A stretch of 64,000 nt of DNA. It comes from Verrucomicrobiota bacterium (GTDB taxonomy: Bacteria; Verrucomicrobiota; Verrucomicrobiia; Opitutales; Coraliomargaritaceae). The stretch's first letter is position 1, and every line of letters begins with the position of its first letter. The notes under the pieces were generated by a model that saw only the letters and a list, made by a program, of their open reading frames with translations, had not been told where the DNA came from and made no database searches. Of the stretch, positions 1 through 64,000 are shown in pieces. A program made the translations under genes and the position numbers. The DNA lies in NCBI GenBank assembly GCA_039815375.1, contig JBCBZJ010000002.1:192001-256000 (forward strand), read 5' to 3'.

Positions 1-1
1 C

Positions 2-1921
2 GCGCGGATCGCAGACGAGGAAGTTATGGACCCCTATGCTATCGCGAACGCGACCTTCCTTGCTGAAGGTGGGGTAGATTATAACAAGTTCCTCAGCGAC
101 GGCCTGCTCCCGAACTCGGGATACGTTAAGGGCTCGAACCAAGTGAATGCTTCGGCGGTCGCATCTGCGCTGGTTATCGATGAGCTCAATGCTTTCCAAC
201 TGAGTTCTGATTCGCTCGAGGTCCGCTTTGAGCCGAGCTCACACGGCTACGATGGCCGTTATGCCAATAACGGATGGATGATGGAAGCGCCCGACAGCAT
301 GACAAAGCTGACTTGGGACAATGCCATTTTGATCAGTCCGCGTTTAGCTAAAGAACTCCAAAAAGAGCAGGGCGTGCAGATTTTCCCCGGCCTTTCCCTC
401 ATGAGTAATTCGGAGAGCGCCCTCGGTGGTTTCTTCGAAGCAGCGAAGGGTCAGCAACAAACCAATAAGGCTCAGTTCAAGCGTGGTAAGGAAGAGGCAG
501 TTGTCGCCGAGCTTACACTGGATGGTCGCACCATTAAGGCGCCGATCCACGTTGTGCCGGGTATGGCAAACTACACTATTATTCTTCCTCTCGGCCTTGG
601 TCGCACGGAAGTAGGCCGCGTCGGTAAGGGTGTTGGATTCGATGCTTATAAGCTTCGCACGTCTACAGGCATGGCTTGCGCGCTCGGTGCTGCGCTCAAG
701 CTGACTAAAGAAACATATCGCCTCGCCAATACTCAGGAGCACTGGTCGATGGAAGGTCGTGCCATTGTTCGTGAAGCCACCGCGAAATATTACAAGGAGC
801 ACTCGGACTTTGCCAACAAGATGGGTGTTGAGTCACACGCGCCGCCAAATTACGGCAAAGACGAGAAGAAGTCCGAAGCCTACAAAGCTCTGGAAACGCC
901 TCGCGGCGGTTCGTCCTACGAGCATCCGGACCATAAGGGTGCTCCGCCTAATGTGAACATTTGGAAGGGCCACGAGGATAAGTTTCCGCACACCCAGCAG
1001 TGGGGTATGGCCATTGATATGAACACCTGCACCGGCTGCACAGCCTGTGTGGTTGCCTGCCAAAGTGAAAATAACATTCCGATCGTCGGTAAGGATCAGG
1101 TCCTCCGCGGTCGTGAAATGCACTGGATGCGTATGGACCGCTATTTCTCCGCCGAGAAAGCGGAACCGAGCGAGATTCCGGAGGATGTTCAAGTCTCCTT
1201 CATGGGGGTTTCCTGCATGCACTGTGAAAATGCACCTTGCGAAAGCGTCTGCCCGGTTAATGCAACCGTTCACGATCGCCAGGGCCTTAATACGATGGCC
1301 TATAATCGCTGCGTCGGCACACGTTACTGTGCCAACAACTGCCCCTACAAGGTTCGTCGCTTCAACTTCTTCGATTGGAACAAGCGTCAGCCCGGTGACT
1401 TTTACAAGGGCCCATTCGGCAAGGTCGACGAACCCGAACTCGAAAAGATGCGGGCCAATCCAAACGTTACCGTTCGTATGCGTGGTGTCATGGAGAAGTG
1501 CACCTATTGCACACAGCGTATCGAGGCTGCTAAGATCGATCAAAAGTCCAAGGCTGGTGCGTCCGCCGACATCCATGTTCCGGATGGCAAGATCAAGACG
1601 GCCTGTCAGCAGGTTTGCCCGACCGATGCGATTACCTTTGGTGACGTAGCGGATCCGAACTCTGAGGTGTCAAAGATGAAAGCCAGCGACCGAAATTACT
1701 CTGTTCTCGGCTACCTCAACGTCCGTCCGCGGACGACTTACCTTGCCCGTCTTCGCAACCCGAACCCGAAGATGCCGGACACCTACAAGAAGCCGTTCGC
1801 CTATGCTCAATATAAGGCGCGTTACGGCAGCCAGTCCAAGGCGACTGATAAATATGCGGATCCGAAACACGATGAACATGGCCATAAGGACCATGCTCAC
1901 CATGAGGACCACGCTCACTAA
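2..1921 (+). CDS. actB: Alternative complex III subunit B (molybdopterin oxidoreductase-like region plus 4Fe-4S dicluster domain); 5'-truncated by the window edge
   Basis: Frame is open from base 2. Fe-S motifs [37 protein letters not shown] and [28 protein letters not shown] motif; followed by an NrfD-like gene. Confidence 0.93.
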
Positions 1922-1953
1922 ACCGACGAACGCACACACATTTACCTAACGAC

Positions 1954-3464
<1,511 letters not shown>

Positions 3465-3465
<1 letters not shown>

Positions 3466-3995
3466 TGTCTAACTTACACAGCATCATAGCGAGCTTTCCG
3501 GATACACCAAGCTTCTTCCATGCCGCAGAGGAGGTCAGAGATGCCGGTTACAAGAAATGGGACACCTATTCGTCCTTCCCGGTTCACGGCATGCCGGCGG
3601 CACAAGGCCAGCCTCGCTCCAAAGTTCCGATTTTTACTTTCTTCGGAGGCCTGACCGGGTTTACGCTCGGCACCCTTATCGTTTGGTTCATGGGCTCTTA
3701 CGACTACCCGCTCATCGTTGGTGGTAAACCTTTCTTTAGCCCGGTTTTTCCCTTTCCGGTGATGTACGAGCTAACCATTCTGCTCTCGGCATTCGGCACA
3801 CTCGGGGGTATGTTCATCATGAACTTGCTTCCGCAGCACCATCACCCGCTTTTTGAGAGTGATACCTTTCTCGAAACTGCCGGGGACCGCCTTATCATTG
3901 CGATCGAGTCAAGAGACCCGAAATTTGATCCTGTTGCCACGCGCCAATTCCTCGAAGAGATTGGTGGAACTGATATTGAGGAGGTCTCTGCGTAG
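3465..3995 (+). CDS. actD: Alternative complex III subunit D (DUF3341)
   Basis: [14 protein letters not shown] and YELTILLSA motifs, two TM helices, position after actC (TAATG overlap). Confidence 0.9.
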
Positions 3996-4004
3996 ATAAA
4001 GATC

Positions 4005-4658
4005 ATGCGAATTTTCCTCATTATATATGTATTTTTGATTGCTGCGGTTGTTTCGATCTTCGGTTTCCGCGGTCAGCTCAGCGAGAAAACACCGATCGAG
4101 ATTTTTCCTGATATGGACCGTCAGGCCAGGTACAAGCCTCAGGGAGAAAACGGCTTTTTCTCAGATGGTCGCAATGACCGTCCAGTCCCTATCAATACAG
4201 TGGCCCGCGGTAATTACCTGAACTATGAGCAGGTTTTCTCGGAAGACTTCGAGGATACAATGCTCGGAGATTCGGCTTTTGTCTTTGGCAAGAATTCCGA
4301 TGGTTCTTTTGTTCAGAAACTTCCGATTGATGTCGACAATGCCTTCATGTTAAAAGGTAAGGAGAAGTATGAGATCTTCTGCACCTCCTGTCATGGTTCG
4401 GCTGGCGACGGTAACGGGGTAACCAAACCTTATGGGGTTCTCGCGACATCCTATCACGATGATCGCCTCCGTAATGAAACAGACGGATACATTTACGACG
4501 TGATCGCAAACGGCAAGGGCCAGATGTATGGCCTAAAAGACCGTTTGTCACCGGAAGAGCGCTGGGCCATTGTTCTCTACGTCCGTGCACTGCAACGCTC
4601 ACAGAACGCTACTGCGGATGATGTTCCTGCAGGTCAACGTGCGGAATTAGGAATTTAA
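4005..4658 (+). CDS. actE: Alternative complex III subunit E, monoheme cytochrome c
   Basis: PDMDRQARYKPQ motif, CTSCH heme motif, ERWAIVLYVRALQ C-terminus. Confidence 0.9.
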   Translation: MRIFLIIYVFLIAAVVSIFGFRGQLSEKTPIEIFPDMDRQARYKPQGENGFFSDGRNDRPVPINTVARGNYLNYEQVFSEDFEDTMLGDSAFVFGKNSDGSFVQKLPIDVDNAFMLKGKEKYEIFCTSCHGSAGDGNGVTKPYGVLATSYHDDRLRNETDGYIYDVIANGKGQMYGLKDRLSPEERWAIVLYVRALQRSQNATADDVPAGQRAELGI

Positions 4659-4663
4659 CGGTC

Positions 4664-5935
4664 ATGAGTTCGGATAACACACAAACAAAAGGCAAAGACC
4701 CCTCAAGCATCGCTTTGGTGCTGGGTATCATTGGCCTCATCGTTGCCGGGTTCGGCTTTTACCAAGGTTGGGAAGGTCACGATGCGCGGCCTCTTATGAG
4801 CTGGCTTATAGGTATTGCATTCTGGTTGATGATTGGGGTTGGCATGCTTTTTCTGACACAAATCTGGTATGTTTTCCACGCCCGGTGGCCAGTTGTGGTG
4901 CGCCGCCAATGCGAGCACTATTTCTCCGTTTTCCCGTGGCTCTTCCTGCTTTTCATTCCACTGCTTGCAGTTCCTTTTTTCCACGAAAATCCGGGGCTCC
5001 TCTGGAAGTGGATGAACGGCGTCAACGAGCTGCCGGGCCATGGCACAGTGGGTGAAGATCCCCTCTATCAGTGGAAATCGCCATATCTGAACATCGGATT
5101 TTTTGTGATCCGCGCCATTTTCGTCTTTGGTGCCTTCACCGCAATCTCTGCATTGCTACGCAAATGGTCCTTCGACACCGATAAGACCGGTGACATTAAC
5201 AACACGCACAATGCGCGTCGATTCTCGTCTGCGGGCCTCTTCATTTGTGCGGTTGCGGCTACAGTTGGTGCGATTGATTGGCTTAAGTCTTTGGAATACC
5301 ACTGGTTCTCTACCATGTATGGAGTTTGGTTCTTCGCTGCATCGATGCGTGCAGCTCTTGCCTTCCTTATTATCTTATGCGTGATTCTTGCTACAAAGGG
5401 CTACCTTAAGGGCATTTTTAATCAGGCACACCGCTACGATATCGGCTGTATGATGTTGGCCTTTACCGTTTTCTGGGCCTACATCAGTTTCTCCCAATAT
5501 TTTATCATCTACAATGCCAACATACCTGAAGAAACCTTCTGGTATAACATTCGTGAGAAGAACTACGACGGTAGCCTTAACTCCTGGTGGTGGGTTAGTA
5601 TGGGGCTGGTTTTCGGGCAGTTCCTTTTCCCGTTCCTGCTGCTCTTGTGGTATAAGACCAAAGTTGTGATTTGGCGCAGTATTTTCGTCTCATGCTGGAT
5701 TTTGACCTTTACCGTCCTCGACCTCTACTGGAACATACTACCGGGCAAGCTCGTTGTTCCGGATCACGGGGAAGGTTATCTTATCCGCCAATTCTCGATC
5801 AGCATTTATGATATTTCTGCCCTTGTGGGTGTTGGTGGTATCTGCATCTGGGTGATGCTTCGCAGTATGAAAAAAACCGAACCGATCCCGATTCGTGATC
5901 CGAACATCTTGAAATCCATAAACTACGCCGAGTAA
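4664..5935 (+). CDS. actF: Alternative complex III subunit F (ActC-paralogous membrane subunit)
   Basis: DWLKSLEYHWFSTMYG and FWAYISFSQYFIIYNANIPEETFWY motifs; about 10 TM helices. Confidence 0.9.
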   Translation: MSSDNTQTKGKDPSSIALVLGIIGLIVAGFGFYQGWEGHDARPLMSWLIGIAFWLMIGVGMLFLTQIWYVFHARWPVVVRRQCEHYFSVFPWLFLLFIPLLAVPFFHENPGLLWKWMNGVNELPGHGTVGEDPLYQWKSPYLNIGFFVIRAIFVFGAFTAISALLRKWSFDTDKTGDINNTHNARRFSSAGLFICAVAATVGAIDWLKSLEYHWFSTMYGVWFFAASMRAALAFLIILCVILATKGYLKGIFNQAHRYDIGCMMLAFTVFWAYISFSQYFIIYNANIPEETFWYNIREKNYDGSLNSWWWVSMGLVFGQFLFPFLLLLWYKTKVVIWRSIFVSCWILTFTVLDLYWNILPGKLVVPDHGEGYLIRQFSISIYDISALVGVGGICIWVMLRSMKKTEPIPIRDPNILKSINYAE

Positions 5936-5942
5936 TTTCATC

Positions 5943-6218
5943 ATGTCAGATTCAGCTACTCAAAATACTCCCTGGCTCACTCTCTTTGGCAGCCTTGGTG
6001 CGATTCTTATTTTCGTCCTGATTATTTATTTGGCATACCTGCCGAATCGTCCCGAGCCTATCAACGTAGCGGTAGCCGAAGCGCGTCAGGCTAAGGCAGA
6101 TGAGGCCCGTGCCGCTGGCCTTGCTAAGATTTCCGGCTATGCCGTTTCCTCCACCGGGTCTATTCAAGTTCCTATCGAAGACGCAATGGAGCTGGTTGTT
6201 GAGGAATACAAAGACTAA
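5943..6218 (+). CDS. Small single-TM protein, ActG-like
   Basis: One N-terminal TM helix and a C-terminal IQVPIEDAMELVV motif resembling ActG; directly after actF. Confidence 0.65.
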   Translation: MSDSATQNTPWLTLFGSLGAILIFVLIIYLAYLPNRPEPINVAVAEARQAKADEARAAGLAKISGYAVSSTGSIQVPIEDAMELVVEEYKD

Positions 6219-6337
6219 TCACGTAATACCTTTAGGTATCCACTAAGGAAGAAAACTCGACTAATAGCTTTGTTTAAGCGGACTTATCACCTTTCAGGGT
6301 TTTAGCGTTTTATCCTATTTCTGATTTATCATCCTGA

Positions 6338-6562
6338 ATGGACGTTTACGATTATAAAGAATTACTACCAATCATATTGCTTGGAATAGCTTTCTTTTCG
6401 GTTTCTATCACGATGTTGTATTGGTCAGCGAAAAAAGGCCAACTACGAGAGTTTGACGAGCAAGCAAAGACCATTTTTACAGACGAGGAGCCGGAAGGGG
6501 AACTTACTGATTCTTTTCCTGCATCGAAGTCATCAACTCGTAAATCGTCTCGAAAATCTTAA
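6338..6562 (+). CDS. ccoS: cbb3-type oxidase assembly protein, CcoS-like
   Basis: TM helix followed by YWSAKKGQLREFD (CcoS-type W-A-x-x-x-GQ motif); stop overlaps the ccoN start. Confidence 0.7.
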   Translation: MDVYDYKELLPIILLGIAFFSVSITMLYWSAKKGQLREFDEQAKTIFTDEEPEGELTDSFPASKSSTRKSSRKS

Positions 6563-8040
6563 TGAGCCAAGAGCCTTCAATTTTATCACCATCATCCAAT
6601 CCGTATTCGTCGGACAGCGCGGCTGTTCGTGCGGAGCTCAGTCAGATTGATGTTTCGATTCGCTCGGCGGCTTTGTTTTTCGTGGTCTCGGCAATTGGCT
6701 GGCTGATGATTGGGACGGTGTTTGCTTTGATCACGGCATTTAAAGCACACCAGCCGGACTTTCTTGGCGCTTACGAGTTTCTCACTTTCGGACGGGTGCG
6801 GTCTGCTCATTTGAACGCGATGGCTCTTGGCTGGGGGAACAACGTTATTTATGCGGTTGGTCTTTGGATTATGGCTCGCCTTTGTCGTGCACCGGTCGAA
6901 CACAAAGGTCTTCTTTTTATCGCTGGAGCTTTCTGGAACATAGGGCTAACTATCGGTGTTATCGGGATTCTTCGTGGTGATATCACTTCGGTCGAATGGC
7001 TTGAGATTCCGCAATACGCTACACCAATGCTAGCGATTTCCTACGCTTTGATTGGGGTTTGGGGCATCATTGCTTTCCGTTTCCGTAAGGGGGATCACGT
7101 GTATGTTTCCCAATGGTATATTCTTGCTGCACTTTTCTGGTTTCCTTGGCTCTACGTTATCGCACAAGCCATGATCATTTGGTTCCCGGCGCGGGGCGTT
7201 GTGCAATCGCTGACAAATTGGTGGTTCGCCCATAACGTGCTAGGCCTCTGGCTTACCCCAATGGCACTGGCGACCGCATATTATCTGATCCCAAAGGTTT
7301 TAGGTCGGCCGATTTATTCCTACTACCTGTCAGTTCTCGGATTCTGGGCCCTTGCTATCTTTTACAATTGGGCCGGTGTGCACCACTTGATCGGAGGCCC
7401 AATTCCGGTTTGGCTGATTTCTGCCGGGATCGTCGGCTCGGTTATGATGGTGATCCCCGTCATTGTCGTTGGCCTCAACCACCACATGACGGTGGTTGGC
7501 TTCCATAAAGAAGTCTGGCGAAGCCCGACACTTCGCTTTACCCTTTTTGGAGCGATCTCTTACACTTTGGTTAGCCTCATAGGTTCTTCGATGGCGCTTC
7601 GCTCGGTCAATGAGGTCACCCACTTTACCCACTTCACCGTGGGGCATGCGCATCATGGTGTCTATGCATTCTTCACTATGATCATGTTCGGTGGCGTTTA
7701 TTACATGATGCCTCGGTTGCTTAAACGAGAGTGGCCTTCGGCTGGCCTGATACGTCTGCATTTCTGGGGTTCTGCTATCGGTATAACGATCATGGTGGTT
7801 GCACTTCAGGCGGGTGGATGGATTCAGGGGCTCGAAATGAATAATCCTGAAATCCCATTCCTTGAAACTGTCAAAAATACGGTTCCTTGGCTCAAGGCGC
7901 GTTCGATTTCCGGAATTTTCCTGACTGTTGGTCATATCGCCTTTGGCGTGAACTTCTTCTGGATGTTGTTTGCGGCCGGTGCGGTTCGTGCAAAGGAAGG
8001 TCCGACATTGTTGAGTGAGGAGGGCAGTGCGGCACAATGA
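6562..8040 (+). CDS. ccoN: cbb3-type cytochrome c oxidase subunit I
   Basis: [31 protein letters not shown] and VGHAHHG metal-ligand motifs; about 12 TM helices. Confidence 0.93.
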
Positions 8041-8714
8041 GAAATCTGCCATTACTTTTCTGCGGCATCTTTTTTGCCCTCGCATTCTCCTATACCGGTC
8101 TGATCGTTACCGGAAATATTCAGATTGGTTCACTTGAGCCCATCACGGAGACGCTAGTTCCTTCGGATGATGATCCTACAGTTATGGTCATGCCGGAGGG
8201 TGAACCTGTTTTCCCGCAAAAGGCCTCAGGCGTTGCTCAGCAAGGCAAGCAGGTTTACATCGAAATGGGCTGCATGTATTGCCATAGTCAGCAGGTTCGG
8301 CGTGAAACCTTCGGTGCTGATTTCGTCCGCGGTTGGGGTCCCCGCCAAACCGTCGAACGAGATTATATCCTGCAAGACCGCGTTCTTCTTGGCACGATGC
8401 GCACAGGACCGGACCTTGCTCACCTTGGTGGGCGTTATGCGGGTGACGCGGGCCGTGAGTGGAATCACCTTCACCTCTACAACCCACAAATTGTCTCCGA
8501 GGGCTCGACCATGCCGCCATTTGCTTTCCTATACAAAACGCAGGAGATCGCTAACGAACCCTCGAAAAATGCTCTTAATTTTCCTCCCGGCTCGGAGTAT
8601 GCGCCTGAGCCCGGCTATGAAGTCGTCCCTACCCGCCGGGCAGAGGCTTTGGTTGAATATCTTCTTAGTCTAAAAATCGACTACAGTCTGCCAGAGGCTC
8701 CTATTATAGAATAA
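8037..8714 (+). CDS. ccoO: cbb3-type cytochrome c oxidase subunit II
   Basis: [11 protein letters not shown] heme motif, RTGPDL and STMPPF. Confidence 0.92.
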
Positions 8715-9487
8715 TGAGCGACGAAGAAACAAAGCAGCCCAATTCGCAAAGCCGTGAGTCGCTTGAAATGGCGGCCATGCAGGACGAGCAGATGCAGGAC
8801 GTCCACTCGCAGCTTATGCGTGAGAAGGAGGAACCGCAGGAAGGATTCAATCCTGTCCCTATCTTTCTCCTGTTTATTTTTGCTGCGCTCTGCTTCTGGG
8901 GCGGGGTTTACCTGGTGCACTACGGTGGCGACTTCAGGGCCGATGTATTCGATCCGAATTTTGATCCGGCTGCTTCCGCAGCACCTCGACCGGAAATCGG
9001 GCTCTTCGAACGTGGCGCCAAGATTTACCGTGCGCAGTGCATTGCCTGTCACCAAGAAGATGGCAATGGTGTTCCAGGAGTCTATCCTCCGCTTGTGGCT
9101 TCCGATTGGGTGACTGGTCACTCCGAAGTTCTTGCGCGCATTTTGATTAACGGGCTGAACGGTCCGATTGTCGTCAAAGACAATACCTATAACGGTAACA
9201 TGCCTGCCTTCGGTCCTGGGGGGCTCAATCTTCGGCCGAAGGATCTTGCAGGTGTGATGACTTACATCCGACAGGAGTGGGGGAATTCTGCTCCTGACAT
9301 GACCGAGGACATGGTTGTCGCCTACCTGGATACCTACGCCAGCCGTAGCACCCCTTGGCAGGCACCGGACCTTAGACTTGATCTGAGCGCAGATCCGGCA
9401 AGCGCTTCAGCGCCAGCTGAGGACGCTGCCGAAGCTGTTATCGAGGAAGAAGTCGAAGCCATTGAAGAAGAGAAAGAACCTTCTTAG
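8714..9487 (+). CDS. Membrane-anchored monoheme cytochrome c (occupies the CcoP position)
   Basis: One TM helix, single [13 protein letters not shown] axial Met, acidic C-terminal tail. Confidence 0.85.
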
Positions 9488-9542
9488 CGACTTTTCGAAA
9501 TTCAGCTTCCCATCATCGATTGCCTGATCCATCTTTGCTGCG

Positions 9543-12041
9543 ATGTTAGCTGAGGCTGGAGTAAGTGCTTGGGCGCGATTTAACGAGGAAGCAGACGAGT
9601 ATTCACCCCTCGTTGATGTTCTCGGCAATGCCTCAGCGCGTGACCTGAAAGAGAGACAGAAGCGGCTCAATCGCGCAGTCGACGAGCTGGGTGTGCAGTT
9701 TTCTGAAACTGGCCGTAGATCGGCTGCGAACCCCTGGCGCCTGGATCTCTTTCCCCAGATGTTTCTACCCGATGTCTGGCGACGGATCGAGGCTGGTGTA
9801 GTGCAGCGTGCTTTGGCTTTCAACGCCTACGCAACCGACATTTTCGGTCCACAGGAAATCCTTAGACAACGGGTTATCCCACATGGTATCGCTCTCCGCG
9901 ACCCTGCCTTTCTAAGGCCTTTGAGCGGGATCGAGGTTCCGAATGGGGAGTATTCACAATTCGGTGCTTTTGACCTGGTTGAGACGGAACCCGGGAATTG
10001 GAAAGTTGTCGAGCACCACATGGGCACTCCTTTCGGTCTCGCACATGTTCTTCAAAATCGCCGCATTCTGTCTGAAGTTTACCCTGAGCTCTATGAGCAG
10101 GTCGACGCCGCGCCAGTAGCCGGATTCAGCACTTTCTTACTCGAAATGCTGCGTGCGCAATCGGACAAGATCAATCCGCATGTGCTTTTGCTGACTGCAG
10201 GTTTGCCTGGCCAAGCTTACTTTGAAGAGGCACTTCTTGCCCGTCATATGGGTATATCCATTGCACAACCCGGCGATCTTATTGTTCGAGACAGTCGGGT
10301 CTTTCTTCGAACTATTCGAGGGCTAGAGCCGGTTGACGTGATTTACCGCCGCATTGAAAGCTCGGGAATCGACCCGATCGCGGTGCCCTCGGCCACAGGC
10401 TATGGGGTTCCCGGATTGATTAACGTCTGGCGAAAAGGTAACGTTTCCATCGTTAATGCACCAGGTGTAGGTGTGGCGGATAACCGTGCGCTGCTTCGTT
10501 ACGACGATCACATTATCACCTATTACCTCAAGCAAAGTCCTATCCTCCAGTCCGTCGATACCTATAATCTCGCGGATCTCGATCAGCGAAACTATGTTGC
10601 AGACCGAGAAGATCTACTGCTCAAACCGGTGCAAGACCACGATATCGTTTGGCAACTTTGCGGAGGGAAGCGTCCGACCGCTGCGACAGCGTCTCTTAAT
10701 CGTATTGCGCATAAACATCCCGATTATTTTGTAGCCCAACGAATCCCGGAATCCCGTCCTCTGCCCAGATACCACGAGGGTCAGTTTGAGGATGGCGCTA
10801 TCTTCCTTCGAGTATACTATATTCTCGGAAAAGAGCCAATTGTCCTTCATGGAGGTCTGGCCCGCCACCGTTCGAGTCGCCATCGAACTAGTCGCTTAAC
10901 ACTCGTTACGGATGGCCTTAAGGATGTCATTGTTCCGGATTCAGTTGTCGATAAGTCAGAACCGAAACGAAGTCCCGCCCGCATCGGGGACCGCTTCTCT
11001 ATCGGCAGCCGCGTTGCAGAATCACTCTATTGGGCCGGTCGCTATCTCGAACGAGCGGAGAATACCGCGCGTCAGTTTGAAACGCTTGAGCGGCTGCGTT
11101 GGGATCAGATGGCAAGCTCTGAGCAGCGAGCCTACTGGCCGCTCTTGCAAGCGGTTGCCGCTGCCACGGGGCAAACCGACGTAGCCAAAAAGAAAAGGCC
11201 GCCAAGTGATACGCTGCCTCTTTCAAGAAGCTTGCTCATCGACCCAAAGGAGGGGGCTTCGGTTCGGACATGTATCGAGATGGCGCGCAACGGCCTTGAG
11301 TCGGTTCGAGAGGTTATCAGCCCGGAGTGCCGCGAGGTGCTTGAAGAAATCAGCCTTTATCTGAAGTCGGCTTCATCAGTGCGAATGAGCCGGAACCGTC
11401 TTAGGGAGCTATGCCAGCGGGTTGTCAGTGAGGTAGCACGTTTTGGCGGGACAGCCGAGCGCACCATGCCTCATGATGATGCATGGCAGTTCTATCGAAT
11501 GGGCTGCTTCTTCGAGCGGGCGATGGGGATTTTGCTGCTCCTTGAAGTGGCATTGCCACGGATCGTTGAGAATTATCGTGACATGGACGAAGAAAGTGCG
11601 GAGCTCACCGCTCTCTTGCGTCTCCTCGGTTCGCTCGACGCATATCGCCGGACTTACCGTTCGCGTGCCTACATTGACCGTATCGTTGAGCTGGTCTTTA
11701 CCGGCAACTCTATCCCCAGCTCGGTTTCCTTCTGTCTGCGAAACCTGCACTATGCTGCGAGCACACTTTCCATTTCCGGCGAACGCAAACTCGGCCAAAG
11801 TCTCCTTCAACGGATTAACCACCTGATTGAGAATCTGGAGACGATTTCTTTTATCAATGAACGTCGTATTGACTACCTTGATCCCAAGCTGGATAAAGAC
11901 CCTCCAGGGTCTCGGGAACTGCAGTCCGAACTGAACCAGTGGACTCTACATCTGGAAGCGATACACGATAAAATCGAAGATGTATTTTTCAGCCATCAAG
12001 CCGCTTTCGCCCGGTCCCCCGTGCTCTTCGATATTGGTTAA
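9543..12041 (+). CDS. Circularly permuted ATP-grasp type 2 domain fused to an alpha-E (DUF403) domain
   Basis: PWRLDLFP, EAGVVQRA, VDVIYRRI, GVPGL and NAPGVGVADN in the N-terminal part; SRVAESLYWAGRYLERAENTAR marks the alpha-E domain. Confidence 0.88.
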   Translation: MLAEAGVSAWARFNEEADEYSPLVDVLGNASARDLKERQKRLNRAVDELGVQFSETGRRSAANPWRLDLFPQMFLPDVWRRIEAGVVQRALAFNAYATDIFGPQEILRQRVIPHGIALRDPAFLRPLSGIEVPNGEYSQFGAFDLVETEPGNWKVVEHHMGTPFGLAHVLQNRRILSEVYPELYEQVDAAPVAGFSTFLLEMLRAQSDKINPHVLLLTAGLPGQAYFEEALLARHMGISIAQPGDLIVRDSRVFLRTIRGLEPVDVIYRRIESSGIDPIAVPSATGYGVPGLINVWRKGNVSIVNAPGVGVADNRALLRYDDHIITYYLKQSPILQSVDTYNLADLDQRNYVADREDLLLKPVQDHDIVWQLCGGKRPTAATASLNRIAHKHPDYFVAQRIPESRPLPRYHEGQFEDGAIFLRVYYILGKEPIVLHGGLARHRSSRHRTSRLTLVTDGLKDVIVPDSVVDKSEPKRSPARIGDRFSIGSRVAESLYWAGRYLERAENTARQFETLERLRWDQMASSEQRAYWPLLQAVAAATGQTDVAKKKRPPSDTLPLSRSLLIDPKEGASVRTCIEMARNGLESVREVISPECREVLEEISLYLKSASSVRMSRNRLRELCQRVVSEVARFGGTAERTMPHDDAWQFYRMGCFFERAMGILLLLEVALPRIVENYRDMDEESAELTALLRLLGSLDAYRRTYRSRAYIDRIVELVFTGNSIPSSVSFCLRNLHYAASTLSISGERKLGQSLLQRINHLIENLETISFINERRIDYLDPKLDKDPPGSRELQSELNQWTLHLEAIHDKIEDVFFSHQAAFARSPVLFDIG

Positions 12042-12069
12042 ATGGCCCTTCTCTTGCTTCTGAATTTCA

Positions 12070-12942
12070 ATGCACTTTATTGTCTCCCATACGACTGAAT
12101 ACGTTTACGAAGGTGCTGCCTCTGAGTCTTTTGCGGAGTTGCGTGTCTGGCCTCAGACTAATGGCGCGCAGACTGTGCTGAATCGTTCCCTCCATATTGA
12201 GCCTGAAAGTAAGGTGGATCATTACATCGACTACTTCGGCAATAACGTAGAGTTTTTCTCTATCCCTCGCCGTCACGGGGAGCTAACAGTTCGAGCTGAG
12301 GCTGAAGTGGAGACCTTTGATGTCCACCCGCCTGAGGCGGTCCTCGAGACTGCGATCGGGGAGGCGCGTCAAATTTACAACAGCACTCTGTATCAGGTTT
12401 TCGAATACCTTCAGCCGACTCGTTTGGTTCCGATTGATCAACACGGACGCATTCGCAAACGTTTCTTCCGGCAGGCTGCGACGGTGCGCGAGGCGTTGCT
12501 CGGGCTCAACGAGTGGATCTACAAGAGCTTTGAATACAAATCAGGTGTGACCGATATCTCGACATCGATTGCGGATGTGGTGAAACATCGGCGTGGCGTT
12601 TGTCAGGACTTTGCCAACCTGATGCTAGCCATCCTGCGCAGTAACGGCATGCCGGCCCGCTATGTCAGCGGCTATATCGAGGCGTTCGATCCGGAGTCTG
12701 GAGAGGCTTTGACCGGTGCGGCTGCCAGCCATGCTTGGGTAGAGGTTTACCTACCAGGTGGAATCTGGTGGGGCCTTGATCCCACAAACAATCAAACTGC
12801 CGGCGAGCGACACATCGTGGTTGCAGTTGGGCGTGATTATAACGATGTCGCTCCGATGCGGGGCACTTACAAGGGAGCCAATGACCAGAAACTTAAGGTA
12901 ATGGTTTCTCTCGAACGAAGAAAAATTGCCGACGCGATATGA
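12070..12942 (+). CDS. Transglutaminase family protein (Bact_transglu_N plus core)
   Basis: HTTEYVY, DYFGN, catalytic GVCQDFA / HAWVE / LDPTN, GRDYNDVAP. Confidence 0.92.
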   Translation: MHFIVSHTTEYVYEGAASESFAELRVWPQTNGAQTVLNRSLHIEPESKVDHYIDYFGNNVEFFSIPRRHGELTVRAEAEVETFDVHPPEAVLETAIGEARQIYNSTLYQVFEYLQPTRLVPIDQHGRIRKRFFRQAATVREALLGLNEWIYKSFEYKSGVTDISTSIADVVKHRRGVCQDFANLMLAILRSNGMPARYVSGYIEAFDPESGEALTGAAASHAWVEVYLPGGIWWGLDPTNNQTAGERHIVVAVGRDYNDVAPMRGTYKGANDQKLKVMVSLERRKIADAI

Positions 12943-13832
12943 AAATAGCGATCCATCACATCACACAACATGACTACGAGAATGAGGTTAGTTTCGGGAA
13001 CCACTCGCTCTACCTACGCCCCCTGGACAGTCATCGCAGACGGGTGCATGAGTTTTCAGTAGAGACCAAACCAGAGTCGATTCAGCGCTGGGTGCGCGAT
13101 GTCTATGGCAATATTGTCCTCGTTTGTGATTTTGGGCTCAAAACCTCGCGGACACTTCGCTTTGACACCAAAATGATCGTTGAGGTGGAGGATGACAATC
13201 CCTACGACTTCATCCTTGAGCCCCACGCAGTGGCCTATCCCTTCACCTACACCGAGCTGGAGCAACAATCCCTACAGCCTTTCTTCGGAGGCGCGGCCAA
13301 GCCTGGCGAACTCCGCGTCTTGGATTGGTTCTACTCCGCCGTCGAGGAGCCATTACAACACTCAAGCGTGGTTAAGTTCCTCTCGGATCTGAATGAAGCT
13401 ATCCGACGGGATATTGCCTACGTTACACGGCATGAGGAGGGGATTCAGGATCCTGATACGACTTTGCAGGACTGCAGAGGCTCCTGCCGTGATATGGCAG
13501 TGCTTTTGATGTCGGCCGCTCGACAGCTTGGGTTGGCTGCGCGCTTTGTCAGTGGCTACCTCTACGACCCACCGGTTGATTCAGGCGGTGAACACGCCTT
13601 TAACCGGGCAGTCGGATCAATGCACGCCTGGGTTGAAGTCTATCTTCCTGGAGCAGGCTGGAAGGGCTTTGATCCAACCAATGGAATTCTTGCGAATAGC
13701 TATTTTCTGCCGTCGGCCGTATCGCACGATCCACTTTTCGTGAATCCGATTCAGGGCCAGTATTTTTCCGAGACCCCGAGTGCCTCTAAACTCTCGGTCG
13801 AACTTTCGCTTGAGGAGGTGAAGGTTGGCTAA
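12939..13832 (+). CDS. Transglutaminase family protein
   Basis: GSCRDMA, ARFVSGYL, HAWVEVYLPGAGWKGFDPTNG. Confidence 0.92.
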   Translation: MKIAIHHITQHDYENEVSFGNHSLYLRPLDSHRRRVHEFSVETKPESIQRWVRDVYGNIVLVCDFGLKTSRTLRFDTKMIVEVEDDNPYDFILEPHAVAYPFTYTELEQQSLQPFFGGAAKPGELRVLDWFYSAVEEPLQHSSVVKFLSDLNEAIRRDIAYVTRHEEGIQDPDTTLQDCRGSCRDMAVLLMSAARQLGLAARFVSGYLYDPPVDSGGEHAFNRAVGSMHAWVEVYLPGAGWKGFDPTNGILANSYFLPSAVSHDPLFVNPIQGQYFSETPSASKLSVELSLEEVKVG

Positions 13833-15936
13833 ATCACCCGAGAAACTTGCAGAGAAGATCGATAGCTGGTTCAAATCAGAGGATATCGAGCTTACCATGG
13901 GAGGCGAGCCGACCTTTGTGCCTGCTGTTCCTGAAGCTGCCGAATGGAATACGGCGGCGATGGGCGATGAGAAGCTTGGCTATGCCCGTCGTATGGCCAG
14001 CGAGTTGCTCAGTGACGTTTACCCGGGTGCTCTTGCTATGCAGGTTTTTGGCAAATGGTATCCGGGCGAGCCGCTTCCACGTTGGAATATTCTTACCATG
14101 CAGAAGCGGGATGGTGCTCCATTGTGGCCAACACCGTCACGACTCCTACTCGACGATATTACGGGTGGGAATACGAAGGATATTGCCACAGATTTCATGG
14201 ATCGCCTGGCGCGCAAATTGAAGCTCAAGCGTTTCGTGCTCGAAGCAGTGGAACAGAATGAGAAAAAAACGCATTCTGGATGGGTGCTTCCTTTGAAGTC
14301 TACCTCCCGCAAGTGGGCTTCGGCGAAATGGCCTTTCACCAATAGGCGTCCAATCCAACTTTTCTCGGGCGAGAGCCCGATCGGCTTACGCTTGCCCCTC
14401 GACCAGTTGCCAAAGGGCTGCCTTCGGACGGCTTTGACCGTCGAAGTGCGGCATGGTGCGCTAGAGATTTTCATTCCACCGCTGGCTTGGGAGACTTTTG
14501 AGGCCCTTATCGGATTGATCCGCGAATTGGTTGAAGTTCTCGATCTAAAAGACCTCGTTTTTTGCGGATACGGGCCGGAGGAAAGCGGCGATGCGCTCAT
14601 TAGACTAGGTCTGGCGGCGGACCCCGGTGTGCTAGAAGTCAACCTGCCGCCCTGCGCAAGTTGGGAGGAATACGACCTTGTGCTCAAACAATGCGAGTAT
14701 GCCGCTTCAGCGGTGAAGTTGCAGTTTACCAAGTTTCAGCTCAACGGTATCGTCTATGGCACAGGCGGCGGATCTCATCTGACTTTTGGCGGTCCGGATT
14801 TGGAAAGTAATCCGTTCTTACAGGATCCTGGCCGTATCACTTCGCTACTTCGCTACTGGCAGCATCACCCTGCCTTGTCTTACCTCTTTTCCGGAGCATA
14901 TGTAGGACCCGGTAGTCAGGCCCCTCGTGTCGACGAGGGACCAATGCACGGGCTTTACGAGCTTGAGGTTGCTTGCGAAGGGATTGAAAAGTCGAATCCT
15001 GCGCCGAGCGGCGAATATATAGATCAGTTTCTTAAGAACCTGATGACTGATTCCTCCGGTAACACCCATCGGGCCGAGGTCTGTTTTGACAAGTTTCACA
15101 ATTATGCCACGTCCAACGGTCGCCTTGGTATTGTCGAAATGCGTGCCTTCGAAACCTTTCAGGATGCAGAAACCATGTCGCGCATCGCACTCTTCGTTCG
15201 CGCAGTCCTTGCCAGGCTTTTCAAGGCTCCTTTCTGCGATCCGCTGCTTCGTTTTGGTCCCAAGCTACATGATCGCTATTTCCTGCCCGCCTTCCTTTGG
15301 AAAGACTTCAAGGTGATGTGCAAGGATTTGAAGGCACACGGCTTTGCCTTCGATCCTAAATGGCTGCACCACGCCTTTGAGTTCCGCTTCCCCAAGCTTG
15401 GCAGGATGGAGTTGAAAGGTGGCGTAATTGAGCTGAGACAGGCCTTTGAGAGTTGGCCACTCATGGCCGAAGAGAGTCAGGAAAGCACGACGATCCGGGT
15501 AGTGGACAATTCCAGCGATCGCATACAGCTCACACTCTCGGACCAGGAACTACTCAATAAGGGCACCCTCCTGGTCAACGGGATCGAAGTGCCCTTTAAG
15601 AAAGTTAGCGGGCAGATGATTTGTGGCATTCGCTACAAATCTGCCAGTGCCTATCCTGCCTTGCATCCGCACGTGCCCATCCAGTCGCCACTTTTACTGG
15701 AATGGGTCGAGAAGAAGTCAGGTAAGACCAGGCAGGCGATGCACTACCACTATTGGAATCCGCGTGGAGACATCTACAAAGGTCGACCAAAGACCGAAAG
15801 GGACGCTGCCAAGCGCCGGAATGAGCGCTGGCAAACCGCAGATGGGCTTATCGGTAGAAAACCTGAGATCCAAAAGGCGAAACTCGCGCCCGAGTACAGC
15901 TATACTTTGGATCTGAGAAGGCAGCTCAGTGTTTAG
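13825..15936 (+). CDS. Putative amidoligase (DUF2126, COOH-NH2 ligase fold), standalone
   Basis: LTMGGEPTFV, GKWYPGEPLPRW, DPGVLEVN, GTGGGSHLTFGG, GNTHRAE and GRLGIVEMRAFE motifs; TTG start overlapping the upstream gene. Confidence 0.85.
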   Translation: MAKSPEKLAEKIDSWFKSEDIELTMGGEPTFVPAVPEAAEWNTAAMGDEKLGYARRMASELLSDVYPGALAMQVFGKWYPGEPLPRWNILTMQKRDGAPLWPTPSRLLLDDITGGNTKDIATDFMDRLARKLKLKRFVLEAVEQNEKKTHSGWVLPLKSTSRKWASAKWPFTNRRPIQLFSGESPIGLRLPLDQLPKGCLRTALTVEVRHGALEIFIPPLAWETFEALIGLIRELVEVLDLKDLVFCGYGPEESGDALIRLGLAADPGVLEVNLPPCASWEEYDLVLKQCEYAASAVKLQFTKFQLNGIVYGTGGGSHLTFGGPDLESNPFLQDPGRITSLLRYWQHHPALSYLFSGAYVGPGSQAPRVDEGPMHGLYELEVACEGIEKSNPAPSGEYIDQFLKNLMTDSSGNTHRAEVCFDKFHNYATSNGRLGIVEMRAFETFQDAETMSRIALFVRAVLARLFKAPFCDPLLRFGPKLHDRYFLPAFLWKDFKVMCKDLKAHGFAFDPKWLHHAFEFRFPKLGRMELKGGVIELRQAFESWPLMAEESQESTTIRVVDNSSDRIQLTLSDQELLNKGTLLVNGIEVPFKKVSGQMICGIRYKSASAYPALHPHVPIQSPLLLEWVEKKSGKTRQAMHYHYWNPRGDIYKGRPKTERDAAKRRNERWQTADGLIGRKPEIQKAKLAPEYSYTLDLRRQLSV

Positions 15937-16199
15937 AGAGGAGTTGATGACTCGAGTCGTCACTCTACGTCGGTTCTAATCGCAACGATTCTGAATATCC
16001 CGAATAGTCCTGAAAATGTTCAATGCGCAATACTGTATAAACTATGGGCGTTGGGCATTGTGGCTTCTGATCACACAACCATGTCTTCGCAGTAAGATAG
16101 AGAGTTTACGATATTTGCTGTGAGCATGCGTGATCTCCTCCGCCTGCTTAGCATTGAATAGAAGGCAGGCGTGGAAGAGGGAGGGGTTCAGAGTAAATA

Positions 16200-16229
16200 A
16201 AAACGCCGCAGTTTTAGCTGCGGCGTTTT
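16200..16229. terminator. Intrinsic terminator, probably bidirectional
   Basis: Perfect inverted repeat AAAACGCCGCAG-ttttag-CTGCGGCGTTTT between convergent transcription units. Confidence 0.8.
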
Positions 16230-16265
16230 GAAAGAGGAATGTTTGATAAGGAAAGCTATAGGATC

Positions 16266-16403
16266 TCAAAAGCCCGGGGCTCCACGCTCCCAATCGGCAG
16301 GACGACTCCAAGGCACTGCTGTATCATCAGGCGTAGCGTTGAAACAGCCAGCGAGTCCGAGTGTGCTTGTGCAAATTGCCAGGACGATGAGAAGTCTTAT
16401 CAT
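16266..16403 (-). CDS. Small lipoprotein, 45 aa (not in the supplied ORF track)
   Basis: Manual translation gives MIRLLIVLAICTSTLGLAGCFNATPDDTAVPWSRPADWERGAPGF*. Signal peptide with LAGC lipobox; starts 17 nt after the upstream stop and is followed by the terminator. Confidence 0.8.
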   Translation of the reverse strand: MIRLLIVLAICTSTLGLAGCFNATPDDTAVPWSRPADWERGAPGF

Positions 16404-16420
16404 GCTTTTATGGAATCTAG

Positions 16421-17263
16421 TTATCGTAGAAGTTTAACGCTATCTCCAGCTGCGAGACCACTGCTGAGGACACCGGGAAGAATGTTGGCGATTGCCAGAG
16501 TTTCTGTCACCGTCGAAATCTGGACCTTCCCGACAGCCTGAAGATCTTGAACCAACGTGATGGTCTGTCCTGGGGCAAGACCCAGCTCGGGTCGGCTATC
16601 GAGCACAAGAAGACCGCTCGATGAGCTGACATTTTGAATAGTTGTGGCGGGGCCAACACTGACGGGAGAGATGGTTCCACCAGCTGTTGGGTCAAGGCTT
16701 AGGCTAACTCCACTGCCTGCGACGGGTGCAACGGTTGCTGGGCCGGATGCAGCGAGGGCGGTGTTTTTCGGGAGTGCTTTGGCCTCTTCAAGATCTGCCT
16801 CCAATTCTTCATTGGCTTCGGATAGCTCAGCAATGCGTTCGTTAAGCTGATTGATTTCTGCTTCTCGGCTGGCAGAGGCCAGTTTTTGTTCGGTGTCGAG
16901 TAGGTCGGCCCGAAGGCGGCGTGTGGTATCTTCGAGTTCTTCGATGCTACCACGTGCCTGCGTCATATCCTGCTGGGCCTTGGTCAGCTCCTGACGAGAG
17001 GTATAAAGCTCTGCGCGGACACCTTCGAGGTTTCGTTTGGTCTCAGCAGCCTTGTTACGTTCGGTGTTCAGGTTGGCTTCCAACTCACCAATCTTTCCAT
17101 TAGCGGTGGTTAGCTCGGCTCTACTTGTGTCGGCCGCTTCCTGTGCGTCGTTGAGTTGCGCGTCCAACTCCGCAAGCTTACCTTTGCTCACGAAGAAAAT
17201 TACGGCAGCCGCGACTGCTGCCGCGATCGCGAAGACGCGAAGGATTAGGGATAGGTATTTCAT
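16421..17263 (-). CDS. Hypothetical membrane-anchored coiled-coil protein with a C-terminal beta domain
   Basis: N-terminal hydrophobic anchor, long heptad-rich E/L/A region, Pro/Ala linker, small beta-rich C-terminus. Confidence 0.75.
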   Translation of the reverse strand: MKYLSLILRVFAIAAAVAAAVIFFVSKGKLAELDAQLNDAQEAADTSRAELTTANGKIGELEANLNTERNKAAETKRNLEGVRAELYTSRQELTKAQQDMTQARGSIEELEDTTRRLRADLLDTEQKLASASREAEINQLNERIAELSEANEELEADLEEAKALPKNTALAASGPATVAPVAGSGVSLSLDPTAGGTISPVSVGPATTIQNVSSSSGLLVLDSRPELGLAPGQTITLVQDLQAVGKVQISTVTETLAIANILPGVLSSGLAAGDSVKLLR

Positions 17264-17284
17264 GGTAGTTGGGATTTGTTCGAG

Positions 17285-18859
17285 TTATACAGTGTAAAAT
17301 AGACTATCGGTGATGGGTGATTTGCTTTCCATGGCGATGCCACGGTCGTTTGCAGCCAGATGGGTGAGTAACTTGAATATGAGTTCGGCTGCCGAATCTT
17401 GATTTAAGTTTTGTGCAATCGTAACAGTAGTCAATCGTTCTCCGGGCCTTTCGGCGAGAGTTTTTACAATGGCTCTTTCGAGCTCTAGCACGCCTGCGGC
17501 AGCTTTTTTGCCAGCCTCGACACCGGGTTGATGATAGGCGTTTATATTGACCAATGTGGCGTAAAAACCGACCGCACGTTCAAAGAGTGCGATGAGTTGG
17601 CCGACAGCTTCGGGAGTAACCTCGTCGATTGTGATAGTGATCGACTGACGGCCATTTTCATAGAGTGCATCGCGAGTGCCAAGATAGAAGCCTTGGAGGA
17701 AGTCGCCGGCGGTGATGCCTTCTTCGACTTCGATGGATGCGCCGGCGCGGTCTTTGAGCACTTCAATGAAAGTGACGAAGAAATTGTGCACGCCTTCACG
17801 GAGCTGCTGCACGTAAGCGTGCTGGTCAGTCGAGCCCTTGTTACCATAAACGGCGATACCCTGATTGACAATGGCACCGGCGAGGTCGAATTCCTTGCCG
17901 AGCGACTCCATGACGAGTTGTTGAAGGTATTTTGAAAAGAGCATGAGCCGGTCTTTGTAAGGTAACACGACCATGTCTTTCGCACCTTTGCCGTCGGTCG
18001 CAAAATGCCACATCAGTGCGAGCAGGGCGGCGGGGTTTTGTGCAGTCTCGTTACTGCGGGTTGCGGCGTCCATGGCAGCGGCACCGGCGAGCATCCGGTC
18101 AATGTCGAGGCCTTGAAGTGCTGCAGGGAGTAGGCCGACTGCGGCGAGTTCTGAGGTGCGTCCGCCAACCCAGTCCCACATGGGGAGGCGGGCAAGCCAG
18201 CCTTCGGATACAGCGACGCCATCAAGCTTGGAACCTTCTCCGGTGATGGCGATTGCGTGCTTTGCAAATTCGAGGCCAGCGGCACTGTAGGCGGCTTGAG
18301 CCTCAAGCATTCCGTTGCGGGTTTCGGGAGTGCCGCCGGATTTTGAAATGACAACGGAGAGCGTTGCGCCGAGCTGTCCTTCGAGAGCTTCGAGGGTGCG
18401 GTCAATGCCGTCCGGGTCAGTATTGTCGAAGAAAAAGAGCTTCATCTTGTCGCCCTTTTGGCTTCCCAGGGCGTCGGCCACAAACTGTGGTCCAAGAGCG
18501 GAGCCGCCGATGCCGACGACAAGGCAGTTTTTGAATGGGCCATTTGCGCCGGCGAGCTCTCCGGCGTGAACATCGGCAGCGATTTGCCTGATATCGGCGA
18601 GGCAGGTTTCGATCGCACTGGTAAGTTCCGGCTGCGGTGCAAGTGCTGCATTTCGTAGCCAGTAGTGGCCAACCATTCGGTTTTCGTCCGGATTGGCGAT
18701 GGCACCGGCCTCGAGCTCAGTCATCGCAGTGAACGCGGCCTGCATTTTTGGCTCCATTTCGGCAAGGAATTCGTCGCCGAAATCGATGCGGCTGATATCG
18801 AGTGCGAAATCGAGCTCAGGCAGTGAAAGGTAATGCTTCGTGAATTTTTCCCAGGACAT
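17285..18859 (-). CDS. pgi: Glucose-6-phosphate isomerase
   Basis: [45 protein letters not shown]. Confidence 0.97.
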
Positions 18860-18891
18860 AATTATTTAATATAAAAGTGGAGGTTTGAAAT

Positions 18892-20607
18892 TTAAAGATT
18901 CTTGTCGGTGACGGCACCATCGGAAGCGGTGGCAACGAGAGCGGCGTATTTACCGAGCACGCCGCGTGTTTCTCCGGGGCCCTTCGGCTCAAAAGCCGCC
19001 ATGCGGGACTCGTATTCGTCGTCGTCGATCAGAACATTCATGCTGTTCTTCACTGCGTCGATTTCGATCATGTCGCCACTCTTTACGATCCCGATCGGCC
19101 CCCCCTTGGCAGCCTCGGGTGTAATATGCCCCACATCAAATCCATGACTGCCACCGGAGAAGCGTCCGTCAGTAATCAGAGCAACCTCTTTGATCAGCCC
19201 GCGGCCAGCAACTGCACTGGTTGGCGAAAGCATTTCACGCATTCCGGGTCCACCGACAGGGCCTTCGTTGCGAATGACGACGACGTCGCCGGAAACGACA
19301 TCGCCACGAAGGATCGCGATCAGAGCTTCTTCTTCGCCCTCGTAGACTTTGGCCGTGCCTTTGAAGTAAAGACCTTCCTTGCCGGTGATTTTACCGACTG
19401 CGCCACCAGGGGCTAGATTACCGCGAAGGATACGAAGGTGGGTGCTGCTTTTAATCGGGTCGTCCCATGGGCGGATAACGTCTTGTTCATCCGGGAAGCT
19501 TGCATAAGGCTGCACGTTTTTCAGAGATTCGGCCAGCGTCTCACCCGTTACGGTGAGTGCGTCGCCATGGAGGAGTCCGCGGTCGAGCAGCATCTTCATC
19601 ATTGGGCGAATACCGCCGATGCGGATGAGGTGGTTCATACTGTATTTGCCAAAGGGTTTGAGGTCGCCCATGACGGGCACACGTTCACCGAGTTCGGCAA
19701 AGTCATCAATGGTCAGTGGCACGTCGCAGGAATGCGCGATGGCAAGCAAGTGAAGCACGAGATTGGTTGAGCCGCCTAGCGCAACGCAGGTCGTGATGGC
19801 ATTTTCAAAGGCCTCGCGAGTCATGATATCGCGCGGAGTGATGCCTTTCTCGAGCATCGTGACGACCGCTTTGCCAGCCATCTCGCAGTCCTTGCGTTTG
19901 GACTCACTGACGGCGGCTTGGGCCGAACTGCCGGGTAGACTCATTCCGAGGGCCTCGATCGCGCTGGCCAGGGTGTTAGCGGTATACATGCCGCCGCAGG
20001 AGCCTGCACCGGGAATGGCATATTTCTCGACCTCCTTGAGTTCCTCATCGGTAAGCTCGCCCTTCGCGTGTTTGCCAACGGCTTCGAAGACCGAGACAAT
20101 ATCCATCGGGTTGCACTGCTCCTCCTCGTCTTTTGGGAGGAAGCCTGGAAGGATGGTGCCACCATAGACGAAAACCGCCGGGCGATTGAGGCGGGCGATT
20201 GCGATCATGCAGCCAGGCATATTTTTATCACAGCCACCGATGGCCACGAGACCATCAAAGCCTTCTGCCGCGACCGTGGTTTCGATGGAGTCGGCGATCA
20301 CGTCACGCGAAACGAGACTGTAGCGCATACCCTTTGTGCCCATGCTGATACCGTCGGAAACGGTGATGGTGCTGAAGTTGACTGCCTTGCCGCCTGCCTT
20401 ATTAATCCCGTTTGTAGCGTGTTTGGCGAGGTCGCCGAGGTGCATGTTGCAGGGAGTCAGGTCGCTGGGGGAACCGACTACGGAGATCTGTGGTTTTTGA
20501 AAGTCGACATCTTCAAAGCCGACAGCGCGCAACATCGAGCGGGCAGGCGCGCGGTCATGGCCATCGACGACGACGGAGGAGTGGGGACGTTTGTTTCGTT
20601 CAGCCAT
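18892..20607 (-). CDS. ilvD: Dihydroxy-acid dehydratase
   Basis: PCNMHL, SDGISMGT, GCDKNMPG, CGGMYTANT, LITDGRFSGG. Confidence 0.97.
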   Translation of the reverse strand: MAERNKRPHSSVVVDGHDRAPARSMLRAVGFEDVDFQKPQISVVGSPSDLTPCNMHLGDLAKHATNGINKAGGKAVNFSTITVSDGISMGTKGMRYSLVSRDVIADSIETTVAAEGFDGLVAIGGCDKNMPGCMIAIARLNRPAVFVYGGTILPGFLPKDEEEQCNPMDIVSVFEAVGKHAKGELTDEELKEVEKYAIPGAGSCGGMYTANTLASAIEALGMSLPGSSAQAAVSESKRKDCEMAGKAVVTMLEKGITPRDIMTREAFENAITTCVALGGSTNLVLHLLAIAHSCDVPLTIDDFAELGERVPVMGDLKPFGKYSMNHLIRIGGIRPMMKMLLDRGLLHGDALTVTGETLAESLKNVQPYASFPDEQDVIRPWDDPIKSSTHLRILRGNLAPGGAVGKITGKEGLYFKGTAKVYEGEEEALIAILRGDVVSGDVVVIRNEGPVGGPGMREMLSPTSAVAGRGLIKEVALITDGRFSGGSHGFDVGHITPEAAKGGPIGIVKSGDMIEIDAVKNSMNVLIDDDEYESRMAAFEPKGPGETRGVLGKYAALVATASDGAVTDKNL

Positions 20608-20741
20608 TATCTTTGTCTTTAATTCGTTGGTCCGGGTCTTTCTCGTTGCAGAAAAACCGGGAATTCAATCAATAGCGGATATCTCGACAACTCCCTTTTT
20701 GCTCTACAAGGCCGATATTAGCTATTTCAGTAACGCGTTAT

Positions 20742-21533
20742 ATGGATTTTGACCTGAAAAAGACTCTCGAAGCACTTCTTCTCTCCACCGCTGAACCAAT
20801 TACAATGAAACAATTGGTAAAGCTTTTTACACGTTTCCACGAGGAGGCAACTGCGGCTGCAGAGGAAGCAAAAGAGTCCACGGAAGAAGATGCGAATGAA
20901 GTTGAGTTGCCGAATCTGGTCACGCAGGCGCAGATTCTTGAGATTGTTACCGCTTTAATGGATGCGGCAGAGGTTGAAGACAAGGCCTACCGCATTATTG
21001 AGGGACCGAACGGTTACCAGATCGTAACTGCACCGCAGTTTGCAGAGTTTGTTCGGCTGCTTCGAGGAGAGCCGCGTCCAATGAAGTTGAGTCCCGCTGC
21101 TCTTGAAACCATGTCGATCGTCGCTTACCGTCAACCGGTGACACGAGCCGAAATGGAAGCGATCAGAGGTGTCTCGGTGGATAGTGCACTGAACAAACTG
21201 CTTGAGCTTGAGCTGGTCCATGTAACGGGTCGCGCGGAACTTCCCGGCCGCCCGATTCAGTATGGCACTACGGATAAGTTTCTCGAGTTCACCGGTATTA
21301 AGGAGCTCGACGAGTTACCCGCATCCGATGTGTTGACCAACCATCAGATCGACGAATGGATGCGGCGCAGCGATGAGCCTGTGGAAGAGATTTCTGATGA
21401 AGATGTCGGTCTGGCAAGAGAGCCTAACCCGGATGAACTGCCGTTGGATCAAGCTTTTGCCGAAATCGACTGGCAGGCTGAAAATGCTGAGAGTGATGCG
21501 GCTGATCAGGTTGCTGAAGTTGACGAAAAGTAG
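20742..21533 (+). CDS. scpB: SMC-Scp complex subunit ScpB
   Basis: LEALL, LSPAALETMSIVAYRQPVTRAE..IRGV, GRP..YGTT..FL..GI..LDELP. Confidence 0.95.
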   Translation: MDFDLKKTLEALLLSTAEPITMKQLVKLFTRFHEEATAAAEEAKESTEEDANEVELPNLVTQAQILEIVTALMDAAEVEDKAYRIIEGPNGYQIVTAPQFAEFVRLLRGEPRPMKLSPAALETMSIVAYRQPVTRAEMEAIRGVSVDSALNKLLELELVHVTGRAELPGRPIQYGTTDKFLEFTGIKELDELPASDVLTNHQIDEWMRRSDEPVEEISDEDVGLAREPNPDELPLDQAFAEIDWQAENAESDAADQVAEVDEK

Positions 21534-21539
21534 GACCTT

Positions 21540-22835
21540 ATGGCCGAAAATATTAACTTACAGCTCCAGCAACACCGCGATGCCATCGACTCGATCGATA
21601 ATCAGGTTGTTGATCTCCTGAATCAACGCGTCCAGCAGGATGGCGGCCGCAGCGAGGAAGAGGTTCTCGAGAAAGTTGCCCGGATGAACAATGGGCCACT
21701 TTCTGATGAGAGCCTCCAAGCAATCTATACCTCGTTGATGGTTGCAGGTATGGCGTTGACAGCAGAAGCCCGAGACCCGGATGAAGTGGATCAATCAGAT
21801 CTGAAGATTATCAGTTTGCTCAGCCAGCGGGTGAAGGAGGCAGGTGCTATTGGGAAGATTAAACATGCCAACGGTGCAGATTACTACGATCCAACGCGCG
21901 AGGCCATTGTCATGGCTAAGGTCAAGGGGTTGAATACGGGTCCGATCAGCGACGCGACGATCCAGTCCGTTTATCGTGAGGTTATTTCCGGGTCTATTTC
22001 TTTGGAGAAGAAACTTGTAATCGGCTACCTCGGACCCGAAGCGACCTACACACATCAGGCTGCTATCCGAAATTTCGGTGTGAGTCTGGATTATCGTGCA
22101 ATCAAAACGATACCAGATGTTTTTGCTGAGGTTGAGAGTGGTAAAGCGGATTATGGTGTCATTCCGATTGAAAACTCTACAGAAGGAGCCGTTTTCCACT
22201 CTATGGATATGCTGGTCGAGTCCGAGCTGCATATTTGTTCCCAGGTCTATTTGCCGATTGAGCATTGTTTGATTTCGCATTCGCCACTCGATGCAATCAA
22301 GGAGGTCTGCTCCAAGGATCAGGCGATCGGTCAATGCCGCGATTGGCTGCATGCAAATCTTTCAGATGTCGCCAGCAGGGACGTGGTCAGCACTGCCGAA
22401 GCCGTTCGATTGGCGAGCAAAGATCCCTCGCTCGCGGCGATCGCTAGTTCACTTTCCGCGCAGTATTATGGCGTGCCTATCGTTGAACGGGGGATTCAGG
22501 ATCGAAATGACAACGTCACGCGCTTTCTTGTGATTGGCAAAACGCGGGCGAAACCCCTTTGTCAGGGGCTTGATAAAACGAGCTTGGTAATCTCTCTTAA
22601 GGACCAACCAGGTGCGCTGGAGAAAACGCTCCGTCCATTCGCTTCTCGCAGTCTAAACCTAAGTAAAATCGAGTCACGGCCGAGCCGGAAGAAGGCCTGG
22701 GACTATCTCTTTTTCATCGATTTTATCGGGCACTATGAAGACGCTGTGGTGCAGGATGCGTTGAAGGAGCTCCGTGAGCACTGCGAGTTCGTCAAATGGC
22801 TGGGTAGCTATCCGAATTTGCCGCGCGGCGACTAG
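21540..22835 (+). CDS. pheA: Chorismate mutase/prephenate dehydratase (P-protein) with a duplicated AroQ domain
   Basis: YLGPEATYT, PIENSTEG, NVTRFLVIG and ACT-domain LSKIESRPS; two AroQ-like repeats in aa 1-158. Confidence 0.93.
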   Translation: MAENINLQLQQHRDAIDSIDNQVVDLLNQRVQQDGGRSEEEVLEKVARMNNGPLSDESLQAIYTSLMVAGMALTAEARDPDEVDQSDLKIISLLSQRVKEAGAIGKIKHANGADYYDPTREAIVMAKVKGLNTGPISDATIQSVYREVISGSISLEKKLVIGYLGPEATYTHQAAIRNFGVSLDYRAIKTIPDVFAEVESGKADYGVIPIENSTEGAVFHSMDMLVESELHICSQVYLPIEHCLISHSPLDAIKEVCSKDQAIGQCRDWLHANLSDVASRDVVSTAEAVRLASKDPSLAAIASSLSAQYYGVPIVERGIQDRNDNVTRFLVIGKTRAKPLCQGLDKTSLVISLKDQPGALEKTLRPFASRSLNLSKIESRPSRKKAWDYLFFIDFIGHYEDAVVQDALKELREHCEFVKWLGSYPNLPRGD

Positions 22836-22876
22836 CCTGAGAGTTGATTTCTCAAAATCGTTCGGACGAATTGATT

Positions 22877-23947
22877 CTAAGCGGCTGGGGTGGGGGCTCT
22901 TGAATCCTGACGATCCAGCTCCCTGTTCATCAGTTGGTGGAATCCCTTAGGATAAAAAGCAAGCAGACTGAGCAGAGGGTAACCGAGCGGCAGACGGTAG
23001 CTATCCCGATGTGAACGTAGATAGATATATTCATTGCCTGCATTCAAATGGTGGTCTGCATGGCGCTGCACCATAAAGGTTTGGTAGTTGGAAAAACGGT
23101 GGTAGGAGTCCCACGAGTGATGCGCGGCGACTTTCTCGCTTTCTTCCCGCTTGAGCCCATAATGTTCAAGGTAGAAGGCCGCCTCACTAAAAAGAACCGA
23201 GAAAAGCGCTATCGCGGTATAAAGTAGAAGGCCGGGGATCCCTCCGAGAGAGAATGCGATGCCAAGCATAAGCACTGGGATGCCGAAGTAACTCAGATAA
23301 GGATTCTTCAAGCTGAACCGTTGGATTTGATGCTTCCGAATCCGTTCGTCGACAATGCGGCAGCTTTCCGCATATGACTTAGGATACGACTCGACGAGAT
23401 ATTTCCAGTAAGACGCATCGCGTGACGGAGCGTGGTTGTCCTTTTCGGTTGCGACGTGGGCATGATGGTTGCGGATATGAGCAATTGGGAAGTGCCAATA
23501 GCCGAAGGCATTAAAAGCAAATTGCCCGAAGGCGACTTTGGTTTTCTGTTTGCGATGAATGAGCTCATGGCCAGCAGCAGCAAGGACGCCGCCAGCACAG
23601 GCAAAGGATACAATCGCAACTGTAGTCTCCCACCAGTTCAAAGTGTCAAGAACTGCGATCAGCCACAGCAGGCAGACGAAGAAGAAAACTACATAGGTTA
23701 GGGTGGAGTAGGATAGAACTTCCTGAAGCTTGGGATGAACCTTCTCCTGCTTGATCGTCAGCATATGTTCCCCGACGAAATGATCGAGCGCTGGAACAAC
23801 AATGAACATCATCAGAGTCGGTAGGAGCATCCAGTAGGATCCGCCGATCAGCCCCAGGGCCGCGAGAGCTAGAATGAATTGCGGGAAGAGTCCCCGGATA
23901 AGGGCTTCGCGGTTCTGTAGATCGAATAACTTGATGGTTTCAGGCAT
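22877..23947 (-). CDS. AlkB-like membrane diiron monooxygenase / fatty acid desaturase family protein
   Basis: His boxes HELIH, HIRNHH, FYLEHYG and QRHADHH, plus HSWDS and LPLGYP; multiple TM helices. Confidence 0.85.
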   Translation of the reverse strand: MPETIKLFDLQNREALIRGLFPQFILALAALGLIGGSYWMLLPTLMMFIVVPALDHFVGEHMLTIKQEKVHPKLQEVLSYSTLTYVVFFFVCLLWLIAVLDTLNWWETTVAIVSFACAGGVLAAAGHELIHRKQKTKVAFGQFAFNAFGYWHFPIAHIRNHHAHVATEKDNHAPSRDASYWKYLVESYPKSYAESCRIVDERIRKHQIQRFSLKNPYLSYFGIPVLMLGIAFSLGGIPGLLLYTAIALFSVLFSEAAFYLEHYGLKREESEKVAAHHSWDSYHRFSNYQTFMVQRHADHHLNAGNEYIYLRSHRDSYRLPLGYPLLSLLAFYPKGFHQLMNRELDRQDSRAPTPAA

Positions 23948-23957
23948 TTTCCGTTCG

Positions 23958-25145
23958 CTAGAAACGATATCCTAAAGAGAGCGAAAAGGCGGTGCTATCA
24001 AGGTCGTAGTCTCCGTTTACGGTAGGAAAGTTATTGCCTGATACACGACGGGGGTCAGCAACGGCTTGCTGGAAAGTCAACATCCAGAAAAAATGTTCCA
24101 GGTCCTGTCCCACGCCTATCGAAAAAAAGTGGCGATCTTCGTCTGGGACAATCGGTAGGAAGTCGTCATCAGGAATCGCGTTTTCGACGAAGGTGTAACC
24201 TGCGCTTAGATGCCAACCATTCTCGAAGAAGCGGGTGGCGCCGAACTCCCAAATGTATGCAGAGATCCAATTCAATTGATAAGAGGCAGCGGGCACGCCA
24301 TCAATCGTCAGCTCATTGACCCGGTCCCAGTTGGTCCAGTCCAGGTTGAATTCGAAGTTCCACTTCTCGTTTGGCTTATAGGCGTATCCGGCAACAATTG
24401 ATTCTGGAAAAATAAGATCGACTTGTGCATCCACTGGGAAGCCCATTGTGAGCAAGCCCTGCGCAGTGCCTTCATATGTAAGTTCCGTTTTGGCCTGATA
24501 GTTGAGACCAAAGCTATGCTGTTCGCTTGGCCTCCAAAGGACAGAAACCGTGTAGCCGAAAGTCTGGTCGTCGCCTTCATACTCCAGTGCGTTGGTAAGA
24601 AGCTCGACATCGCTGTCGTCGAAACTGACGCCAATACCGACTGAAAGCGAGTTATTGATCTGCCAGGAAAGGGTGGGCTGGTATTTGACGTAGGCCAGTT
24701 GTCCTTCGTAAGGAACTGCAACCCCCAATAATCCGGATGCAAAAGATGCATCGCTGCCCCAATCCGTGCCAAGTGCGAAGGGAGCATATGCGCCAAAGCC
24801 CACGGCTATCGGCAAATCTTCGAAGTTGTGTGCAATGTAAAGGCTCGGGATGGGTTGAAACGCATCGTCTATGTCGTCGCTTGCGCCGAAGTCTCCTTCA
24901 TATTCAAACGTCGCTGAGATAGCGAGTAAGTTAGCACGAAATTCCGTGCCTTCAATCTGGATGAGACCGGCGGCGTTGTAGAAAATCGCTGATGCGTTGT
25001 CAGCCGTGGCGGTAAATGCGTTCCCGCGTGCAGTAGCGAACGCGTCGAGATAGGCAAAGCGAGTGGCGGCCGCTTGTAACCCGTAAGGAGGGATCGTGAC
25101 GAAAAGAAGGCTTAGGGCTATGAGGCTTGTACGTAGTGAAATCAT
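23958..25145 (-). CDS. FadL/OmpP1 family outer-membrane hydrophobic-compound channel
   Basis: Signal peptide, ARGNAFTATADNASAIFYNAAGL (NPA-like hatch motif), APFALGTDW, terminal YRF. Start placed at ATG 25145, an ATGA overlap with the upstream stop. Confidence 0.88.
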   Translation of the reverse strand: MISLRTSLIALSLLFVTIPPYGLQAAATRFAYLDAFATARGNAFTATADNASAIFYNAAGLIQIEGTEFRANLLAISATFEYEGDFGASDDIDDAFQPIPSLYIAHNFEDLPIAVGFGAYAPFALGTDWGSDASFASGLLGVAVPYEGQLAYVKYQPTLSWQINNSLSVGIGVSFDDSDVELLTNALEYEGDDQTFGYTVSVLWRPSEQHSFGLNYQAKTELTYEGTAQGLLTMGFPVDAQVDLIFPESIVAGYAYKPNEKWNFEFNLDWTNWDRVNELTIDGVPAASYQLNWISAYIWEFGATRFFENGWHLSAGYTFVENAIPDDDFLPIVPDEDRHFFSIGVGQDLEHFFWMLTFQQAVADPRRVSGNNFPTVNGDYDLDSTAFSLSLGYRF

Positions 25146-27172
25146 CTGGTCGAAGGAATCAAAAGTGAAGGGAGTTCGATTTCGACATCCCATTCGTGTT
25201 TATCGTCTCTCGGATAGAGCCGAAGGTAACCTCCATGCTCGGATACGATCTTATTTGCAACGGAAAGGCCCAGCCCTACGCCAGTATAGCGTGTTGTGAA
25301 GAATGGCTCGGCGGCTTGTTCGATTACTGTAGAGCTAAGACCCGAACCGCCGTCTCGTAGTTTAATACGTAGAATACCTTCCTCATCTTCTGTGAGAACA
25401 ACCTTGATCTCCTGCTTGTCGGGTGCGGCTTGCATTGAGTTGATAAACAGCTCTTCGATGGCGTAAGTCAGTGCCTCACTATTACCCTTTAGCTGCGAGC
25501 TTCTCGACTGATTGTCGAAAGTGAGCTGCGCACTGGAATTGCCAAGTTGACTACGAGCCCGGTCAAATGCGTCTTCTACAAGTTGCGCAAGCGCAAGTTC
25601 ATTACTTCCGGCCAGCGAGGACTGAGCCATGTAGAGCATCTGCTCGCTGAAACGTTTGATGCGGGCAGTCTCCTTGATGATAGAGTTTTTAAGAGAGGCC
25701 TGGAAGTTTGGTTGATCGATTTTTTTGTCGATTAACTGAGCATGGGTTGAGAGCGGGACCAACGAGTTGCGAATCTCGTGGGCAAAGCGTTCCGCGATTA
25801 AGCTGATAAGTTTTTCCTTTGTGCTATCGACTGCGCTTTGCTTGTTGGCCTCGATCTTTGTGAAATCCTCGACGATGACCATCGTCGGTCGCGGAAGGAG
25901 GACGAGCTCGCCCTTCTGGGTGAAAGGGAATATTGAAACACGGAAGATACCGTCACCTTCCGGACCATCTATTTCGAAGGGCTCGGGCAGTTCACCTTTC
26001 TCCACTGCGCGGTGTATCGGACTGGCAAGCTTATGTGGGAGTTCGGCAAAGTCGACCTGTCTCTTAGTATCCGAATTTTCGATACGCAAGAAACGTCGAG
26101 CGGCATCGTTGGTATAGAGGATCTGAAGGTCTTCACCGCAGACAAGCGCCCCACTTGACATAGAGTGCAGGACATTTTCGATTAGTTGACCATGCTGTGC
26201 GAGCTCGCTGTGCAGACGGCTGTTACGAATCGCGAGTCCAAGTTCTTCCATTAGAACGTAAAGTAGCTCAAGCTCGTCATCAATGAAGCTTCGCCCCGTC
26301 ACCGGTCCGTTGAGGACTGCGATTCCAATCGAGCCTTCACGATCGCTGATCGGAATAGCGATATCACAGCCTAGAATTGCAAATTCCTTCTCGGTATTTC
26401 CGGCTGACACGCTGAACGGCGGTGCAGTTTGCCTCTGTCTATGAAGAATACGCGGCCGTTCGCTGAGCTCTTTGCCAATTCCCACATCTCGGCTCAGTTG
26501 AAAACAATCAATCAAATCTGTGGGCAGTCCGAGTGAGGCAATGCATTCGAGATGATTCGTTGTGCTTTTCCGGACGACACTTTGCTTAGCTGAGCTTTCG
26601 AGAAAGATACCGATTCGACTGAAGCTGATGTGATCTCGAAGCTTGAGAATGAAGTGTTGAGTGAATGCTTTGTAGTCCAGGCTGAAGCTAAGGATGTGCG
26701 ACAGATCCCGAAGGGTTCGGAGTGTTGAGGCAGTATCGGCTGTAGTCTTGACTATTGGATATTTTGAACCTTCCGGTGGTTTGGATAGATGGCTCTCCTC
26801 GGCGACCGGGTCTTTTTGTAGAAGGCGTTTCAAGGTCCGAACCGGCACAGGCTCGGCGAAGTAAAGATCGGCACCTTCATCAAAGGCGGTGGTTTCACTG
26901 GCAAGGCTGTATTCCGGCACGAGAACAATGGTAAAAACATCTTCCCGTGTTTCGCGAATATCGCGAAGATGGCGCTGCATGATTTTCTCACCGCTTTCGG
27001 CGTAGATGATTATCATGTCAAAGGCACCTCGCTTGATTGCAGATTGCGCTTCATTCGGGGAGCGGCGGATTACGATTCTTTGCTCCGGAGCCGAAAAGGC
27101 TTCCCGCAGATTCAGCGGGATAGAGGCTTCGTTTCTAATGAATAGAAAATGACTCACGTGATCTTTTAACAA
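25142..27172 (-). CDS. Cytoplasmic histidine kinase: degenerate REC - GAF - PAS - HisKA - HATPase
   Basis: H box FAHEIRNSL, DGGSG, PFFTTR, GVGLGL; GAF (IAIPI..IGIAVLN..DELELL); PAS (ILYTNDAA). The N-terminal REC-like fold lacks the phosphoacceptor Asp. Start (TTG) uncertain. Confidence 0.85.
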   Translation of the reverse strand: MLKDHVSHFLFIRNEASIPLNLREAFSAPEQRIVIRRSPNEAQSAIKRGAFDMIIIYAESGEKIMQRHLRDIRETREDVFTIVLVPEYSLASETTAFDEGADLYFAEPVPVRTLKRLLQKDPVAEESHLSKPPEGSKYPIVKTTADTASTLRTLRDLSHILSFSLDYKAFTQHFILKLRDHISFSRIGIFLESSAKQSVVRKSTTNHLECIASLGLPTDLIDCFQLSRDVGIGKELSERPRILHRQRQTAPPFSVSAGNTEKEFAILGCDIAIPISDREGSIGIAVLNGPVTGRSFIDDELELLYVLMEELGLAIRNSRLHSELAQHGQLIENVLHSMSSGALVCGEDLQILYTNDAARRFLRIENSDTKRQVDFAELPHKLASPIHRAVEKGELPEPFEIDGPEGDGIFRVSIFPFTQKGELVLLPRPTMVIVEDFTKIEANKQSAVDSTKEKLISLIAERFAHEIRNSLVPLSTHAQLIDKKIDQPNFQASLKNSIIKETARIKRFSEQMLYMAQSSLAGSNELALAQLVEDAFDRARSQLGNSSAQLTFDNQSRSSQLKGNSEALTYAIEELFINSMQAAPDKQEIKVVLTEDEEGILRIKLRDGGSGLSSTVIEQAAEPFFTTRYTGVGLGLSVANKIVSEHGGYLRLYPRDDKHEWDVEIELPSLLIPSTR

Positions 27173-27226
27173 TATGTTCAGCTTTTTTTTAGGATTGCAA
27201 AGCTGTTTTTCTCGAAGGTTCCCTGT

Positions 27227-29002
27227 ATGCGACGGACAATGGGTTTAATGGGGATTTATGCGACGATTTATGGCCTGAGAGCTTCACCAATAATAAACGT
27301 TGCCAGCCTGATCCGATTCCAACAAAAAAAATCGGCATTGGATAAACTTAAGGCATCTTCCACACCAGATGTGACCAGTCAACGCGTTACCTTTGAGGGT
27401 CCACACGGCATGCAGATCGTCGCCTACATTGACGAAGGGCCTAAGGAAGATTGGAACGGTAAGTTCATTCTACTGGCCCCTCGCTATGGTGAGTCGAAGA
27501 AGAACAACCTCCAATTGAGCTACGTTCTTGCTTCGAATCACTTCAAAGTGATGCGCTTTGACCATACCAATCACATAGGTGAAAGCGACGGCACGATGGA
27601 GTGGTTTACCATTCATGGTGCTGCCGAGGATATCATTGCCTGTGCCAATCATCTTGACATGTACTATGAGCCTAAGGAGATCGCTTTAGTCTCGTTGAGT
27701 CTGTCGTGCCGGAGTGGTTTGAGGGCCTGTGCGCGCGGTTGCCCAATTTCCCGTTTTGTCAGTGTGGTGGGGATGGTCGATTTGGGAAAGACCCTGAACG
27801 CAATCTATGACCGCGACATGTTGAAGGCCTACTCGGAAGAGAAATGGGAGAGAGTTGATATTCTGGGATTTGATATCAATGGCGCAAATTTCTACGACAG
27901 TCTATTCCGGGAGAATTTGCAGGATCTTTCCGGAGCAATTGAAGATGCCAAAAAGACGAGTGTGCCACTGCTTCACCTTCACGCAGAGAATGATAAATGG
28001 GTGGATAGCAATGACGTCGAGGAGCTGATATCTCATTGTCCAAAGGGCCAACTCGAATTTGTTTCCGGTGTAGCACATGAGATAAACGAGAATCGTGATG
28101 CGTTTGCCAATGTCATTGCGCGGATCATTGCCTTTTGTGCTGGAGTTGAGAGTGGGCCGGTTCGCCAACCTGAAAAGCGGTGTCTGATGAAGCAGAACAA
28201 GGCTGAGCGTGAGGCTCTTCAGAAGATGTTTTCTTTCAATCAATCGGAGGCGGAATTCTGGGGTGATTATCTAAGCAAATTTGGAATTATTGAAGAGGCA
28301 GAATTCTACGTTGAGTATTTTAAGAACATGTCGGAACTGCTTGGCGCGGTAAGGCCGGGAGATACAGTACTGGATGCAGGCTGTGGTAACGGTTTCTTTG
28401 GTCTTAGCCTTTTGCATAGTGCAGCAAATCAAATAGCACCGGGCGGTCCAATTTACTATTGTGCCTTGGATCTTTCTCATGATGGGCTGGCCACGTCCTA
28501 TCGTCGTCATGTTAGCGAATATTCCCGATTGATGCAGATGAGTTTGCGGGCTTCGGGAATCGGAATGACCTATTCAAGGGTTAATCTTGACGGGAGTGAG
28601 CAAGAAGAGGACTACCAGTTGCATTGTCGTGATGGAAGCTTTTCAAAAATCTGCAGCAGTCTGGTCGTTTCCTATCTTAAAGACCCGAGCTGGTTGTTCC
28701 GCGAGATCTTTCGACTGCTTAAACCCGGAGGTGTTGCAATTGTATCCAGTATGAAACCGGGATGCGACATGACAGTTCTTTACCATGAATCGATCACGCA
28801 GAAACACACCTCTAATCGGGAATCGGGAGGACGCGCGCTGCTCAGTGCAGCGGGAAAGATTAAATTGAAGAAGGACTCGGGTATTTATCATTTTTTTAGT
28901 AGAGCTGATCTGCAGAGAGCCGCATTTGATGCGGGATTCACGGATATTTCTGCGCATAGGAGTTTCGGCAATCAAGCGAATGTTGTCCGCCTAGTTAAGT
29001 GA
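27227..29002 (+). CDS. LuxD-like acyl-ACP thioesterase/acyltransferase (alpha/beta hydrolase) fused to a class I SAM-dependent methyltransferase
   Basis: N-terminal half has RFDHTNHIGESDG..FT, SLSLSCR, VGMVDL..TL, TSVPL..AENDKWV and AHEINEN, colinear with LuxD motifs. C-terminal half has VLDAGCGNG and EIFRLLKPGG. True start may lie up to ~150 nt downstream. Confidence 0.8.
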   Translation: MRRTMGLMGIYATIYGLRASPIINVASLIRFQQKKSALDKLKASSTPDVTSQRVTFEGPHGMQIVAYIDEGPKEDWNGKFILLAPRYGESKKNNLQLSYVLASNHFKVMRFDHTNHIGESDGTMEWFTIHGAAEDIIACANHLDMYYEPKEIALVSLSLSCRSGLRACARGCPISRFVSVVGMVDLGKTLNAIYDRDMLKAYSEEKWERVDILGFDINGANFYDSLFRENLQDLSGAIEDAKKTSVPLLHLHAENDKWVDSNDVEELISHCPKGQLEFVSGVAHEINENRDAFANVIARIIAFCAGVESGPVRQPEKRCLMKQNKAEREALQKMFSFNQSEAEFWGDYLSKFGIIEEAEFYVEYFKNMSELLGAVRPGDTVLDAGCGNGFFGLSLLHSAANQIAPGGPIYYCALDLSHDGLATSYRRHVSEYSRLMQMSLRASGIGMTYSRVNLDGSEQEEDYQLHCRDGSFSKICSSLVVSYLKDPSWLFREIFRLLKPGGVAIVSSMKPGCDMTVLYHESITQKHTSNRESGGRALLSAAGKIKLKKDSGIYHFFSRADLQRAAFDAGFTDISAHRSFGNQANVVRLVK

Positions 29003-31125
29003 ATACTTATTTAACTATATCCTCATTAGTTAATACATTTTCAGGGCTACTTTTACTAAGTCTCCTATTTTCTTCGCGTGGAATCGACCGAGTAAAGTCG
29101 CGTTTCATACTGCTCACAATCAGTGTAATCGGCTGGTCTTTTTCTTATTTCCTCTGGCGTATTTCGGACTCCGCCACACTTGCGCTTTTATATTGTCAAT
29201 TTCTCACAGTCTTCTCGATCTTTTCGCCGATTACCTTCCTTGATTTTTGCTTGGAGCTCGTCGGCTTGCGTCGGCGGATGCCAGTCTTTCTTGGATATCT
29301 GCTTTGCCTGGTGGTCGCTCTTATGGTCGCAGCCGGATATGTCGTTGAAGGTGTCGAATCTAAATACGGACATGTATTTTGGCCTGTGGCCGGTGAACTG
29401 TTTTACGTCTACATCATCTGCTTTGTACTTACGGTCGCTTTAAGTTGCGCCGTTTTGTTTTACGGCACGAAAAAGCACATTGGGCGACGTGCTTCAGACT
29501 GCACTTTTGTATTCTGCACCGGGTTGATTGGTTTTCTTGGAGCAGCGACCAATTTTCCACTTTGGGTCGATATCCCAATGCAGCCCTTCGGTAATATCCT
29601 CGTTGCTGTCTATCTCGTGACGATCGGACACGGATTATACAGTCAGCGGATTTCCGGTATCAGCACCGATGTGTATAAAGCCTTCGTTGGTATTTTTTTG
29701 AACGCTTCAGCGACCTTGTTCTATCTGATCCTGGTGGCGCTCTACCGCACCTTGATTGAAGAACCGATGGCAAGTGACGAATTTTGGTTCCATGGGGTCT
29801 TTGCGTTTTCTGCCAGTGCCTTAGTCTTTTGGGGTGTCCCGAAATTGAAAGTTCTAAGCGAGCATATTGTGGAAGGGGTGTTTCGTCGGGAGATCAATAC
29901 TGCCCTTGCAGAGCTGCAGGCCCTCCCAACCGAGCTTTCGGAGCTTGGCGAGATTGATGCAATTGCTCAGGTCACCGCCGACACAATAAAGTCTTCACTC
30001 GGTGTCTCCGGTGTAGCCGTGTATCATAATGACGAATTTTCCAGCGAGTTTCGCTGTATCTATTCGAGTGGATCCTTCTCCAGAGATGTAAATGGCTACA
30101 AGATTTTAACCACGAATCCAGTTGTCGAGAGATTGAGTCTAAGGCCGGAGTGCCTTGTTCTGAATCACGTCGCTGATGACTATCGAGAAGCTTTTTATAA
30201 GGCACTCGTTTTGCTAAAGAACGACCTTGGGCTGACAGTTGTGGTGCCTATTTTCGCGAGCCATCAAATTTATGGCCTCATCTTTTTGGGTGGGACAGAT
30301 CAGCCACGCCCATGGTCGGAGGAGGAAATTGCTACGCTTTTTAACATTGCCGCACAGATAGGATTAAACATGCGAGCTCGTGACTTTGAGCGACGTTCCA
30401 GTGAGATTGATAAGCTGGTCGCTCTGGGCACGATGGCTGCAGGACTCTCTCATGAGATTCGTAATCCATTGGTATCGATACAGACCTTTGCATCTCTGCT
30501 CAAGAAAGGGAAAAGTGTTGAAAAGCTTCCGGACGATTTTCGCGAAGTCTTGGTGCGTGATGTGAAGCGAATCGAGAGTATCGTTGATGGCGTAGCCTCA
30601 TACTCCAAAAACCAAAAAGGGCGAAAAGCACCGATTGATATACGCGAAGTAGTCGAATCCAGTTTAAGGATTTACGAACAAGCTGCTGATGCTCAAGGGA
30701 TTGAATGGAAGCTGACGTTACCCCGAGAGGGTGAGGCCATCGTTATGGCGAATTTTGATCAGATGGTGCAGGTGTTCAATAATCTGATTGAAAATGCGAT
30801 TCAGGCGCTCGCTGTTCGCGCAAAAGGTGAAATTGAGATTGATTTAGGGTTACGAAATCTCAGTAAACAGGGCTCTCGACGATGGGTTGAAATTTCTATC
30901 GCGGACAATGGTGACGGGGTTCCTGATTCGATTATCGACCGCATTTTTGATCCCTTCATGACGTCGAAGGATACGGGTAGCCGTGACGAAAAGCAGGGCA
31001 TGGGTCTTGGGTTGGCCATTTCGAAACGGATTATCGAGAACCATGATGGGGCAATCTCCGTATCAAATTTTCCTGGTGGCGGTGCAAAATTTGTTGTCTC
31101 GCTGAGGCTTTTTGATTCGAAGTAG
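28999..31125 (+). CDS. Multi-TM sensor histidine kinase (7TM-type N-terminal domain - GAF - HisKA - HATPase)
   Basis: About 9 hydrophobic helices, GAF (VVVPIF..IYGLIFLG..WSEEEI), LSHEIRNPL, NLIENA, DNGDG, FDPFMTSK, GMGLGL; GTGA overlap with the upstream gene. Confidence 0.92.
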   Translation: MNTYLTISSLVNTFSGLLLLSLLFSSRGIDRVKSRFILLTISVIGWSFSYFLWRISDSATLALLYCQFLTVFSIFSPITFLDFCLELVGLRRRMPVFLGYLLCLVVALMVAAGYVVEGVESKYGHVFWPVAGELFYVYIICFVLTVALSCAVLFYGTKKHIGRRASDCTFVFCTGLIGFLGAATNFPLWVDIPMQPFGNILVAVYLVTIGHGLYSQRISGISTDVYKAFVGIFLNASATLFYLILVALYRTLIEEPMASDEFWFHGVFAFSASALVFWGVPKLKVLSEHIVEGVFRREINTALAELQALPTELSELGEIDAIAQVTADTIKSSLGVSGVAVYHNDEFSSEFRCIYSSGSFSRDVNGYKILTTNPVVERLSLRPECLVLNHVADDYREAFYKALVLLKNDLGLTVVVPIFASHQIYGLIFLGGTDQPRPWSEEEIATLFNIAAQIGLNMRARDFERRSSEIDKLVALGTMAAGLSHEIRNPLVSIQTFASLLKKGKSVEKLPDDFREVLVRDVKRIESIVDGVASYSKNQKGRKAPIDIREVVESSLRIYEQAADAQGIEWKLTLPREGEAIVMANFDQMVQVFNNLIENAIQALAVRAKGEIEIDLGLRNLSKQGSRRWVEISIADNGDGVPDSIIDRIFDPFMTSKDTGSRDEKQGMGLGLAISKRIIENHDGAISVSNFPGGGAKFVVSLRLFDSK

Positions 31126-31130
31126 GTCTG

Positions 31131-32564
31131 ATGTCGGAATTGCCTGAAATCGGAACGGACAATCAGAGTGTAGAACCTGCAGCATTGGCGGGTCATTATC
31201 TGAGGGTTTTTGCGAGTGCAGTTGCTTCGATGTCAGATTTTGAAGGATTTATCGATGCATTGAATGGTCTGGTTCGGGACGATACTTTCTTTCTCGGCAC
31301 TGCGGAACTCTCGAATGCCTTCGCTGATGGTGACGAAAAGTTTCCAGACTTTGAGACTCTGGACAGTTCTGAGACAGTTGTCGCGGTTGCAGGTGATGCG
31401 GGAAATTTGGGATACCTTAAATATTCCGGTCGACAGGACAAACAACCCTTTGGAGCAGAAGATATGCACCTCATGGGTTCGATTGCCGGTTTTATCTCAG
31501 CTCTTATTTCACAAGCGCATGAATTCAGGCAAAAGAGTAAAGCTGACAGGGTACTTCAATTTCTGATCAACCAGTTGCCGTTAGGAGTGATTTGCTTTGA
31601 TTCTAAGGGAGATGTTTTAGTCCAGAGTAATTCTGCAGCGAATCTCGTAGGTGATGCGGGAGCTGCGATTCTTGCGGAGTTGATCAGTTCGGAAAAGACT
31701 TTCGTCAAGGATCGTGCGAGACTCCACTTTGAGGCCGGAGGAAAATTGGTTTATGCAGAGGGTCGTCGATTGCAGGTCGAAGAGGGCCTGAAGGTCGTTG
31801 CCTTTTTGCTCTATGATATGTCGGCTTCGCGCGAGAAGTTGTTAGTTGATCTAGAACGTGAAGCTTACCGAAGCGAGGCTCGCGGCACGTTTCTCACGCT
31901 CGCTCTCCTTGAGATGGACGACGAAGCAGGCAAGGTGTATCGCACACTCCGCTCTGCCGCCAAAAGCCTTCAGATTGATGTGAGCAAAATACAACCGGTA
32001 GATGCCTACAGTTGTGCTTGTGTATTTGCCGGTAAAAGGATGCGTGCAGTCCGTTTCCTTCTCAGGGCTTTACTGAACAAGGCGGCGACTCCCGTTAAAG
32101 TGTCAATTGTTCAACACGAAGGCGCCACTTCCGAGGACAATCCGGCAGATATGATGCTTGAAGTAGCGAAAGAATCTCTTGCGGTAGCAGAGGTTGCATT
32201 GTTACCGAAGCTTCTGGTGCTGGACCCTTATCCGGCAATCTTCGATGCGCTTACTGTTATTACAAATGAAGTTTGCCAGTTAGACGCGGCACAGTCGGTT
32301 GAGTCAGCTTCTACATTGCTGGCGACAGGTCGCTACGATGGAATTTTTGTCGATTTGGATAGCTATCATTTAGATGAGATTGCAGTGCTTCGTGAAGCGG
32401 CAGTTTTAGCCTGCGATGGTTTCAAGTTTTTGTATTGCAGCCACAAGCAACCCGGTATGGCCCGTCATAGCAATGCATTGAGACCTGAGGAGATTGTTCT
32501 CCAAAAACCATTTCATGCTGATAAGATCGTGGAAATCCTCTCGCTTCAGTTTGATTTAGCTTGA
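31131..32564 (+). CDS. Signalling protein: GAF-like - PAS-like - degenerate GGDEF - C-terminal receiver
   Basis: FGAEDMHL (GAF end), LPLGVICFD (PAS), LEREAYRSEARGTFLTLALLEMD (GGDEF N-terminal helix, but no GGDEF motif), REC with YDGIFVD and LQKPF. Confidence 0.65.
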   Translation: MSELPEIGTDNQSVEPAALAGHYLRVFASAVASMSDFEGFIDALNGLVRDDTFFLGTAELSNAFADGDEKFPDFETLDSSETVVAVAGDAGNLGYLKYSGRQDKQPFGAEDMHLMGSIAGFISALISQAHEFRQKSKADRVLQFLINQLPLGVICFDSKGDVLVQSNSAANLVGDAGAAILAELISSEKTFVKDRARLHFEAGGKLVYAEGRRLQVEEGLKVVAFLLYDMSASREKLLVDLEREAYRSEARGTFLTLALLEMDDEAGKVYRTLRSAAKSLQIDVSKIQPVDAYSCACVFAGKRMRAVRFLLRALLNKAATPVKVSIVQHEGATSEDNPADMMLEVAKESLAVAEVALLPKLLVLDPYPAIFDALTVITNEVCQLDAAQSVESASTLLATGRYDGIFVDLDSYHLDEIAVLREAAVLACDGFKFLYCSHKQPGMARHSNALRPEEIVLQKPFHADKIVEILSLQFDLA

Positions 32565-32620
32565 GCAAGATTCTCTATTGGTGAGCATTCCTTATCGTTC
32601 CTATTTCGGATTCCAACAAG

Positions 32621-33748
32621 ATGAATATCGCTAAGACTGACATCATGACCAAACGATTACTCGTCGTGGATGATGAGGACGGACCGCGACAATCGCTAAA
32701 TATGATCTTTAGCGACGATTACGATGTTACGATCGCGACTTCCGGAGAAGAGGCGATTCGGTTTTCATCGGAGAGTCCTTTTCATGTCGTCTTGACCGAT
32801 ATACGTATGCGCGGGCTCAGCGGTATTGATGTTTTAAGGGAGGTTAAAAAACTGGATTCCAATACTGAGGTGATTGTGCTGACGGCATATGAAACACTGG
32901 AGACAGCTCGTCAGGCTATTAGTCTGGGGGCTTCCGAGTATTTGAAGAAGCCTTTTGATATCGAGCATATCCAGAACGTTGTTGATCGCTGCTTTGAGAA
33001 CTACCTTTTCACGACACGGCAAGATGCTGTTATCAGGAAAGACGTTAATGCAGCAAAGACCAACTTCCTCGAAATCGTTAGCCATGAACTGAATACCCCG
33101 ATGAATGGCATCGTAGGTTTCATTGAATTACTACAGGAAACCAAGCTTGATACAGATCAGACCGAATATGTTGAAATGATTCATGACTGCAGCCTGAAGT
33201 ATTTTGAACACGTTCAGGATATTTTGACTTATGCGAAGATATCGATGAGTGACTGCGAGATATCACGGAGCTCATTCAATCCAGCTACGATGTTATTGAA
33301 GCAAATTTTCGAAGCCGTCCCGAGAGAGGGTGTCGAGTTAACGCATGAGATTACTGAGAGCATGCCGGAGTTTGTCATGGGTCCCGAGCAAGAAATTAGA
33401 ATTGTATTAAGAAAGCTGCTCCTTAACGCGCTCAAATTTACCGAATCGGGGACGATCAATGTGTCTCTCGACGCCGTGCCCCTGGGCGGAGGGCATCACA
33501 TTTTTACTTTTACTGTAGCTGACACTGGGCCGGGCATCGAAGAAGGCTTGATCAAGGGTGGAAAAATCTTTGATGCGTTCACACAAGGTGACTCATCGCT
33601 TAAACGAGCCCATGAAGGGCTGGGTCTTGGCCTATCCCTTTGCAAAAGCCTTAGTGATAGACTGAATGGTGAGCTTTCGGTCGAGAGTATAGAGGGGGAG
33701 GGGAGCACTTTTTGCTTCCGTTTCGAACTTTCTGAAGGTAGCTCCTGA
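32621..33748 (+). CDS. Hybrid response regulator-histidine kinase (REC - HisKA - HATPase)
   Basis: [46 protein letters not shown]. Confidence 0.92.
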
Positions 33749-33847
33749 GGTGCTCTCACAGGCAAAATCGATTTGTCAAAAGTAGTGAAACCTCGCAACT
33801 TTCCCGGACAACCAGCAATTTGATAAAACCATATTCTCTCAAAGCCA

Positions 33848-34237
33848 ATGCAAGTAACGCTTCTTAAGTCCAAGCTCCTTCGTGCCGAAGTTACCGATCG
33901 TGCCCTTCATTACGAGGGGAGTCTAGCGATTGATGCATCACTAATGGAACAGGTCGGGATGCGGCCGTTTGAGAAGATACTTGTTGCCAATATTGCCAAT
34001 GGGGAGCGCTTTGAGACTTATGCAATCGAGGCGCCTAAAGGTTCGCATACGATTTCGCTGAATGGGGCTGCAGCTCACAAGGGCGAGCTGGGCGACCTCT
34101 TGGTCATCATTTCATTTGCGCTGTTTACTGCCGAAGAAGCTGAAACCTGGAAGCCAAGCGTGATGGTTTTGGCCGATGGCAATCAGCGCGTGGTTCGTGT
34201 TGATAACCCCAAGGTTAAGGAAAACGTTTACGTTTAA
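33848..34237 (+). CDS. panD: Aspartate 1-decarboxylase
   Basis: [13 protein letters not shown] self-cleavage site, [16 protein letters not shown]. Confidence 0.95.
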
Positions 34238-34448
34238 ATCCTGCGAGGGTGGGTTAGTTTTATCCGAGGTAAGCTTGGGTAGTCAAATTTAGGCATCGCC
34301 TCCATGCTGTGTGTTTAGTTTCTGCGTTTAAACTGTGTCGTATATGTTCTAGATAAGATAAAGAAAACTTATGACAGAGTATTTATTTATTAGAAATAAG
34401 AATGAGAATATCGTTGACGCTCGAGGTCGTTACTTCTACGACAGCTCA

Positions 34449-34576
34449 GTTGATTCTTCGGTAAGTCCCGTGTGATTCGGGCGCTGTCGCGCAACTGTAG
34501 TCAGCTTTCGGGCTGCGAGCCAGAAAACGAATTTCAGCAACAACAATTCAATCTCCTGCGCGTTATCATGGAGAGG
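34449..34576 (+). promoter_or_regulatory. Cobalamin riboswitch, short form without P6 extension
   Basis: GTAAGTCCCGTGTGATTCGGGCGCTGTCGCGCAACTGTA...GAGCCAGA core. L5 CGCGCA (34488-34493) is complementary to TGCGCG (34557-34562) in the loop of a downstream CTCC/GGAG hairpin. Upstream of the CobN-like gene. Confidence 0.85.
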
Positions 34577-34639
34577 CACACATGGAAATGCTCCTTGTTT
34601 TTGCTTTTTTGTGGCGACGCAACAACCGCATAAAGCAAA

Positions 34640-37600
34640 GTGAACCTGAAATCTTTATCCGTTTGGCTAATCTATTTCGCTAGCCTTACCATTCTCTCAC
34701 CATCGCTCAGCCACGCTGCGCATCTGGTTGGTTTTGTCTCGGACCGTTCGGCTCCAGAGCTTTTAGGCGGGGCGCACCAGTTCTTGGACAACTATCCAGA
34801 GCACCGCATTACGCTTCGCAGCACCCACCAGTTGGCTGAGTTGACTGATTCTGAACTGAAGCAGTTGTTGGGTGATGCGGATGTTTTCCTCATGGTTGGA
34901 ATTTTTGGCGAAGAGGTCGTTCGCCTTGAGTCTTTTTTGCAGAAGAACGAATTGGGCAAAGCATGTCATGTGATTGCGCTCAATGGCGACCGTCGACTGA
35001 CTCGATTGGCGCGCGTTGAAGGTAAGCGGATTCTTGAAGATCTCAGTGTTGAAGAGCTTCAGGAAATCCATACTAACGCAGACTCAAGCACAGACGCGGC
35101 CACGCTGCTCAAGCAGAAACTCAAGGAGTTTCCGGAACAGGCGCACTGGATCGAGGCGCGCGCCTACTGGCAATCGAAGGGGACGGATAATGTGGCAGAA
35201 ATGTTTGCTTATCTCCTGAAGCACCGGGCCACAGGTTTAACGCCCAAGCCATTAAGACCGCAGGCGGCAATCCGCTATTTTCAAAAAGGAAATGCTATAT
35301 CCGCCGCCGACCTTGACCTGAAAGCGGGCGAATCGGTCATCGCTATTCTCGACCTTAATTCAGGTGACAGTGCGGGTAAACGGGAGACGCTCATCGATAT
35401 CGAGCAGCAGCTTGCGACACATGGAGTCAACTCTTTCAGCGTGCTTGCCCGCTGGGGCAACTCCAGTGTGGAAGCATTAAAGAAATTGGAAGCAACGGCA
35501 GCTCCAGCTCGTATCGCTGGAATCATCGCTTTGCAGGACTTTGTGATCGGCGGTGGGTCAGGACGTGAATCCAGCGTTGAGGCTTTTAAGGCACTCAATG
35601 TTCCGGTCTATAAAGCCATAAGGATGACAGAGACGACGGAAGCGCAATGGCGGCTTTCCGAGGCCGGCCTTCCCTGGGAAACAATCCACTATCGCATTGC
35701 GATGCCTGAGATTCAGGGAATCAGCCAGCCAACAGTGGTGGCGGCGACGTCTAGCCCGAGCATCGACTCGATCACGGGCCTGCGCTTGGTGACGACGCTA
35801 TCGATTGACTCCCAAATCGAATCCCTCGCTGAGCGTGTTCGTAATTGGAATCGGCTGAAGCACAAAGCGAATAAGGATAAGAAGATTGCTTTGATTTATT
35901 ACAACCATCCCCCCGGCCGCCACAACATAGGCGCGGACAATCTCGACGTGCCCGCATCCATCTGGGAGTTACTGCACGACTTAAAGGCCGCTGGCTACGA
36001 GACCGGAGAGCTTCCGGAGTCGCCCGAAGAATTGTTGGATATGCTCCAGGAGAAGGGCGTCAACATGCCGGAAAACTATGAGCAGCTGGCTGCTTATGCG
36101 AAGCGCGTGACTACGGTTCGCGGAGAGCAATATCAGGCATGGTTCTCCGAATTGCCTGAGGTGATTCAACAGGAGATGCAATTCGGCGCTCTCGGCTATT
36201 TAGATGGAGTCATTCGACAGGCAGTAGAATCAAGGGAGATTTCGATCGGACAAAAACATCTGCACGCGGTGATTCACGATCTGGAGCATTTTGTTGAAGT
36301 GGTCGATCATCCGGCACGGGAGCGTGCGCTTGCTCTGATCGAACAGCTCGAGGAGCTCTATCATGAAACGCTGGAAGGAAACCCTCGATGGGATGAAGCT
36401 AAGAAGCACATCAAAGCGTTGGCCGGAATTGGTATCGAAGGCTTGCGCGGATGGGGCGAGGCACCGGGTAAGGTAATGGTGTATGACGGGGAGCTCGTTC
36501 TCCCAGGGTTGCGCTTTGGCAATATCTTCGTTGGGCCGCAGCCGCCGCGCGGTTGGGAAGTCGACGAGGAGATCCTACATGCCAATATGGCCGTTCCGCC
36601 GCCCCACCAATATCTGGCGCTGTATCTCTGGTTGAAGCGTGAGTTCGAGGCGGATGCACTGGTGCACTTGGGGCGTCACTCGACCTACGAGTTTTTGCCA
36701 CGGCATCGAACTGGCCTTTCCGAGGTGGACTACCCTTCGATCATCGCCGGCAATCTTCCGGGGGTGTATCCTTACATCGTCGATGGTGTGGGAGAGGGGA
36801 TCCAAGCCAAACGGCGTGGACTGGCTGTTATGGTCGATCACTTAACTCCACCGCTTCAGACCACACCACTCTATGACGAGCTGCTGCAACTCAGGCAACT
36901 GGTCGAGAGCTACGAAGCCAATGAGCAGGCCGGTAATGCGCCGACTCAGTTACGCACTGGAAAGGCGATCCGCGAAAAAGTCGAGGTGCTGAACATGCAG
37001 GACGAGCTGATTAACGAGCTTAAGAAAGAACACCATCTTGACGATCTGACCTTTGCGAATGTCGACGATGACTTACTGATCCATGAGATCGGGCACCATT
37101 TGACTGAGATGCAGGAGCGCTTCATGCCGCTAGGCTTGCATATTTTCGGGCGTGATTGGAGTCAGGAGGCTATCGAGACCATGCTCAACTCCATCAATCC
37201 GAAAGGGGTGCCGGAAAGCACTCGCGAGGCTTTGACGGTATCGCCATCCCACGAAAAACGCGCCTTCCTAAATGCTTTGGATGCGGGCTACGTCCTTCCA
37301 GGTAAGGGCAACGACCCGGTTCGCACGCCTGAGGCGATGCCAACAGGCCGGAACTTCCATGCACTGGACAGCGGGTTGCTTCCCACGAAGATAGCCTGGG
37401 ATATTGCAGTTCAATTGAACGAGCAGGAGAAGGCAAAAGGTAATGATCCCAACGAAAGTGCTGCGATTGTGCTCTGGGCATCGGATGTCGTGCGCGACGA
37501 AGGCGTGATGATTGCCTTGGGCATGGAGATGTTGGGCATTCAACCACAGTGGAATAGCCGCGGCATAGTTAAGGGTCTCGAGCGCCTTCCGCTGGACCCG

Positions 37601-38971
37601 GACTCTCGACCTTACCGGCTCGATACGGTCTTCACAATTTCCGGTCTGTTTCGCGATCTTTACGGGCAACAAGTTGTCTGGCTCGACACCGCGGTTCTGA
37701 TGGCATTGGACGGCTCTAGTAAGACGATCGCTGAAAAACACCCCGGCTTGAAAGCGGCACTGGAGGCAGCGCTTGAGCCGCTCGGCGAGGCCCGAGAGCC
37801 CGGCAGCGAATCGCTGGAGCACAACATTGTCGCGGCGCACTGGGCTCAATCCACGCTTGAACAGATTGAAGGTGACACCCCTCCAGGTATGGCTGGAACT
37901 CAAGCGATCCTCCGTTTGTTTGGTGCCCCTCCCGGTGGTTACGGCGCAGGCGTCAATCGTATTGTCGAGCGCTCGGGAGCGTGGGAAACACGTGCTGAAG
38001 TTGCGGAGGTGTATTTGCGCGGAATGGGGCACACTTATGGTATCGAAAAAGAAGGTGCGCCTGCCCACAGCAGCTTTGAGCGACAGTTGGCAAAGGTTGG
38101 TCAGACCTATTTGGGGCGAGCCAGCAACCTCTACGGCCTGATGGATAACAATGATGCATTTGACTACCTCGGTGGCCTGAGCATGGCGATCGAGAGCATT
38201 CAGGGCGAAGCTCCGAACAACAATGTCATTCACCATAACAATGTGAACGATCTGAAGATAGAACCTCTGGAGCGTGCTTTGCTTGGCGAGCTACGTGGCC
38301 GATTCTTGAACCCCGCTTGGCTAAAGCCGCTTATGGCTCACGACTATGCAGGTGCGCGAACCATGGGCAGCGAGTTTTTAGAATACCTTTGGGGCTGGCA
38401 GGTGACGAATCCTGAGATCGTGAAAACCTGGGTTTGGGACGAGGTGCATGACGTTTACTTCAAAGATCGTCATGGTCTCGGACTCGATGAATTTCTTGAA
38501 GAGGGTAATAATGTGCACGTTAAGATCAACATGCAGGCGATTCTTCTGGTGGCTGCAGATAAAGCGTTCTGGGAGGCCGATCCTGAAACCCTGCAGCAGT
38601 TGAGTCAGGAGTTCACGGAGCTCGTCATAGAGCACGGCCTGCCTGGGAGTGGTCACACGCGCCCTGATCATCCGATCTTCAAATCAATCATGCCTCGCTT
38701 GAGCGAGGATATGCAGGCAGCACTACAGGCCGTTCTCGATAAGGCGTTGCCTCCGGAAAGCTCTGAAGAAGAGGCAGAAGTTCCGTCTACCTTGGCGGAA
38801 ATTGATACGGTCGATGCTCCTACCCGAACAGAGGCCGCTCAGCCGCAGGAACAGACGACTGAGGCGTCGATCGATCAGATGACAATTCGGGTTGCGATCG
38901 GAGTTCTTGTTGCGCTGTTCTTGTTTGGTGCTCTTCGTGGAAGGTTCCTATCTGGAATTAAGGGAAAATGA
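34640..38971 (+). CDS. CobN/magnesium-chelatase H family protein (BtuS/HmuS-like) with signal peptide and C-terminal TM anchor
   Basis: [65 protein letters not shown] and LWGWQVT motifs. Confidence 0.9.
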
Positions 38972-39399
38972 TGTTACCGGAATTTTTACACCTTATCGTC
39001 TCGTGGCTATTGGTCCCGGTTATCAGCTGCTTGCTTATTGCGGCAGCTTTCTCGGTTTATGAGTTGGGGCTTGCGTTTGGTGAACGCTTTGGAGGTCTGA
39101 GGCAGTGGCATGAACTCAGTATCGAAAAGATTGAGAAGATGGCGCGACGCCGCATTGACCGGGCAGACCTGATTGCGCGGCTTGCACCGATGCTGGGCTT
39201 GATGGGAACACTGATCCCACTTGGGCCGGGTCTCGCCGCTCTGGGGCGTGGCGATGTAGCCGTGCTCGCATCTGCTGTGACTGTGGCATTCGATACGACA
39301 GTCATCGGGTTGTTTGCCGGAGGCATTGGCTTTCTCTTGTCCCGCCTACGGCGGCGCTGGTATGATAAAATCCTCGATGAAAAGGAGAACCGGTTGTGA
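38968..39399 (+). CDS. MotA/TolQ/ExbB proton channel family protein
   Basis: [17 protein letters not shown] and AFDTTVIGL. Confidence 0.88.
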
Positions 39400-39692
39400 G
39401 GCGGCGTAACTGGGAAAAAAGCCGTTTTGAGACCGACGCTGTTGATCCCATGGATTCGATGGCCAACCTGGTTGATGTTATGCTGGTCTTTGCCTGTGGC
39501 CTGATTGCGGCGCTGGTCGTCAGCCAGGGAGGACTGAAGCAGAAAGAGGCTTTGCAACCTAAGGAGATCGAGAAGAAACAGGAACTCCCCGAGATGCCGC
39601 AAGGTGTCGGAGCAGGTGGCGAGGGCTACGAACCGGTGGGGCAGGTCTACAAAGACCCGACAACGGGGAAGCTCATTCTAATCAGCGAGTAG
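39396..39692 (+). CDS. DUF2149 family protein (ExbD-like partner)
   Basis: [20 protein letters not shown] and G.VYKDP.TGKLI. Confidence 0.88.
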
Positions 39693-39837
39693 CCTGCGTT
39701 GCCTTCTCTTCAGCGGTTCCTTCTATTAGTTTTCAAATTTTTAATTTGTATTGACATTAATTAATCTTATCAAAAAAATTACTTATTAGCGATTAAAGCC
39801 AAGTGCTTTGCGCTGAATGTTCTTATCCAGATTCTAT

Positions 39838-40010
39838 GCGATGCAGACTCAGGAAACGCCGTGAAAACCGGCGACAGTCGCGCTACGGTAACAAGTCACA
39901 AATCCGCGTCTAGAGCTGGCAGCTCTAGACACTCTACAGTCGTGGAATAGGAAAAGGCTGCCTCTTCGAAGAGGCTACAAACTTGGAGTCCGGCCACTGA
40001 CTGCATTCGC
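39838..40010 (+). promoter_or_regulatory. Cobalamin riboswitch, long form with P6 extension
   Basis: Closing stem GCGATGCAG/CTGCATTCGC; AGGAAACGCCGTGAAAACCGGCGACAGTCGCGCTACGGTAA core; GGAAAAGGC and GAGTCCGG B12-box elements; perfect hairpins at 39908-39930 and 39960-39975; upstream of btuB. Confidence 0.85.
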
Positions 40011-40187
40011 CCGTCTCGGAAATTCCTTTTCCAACATCCTGTCGCAGAAGCAGGAGTCATGACTAGTATTCATTCACTAGGTTCATCAGTATTCAATTAG
40101 CACTGTCTAATCGCTGATCGGACCTCGAGTAGTGTTGTTTGAGTCCGTTTTGGCCTTCTTTTGCGCAGGCCGAAATCAAACAACAAC

Positions 40188-42110
40188 ATGAAAATCAATA
40201 CACGCAAAATACCGTCCATATCGAATCCGGTTTTAGCAGCTAGTGCTGTAACAATAAATGCGCTCGCCAGCTATTGGAGCCATGGATTTAGACTGGCAGG
40301 TGTCGCTGGATGCTTTGTTGCATCGAGTTTCCCCGGTCTCGCCGCAGAGAAGGTCTATGAACTTGAAGAGTTCGTTGTAACAGCAACAAAAACAGAAACG
40401 CGAATCAATGAAATTGGCTCCAGTATCACTGTTTTGAACAGCGATACCCTCGAAAGAAGAGGTTACATAAGCGTCTTTGAAGCAATAGGTTCCATTCCCG
40501 GTGTTTCCACTACTCGAAACGGGGGGCCAGGGACTTCGGAAGGTATTAACATTCGTGGTATGGATGCGAACCAGACCCTTATTCTTGTAGACGGTTTTGA
40601 GTTAAACGATAGCTCCCAGACCAGCGGGGTTTTAAACTTGGGGACGATTCCTGTTGATTTGATTGAGCGAATAGAAGTTTTACGTGGGCCTCAAAGCATG
40701 GCCTACGGATCCGATGCAATGGCGGGCGTTATCAATATCATAACGAAGCAGGGTGACGGCGATCCTCAGCACCAACTCAATCTGGAGCGTGGTAGTTTCG
40801 GAACGGGTAAGGCAAGCTTCACATCGCGTGGTAGCATTAACAAATGGGACTACTCCTTACTTGCATCTATATTCGAGACTGAAGGGTTTTCAGCGTCCTC
40901 TGAGCCAGGTCAAGAAGATGACGATGACTATGAAAATGCGGTCCTCCAAGGAAACTTGGCTTATAACTTAAACCAGAACGCACGAATCTCGACCTTCATC
41001 ACAAGGCAGAAATCAACTTTCGATTTCGACAATCCAGTGAACTCTTTTGGTCGGAGCGAGAATGCCCTATGGGGCTTGCGTGGAGATTTTGTTCTTCTGG
41101 ACGAAGCACTTACTTTAAAGCCTCAAATAAGCTTAACCGATTCCGAAAACATTAGCAGTGGTTCCTCTGTGTCGACCACAGAAGGACGTTCGATAAACGT
41201 CTTTTTAGATAGTGAGTATCGTTTGAGTGAGATGTGGACCCTGTATGGCGGAGTCGACTATCAGGAAGACGATGCCAAGGCCGACGATTATGAGAATACG
41301 AGGGATAACATCTCAGGTTTTCTTCAGGTAGGTTACGCCGCGGATGAAGTATTGTTCCTGACATTAGGCGGACGATTCGATGACAATAGTGACTTCGGCG
41401 ATAAAGCGACTTGGCGTGCGACCGCAAATTATGTCTTTGAAGAAACGAAAACCCGCATCTTCGGCACATATGGCACCGGGTTCCGAGCGCCCACATTAGC
41501 GGAGCAATTCGGAACTTTTGGCGGATTTGCTATCATCAATCCTGACCTTACGGCAGAGTTTAGCCGCGGGTTTGATTTTGGTGTAGAGCAAGAGTTTCTT
41601 TCCGGAAAGCTCGTCGGAAACGTGACCTATTTTAACAACAACGTTGATGATCAAATCGCGTTTGTCTTTGTTGCCTTCCCAGGCCAGTTCCAAAATGTCG
41701 ACGAAGTGGAAACGCAGGGGGCTGAAGTCAGCCTCTCGTATTACCCAACAGATAGTTTATTCTTCAGCGCAAATTACACTTACACCGATGCTGAAGATAA
41801 GACAACAGGTCTTCAATTAGGACGGCGCCCGGAGCACCAAGCTTATATTGAAGGTAATTGGACTCTAAAGGAAAATAAGCTTATGCTCAACATTCGGTTA
41901 TCCTACATCGGATCTCGTTTCGATAGAGCGAATGAGGTCGATGAAATGGGCGGTTACAGTGTCGTTGATTCAAAGATCAGTTACCAGCTTTCGGATTCAA
42001 TGAAGGTTTATTTACGAGTGGATAATGTATTTGATCGAGAATACGAGAATATCAGGGATTTCGCTACACCTGAGCGTAGTGCCTATCTTGGTCTTAGCTA
42101 TTCTTTCTAG
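40188..42110 (+). CDS. btuB: TonB-dependent cobalamin receptor
   Basis: TonB box EEFVVTAT, IRG..TLILVDG, IERIEVLRGP.S..YGSDAMAGVINIIT, terminal YSF; cobalamin riboswitch upstream. ATG 40188 preferred over TTG 40161. Confidence 0.88.
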   Translation: MKINTRKIPSISNPVLAASAVTINALASYWSHGFRLAGVAGCFVASSFPGLAAEKVYELEEFVVTATKTETRINEIGSSITVLNSDTLERRGYISVFEAIGSIPGVSTTRNGGPGTSEGINIRGMDANQTLILVDGFELNDSSQTSGVLNLGTIPVDLIERIEVLRGPQSMAYGSDAMAGVINIITKQGDGDPQHQLNLERGSFGTGKASFTSRGSINKWDYSLLASIFETEGFSASSEPGQEDDDDYENAVLQGNLAYNLNQNARISTFITRQKSTFDFDNPVNSFGRSENALWGLRGDFVLLDEALTLKPQISLTDSENISSGSSVSTTEGRSINVFLDSEYRLSEMWTLYGGVDYQEDDAKADDYENTRDNISGFLQVGYAADEVLFLTLGGRFDDNSDFGDKATWRATANYVFEETKTRIFGTYGTGFRAPTLAEQFGTFGGFAIINPDLTAEFSRGFDFGVEQEFLSGKLVGNVTYFNNNVDDQIAFVFVAFPGQFQNVDEVETQGAEVSLSYYPTDSLFFSANYTYTDAEDKTTGLQLGRRPEHQAYIEGNWTLKENKLMLNIRLSYIGSRFDRANEVDEMGGYSVVDSKISYQLSDSMKVYLRVDNVFDREYENIRDFATPERSAYLGLSYSF

Positions 42111-42269
42111 TAGGGCTTTGATGTTGCCACTTTTACGATTGAAAAAGGAGGGTTCCTTTCGCCGGCAGCTCTCTTTCCACTCCGATTTTCTATGTTCCAT
42201 GATTGTCAAGGTATTCAAGTGTTGGTGCTTTTGGTTCTGAGGAGATCTTTCGATTTGCACTCACTGATT

Positions 42270-43160
42270 ATGAAACATGCTGCATTGTTCTTTCTGTTCG
42301 GACTCTTGCTCTCTGCTTGCTCGCCTGATGTTCAAAAGACCATACCGAAGAACCCCCAGCGAATCGTGTCGCTTGCGCCCAGCATTACCGAATGCATCCA
42401 TGGAGCTGGGGCGACTGACCGTCTGGTTGGGGTGACGCGCTACTGTGATTATCCTGGGTCGATTAGTGGACTTCCCCGAATTGGGGGAATGACGGATACG
42501 AACTTCGAGGCGGTTTATAAGCTCAAGCCGGATTTAATCATCGTTCAGGAGGAGCACAATGCCAGCGCGGAGCGGCTCGATTCGCTCGGTATTCCCTACC
42601 TTATCATCAACACATCCACCATCCCGGATATTTTCGAAAGTCTCCGTTTACTGGGTGGTGTTTTTCAAACGGAAGCCGCCGCTGAAGCGACGATTCGCCG
42701 GTTGGAACGCCGCATGGCGGAGATCGCTGAGATCACGAAAGATGCGCCGAAGCGCAAGGTCCTTATCTCGGTCGGGCGGAACATGGGCACAGGAGGATTG
42801 AGCGACGTTTATGTTGCAGGCAGAACAACACTTTACAACGAGATGCTTGAGTTGATCGGGGCCGAGAACGTTTACTCAGGAAATTTGAAATATGCGCGAC
42901 TTTCCAGTGAAGGGATTCTGCGTTTGGAACCTGATGTAGTCATTGACCTCATTCCGGACCTTGAGAAATCGGTGAAGATGAGTGCCCGGCAGGTGCAGTC
43001 TGAATGGGACGATCTGGTTGCTATTCCGGCAGTGCAAAACGGCGAGGTCTACGTCTTTGGAGATGACTATGTCTGCGTGCCAGGACCACGTTTTATTCTG
43101 GTGCTCGATGATATCGCGCGTGTCGTTCATCCCGGGCTCTTTGCGGAGGTGGTGGAGTGA
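42270..43160 (+). CDS. btuF: Cobalamin ABC transporter substrate-binding lipoprotein
   Basis: Lipobox LSAC, PQRIVSLAPSITE, LVGVTRYCDYP, PGPR. Confidence 0.85.
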   Translation: MKHAALFFLFGLLLSACSPDVQKTIPKNPQRIVSLAPSITECIHGAGATDRLVGVTRYCDYPGSISGLPRIGGMTDTNFEAVYKLKPDLIIVQEEHNASAERLDSLGIPYLIINTSTIPDIFESLRLLGGVFQTEAAAEATIRRLERRMAEIAEITKDAPKRKVLISVGRNMGTGGLSDVYVAGRTTLYNEMLELIGAENVYSGNLKYARLSSEGILRLEPDVVIDLIPDLEKSVKMSARQVQSEWDDLVAIPAVQNGEVYVFGDDYVCVPGPRFILVLDDIARVVHPGLFAEVVE

Positions 43161-43957
43161 GCCAGCCATCCAGCCTTTCAGCCATACAGGTCGAAGGCCT
43201 CAGGCTTCAGATGTCCGGGGAAACGATTCTGGAAAACGTCTCATTCGAAGTCGGGAAGGGCGAGTTTTTCTCCATTATTGGCCCGAATGGAGCGGGTAAG
43301 ACTTCGCTGATAAAATGTCTTGGGCGTATCCATAATCATTGGACGGGACGTGTTTACATCAACGGCCAGGACCTACAGGCTTTTTCCCAACGAGATCTGG
43401 CGCGCTTTCTAAGTTACGTGCCACAGGCCGAAGGCCGGACTCTGCCGTTTAGCGTTTTTGAGTTTGTGCTGATGGGGCGCTACCCGCACCTCTCACCCTT
43501 TAGCACGATCAGTATCAAAGATCGGGAGGTAGTCACATCCATACTGGACCTCGCCGGCCTTACTGAGTTCAGCGACCGCCGTATGGACACTCTCAGTGGA
43601 GGTGAGCGGCAGATGGTTTTCATCGCGGCGGCACTTGCACAGGGAGCGGAAACGCTCCTACTGGATGAGCCCACCGCATTTCTTGACTACCGGCACCAGG
43701 TGCAAGTCTCCGAGTTATTGAGGCGGCTGAACAAGGAAAATAAAATTACGGTTATTTCCATCAGTCACGACATCAATGCTGCCTGTGCACAAAGCACTCG
43801 TGTGATGGCTATGAAGGACGGCACCTGCCTGTTTGTCGAAACGCCGGAGAATACGATGAATTCCGACCGCCTTCAGGGGCTTTATGATACATCCTTCCTT
43901 ATTGCTGATCACCCAGCCGGAATGGGACGGATCGCACTCATGGAGAAGCAAGCATGA
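43157..43957 (+). CDS. btuD: Cobalamin ABC transporter ATPase
   Basis: GPNGAGKT, LSGGERQ, LLLDEPT; operon context. Confidence 0.85.
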   Translation: MSQPSSLSAIQVEGLRLQMSGETILENVSFEVGKGEFFSIIGPNGAGKTSLIKCLGRIHNHWTGRVYINGQDLQAFSQRDLARFLSYVPQAEGRTLPFSVFEFVLMGRYPHLSPFSTISIKDREVVTSILDLAGLTEFSDRRMDTLSGGERQMVFIAAALAQGAETLLLDEPTAFLDYRHQVQVSELLRRLNKENKITVISISHDINAACAQSTRVMAMKDGTCLFVETPENTMNSDRLQGLYDTSFLIADHPAGMGRIALMEKQA

Positions 43958-44943
43958 GGAAGTCGGTCATATTGATCAATATGGGACTGGTTGCTTTCGT
44001 CAGCTTGCTTATCGCGCCGATGGTGGGTATGGCTTTTATTCCTATAAACGAGCTCTGGCAAGCACCTGGTAGCACCGATGCAGGTATCCTTCGTGATATC
44101 CGTATCCCTCGCGTGCTGACCGCATTTACCGTAGGCGGCGCACTCGCCTTGAGCGGGATGACCTTTCAGGCCATGTTTCGTAATCCGCTGGCGACTCCTT
44201 TCACCTTGGGCACGGCGAGTGGTGCTTCGCTCGGTGCAGCGATCTATATTCGCCTCGGGTTGACTTTCTCGCTTCTGGGAATTTCGGGCATTATCTTTGC
44301 CGCGTTTGCCGGAAGTTTGTTGGCGGTTGTGTTCGTCTATGGTTTGACCCGTCTGAAGAGCGGTTTCTCATCGGCAACCCTTTTACTGGCTGGGGTGGCT
44401 GTCAGCTTCTTCTTTTCCAGCCTGATACTCTTTATCCAATATATCAGCGGTTTTACCAACTCCTTCCGGATTCTTCGCTGGATGATGGGCTCGGTTGATT
44501 TGATGGGCTACGATGGGCTGCTTAATATGCTGCCCTTGATTTTGATTGGTTTGCTGATCGTTCTTTTTAGTTCGAATGAGCTCAATCTCTTGATGACCGG
44601 CGATGACATTGCGGCCAGTCGTGGTGTGAATGTAAACCGGACGAAGAAGGTTCTTTTTACCGCCACTTCTTTGATGGTGGGAGGTGTGGTGGCCTTTTGC
44701 GGGCCGATTGGGTTTATCGGTATGATCGCGCCGCACATCAGCCGTCTTTTAATCGGTAGTAATCACCGTATTTTGATTCCTGCGACGATCCTGTTTGGAG
44801 GCACATTCCTTCTGATTTGTGATACGCTGGCCCGCACGCTCATTGCACCGGTGGAGATACCCGTTGGGGTCCTTACGGCTTTGATCGGTGGCCCCTTCTT
44901 CATTGTCTTGCTGCTCAATCGGAAGGGAGGACTGGGGCTGTGA
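43954..44943 (+). CDS. btuC: Cobalamin ABC transporter permease (FecCD/BtuC family)
   Basis: IRIPRVL, FRNPLATP..LG.ASGA, GPIGFIGMIAPH, EIPVG. Confidence 0.88.
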   Translation: MRKSVILINMGLVAFVSLLIAPMVGMAFIPINELWQAPGSTDAGILRDIRIPRVLTAFTVGGALALSGMTFQAMFRNPLATPFTLGTASGASLGAAIYIRLGLTFSLLGISGIIFAAFAGSLLAVVFVYGLTRLKSGFSSATLLLAGVAVSFFFSSLILFIQYISGFTNSFRILRWMMGSVDLMGYDGLLNMLPLILIGLLIVLFSSNELNLLMTGDDIAASRGVNVNRTKKVLFTATSLMVGGVVAFCGPIGFIGMIAPHISRLLIGSNHRILIPATILFGGTFLLICDTLARTLIAPVEIPVGVLTALIGGPFFIVLLLNRKGGLGL

Positions 44944-45016
44944 ATATTGGCTTACCAGTTGCCATACCATCTGCGTATTTCGGTATCAGCAACCATCGTA
45001 ACGGAGGGTCAAAGCC

Positions 45017-45793
45017 ATGATGAAAGGGCGCTTCCCATTCCGCTTAGGCACGACCTCGTTTATCCTGCGTGACGACATCCTGCCCAATGTTCACTATCTG
45101 AAGGATCGGGTGGATCACGTCGAACTACTCGTGTTTGAGACTGATGCTAGCTATCCTTATCCGAATCGTGAAACGGTCGCCGAACTTCAGGCGATCGGTG
45201 CCGAGCATGAGACGACTTACACGGTGCACTTGCCAATCGGTATCAAGCTCGGCTCGTCTGATGAGAAGCGGCGCCGCAAAGATGTCGACGCAGTTCTCCG
45301 AGCATATGAGGCCATGCGGGCGCTTTCTCCGATTGCCTGGGATCTTCACCTCGAACGCAATGATAATAGACCGCACGATGGCCTGGCCTGGCAAGCGGCT
45401 TGTCTAAAGTCCTTGGACGAGCTGAAGGCAGGCGGTTTGGATCCGGCGCAGACCGGCATCGAGACACTCGAATTCGATTTTACAGAGACGGTTCCGCTAC
45501 TGGACGCCACCGGTTTCGCCATCACGCTCGATATTGGTCATGTTTGGTATCGTGATTATGATGAAGCAAAATACCTGGAGCTCTACTTGCCCCGTGCGGT
45601 CAGTATACATCTGCATGGCTTCAACCAGGAGCGCGACCACAAGGGGCTGCAACATGTCCCGCGCCCACGGCTCGAGCGTTTCCTTGATGCCGTCGCAAAA
45701 CATCCGCAGGCTAGCAAATTGCCGGTCTCCGTTGAAGTGTTTGATCCGGACAGCTTTAACCAATCGATGGAGACTCTGAATGAAATCGCCTAA
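45017..45793 (+). CDS. cbiR: Cobamide remodelling phosphodiesterase CbiR (AP endonuclease 2 TIM barrel)
   Basis: FRLGTTSFI, VELL, YTVHLP, LDIGH, IHLHG..RDH and EVF metal-ligand pattern; located between the btu and cobU/T/S genes. Confidence 0.8.
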   Translation: MMKGRFPFRLGTTSFILRDDILPNVHYLKDRVDHVELLVFETDASYPYPNRETVAELQAIGAEHETTYTVHLPIGIKLGSSDEKRRRKDVDAVLRAYEAMRALSPIAWDLHLERNDNRPHDGLAWQAACLKSLDELKAGGLDPAQTGIETLEFDFTETVPLLDATGFAITLDIGHVWYRDYDEAKYLELYLPRAVSIHLHGFNQERDHKGLQHVPRPRLERFLDAVAKHPQASKLPVSVEVFDPDSFNQSMETLNEIA

Positions 45794-46310
45794 AGTATTA
45801 CTTGTTACCGGTGGGAGTCGGAGTGGTAAAACTGCCTATGCGCTTCAGCGGGCTATGGAGTATGAGCGCCGCATCTATCTCGCTACGGCCGAGCCGGTCG
45901 ATTCGGAGATGGAAGACCGGATTACCCGCCATCAGCAGGAGCGGGGAGGGGATTTTACCACTATGGAGGAGCCTATCGATCTCTCTGGTGCATTGCGGCG
46001 CGTGCCAGAGGATGCTGAAGTTGTGCTTGTCGACTGCATGACGGTCTGGCTCGGAAATCTCATGCACCACCAAGGCGTGCAAGCAGATCCCTACGACGCG
46101 GTGAACCAATTCCTGGCTGCACTTAAGAAGCCTCCCTGCAATCTCATTATCGTAACCAATGAGGTTGGCTCTGGAATCATTCCGCATGATCCCATGACCC
46201 GGACCTATCGTGATCACGCGGGCTGGCTGAATCAGGATATCGCAAAAATTGCCGCCGAAGTCGTACTTGTAGCCTGTGGTCTTCCACTCGTTTTGAAGGA
46301 GTGTAGATGA
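45780..46310 (+). CDS. cobU: Adenosylcobinamide kinase / cobinamide-phosphate guanylyltransferase
   Basis: [35 protein letters not shown]. Confidence 0.95.
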
Positions 46311-47365
46311 ATACAGAGCTGACCCGGATCATCGATTCCATTTGTGCTGTCGACAAAGCGCTTGAACCTCAAATTCAGGCACATCTCGACGACCTGACCC
46401 ATCCCAAGGGAAGCCTTGGCCGTCTTGAGGAGATCGCCATGCGTTATTGCAAGATCCAACGCAGGCTCGAGCCTGTGCTGGGCAGGAAGATCATTTTTAC
46501 CTTCGCCGCAGACCATGGCGTGGCAGCGGAAGGGGTGTCGGCATTTCCTGCGGAGGTCACGACACAAATGGTGTTAAATATGCTCGTGGGTGGTGCAGCG
46601 GTGAATGTGCTGGCCAGCCACTCGGGTGCGGAAAATCGTATTGTCGACATGGGGGTCAATTATGATTTTGAGGACCGTCCCGGACTGATCGACCGTAAGG
46701 TGCGTTGGGGCACTGATAACTTATGCAAAGGCCCGGCGATGTCTTTGGCTGAAGCGGAGCAGGCCTTGCTGGTGGGTGCGCAGTTGGCGCGTGACGCCCG
46801 GGATGAGAGCGCCACCCTACTGGGAACCGGTGAGATAGGCATTGCCAACACGACTCCCTCCGCCGCCTTGTTCGCTGCACTGCTGGACCTCTCGGCAGAA
46901 GAAGTCACCGGACGTGGTAGCGGGATCAACGACGAACGCTTGCGGCATAAGACACAAGTGGTTCGCCGGGGGCTTGAGGCCAATCGGTCCCGGCTAGGGA
47001 CTCCGATTGAAGTGCTTGCGGCGCTTGGGGGATTCGAGATTGCAGGTATCAGCGGGCTCTGCCTTGGCGCGGCATCGGCGGGCGTGCCGGTCGTAGTGGA
47101 TGGATTTATTTCTTCAGCGGCAGCACTTGTAGCGTGCCGAATAAATCCACTGGTTAGAGACTATCTTTTCTTTAGTCATCGGTCTGCAGAATCCGGGCAC
47201 AGTACTTTTCTGAAAACCTTTGATAGTCGTCCTATTTTAGATTTGGACCTGCGTCTGGGCGAAGGCACAGGTGCTGCGCTGGCGATGCATGTAATCGACG
47301 CTTCCGTTAAAATCTATAAGGAGATGGCAACTTTCAGCAGTGCCGGGGTAGCCACCAAAGAGTAG
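46307..47365 (+). CDS. cobT: Nicotinate-nucleotide:dimethylbenzimidazole phosphoribosyltransferase
   Basis: [38 protein letters not shown]. Confidence 0.96.
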
Positions 47366-47480
47366 ATCATTTTTAACACATAGCATATGTCGACGATAAG
47401 CATTCTACAGGATCATGAATTTTCCCAATGCTCCCCCTTCTGGCGCAGCGCTTGCGAAAATCTAAATTAATTTTTCCAAT

Positions 47481-48200
47481 ATGAACGGCTTGGTAACAGC
47501 TTTCCGAACTCTGAGTATTCTACCCATACCAGGCAAAGATGCAAAGGACTTCTCCACGGCTCTGCCGTGGTTCCCGATCGTCGGGGCATCGCTCGGTGGA
47601 CTGTTGGCGATACTTGCGCTGGCATTGAGTTCCCTGCCAACTGATGTTGCCGCTGGATTTTTGCTGCTCGCCGGGGTGCTATTAACCCGTGGTTTCCATA
47701 TCGATGGGCTCGCGGATTGTGCCGATGGGTTTGGTGGTGGTTACACCCGAGAGCGCGTGCTTGAGATCATGAAAGACTCAGCGACCGGTGTATTCGGCAC
47801 GCTGGCGATTGTCCTCTCGCTCTTCTTAAAATGGCTTGCTTTGAAGCATCTTCTGATGGTTGGAAACCTCGTCGTTATTGTTCTCGCTTACACCTTGTCG
47901 CGTGCGCTCATTGTCGAGCAAACTGTTTGTTGGCCCTATGCGCGCAAAAAAGGCACGGCGTCATCTTTTGTTGCCGGGGCAACACAACTACACCGCATCA
48001 TCGCTTTATTGATTGCTGCCGCCGCTGCGTTTCTCGCAGCCGGACCTTTGGGATTCACCTATCTTGCGATTGCCTGGTTGGCCGCCTATGGAATCGGACT
48101 GTATTCAAAGCGACGCATTAAGGGCATTACCGGAGATGTGCTTGGTGCAACCAGCGAATGTGTCGAAACTCTGGTCCTCCTGCTTCCCTTGTTTATATGA
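47481..48200 (+). CDS. cobS: Adenosylcobinamide-GDP ribazoletransferase (cobalamin synthase)
   Basis: [27 protein letters not shown]. Confidence 0.95.
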
Positions 48201-49702
48201 GCCATTCTAAAGCACGTTGTGTAGCACTGTTCGGCACCGGATCCGATGTGGGTAAGAGCATCGCGACAACTGCTATCTGCCGTATTTTCAAAAACAAAGG
48301 CTGCCGCGTCTCCCCCTACAAGGCACAAAATATGTCGAATAATTCTTATGTCACCTTGGGCGGAGGTGAGATGGGGCGCGCACAGGTTGTCCAGGCGGAG
48401 GCTTGTGGCCTAGAGCCGCATGTGGATATGAACCCGGTCTTGTTGAAGCCCAACACAGATATGGGCTCGCAGATTATTCTCCAGGGTAAGGCGATCGGGA
48501 ATGCGCAGGCAGCCGATTACTTTAAGGAAACCGGTCACCTTTTCGCCTCGGCTAGGGAGAGCCTGGCCCGCCTGCGCGAGCAGAATGATTTGATTGTGAT
48601 CGAAGGTGCGGGCTCCTGCGCAGAGGTTAATCTACGCAAGCGGGACTTCGTTAATTTTGAAACTGCCCATGCGGCTGAGGCGCCTGTAATCCTCGTCGCG
48701 GATATCGACCGTGGTGGAGTCTTTGCCCAAATTATAGGCTCTCTGGAAGTAATGCCCAAGGAGGATCGCCAAAGGGTTGCCGGATTCATCATCAACAAGT
48801 TTCGTGGCGATCCTTCACTCTTTACTGATGGCATTCGCTATCTGGAAGAACGCACGGGGCTGCCTGTGCTTGGGCTGATCCCGTATTACCGTCACATTGA
48901 GATCGATCCCGAGGATGGCATGCCTCTCGAAACGGCTATCGACCCGCCTGGATATTCCCTGCCAGGAAAGATTAACCTTGCCGCAATCCGCTGGCCGCAT
49001 GTTTCAAATTTCACAGATTTCAATCCGCTGGTTCGTAACCCTGCGGTTTCCTTTCACTATCTTTCGAAGCCGCGGTCGCTCGAAGGCTACGATGCGCTAT
49101 TTCTACCAGGCACGAAGAATGTGCGTTTCGATTTAGACTGGTTGCGTGAAAAGGGCTGGGAAGCTCCGATTCGCGACTTCGCGCAACAAGGTGGGCGGAT
49201 TCTGGGGATCTGCGGTGGCTATCAGATGTTGGGTAAGCAGATCCATGATCCCTTTGGGGTGGAGGGGGATCCGGGAAGCACCGCAGGGCTGGGTTTGCTG
49301 GACGTGGAGACCACGCTTGAGCAGCGCAAGGTGCTCTCACGTTCCAAGGGCAAGCTGGCGAATGGCACTTCGATCGAAGGCTAAGAAATCCACATGGGGC
49401 AAAGCACACTTGGGGGCGGCTCTGCACCGCTGATCTATTTGGACAGTCGCAATACGGTGGCAGTGGACGATACCGACGGCGCGATATCATCGGATGCGAA
49501 AACCGCAGGATGTTACTTTCACGGCCTCTTTGACTTCCCAAATTACCGAAATGTGTTCCTCTCGAGCCTGAATCCTGACTACGTCTGTGAAGACATCGAG
49601 ATTGCTGCGCAGTTCAAGCAGAGGCAATACGATCTGCTCGCAAAACATTTCGAGCAACATCTTGATTTGGAACGACTCGAACAAATCATCTTTCAAGCAT
49701 GA
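48197..49702 (+). pseudogene. cobQ: Cobyric acid synthase interrupted by an in-frame TAA at 49382-49384
   Basis: [43 protein letters not shown]. The conserved GYEIHMG reads G-TAA-EIHMG and the frame continues through YFHGLF to 49702. Confidence 0.85.
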
Positions 49703-50364
49703 CACATATAAGCAACGCCATGGATATCTTACCTGAAGAACGAGACGCTGTTTACAAAACAATCCATAGCCGCCGCGATACACGTAGCGAGTTCCTGCCG
49801 GGCCTGATTCCAGAGGAAGTGTTGCAGCGAATCCTTGGAGCCGCGCACCATGCGCCGAGTGTTGGCTTCATGCAGCCCTGGGACTTTATTGTCGTAAAGG
49901 ATTGCGATACCCGCCAGAAGATCAAAGACGGCTTTGAAGTGGCCCATGCCGAGGCCACGCGGATGTTCGAAGGGGAGAAACGGGAACGTTACCAGAGCTT
50001 CAAGCTCGAAGGCATTATGGAAGCGCCGATGGGTATTTGCATCACCTGTGACCGTAGTCGCACCGGGCCAGTTGTAATTGGCCGCACGGCCAACCCGGAA
50101 ATGGATCTCTATAGTTCTGTTTGTGCCGTGCAAAATCTGTGGCTGGCCGCACGTGCCGAAAATATCGGTATCGGTTGGGTCAGTATCGTGAGCCACGATG
50201 TGATGCGCGACGCGCTAGGCATTCCCGAAGGCATCATGCCTATCGCCTATCTCTGCATCGGCTACGTCAGCGAATTTCATGATCAGCCCGAACTCGAAAA
50301 GGCCGGGTGGTTGCCACGTCTTTCGCTGGAGTCGGTCACCCACTACGAACGCTGGTCCAAGTAA
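49699..50364 (+). CDS. bluB: 5,6-dimethylbenzimidazole synthase
   Basis: RRDTR..F, AHHAPSVGFMQPWDF, KLEGI, YSSVCAVQNLWLAARAE..G.GWVS. Confidence 0.95.
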   Translation: MTHISNAMDILPEERDAVYKTIHSRRDTRSEFLPGLIPEEVLQRILGAAHHAPSVGFMQPWDFIVVKDCDTRQKIKDGFEVAHAEATRMFEGEKRERYQSFKLEGIMEAPMGICITCDRSRTGPVVIGRTANPEMDLYSSVCAVQNLWLAARAENIGIGWVSIVSHDVMRDALGIPEGIMPIAYLCIGYVSEFHDQPELEKAGWLPRLSLESVTHYERWSK

Positions 50365-50370
50365 ATCTGT

Positions 50371-51405
50371 ATGCACCAACACGGTGGAAATCCTGATTTG
50401 GACTGTAAGCGTCTGGGCATTACAAGCGGCGAGATCATCGATTTCAGCGTTAATGTAAGCCCACTCGGATTACCTCCGCAAATTCGAGTGCTCTGGGATC
50501 GGCTGATTGTTGAAAACGAACAGTATCCGACACCCTATGGGGAAAGGGTAAAAACCTTCTACCATTCACGGTTCGGTCTGCCGGAAGACTGCGTTCTTCC
50601 GGGGAACGGATCGATCGATTTGATCTACGATGCACCGCGCACGCTTGGCATTAGGCGCGCCTCAATCCCGCAGCCTTCTTTTCATGACTACCAACGAAGC
50701 TGCAAGGCATGCGGTGCAGAGATCATACACACAACAGCCGGTCGCTTGGATGGTTGCGATGCCTACTTTATTGGCAATCCGTGCAATCCAGCTGGCGGCC
50801 TTACGCTTGCGGAGGAGCTGCTCTCACTTGCCGATATGAATCCTTCTGTCAGTTTCTTTGTTGATGAAGCCTTTATCCAATTGGTTGATGAGCCAGGTCG
50901 ATACAGCCTGCTGCAGAGGGATCGCTTGCGAGATAATATCATTGTCTTCCACTCACTTACTAAGGTTTACGCATTACCGGGTCTGAGGGTCGGTGCCTGT
51001 GTTTCCACTCCGGCAACAATCGAGCGCTTGGAAGCGAAGCGACCGCCCTGGATGGTGAGTCGTCTCGCCGAGCAGGTAGCCGGAGCACTTGTGCATTGCA
51101 GCGATTATGAAGCAGAGCTTCGTCGCATGGTGCGTGCGGAGCGTGAACGCATCTATCAAGCCCTGAAACAATCGTCCGCTTATGAACCGGTTCCCGGCAA
51201 TGCGAATTACCTGCTTACCCAATGGAAGGCCACGGAGGATCTCGATGACCTGCTTCGCTCACTCCTGAGCCAGGGACTCTACGTGCGGGATTGCCGTAAC
51301 TTCCCCACACTTGAAGACAATTGGTTCCGTATCGCAATTCGGCGTCCTGAAGAGAATGACCGACTGTTGGAGGCATTAAAGGCATGCAAAACAATCCAGG
51401 CGTAA
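50371..51405 (+). CDS. cobD: L-threonine-O-3-phosphate decarboxylase
   Basis: HGG, DFSVNVSP, GNGS, NPCNP, VDEAF, HSLTK.YALPGLRVG. Confidence 0.88.
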   Translation: MHQHGGNPDLDCKRLGITSGEIIDFSVNVSPLGLPPQIRVLWDRLIVENEQYPTPYGERVKTFYHSRFGLPEDCVLPGNGSIDLIYDAPRTLGIRRASIPQPSFHDYQRSCKACGAEIIHTTAGRLDGCDAYFIGNPCNPAGGLTLAEELLSLADMNPSVSFFVDEAFIQLVDEPGRYSLLQRDRLRDNIIVFHSLTKVYALPGLRVGACVSTPATIERLEAKRPPWMVSRLAEQVAGALVHCSDYEAELRRMVRAERERIYQALKQSSAYEPVPGNANYLLTQWKATEDLDDLLRSLLSQGLYVRDCRNFPTLEDNWFRIAIRRPEENDRLLEALKACKTIQA

Positions 51406-52340
51406 TTCTGCTCGTTGCCATTGTCTTGGATCGCTTTCTGGGAGATCCTGCCTACCGCATGCATCCGGTGCGTTTATTCGGACACTTGATCACTGCGCTG
51501 GAGCACGAACTTCGTAAACGCGTCCCATCACTTCGACTCGCATCTTTTCTGCTCCCGGCATTGGCACTCTTTGCTACGCTCTTAGTCTATATACTTCTAA
51601 CAAATTTTCTTGGAGACTGGGTTTGGGTGTTAAACATCTATCTCACTTATTCCTTGTTAGCTTTGGGTGATCTCTTGAAACATGCCAAGGCGGTCCAACA
51701 AGCCTTGAATGTGTCGGGTATAAAAGTGGCGCGCCAACAGGTGCAACGGATTGTCGGGCGTGATACCTCTGTGCTCGATTCTGCGGGAGTTGCTCGTGCC
51801 ACGATCGAGTCGGTTGCTGAAAGCTTTGTCGATGGAATACTGGCTCCTATTTTCTGGTTCGCGTTCGGAGTTGTTTTGTTTGGATCGACAGAGGGAGGAG
51901 TGTTTTGCCTGATCACATTCAAAGTGGTCAGTACGCTCGACTCGATGGTGGGCTACAAGAACAAGCGCTATCTTGTTTTAGGTCGAGTGAGTGCTCGGTT
52001 AGATGACCTCTTGAATTTCGTCCCCGCTCGTCTTTCGATTCCCCTGATCGCGCTTGCTGCAAAACTGCTCGGCAATGACGCCCGTGCCGCGCTTCACATC
52101 GGCCTGCGGGATCGTAAGAAGCACAGCTCCCCGAACTCAGCTCATGCAGAGGCCGCGGTGGCCGGGGCGCTGGATTTGCGTTTGGGCGGTCCAACCCAGT
52201 ATCCGCATACTCTGGTTGATAAGCCCTGGTTGGGAAAAGGCAGTGCGGAGGCTTCACCCGCAAAGATCGGCGCAGCACTCAGGCTGGTAACTCTCAGCAC
52301 TTATCTCGCCGCAGGCATCGCTGTCTTCATCGTATTCTAG
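51384..52340 (+). CDS. cbiB: Adenosylcobinamide-phosphate synthase
   Basis: GDP...HPV, IVGRDT, ATIESVAE, TLDSMVGYK, ARLDD..NFVPARL, SPNS. Confidence 0.95.
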   Translation: MQNNPGVILLVAIVLDRFLGDPAYRMHPVRLFGHLITALEHELRKRVPSLRLASFLLPALALFATLLVYILLTNFLGDWVWVLNIYLTYSLLALGDLLKHAKAVQQALNVSGIKVARQQVQRIVGRDTSVLDSAGVARATIESVAESFVDGILAPIFWFAFGVVLFGSTEGGVFCLITFKVVSTLDSMVGYKNKRYLVLGRVSARLDDLLNFVPARLSIPLIALAAKLLGNDARAALHIGLRDRKKHSSPNSAHAEAAVAGALDLRLGGPTQYPHTLVDKPWLGKGSAEASPAKIGAALRLVTLSTYLAAGIAVFIVF

Positions 52341-52945
52341 AAATCCACGCCCTCGCGTGCGGCGATGCCTTCTTTGAAGGCGTGCTTTACGCAGTTCACG
52401 TCCGAGACTGTATCCGCCAACTCACGAATCGCGCTTCCACCGCCGCGACCGGTGATGACAACTGTTTGCTCATAGGGCCGATTCTTTATGGCACTTATGA
52501 TGCGGTCTTCTGCCAGATACTTGTAACCGAGCATATAAGTCAACTCGTCGAGCACGACTAATCGAATTGCATCATCCTGGAGTAAGTTCTCTGCGAAGTC
52601 CCAGGTTTTCTCCGCTGCTTCAATGTCACTGGAGCGGTCTTGCGTATTCCAGGTGAATCCTGTTCCCATTTGATAAAACGGGATCTCAGGGAACTTTTTC
52701 TGGATGAATTGCTCCTCGCCACTTTGCTGGGCTCCTTTGATAAACTGGACGATGCCAACATTGTGCCCATAGCCAAGGCTACGCAGGACCATGCCGAAAG
52801 CCGAAGTGGACTTTCCTTTGCCATTGCCGGTCAGAAGCACGACAATTCCGCGCGACTCCGTAGCCTCGGCGATCTTCTTATCAATGCGCGCTTTTTGTTT
52901 TTCCATGCGCGCTTTGTATTTGGCCTGTTTTTCTTCTTCGTTCAT
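52337..52945 (-). CDS. cobO: Cob(I)alamin adenosyltransferase (CobA/BtuR/CobO)
   Basis: TGNGKGKSTSAFG, QFIKG, GFTW, LDEL, VITGR, KHAF..GI.A..GVDF. Confidence 0.95.
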   Translation of the reverse strand: MNEEEKQAKYKARMEKQKARIDKKIAEATESRGIVVLLTGNGKGKSTSAFGMVLRSLGYGHNVGIVQFIKGAQQSGEEQFIQKKFPEIPFYQMGTGFTWNTQDRSSDIEAAEKTWDFAENLLQDDAIRLVVLDELTYMLGYKYLAEDRIISAIKNRPYEQTVVITGRGGGSAIRELADTVSDVNCVKHAFKEGIAAREGVDF

Positions 52946-53209
52946 GTGGGCAATGAATATGGGTTCCTACTCTCCTCGAAATTGTAACATCTCGGGAGTA
53001 TCGCAATGCGATACATGGAGTGCTCAGGCATTTCGGCGATGATGTGACGAACTGAGACGCTTTGAGCAGTTGGCAGAGAGAAGTGGACGGCGGCAACTTG
53101 GGCGAAGTGTAGGCTGTGCCGTTAAGTTCCGAGACCGTAGGCCGACAAGACCGGATCCGGCAACCGTCCAGTTTTAGGAGGTCAGATCAATTCTTCAGAT
53201 TTGACGATC

Positions 53210-54058
53210 TCATTTAGCATTTAGCCGAATCCTAAGCGCTTCTTTATGCTGCTTCTTTGCAGGATGCCGAAGCGCGTGGCGTATGACCCATCGGCGGTTC
53301 TTGATATGCACTGGATCTGTCATGGACCTCGTTTCTACGAGCCAACGCTCGCTGGTTTGCAACAAAGTTGGCAGGTTTGCTTTGCCAATGTCGCCAAGGT
53401 GGTTCGCAACTGAGCGCCGTACGTAAAGTTCGGGGTCGTCCTTGAGTATTTCGAGAAGAGGTAGTGTGAGGTCTGGATTTGTATCTATTTCCTTAAGGCG
53501 TATTGCCCAGGGTAGGCGAGGGCGACTGCCTTCGCTGACGAGTCTTCTCACGTGCGGATTCGGGTCGCGGGTCCATTGCCTTAGAAGTTCTAGGCTCTTA
53601 TCTCGATGCTCGATGATGTAGCCGCGTATACTGAATTCTGCAGTGAAGCGCTTGGTCAGCTCATAGTTGGCCCGCATCCCTGCATCGAAGTGATTTGAGC
53701 TGTAACGTCCGATCAGCGCTGCGTGCGGCATGTAGAAGAACGGCTGTAAACCGTAGTCTTGAGTTGCTTCGAGTTCAGGTCCGAAAGACTGAATCAGAAT
53801 TTTCGAGCTTTCCTCAAAATCGTCAGGGAGCTCGCGCTGCAATGCGTCGGCTATATGTGCAGCTCTCTCTTTAAGCTCAAGTTCTTCGAGCCCGTTCTTC
53901 GCTGAAATTTTAAAGCGACTTGTGCTGAAATGAGAAAATACCTGCTCTAGCGAGTCGCTAATTAGATCAACGAGTCTCGCATCGATAACTTTCTTCAGAG
54001 GCACTCCTGCTTGGATTGAGTTGGGTGCTGAAAAACGTTCTATTGGGTGACCAGACAT
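53210..54058 (-). CDS. DNA alkylation repair protein (AlkC/AlkD HEAT-repeat glycosylase family)
   Basis: ELTKRFTAEFSIR, HVRRLVSEGSRPRLPW, LKDDPELYVRRSVANHL.DI.K. Confidence 0.88.
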   Translation of the reverse strand: MSGHPIERFSAPNSIQAGVPLKKVIDARLVDLISDSLEQVFSHFSTSRFKISAKNGLEELELKERAAHIADALQRELPDDFEESSKILIQSFGPELEATQDYGLQPFFYMPHAALIGRYSSNHFDAGMRANYELTKRFTAEFSIRGYIIEHRDKSLELLRQWTRDPNPHVRRLVSEGSRPRLPWAIRLKEIDTNPDLTLPLLEILKDDPELYVRRSVANHLGDIGKANLPTLLQTSERWLVETRSMTDPVHIKNRRWVIRHALRHPAKKQHKEALRIRLNAK

Positions 54059-54514
54059 TTTTTTTGTTACCTTTAAAGACGTCTTGTAGTGGCTGCAAGT
54101 GCTCGTCCTTTAAATCGTAGATTCAAATGGTAACTTGGAGATGCTGTTTCCTATTTCCACCGGTCCTGAGCGTGCCGCTGCCAATTATCGAGTAGTCTGA
54201 AGCACTAATTCTTGGCTAATTCTACGGAAAGGTGAACTGAAAAACCAAATCGGCATTCGCATCTAAAACGATTTTTATATGAGTAAAACGGCGTAATTTA
54301 AAAAAAATGTAAGAGCTATGTTAGTTGCTCTATTCTTCGATAGGCTCCTTTTTTCGAGCGTTCTGGGGTGATCTGCTTAATCGCAATATGATAACTAAAA
54401 AAAAGGTTATTTTGGATCACAATACGTTGATTTGATTGGGTTTATGCGTTTTTTTAAAGTTCCCAATGAGTCAAAGTCTTCAGCAAATTACTGCCTGCAT
54501 GGTTCCACTCGATT

Positions 54515-57319
54515 ATGAATCGTAGCCGAGGGACTGTTTGGTATTTTCATATTATCGTATTCGTCATTCTCTTGTTTTTCTCAGGGATGGCGAATGCGGT
54601 AGTACTGAATTGGGAAGGAGCTGGCAACCTGGATGGCTTTGGCAATGCTCTGTGGAGTGATCCGGATAACTGGTTCGGTTCGAATGTGCCGAGCAATAAT
54701 GACGAACTGATTTTTTCCGGAACAGGAAACGCGGTCGAGAGTTTCAATGATCTGAATGGACTGTCTATTGACAGGGTTGTTTTTGGAAACACCTCAAATG
54801 GCGAAAGCTTTGTAATTTCCGGCCAGCAGCTTCAGCTGACAGGTTCTATCACGACTGTCGCGACGACCGATCCTGACGAGATTGAGGATCAAATAGCATT
54901 GAATTTACTGATCGGCCAAAATGTAGCCATCAATACAGGAGCCGGCCATGGGCTGTCTATGAGTGGTTCAATAAGCGGTGCGGGTAAGTTGACTTTGAAT
55001 AATGGCTCAAATTCGGAAGACGATGGCACAGTCAAGCTTTCTGGGCTGAATACCTATACCGGCGGCACGGATCTCCAGGGCGGCACTGTAGCTGTTTTTG
55101 ATAGTAATGCGTTCGGCTCTGGTGATGTGACGGTCTATGATCGGTCGAATACGAATCCGCGGTTGGAGATTGGTTCCAGCGGTCTTGTTTTGGCAAATAC
55201 ACTGATCTTAGAAAATCAAGGCGGAACGAAAACACTGGTATTCGATATCGATGGATCGGGAAATACTGCCGAGTGGGCCGGCGATATTGTTTTGAACGAA
55301 ACGGGAGGGAACAATAATCGCCTCCTTGTTGGCGAAGGAGAAACCTTAACCCTTTCCGGCGACATCAGCGGCGCAGGCCGCCTTACCCTTCGGCGTGATA
55401 CAACTGGGGGTGATCTGGTTCTGAGCGGAGACAATACCTTCGAGGGCGGCGTCCGTCTGGAGGAGGGGGTCCTTTTCATCGAATCCGATACAGCTCTCGG
55501 CACAGGTCTGCTCAGTATTCTGGATCGTGGAGTTACACCCGTGGCGGACTTCGCCGATGGGTTGACGGTCGCCAATGACATTCTGATTTCCAATACTGGC
55601 AGGAACAAGCGATTACGTGTGGATCGCGATGGTGCCGCTGCAACGACGTTATCAGGCAATATTGAAGTGCAGGAAACGAGGAACAACCAGTTTGATTACG
55701 AGGTGGGCGAGGATGACACCTTGATGATCACCGGAGTGATCTCTGGTGTAAATGGTGGGGAGAAGATCGGTGGAGGCACTTTGATCCTGACCAATGCGAA
55801 TACCTTCGGACAGGACTTTACCTTGAGCGAAGGAGTTCTGGTATTGGCAAATGATAAGGCCTTAGGCAGTAGCACACTGACGATTCGAGACACTGGAGAG
55901 ACACCGATTCTCACGCTGCAGGATGGTCGAACTTATGCGAATGACATTACGGTGTCCAACACCGGCGGCTCCAAGTGGATACTGATAAATGAGAGCGGCA
56001 GCGCAGTCTCCGCGACGCTCACCGGTGATATCGATATCGAGGAAACGAGTGCGCGTGCCTTTGACTTTGAGGTCGGATTTGCGGATGAGTTGACCGTATC
56101 CGGCATGATTACTGGGGCGACCGATGCAGGTATTGAGAAGCGTGGTAGCGGCATCTTGCGGCTAACGAATGGGGCGAGTGATTTCGCAGGACCACTCTGG
56201 GTGAGTGGCGGGGTGGTCGAAGCCGGCAAGCTAGCGGATGCTGGCGTTGCGAGTTCGATTGGCACTAATAGTTTGATTGTTCTCGGTTCGAACGACGCCG
56301 ATGGCACGTTGACGTATGTTGGTGTCGGCGACAGCACGGATCGCCAAATTATGGTAGGGCGACGTGGGTCGGATAACAATCGCTCCGGTGGTGCCGCGAT
56401 CCTTAATAATGGCACTGGTGGTCTGGTATTTACGAACCCGAATTTCAATGTGGTTGATCCTGCGAGCGCAGGGCAAGTAGCAGCTCGAACCCTTGAATTG
56501 GGCGGGTCTTATGTTGCATCTACAAATCGCATCGAGGGAGCGATCATCGACAACCGTGCTCAGAGTGACGGTTTTGTTGATGAGTCGATTACCGTTGAGA
56601 AGACCGGTCAGGGCACCTGGTCGCTTGAAGGAGACAACACTTACACGGGCGGCACAATCGTGCGGGAAGGCCTTTTATGGATCCGGGGAGACAGTTCAGG
56701 TGCGACAGGTGCTTCGATCGTTGAGGCGAACGCACGACTCGGTGGAGACGGTCAATTGGGTGCTGTCGTTGCCGTTGATGGGAGCATCGAGCCCGGGGCT
56801 GGCACACTCGGTGTGTTCAGTGTCGGTGAAATTAGCTTCAACGATAGTTCCAGTTTTGGTTTCGATATCGATTCGAGTGCAGCGGCACTCAACTCGGCTG
56901 ACATGTTGGTCGTATCGAGTGGACTTTCGGCCAACTCAACGGGAAACATAAACCTGAGTGGTGATGCGAAGCTCGAGATTAATGATGTGGCGTTTTCCCC
57001 CTCTGCCTTCGACGAGGGATCGGTGATTACCCTGATCAGCTATGATGGCGATTGGAATGGTGGCCTCTTCTCCTATGACGGTTTAACGCTCGTCAATGGT
57101 GGCACGTTTACCGCTGGTTTGAATACTTGGCAGATCGATTACGACGCTGAGTTTGCAGGGACTAACTTCAGTCAAATCAATCTCGGTGAAAAGAACATCG
57201 TCTTGACCGCAGTTCCAGAACCAAGCTTTGGAGTTCTGAGTATTGGGTTGATGGTCCTTGGGAGGGTAGGTTGCCGTAGATATTCACAACAGAACCCCAA
57301 CCGGACGGGCTCCTGCTAG
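54515..57319 (+). CDS. Secreted protein with autotransporter-associated beta-strand repeats and a PEP-CTERM sorting signal
   Basis: Signal peptide; repeated G.GTL.L.G.NTY.GG units (for example LSGLNTYTGGT, LSGDNTFEGGV, LEGDNTYTGGT); C-terminal VPEPS plus hydrophobic helix plus basic residues. Confidence 0.88.
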   Translation: MNRSRGTVWYFHIIVFVILLFFSGMANAVVLNWEGAGNLDGFGNALWSDPDNWFGSNVPSNNDELIFSGTGNAVESFNDLNGLSIDRVVFGNTSNGESFVISGQQLQLTGSITTVATTDPDEIEDQIALNLLIGQNVAINTGAGHGLSMSGSISGAGKLTLNNGSNSEDDGTVKLSGLNTYTGGTDLQGGTVAVFDSNAFGSGDVTVYDRSNTNPRLEIGSSGLVLANTLILENQGGTKTLVFDIDGSGNTAEWAGDIVLNETGGNNNRLLVGEGETLTLSGDISGAGRLTLRRDTTGGDLVLSGDNTFEGGVRLEEGVLFIESDTALGTGLLSILDRGVTPVADFADGLTVANDILISNTGRNKRLRVDRDGAAATTLSGNIEVQETRNNQFDYEVGEDDTLMITGVISGVNGGEKIGGGTLILTNANTFGQDFTLSEGVLVLANDKALGSSTLTIRDTGETPILTLQDGRTYANDITVSNTGGSKWILINESGSAVSATLTGDIDIEETSARAFDFEVGFADELTVSGMITGATDAGIEKRGSGILRLTNGASDFAGPLWVSGGVVEAGKLADAGVASSIGTNSLIVLGSNDADGTLTYVGVGDSTDRQIMVGRRGSDNNRSGGAAILNNGTGGLVFTNPNFNVVDPASAGQVAARTLELGGSYVASTNRIEGAIIDNRAQSDGFVDESITVEKTGQGTWSLEGDNTYTGGTIVREGLLWIRGDSSGATGASIVEANARLGGDGQLGAVVAVDGSIEPGAGTLGVFSVGEISFNDSSSFGFDIDSSAAALNSADMLVVSSGLSANSTGNINLSGDAKLEINDVAFSPSAFDEGSVITLISYDGDWNGGLFSYDGLTLVNGGTFTAGLNTWQIDYDAEFAGTNFSQINLGEKNIVLTAVPEPSFGVLSIGLMVLGRVGCRRYSQQNPNRTGSC

Positions 57320-57352
57320 AGAAATTTTCCTAGAGATAATGACTTTGAAATC

Positions 57353-58240
57353 ATGAACCCTTCTCCTAAACCAGACGATCCCTACTTTTTCATTATGGGG
57401 CAGTCTTTCCCGCGCAGTGAGATTGTTAAACTGTTTACGATTCTTGGATTTCTACTTCTGATGATAGTGGTCGGTGTATCCTTCTTCTTCTTCGATTGGA
57501 AAAAAAAGCAGGATCTTCGATCGTCTCAGTTAGCAGAACAAGCGAGCTTGTCGGGAAGCGAGGTTCAAAAAGCGGCTAATCCGACTGTTGCATTTTTTGA
57601 TGAGTTTCTCGAGCAGACCCGCTTTGATGAGGTATTTAGTATAAACGCGGTTGGAATTTATAATGTTAATGGAATTGAAATGAATTTGCAGTTTCTAGCG
57701 AAGCGGCCTCGGCTTTACCGGCAGACTCTTCGCAAGAATGATAAAGTTATTGAGTTCGGTTATGATGGGGAAACGGTATGGTTCTCCCAAAGCCACGATG
57801 TGGTTGATGGTGAAAATGAAGCATTAATGAGTTTGAATCGATCCCTTGCTATTTTAGAGAGTGCTGTGCCTTGTCTGGCCTGGGACTACAATTCTGAAGA
57901 ATCGATAGAGGGTTTCGAACTCATGCCGGAGAACGATTGGAACGGACATCCCTGCTATGTGATCAAGAACAGTCGACTTCTCGAAAATACGGTAGTCTAT
58001 CACTACATCGATAAAGAGAGTGGCTTTGAGCACTATCGACGGGCTTCACTGCAGATTGCTCCAAGACGCTACAGAGACGCTGAGTTATTCTATAAAGCCC
58101 CTCTTGAAGGTTCCGAATTTACACTGCCCTCCGGGATCGAGCTTTTGCTTGATGGACGCCTCTACTACAAAGTTACATTTGAAAGTGTCGAAGTTAACAA
58201 AGGTCTTCTCAATATACTCTTTGAAGCCCCTAACCCGTGA
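57353..58240 (+). CDS. Hypothetical membrane-anchored protein with possible LolA-like (lipoprotein-sorting) fold
   Basis: One TM helix; KRP.LYR, GYDGETVW, CYVI, YIDKESG and VEVNKGL..LF motifs typical of LolA/LppX-like folds. Confidence 0.55.
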   Translation: MNPSPKPDDPYFFIMGQSFPRSEIVKLFTILGFLLLMIVVGVSFFFFDWKKKQDLRSSQLAEQASLSGSEVQKAANPTVAFFDEFLEQTRFDEVFSINAVGIYNVNGIEMNLQFLAKRPRLYRQTLRKNDKVIEFGYDGETVWFSQSHDVVDGENEALMSLNRSLAILESAVPCLAWDYNSEESIEGFELMPENDWNGHPCYVIKNSRLLENTVVYHYIDKESGFEHYRRASLQIAPRRYRDAELFYKAPLEGSEFTLPSGIELLLDGRLYYKVTFESVEVNKGLLNILFEAPNP

Positions 58241-58498
58241 TTGTGGGCGCGTCGAATGAACTGATCCTGATTGACTCGATGGTGTTCGAGTCGATCAGGA
58301 ACCAGAGCCTGTCCCGCCGAAAGTGATGCTGTATTTCGCGGGAGCGCCGAACCGTCAGTGTCTCGCTAGGGTTCTCTAAGCCGAGAATACATGATGTTTC
58401 CGAGACTTAACGGCGAGGACACTTCCCGAAGGTTTTTCGAACACAACTTCGATTTTTGCTGGCTTAGTGTTCGAGGGCTGCGTTGTCCTATCAGACGA

Positions 58499-59743
<1,245 letters not shown>

Positions 59744-59828
59744 GGTGTAGTGGATAGTGTTGATCGGGTTTTGTTAGCCTCTGATTATTATTGTGATATG
59801 TAGTTATTCGTCTATCAGTCCGGACATC

Positions 59829-60671
59829 ATGCAGACAATTCAATCAATCAACGAAATGCAGTCGCTTGCAATCCAGCTCCGTTCAAAGGGGCAGTTGATC
59901 GGTCTTGTGCCGACGATGGGTAGCTTACACGAGGGACATTTGTCACTGATTGATATTGCCAAAGAACGCGCCGACAAAGTCATCGTTTCGATTTTTGTCA
60001 ACCCTGCCCAGTTTGGACCGAATGAAGACTTTGATAAATACCCCCGGGTTCTCGAAGAAGATTTAGAAAAGTGCAAGGCCCGTGGGGCTGATATCGTTTT
60101 TAATCCTTCGGTTTCGGAAATGTATCCAGAGGGTTACTCAACTTATGTCGAGGAGGAGCACATCAGCTCGGGTTTATGTGGTGTCTCGCGGCCACAGCAT
60201 TTTCGGGGTGTGACGACGATTTGCCTGAAATTATTCAATATCGCGAGGCCCGATATCGCCGTTTTTGGCCAAAAGGATGCGCAGCAATGTGCAGTGATGA
60301 ATAAAATGGTCATCGATTTGAATCTACCGGTTGAAATCGTTGTCGGGCCGACTGTTCGTGAGCCAGACGGTTTGGCGCTGAGCTCGCGAAATGCCTATAT
60401 GACAAGCTTTCAGCGTGAGGATGCGTTAAGTATCTCAAAGTCGCTTGAAGTGGCGAAAAATATGGTCGAAGAGGGAACTCGCAGTGTTGACCGGATTGTG
60501 GCTGAGATAATCCATTACCTGTCTTTGTCTCGTCGTATCCGGGTTATTTATGTCCAGGTCGTCGACAAGATGACAATGGAGCCGGCATCGGAGATTGTTC
60601 CAGGCAAACAACTCGTGACTGTCGCGGCATGGGTTGATCAGACGCGATTGATTGATAATATCGATCTTTAG
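59829..60671 (+). CDS. panC: Pantoate--beta-alanine ligase
   Basis: VPTMGSLHEGHLSL, SIFVNPAQF, FGQKDAQQ, GLALSSRN, RLIDN. Confidence 0.97.
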   Translation: MQTIQSINEMQSLAIQLRSKGQLIGLVPTMGSLHEGHLSLIDIAKERADKVIVSIFVNPAQFGPNEDFDKYPRVLEEDLEKCKARGADIVFNPSVSEMYPEGYSTYVEEEHISSGLCGVSRPQHFRGVTTICLKLFNIARPDIAVFGQKDAQQCAVMNKMVIDLNLPVEIVVGPTVREPDGLALSSRNAYMTSFQREDALSISKSLEVAKNMVEEGTRSVDRIVAEIIHYLSLSRRIRVIYVQVVDKMTMEPASEIVPGKQLVTVAAWVDQTRLIDNIDL

Positions 60672-60674
60672 TAA

Positions 60675-62276
60675 ATGGCCAAGTTATACGATGTAATTGT
60701 CGTCGGCAGCGGAATTGCCGGCCTTAGCTTTGCTCTTAAAGTAGCAGAGGCCGGGAAGAGCGTAGCCATCATCACGAAAAAGAACTCCGCAGAGTCCAAC
60801 ACGAACTATGCGCAGGGCGGCATTGCGGCGGTGACGTCGCGAACGGACGATGTCGAGATGCATGTCGCAGACACGTTGACTGCAGGAGACGGTCTGTGTG
60901 ACGAGCAGGCAGTCCGTGAAATCCTCAAGGACGGTCCGGCCAGTATTGATGAGCTTGTGCGTCGCGGAGTTGGTTTTTCCCAGCTGGGCGACGGCCGCGT
61001 TTCTTTGGGCAAAGAAGGCGGGCACTCGAAGCGGCGCATCCTTCACGTCAAAGATATGACGGGAAAGGCCATCGAGCAGGCACTTCTGCACGCGATCGAA
61101 AACTCGAAGCGTATCGACACTTTGGAGCATCATTTTGCAGTCGAGCTCATTACGTCTGCAAAGTTGCGGCACCACGGCCAAAGTGCATCGGGCTCCAATC
61201 GCGTTTTAGGTCTTTACGCGTTGGATACACAAACCGGCAAGGTGGAGACTTTCGAAACCGGTGCGGTGATGCTCGCGACCGGCGGCATTGGACAGGTTTA
61301 TCAATACACGACTAATCCTTTTATTGCGACAGGGGACGGTATCGCGATGGCCTATCGCGCGGGTGTTGAAGTCCGCAACATGGAGTTCATTCAATTCCAT
61401 CCCACGGCCTTCTATTCTCGAGACTCGGATCGATTCCTGATCAGCGAAGCAGTGCGAGGGGAGGGCGCTATACTTCGGAATTTGAAGGGTGACGCCTTCA
61501 TGGGCAAATATGACAAGCGTAAGGACCTTGCGCCGCGCGATATCGTGGCCCGGGCGATTGACTCGGAAATGAAGAAGTCAGGTGCGCGTCATGTCTGGCT
61601 TGATACTCGAGGAATCGGTTTGAAGACCTTACATGAACGTTTTCCAAACATCTACGACTACTGTGCTAAAAGAGGGCTTTCCTTGGAGAGGGATATGATT
61701 CCAGTCGTGCCCGCTGCGCACTACTTGTGTGGTGGGGTCCAAACGAAGCTCAATGGTGAGACCTCGCTGTCCGGTCTTTACGCTTGCGGCGAAGTGGCCT
61801 GCACTGGTCTCCATGGTGCCAATCGCCTTGCCAGTAACTCGCTCCTCGAGGCGGTTGTCATGGCTAACCGTGGAGCTGATGCAGTTGTCGAATACTGTGG
61901 AAGAAACACTCGCAGTAAAACAAAGCTTCCCACCTGGAAAGATGGTGATGTTCGCGATTCAGATGAGCGGGTGGTGCTTCTTCATAACTGGGACGAGGTA
62001 AAGCGCACTATGTGGGATTATGTAGGGATTGTCCGCAGCACAAAACGCCTTGAGCGTGCGCAGACGCGGATTCAGACACTTGATCGTGAGATCAACGAAT
62101 ACTACTGGAACTTCAAGGTCGACGAGAGTTTGCTCGAATTACGTAACATGATCCTTGTCGCCCGGCTCGTGATCGACTGTGCCCTGCAACGGAAGGAAAG
62201 CCGGGGCCTGCACAGCACACTCGATTATCCCGGTCTTTCCGAAGATGCCGTGGATACTTTGGCGCAGCGAATTTGA
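60675..62276 (+). CDS. nadB: L-aspartate oxidase
   Basis: GSGIAGL, YAQGGIA, EGGHSKRRILH, EFIQFHPT, LHGANRLASNSLLE, ESRGLH. Confidence 0.96.
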   Translation: MAKLYDVIVVGSGIAGLSFALKVAEAGKSVAIITKKNSAESNTNYAQGGIAAVTSRTDDVEMHVADTLTAGDGLCDEQAVREILKDGPASIDELVRRGVGFSQLGDGRVSLGKEGGHSKRRILHVKDMTGKAIEQALLHAIENSKRIDTLEHHFAVELITSAKLRHHGQSASGSNRVLGLYALDTQTGKVETFETGAVMLATGGIGQVYQYTTNPFIATGDGIAMAYRAGVEVRNMEFIQFHPTAFYSRDSDRFLISEAVRGEGAILRNLKGDAFMGKYDKRKDLAPRDIVARAIDSEMKKSGARHVWLDTRGIGLKTLHERFPNIYDYCAKRGLSLERDMIPVVPAAHYLCGGVQTKLNGETSLSGLYACGEVACTGLHGANRLASNSLLEAVVMANRGADAVVEYCGRNTRSKTKLPTWKDGDVRDSDERVVLLHNWDEVKRTMWDYVGIVRSTKRLERAQTRIQTLDREINEYYWNFKVDESLLELRNMILVARLVIDCALQRKESRGLHSTLDYPGLSEDAVDTLAQRI

Positions 62277-63235
62277 TGATAACGAAAGGCAAGACTTCCT
62301 GGGCAGTTGTGGGCCCCGGAGCTGTCGGCCTCTACTACGGTGGCCTGCTCGCCTCCAATGGGCAAACAGTTCACCTCCTCGCGCGCAGCGATGCATCCGC
62401 ATTGAAGGCACAGGGAATCATTTTCTCTCAGGTTCATCCCACGACAGGCGAAGTTTTTGAGGAAGTTGCCGTCCGTCCGACAAGCATAGCGAGCGAAGCT
62501 ACTGCAATCGGTCCGGTTGATCTCGTCATGATCGCTGCGAAAACAACCGTGAACGAGCAACTCATCGAATTGCTGGAGCCACTGGTTGAAGCGGAGCGAA
62601 CAACCCTTCTGAGTCTGCAGAACGGAATGGGAAACGCTGAGTTTTACGCGGAGCATTTTCCGGATAATCCGATTCTCTCAGGGCTTTGCTTCGTCTGTGT
62701 CAACCGGGTCGCACCCGGAGTCGTTGAGAACTACCATCCCGGACGGGTGGAGATTGGTTCATTGGGCGATCGCTGGCCCGAGCTCGCAAAGCGGGTTGTC
62801 GATGCCTTCAAATCGTCTGGAGTGAAGACGAGTTTCTCGCCGGAACTCGATGCAGCACTTTGGAGGAAACTCTGCTGGAATGTGCCTTTCAATGGACTTG
62901 CGATCACTGGTGGAGCGATCACTTGTGACAGGATTCTCGCAGACCCGAAGCTCAGGAATCGCGCATTTAAGTTGATGGAAGAAGTCCGGGCCGCAGCGGC
63001 CAGATTTGGCCACGAGATCACCGACAGCTTTTTGCAGGGACAATTCGATGTGACCGAAAAGATGGGAGCTTATCAACCGTCCTCATTGATCGATTTTCTT
63101 GAAAACCGACCGGTAGAGGTAGAGTCGATTTGGGGCGTACCACTCAAGCGCGGGCTGGCTGCTGGCGTCGAGATGCCAGAACTCCACCGCCTGTATTCAG
63201 AAATTAGCGCTGCCACATCTTCGCCTATTCTCTAA
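62276..63235 (+). CDS. panE: 2-dehydropantoate 2-reductase (PanE/ApbA)
   Basis: GPGAVG, LQNG, LWRKLCWN, SS..D....RPVE. Confidence 0.88.
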   Translation: MITKGKTSWAVVGPGAVGLYYGGLLASNGQTVHLLARSDASALKAQGIIFSQVHPTTGEVFEEVAVRPTSIASEATAIGPVDLVMIAAKTTVNEQLIELLEPLVEAERTTLLSLQNGMGNAEFYAEHFPDNPILSGLCFVCVNRVAPGVVENYHPGRVEIGSLGDRWPELAKRVVDAFKSSGVKTSFSPELDAALWRKLCWNVPFNGLAITGGAITCDRILADPKLRNRAFKLMEEVRAAAARFGHEITDSFLQGQFDVTEKMGAYQPSSLIDFLENRPVEVESIWGVPLKRGLAAGVEMPELHRLYSEISAATSSPIL

Positions 63236-63308
63236 ACACTGTATTTCGTGCCTCTTCCATTTGGCCACTGCCATGGACGGCTCTTACCGCATCTGAGTTT
63301 TAGCTAGT

Positions 63309-64000
63309 CTATTCGACTGTAACTGATTTTGCGAGATTGCGTGGCTTGTCCACGTCACATCCACGCTCCAGCGCAATGTAATAGCTGAGCAACTGGACGG
63401 GTATACTCATCAGGATCGGCTTTACGATCTCATGGCATTCGGGAACGACTACGAGATCATTGATCAAGCCTTCTGGAATGTCACATTCGGCACTCGCGAT
63501 ACAGATCACTTTACCTTTGCGTGCTTTAACCTCCTGAATGTTAGCCAGACTCTTTTGGAAAATCTCCCCGGAGGTTGCGAGAAAGACACTCGGGCAATCC
63601 TCGCTAATCAGGGCGATCGGTCCGTGCTTCATCTCAGCGGCTGGGTAGCCTTCTGCATGGATGTAGGAAATCTCCTTGAGTTTCAGCGCACCCTCGAGAG
63701 CGATTGGGAACATGAGTTGGCGGCCAAGGAAAAGGCAGTCTTCGTAGTGTGCGTATTTTTTGGCAATCATGGCGAGCTTGTCGCTCTGATCGAGCACCTC
63801 TCGGATCATGTCCGGAAGTCCCTTGAGTGCCTTGACGATATCGGAGCCATCACTGTAACTAAGGTCGCGAAGACGGCCAAGATAGAGAGCAAGCATGGCA
63901 CAAATCGTGAGTTGCGAAGTGAATGCCTTGGTGGATGCAACGCCGATTTCAGGCCCTGCATGCTGATAGATGCCGCCGTCGCATTCGCGAGCAATCGTAG
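63309..64000 (-). CDS. glmS: Glutamine--fructose-6-phosphate aminotransferase, C-terminal SIS part; 5' end lies beyond the window
   Basis: EGALKLKEISYIHAEGY, EMKHGP, DVDKPRNLAKSVTVE. Confidence 0.97.
   Translation of the reverse strand, partial: TIARECDGGIYQHAGPEIGVASTKAFTSQLTICAMLALYLGRLRDLSYSDGSDIVKALKGLPDMIREVLDQSDKLAMIAKKYAHYEDCLFLGRQLMFPIALEGALKLKEISYIHAEGYPAAEMKHGPIALISEDCPSVFLATSGEIFQKSLANIQEVKARKGKVICIASAECDIPEGLINDLVVVPECHEIVKPILMSIPVQLLSYYIALERGCDVDKPRNLAKSVTVE

Follow-up and report, generated by a model that had tools for sequence, protein, structure and literature searches.

A candidate lipid-signal synthase and its putative seven-helix receptor kinase encoded side by side in Coraliomargaritaceae

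We find that a seven-gene locus in a Coraliomargaritaceae genome (assembly GCA_039815375.1; the window is the whole stretch analysed, 64,000 nucleotides of contig JBCBZJ010000002.1) encodes a thioesterase-methyltransferase fusion enzyme directly followed by a seven-helix sensor kinase, that this pair is kept together in several phyla, and that it is exchanged jointly between close relatives. The enzyme is probably the synthase of a lipid signal and the kinase its cognate receptor; together they would represent a new family working like the Phc system of Ralstonia.

Organization of the locus

A preliminary description of this DNA had placed seven open reading frames in two divergent, tight runs from pheA to panD, and all seven are found at those positions (Table 1). 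Domain matches likewise agree with the functions proposed there, both for the leftward set (histidine kinase, FadL-like channel and AlkB-like enzyme, from Pfam and, for AlkB, the PDB) and for the rightward set (LuxD-like thioesterase/methyltransferase fusion, multi-TM kinase, GAF/REC protein and REC-kinase hybrid). The fusion probably begins at the TTG at 27338 rather than at 27227, since the database protein P0001 is 554 aa and homologues are about 560-570 aa; the left kinase probably begins at the GTG at 27157 rather than at 27172, since its homologues align from residue 6.

Table 1 Features of the seven-gene locus and its flanks, in window coordinates
Feature	Position	Strand	Basis or remark
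pheA	21540-22835		left flank of seven-gene locus
AlkB-like membrane diiron oxygenase	22877..23947	-	Pfam FA_desaturase; PDB AlkB E 3e-34
FadL-family outer-membrane channel	23958..25193	-	PF03349 FadL/Toluene_X 1e-41
Soluble histidine kinase	25142..27157	-	longest ORF from 27172; Pfam PAS, HisKA, HATPase
Divergent intergenic region	27158..27337	no strand	about 180 bases; presumed to hold the promoters of the two operons
LuxD-like thioesterase/methyltransferase fusion	27338..29002	+	longest ORF from 27227; Pfam PF02273 7e-24, PF13489 1e-12
HisKA_7TM sensor kinase	28999..31125	+	Pfam PF16927 6e-7, GAF, HisKA, HATPase
GAF-PAS-REC protein	31131..32564	+	domains read from homologue L028
REC-HisKA-HATPase hybrid	32621..33748	+	Pfam
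panD	33848-34237		right flank of seven-gene locus

Six of the seven genes are grouped far beyond chance, the exception being the AlkB-like gene, which is peculiar to the source genome. Assembled contigs from four DNA sequencing runs yielded near-identical pieces only, with no joint within the cassette among the joints listed. A motif search of the intergenic region in 20 aligned family members returned no conserved motif, and a promoter scan gave one sigma-70-like site, the total number of sites being below the chance count. As the cassette of the Coraliomargaritaceae-family loci also encodes no transcription factor, autoinduction would have no visible route.

A LuxD-like thioesterase fused to a methyltransferase

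The enzyme joins a serine thioesterase domain, at about residues 10-290 of 554, with a class I SAM methyltransferase. Vibrio harveyi LuxD (1THT) matches with E 4e-19 and about 21% identity, its Ser, Asp and His aligned, and an AlphaFold2 model of the enzyme (pLDDT 91, pTM 0.91), in which both domains pack together, has 1tht as its top fold match (Z 30.2, rmsd 2.7, 274 aligned). All matches in the whole-enzyme fold searches are occupied by the hydrolase part, and general esterases also match this fold, with Z 27-28. The triad is conserved in homologues at S121 (89/99), D219 (96/98) and H247 (95/98), the equivalents of LuxD S114, D211 and H241, and the SAM motif DxGCG is kept in 97 of 97. The enzyme misses the cut-off of the curated LuxD NCBIfam family (83 bits versus 420), there are no lux genes in the locus and no luxC, luxE or luxAB neighbours.

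The methyltransferase profile finds its best PDB match (E 1e-11) in a methyltransferase without assigned function, and BioC, UbiE, ArsM and the fatty-acid O-methyltransferase Mtf2 all fall far under the cut-off; lacking a specific close match, this domain could catalyse O-, C- or N-methylation. None of the seven locus proteins matches the enoyl-CoA hydratase-type (RpfF) family, and a plasmid search gave one weak acyl transferase match. Complex prediction pairing the enzyme with residues 296-708 of the kinase scored 0.00, which weighs neither way.

A sensor kinase with a predicted GPCR-like fold follows the enzyme across phyla

The sensor ORF shares 4 bases with the stop end of the enzyme ORF and encodes, in order, a HisKA_7TM domain (1-218), two more long helices, GAF, HisKA (H485) and HATPase. 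Its PF16927 match (30 bits, cut-off 28.6) is stronger in homologues, and HisKA_7TM also heads the Atlas matches (0.95). Residues 1-218 of the sensor model resemble GPCR folds (ADGRL3, Z 18.8, rmsd 3.7, 206 aligned); a profile of the 7TM domain matched no PDB sequence, and in NCBIfam the LIC10906 family alone (25 of 53 rows). GPCR-like 7TM histidine kinases have been noted from AlphaFold models, and neither a ligand nor a synthase partner for the HisKA_7TM domain is named in the literature examined, including the accessible portion of that report (PMC13581589). The source genome encodes this one HisKA_7TM protein; orphan 7TM kinases occur.

Among 101 family genomes the enzyme is present in 24, and in every one the sensor gene lies directly behind it; neither gene is present in 76, and the sensor stands alone in one. 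A survey of more distant relatives, comprising the best 80 of 143 loci (Nitrospirota, Omnitrophota, Planctomycetota, Binatia, Desulfobacterota and others), gives a similar picture: 10 loci are cut by contig ends, and the sensor follows in 65 of the 70 that can be evaluated and is missing from 5. In 61 of the 65 pairs the genes adjoin each other, at a median gap of 11 bp; 3 pairs have one intervening gene and 1 is joined by a frameshift. Where the catalytic triad is intact the sensor is kept in 63 of 64 distant loci, versus 2 of 6 where the triad is broken, one of the four broken-triad loci scored as sensor-less having only 1.3 kb of downstream DNA. Most of the genomes surveyed are MAGs, and related genomes are not independent; the 126-row tree was built with FastTree. 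The kinase linkage on which the preliminary description had built its signalling circuit is thus borne out for the membrane kinase in several phyla by the gene-neighbourhood check proposed there. One locus (L075/P0282) reads as a direct synthase-kinase fusion in a single ORF, and was treated as a frameshift or assembly error because the junction is the enzyme's normal C-terminus read in a shifted frame.

The output part of the sensor differs between distant loci, being a kinase or, in L057, a GGDEF domain, and the regulators downstream of the pair vary as well (sigma-54 activator, REC-HD-GYP), which points to the 7TM input domain as the enzyme's constant partner.

Two divergent types replace each other as a block

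In the 24 family genomes, trees of the enzyme and of the sensor both split into two deeply divergent types, 16 A and 8 B, with between-type identities of 37% (TE) and 28% (7TM). Both types occur within each of the genera g1, g7 and g19, replacing each other in place. FadL, the left kinase, the REC-kinase and panD do not differ by type, and a type B clade is rejected in the left-kinase tree (p-AU 3e-86). Between G242 and G459, a stretch of 2159 bp ending at the enzyme's first codons is 95.8% identical, and past that point short patches are all that can be aligned. The left kinase lies outside the swapped block, which takes in the GAF and kinase core of the sensor and, in genus g19, also carries the N-terminal GAF of the GAF-PAS-REC protein (G242/G457 identity of 18-55% over residues 1-160 and 82-98% over the remainder).

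This joint swap of enzyme and sensor adds support to the signalling reading, and by analogy with quorum-sensing specificity groups, each of types A and B would stand for a dialect of the signal. As the block includes the GAF and kinase core, the co-variation may instead reflect plain linkage or a protein-protein fit rather than a fit to the ligand.

An outer-membrane channel and lipid-biosynthetic neighbours

The FadL of the locus is the sole FadL of the source genome, and 20 of the 24 enzyme-bearing family genomes have a FadL gene beside the cassette and on one contig with it; overall, 40 of 101 family genomes have FadL, 23 of them with the enzyme. Long-chain AHLs are taken up by FadL, according to the available part of PMC9938287, and the channel here likely passes a hydrophobic signal, in one direction or the other. 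The linkage between fusion and FadL proposed earlier holds in Coraliomargaritaceae and in Binatia/deltaproteobacterial loci, but does not extend to the 71 of 80 distant loci that have no FadL; the gene is divergent from the enzyme in 8.

Distant copies of the enzyme have KS, ACP, FabG and FabZ genes among their neighbours. Of 11 loci from Omnitrophota and Planctomycetota, 9 have fatty-acid or PKS genes no more than 10 kb away and 5 pair an active KS with a catalytically dead one; copies from both phyla are found inside ladderane-like/type II PKS clusters. In L035 the pair is inserted within a housekeeping fab operon, and an AMP-binding (acyl-CoA) ligase is nearby in five distant loci. Together with the kinship to LuxD, the FAS/PKS neighbours suggest acyl-ACP as the substrate.

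The L035 insertion and the ladderane-like/type II PKS clusters also suit an internal sensor of lipid status, in which the enzyme would sample the acyl-ACP/PKS pool, a methylated acyl messenger would not leave the inner membrane of the cell that made it, and the relay would tune synthesis of membrane or specialised lipids. The lack of FadL at most distant loci fits this picture too, but the exchange of two divergent, mutually exclusive types among near-identical strains and the stable outer-membrane channel in Coraliomargaritaceae are left unexplained by it, and we judge it unlikely.

Distant homologues of the enzyme are fused to REC, PAS, PilZ or START domains, the first three of which may regulate it there. 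Reversible methylation of proteins has precedents in CheR/CheB and LCMT1/PME-1. A receptor-adapting enzyme of this sort would methylate carboxyls of the 7TM kinase or of a partner, its hydrolase would take the methyl ester off again or place an acyl group on the protein, and the kinase would sense an unrelated outside cue; this would account for the strict adjacency, for a joint swap that includes cytoplasmic parts of the kinase and for the fusions to control domains, and the general-esterase matches of the hydrolase fit with it. Yet the nearest relative of that hydrolase, by sequence and by fold, is a myristoyl-ACP thioesterase, LuxD; neither the enzyme nor any of 58 methyltransferase domains matches a CheR or CheB family in Pfam or NCBIfam, with analogous protein methylation still possible; and FadL, START, KS/ACP/FabG/FabZ, the acyl-CoA ligase and a lipid oxidase all point to a lipid small molecule, so that we give this explanation, too, little chance.

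A variable oxidase slot

The AlkB-like gene lies 10 bases behind fadL, and its product carries the His boxes of a membrane diiron enzyme and an HYG motif; named AlkBs are at most 30% identical to it, and its two closest relatives reach 64% and 62%. Cast in the preliminary description as a fixed part of the system, the gene occurs in 1 of the 101 family genomes and in none of the 80 distant loci, and such a role is not supported. The 21 visible slots hold a P450 in 3, a delta-9-like desaturase in 2 and no oxidase in 15, which makes AlkB no more than an optional choice among several oxidases, possibly for signal turnover or tailoring. None of 10 metagenomic loci with AlkB relatives places them near the cassette. 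A P450 elsewhere in the source genome was rejected as a counterpart of the slot, its neighbourhood being unrelated.

FadL beside AlkB is the classic alkane-uptake arrangement. Sensing and use of outside lipids or alkanes, with FadL importing, AlkB oxidising, the hydrolase cleaving esters and the kinases reporting substrate, would fit this adjacency and the P450 and desaturase in the same slot elsewhere, but is very improbable given the many slots without an oxidase, the rarity of AlkB, an intact methyltransferase that does not fit such catabolism, and the lack of genes for beta-oxidation, rubredoxin or alcohol dehydrogenase among the conserved neighbours of the cassette.

Relay proteins and a model for the circuit

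The left kinase, found at every family locus whose contig extends far enough, starts with a receiver-like part in which, on reading by eye, the usual Asp is missing, followed by GAF, PAS, HisKA (H465) and HATPase; it has no hydrophobic segments, and its FAHEIRNS, N and G boxes are conserved. The REC-kinase hybrid (D60, H155; motifs conserved) is 60-73% identical across family loci, and in family f23 a REC-kinase is instead placed behind fadL (4/4 loci). The GAF-PAS-REC protein has no Pfam match itself, its homologue L028 matching GAF, PAS and REC; a possible degenerate GGDEF-like part (Atlas lead below 0.9) does not conserve the GGDEF motif, and with no DNA-binding domain the protein is likely an output or adaptor. 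REC-HD-GYP regulators lie downstream in Nitrospirota and some Omnitrophota loci, are present in distant loci such as L035, L048 and L050, and are absent from the cassette of the source genome.

If enzyme and sensor are indeed synthase and receptor, the LuxD-like serine thioesterase would take an acyl chain off acyl carrier protein, the methyltransferase part would methylate it with SAM, and the product would traverse FadL and be bound by the seven-helix kinase within the membrane. Phosphoryl groups would then flow from the sensor via the soluble and the REC-hybrid kinases to the GAF/REC protein and to regulators encoded elsewhere, with an optional oxidase, here AlkB, tailoring or destroying the molecule. 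The model is least secure in its exact chemistry: that the product is neutral and crosses membranes, for instance as a fatty acid methyl ester, is a tentative proposal that we incline to doubt, and its identity as a methyl ester is a guess.

At its widest, the pair could define a quorum-sensing class spread over Verrucomicrobiota, Nitrospirota, Omnitrophota, Planctomycetota and Binatia, with methylated acyl or polyketide signals made by the fusion, diversified by optional PKS and oxidase genes and read by GPCR-fold kinases, synthase and receptor being swapped as dialect cassettes, and with c-di-GMP and phosphorylation controlling the synthase in nitrifiers; we see this as a real prospect that falls a little short of an even call. 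If true, a bacterial GPCR-like 7TM sensor of the HisKA_7TM family, an orphan family, would have its first ligand, a candidate molecule that a single enzyme could make in E. coli, and marine polysaccharide-degrading Opitutales, Nitrospira-type nitrifiers and Omnitrophota, groups with little signalling chemistry in the literature found, would have a communication system. The two natural types offer a built-in specificity control, homologues include those of cultured carriers such as Coraliomargarita and Lentimonas, and the fusion may by itself convert acyl-ACP to fatty acid methyl esters.

Comparison with known systems

No description of such an enzyme-sensor system was found in the literature, in which subscription papers were little covered; the supplement of PMC13581589, a source available in part, may list the sensor family. 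In architecture, a close likeness is to Phc (phcB-phcS-phcR-phcQ, with 3-OH MAME or 3-OH PAME as signal), as set out in the available parts of PMC6989110, PMC6580516 and PMC7912708. Here too a SAM methyltransferase gene comes first, then a membrane kinase, and the operon has a REC-kinase hybrid with the PhcR domain order as well as a receiver protein that lacks a DNA-binding domain, although gene order differs. The same sources, as far as available, describe two Phc signal types (PMC7912708) and balancing selection on phcB and phcS (PMC6580516). PhcB is described there as a SAM methyltransferase only, whereas the locus enzyme joins its methyltransferase to a LuxD-like thioesterase; the locus also differs in its HisKA_7TM-GAF sensor, its extra soluble kinase and FadL, its occurrence in other phyla and a cassette with no PhcA-like (LysR) gene.

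The DSF system (rpfB-rpfF-rpfC-rpfG) combines thioesterase release from acyl-ACP, a membrane kinase, a REC-HD-GYP regulator and an acyl-CoA ligase (PMC7912708, in part); thioesterase release is likewise proposed here, the membrane kinase has its like here, and the last two in distant loci. RpfF is of the enoyl-CoA hydratase type, in contrast to the alpha/beta-hydrolase plus methyltransferase of the locus, the locus sensor is without a REC-HPt tail, and no HD-GYP protein is encoded in the window. With LuxD (1THT) the locus hydrolase shares the fold, the Ser-Asp-His triad and an atypical nucleophile elbow, but it carries a methyltransferase, is without lux neighbours and stays under the NCBIfam cut-off.

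CqsA is a PLP enzyme and the agr signal is a peptide, so that their synthase chemistry is unrelated to that of the locus enzyme. Likeness to these systems lies in arrangement: the Vibrio synthase gene cqsA adjoins that of a membrane kinase, CqsS, which reads an acyl-derived signal in its membrane domain (PMC13729885, in part), and in staphylococcal agr a variable synthase-sensor segment within a conserved locus defines specificity groups (PMC13610699, in part). CqsS has six helices, compared with seven in the locus sensor.

A conserved enzyme-sensor pair in a divergent cassette

We find that the seven ORFs lie where the preliminary description had placed them, as two divergent groups flanked by pheA and panD. 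Pfam, NCBIfam and PDB searches identify six of the products: an AlkB-like diiron enzyme, a FadL channel and a soluble kinase on the left, and on the right a fusion of a LuxD-like hydrolase with a class I methyltransferase (the enzyme), a HisKA_7TM-GAF kinase (the sensor) and a REC-kinase hybrid. The remaining 477-aa GAF/REC protein has no match in a Pfam search; a homologue shows GAF, PAS and REC domains by Pfam, and its middle part is GGDEF-like by Atlas, a lead only. Among homologues with a name, the closest belong to Coraliomargarita, Lentimonas and Opitutaceae, which makes Opitutales the most likely placement of the genome. The four right-hand genes have a G+C content (46-48%) slightly below that of their neighbours (50-57%).

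Among 101 genomes of the host family, 24 encode the enzyme, 25 a 7TM domain of the sensor's kind and 76 neither. The sensor starts directly behind the enzyme in 24 of 24 cases, and the single orphan sensor is in a genome that is 82% complete. Wherever contigs extend, the same gene order recurs: fadL, the soluble kinase and, divergently, the enzyme, the sensor, GAF/REC and REC-kinase. FadL shares a contig with the cassette, and adjoins it, in 20 of the 24 genomes; the other four are broken by contig ends. The cassette also persists at four loci of a second family, where the REC-kinase is relocated behind fadL; across Verrucomicrobiota, the enzyme is present in 15 of 401 sampled genomes. The enzyme and sensor are real and conserved, and probably represent a new acyl-signal synthase-receptor family, with putative chemistry; the literature searched yielded no account of the pair.

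The fusion enzyme and the 7TM sensor

An alignment to LuxD of V. harveyi (E 4e-19) puts the enzyme's nucleophile, acid and histidine all in register, and these residues are retained across 99 homologues (S121, 89/99; D219, 96/98; H247, 95/98), as is the glycine-rich SAM motif (97/97). AlphaFold returns a single confident two-domain model (pLDDT 91, pTM 0.91) whose best structural match is LuxD (Z 30.2, rmsd 2.7, 274 aligned), followed by general esterases at Z 27-28. Of 58 aligned methyltransferase domains put through profile searches, none has a specific relative: every one hits BioC and 19 hit a fatty-acid O-methyltransferase model, but these hits, like those to UbiE and ArsM, score far below cut-off. 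A scan of 40 longer distant homologues finds added PilZ domains in most and REC and PAS in many, and in three a START/polyketide-cyclase domain N-terminal to the unchanged two-domain core. The catalytic Ser is replaced by Asn in three Nitrospirota loci with a PilZ-diiron gene, and the thioesterase there may therefore be a carrier or pseudo-enzyme.

In the sensor model, residues 1-218 form seven helices, and two further long helices, a GAF domain and the kinase core come next. Residues 1-218 match the GPCR folds of ADGRL3 (Z 18.8, rmsd 3.7, 206 aligned), CD97 (Z 17.1), the vasopressin V2 receptor (16.1) and the prostaglandin EP1 receptor (15.3), a likeness already remarked for such kinases in the available text of PMC13581589. 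This predicted resemblance is by itself no proof of a ligand; the available portions of two reviews that include HisKA_7TM name none.

Enzyme and sensor are exchanged together

Trees of the family enzyme and sensor both split into type A (16 genomes, including that of the window) and type B (8), with A-B identities of 37% for the thioesterase, 40% for the methyltransferase and 28% for the 7TM domain, about as low as to the second family. Identities of FadL, the soluble kinase, the REC-kinase and panD do not depend on type. Pairwise identities of the enzyme domains rank-correlate at 0.86-0.88 with those of 7TM, and those of the enzyme at 0.06-0.28 with those of FadL or the soluble kinase. Both types occur within genera g1, g7 and g19; a soluble-kinase tree of rows with at least 300 residues pairs an A with a B genome as sisters three times and needs six changes, and a single group of the seven B rows is rejected (p-AU 3e-86).

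The left edge of the swapped block is seen in G242 (type B) and G459 (type A), which share 95.8% identity over 2159 bases (soluble kinase, intergenic region and the enzyme's first codons) and past these codons just short patches at 66-74%; at the right edge, the sequences become alike again past the GAF-coding part of the GAF/REC gene. The genomes concerned are mostly MAGs. A block moving as one unit co-varies for that reason alone; the point calling for explanation is that, across the 24 genomes, no breakpoint falls between enzyme and sensor. The agr specificity groups show the same pattern (PMC13610699, available text), which also recalls the balancing selection described for phcB and phcS in the accessible part of PMC6580516.

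Distant loci and lipid context

Seeding a GTDB scan with remote homologues gave 143 relatives, of which the best 80 were analysed; these are from Nitrospirota (the majority), Omnitrophota, Planctomycetota, Binatia, Desulfobacterota, Nitrospinota and Elusimicrobiota. Ten end less than 700 bases from the enzyme gene. In the 70 evaluable loci, the 7TM gene is next in 61 (median gap 11 bases), follows one intervening gene in 3, is joined by a frameshift in 1 and is missing from 5. It accompanies 63 of 64 intact triads and 2 of 6 broken ones, in a small, related sample with one locus short of sequence. The 7TM domain mostly leads into a kinase, once into GGDEF, and genes further on encode sigma-54 activators, REC-HD-GYP proteins or single receivers.

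FadL is divergently upstream in eight Binatia and deltaproteobacterial loci among the best 80 of 143. Fatty-acid or PKS genes lie within 10 kb in 9 of 11 Omnitrophota/Planctomycetota loci, five of which pair an active ketosynthase with a catalytically dead one; other neighbours are FabG, ACP, FabZ, B12 radical SAM, thioester reductase and START-fused reductase genes, or the fab operon itself. Because of these neighbours, genomic context supports acyl-ACP as the putative substrate.

The AlkB-like enzyme, which the preliminary description made part of the system, is no fixed component: it occurs in 1 of 101 family genomes (the window's) and in none of the best 80 of 143 distant loci, and ten other AlkB relatives are located away from the cassette. 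The gene behind fadL is visible in 21 family genomes and is a lipid-type oxidase in six: AlkB in one, a cytochrome P450 in three (oriented tail to tail with fadL, so that it may be unrelated) and a delta-9-like desaturase in two (same strand; 58% mutual identity, no similarity to AlkB). Given these six slots and the PilZ-diiron gene of several Nitrospirota loci, an optional, non-fixed tailoring or turnover step by an oxidase is plausible.

Proposed signalling route and alternatives

The thioesterase would most likely remove an acyl chain from ACP and the methyltransferase would then cap it; the neutral product would enter membranes and cross the outer membrane, assisted by FadL where the lineage encodes it (long-chain AHLs are imported by FadL; PMC9938287, available text). 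Binding to the 7TM bundle would alter phosphoryl flow through the kinases; these have conserved His, N and G boxes, and the receiver Asp is conserved as well. The cassette holds no gene for the final output. Reversible methylation of the receptor and an internal lipid-status sensor are less likely alternatives; alkane or ester use is unlikely.

As far as the available text of PMC6989110 and PMC7912708 goes, the proposed system would work like Phc and bear a partial functional likeness to DSF, although it is not a DSF system; the enzyme is set apart from PhcB by description, its architecture having no counterpart in the available PhcB accounts.

Coordinates of cassette genes and side observations (L, homologue loci; G000, a genome)
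Location	Strand	Feature
window 21540-22835	+	pheA; chorismate mutase region duplicated (three Pfam stretches) before dehydratase; relatives same length
window 22877-23947	-	AlkB-like oxygenase
window 23958-25193	-	FadL channel
window 25142-27157 (start 27157 probable)	-	soluble kinase
window 27338-29002 (start 27338 probable)	+	enzyme
window 28999-31125	+	sensor
window 31131-32564	+	GAF/REC protein
window 32621-33748	+	REC-kinase hybrid
window 34640-38971	+	1443-aa ORF, CobN/magnesium chelatase-family look, C-terminal membrane segment (read by eye); several relatives have a TonB-dependent receptor and Fur-like gene in its place downstream of panD
G000:C11:236400-245400		P450 akin to slot P450s, two flavin monooxygenase-like genes, ketosynthase-III-like gene (read by eye)
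L121:208-2372, L126:2289-4434, L074:1620-4555, L108:9920-12503, L032:316-1889		genes broken into two ORFs (soluble kinase, sensor kinase, enzyme, pgi), by a presumed frameshift or misassembly
L058:12969-14249; also L068, L073, L089, L098; match in L035		PilZ-heme-oxygenase-like diiron fusion directly behind enzyme (Nitrospirota)
L041:14245-21677, L042, L046:4468-10020, L054:14222-17765, L076:5332-9940		clusters enclosing the enzyme-sensor pair (Omnitrophota, Planctomycetota): active ketosynthase, partnered by a dead one that is chain-length-factor-like; also ACP, FabG, FabZ, thioester reductase, nitroreductase, flavin oxidoreductase, with B12 radical SAM genes nearby; resembling type II PKS clusters of the ladderane or highly reducing kind
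L036:2654-4249, L041:8398-9984, L047:123-1652, L054:8403-9974		START/polyketide-cyclase-Rossmann-type reductase fusion just upstream of enzyme; apparently an acyl-ACP reductase relative
L057:11676-14264		sensor behind enzyme, terminating in GGDEF domain, not kinase
L129:7920-10823, L130:6875-9760, L131:7735-10622		orphan 7TM-kinase-REC hybrids adjoining gatB (genus g19), no synthase; two ORFs instead of one in L131; possibly eavesdropping receptors
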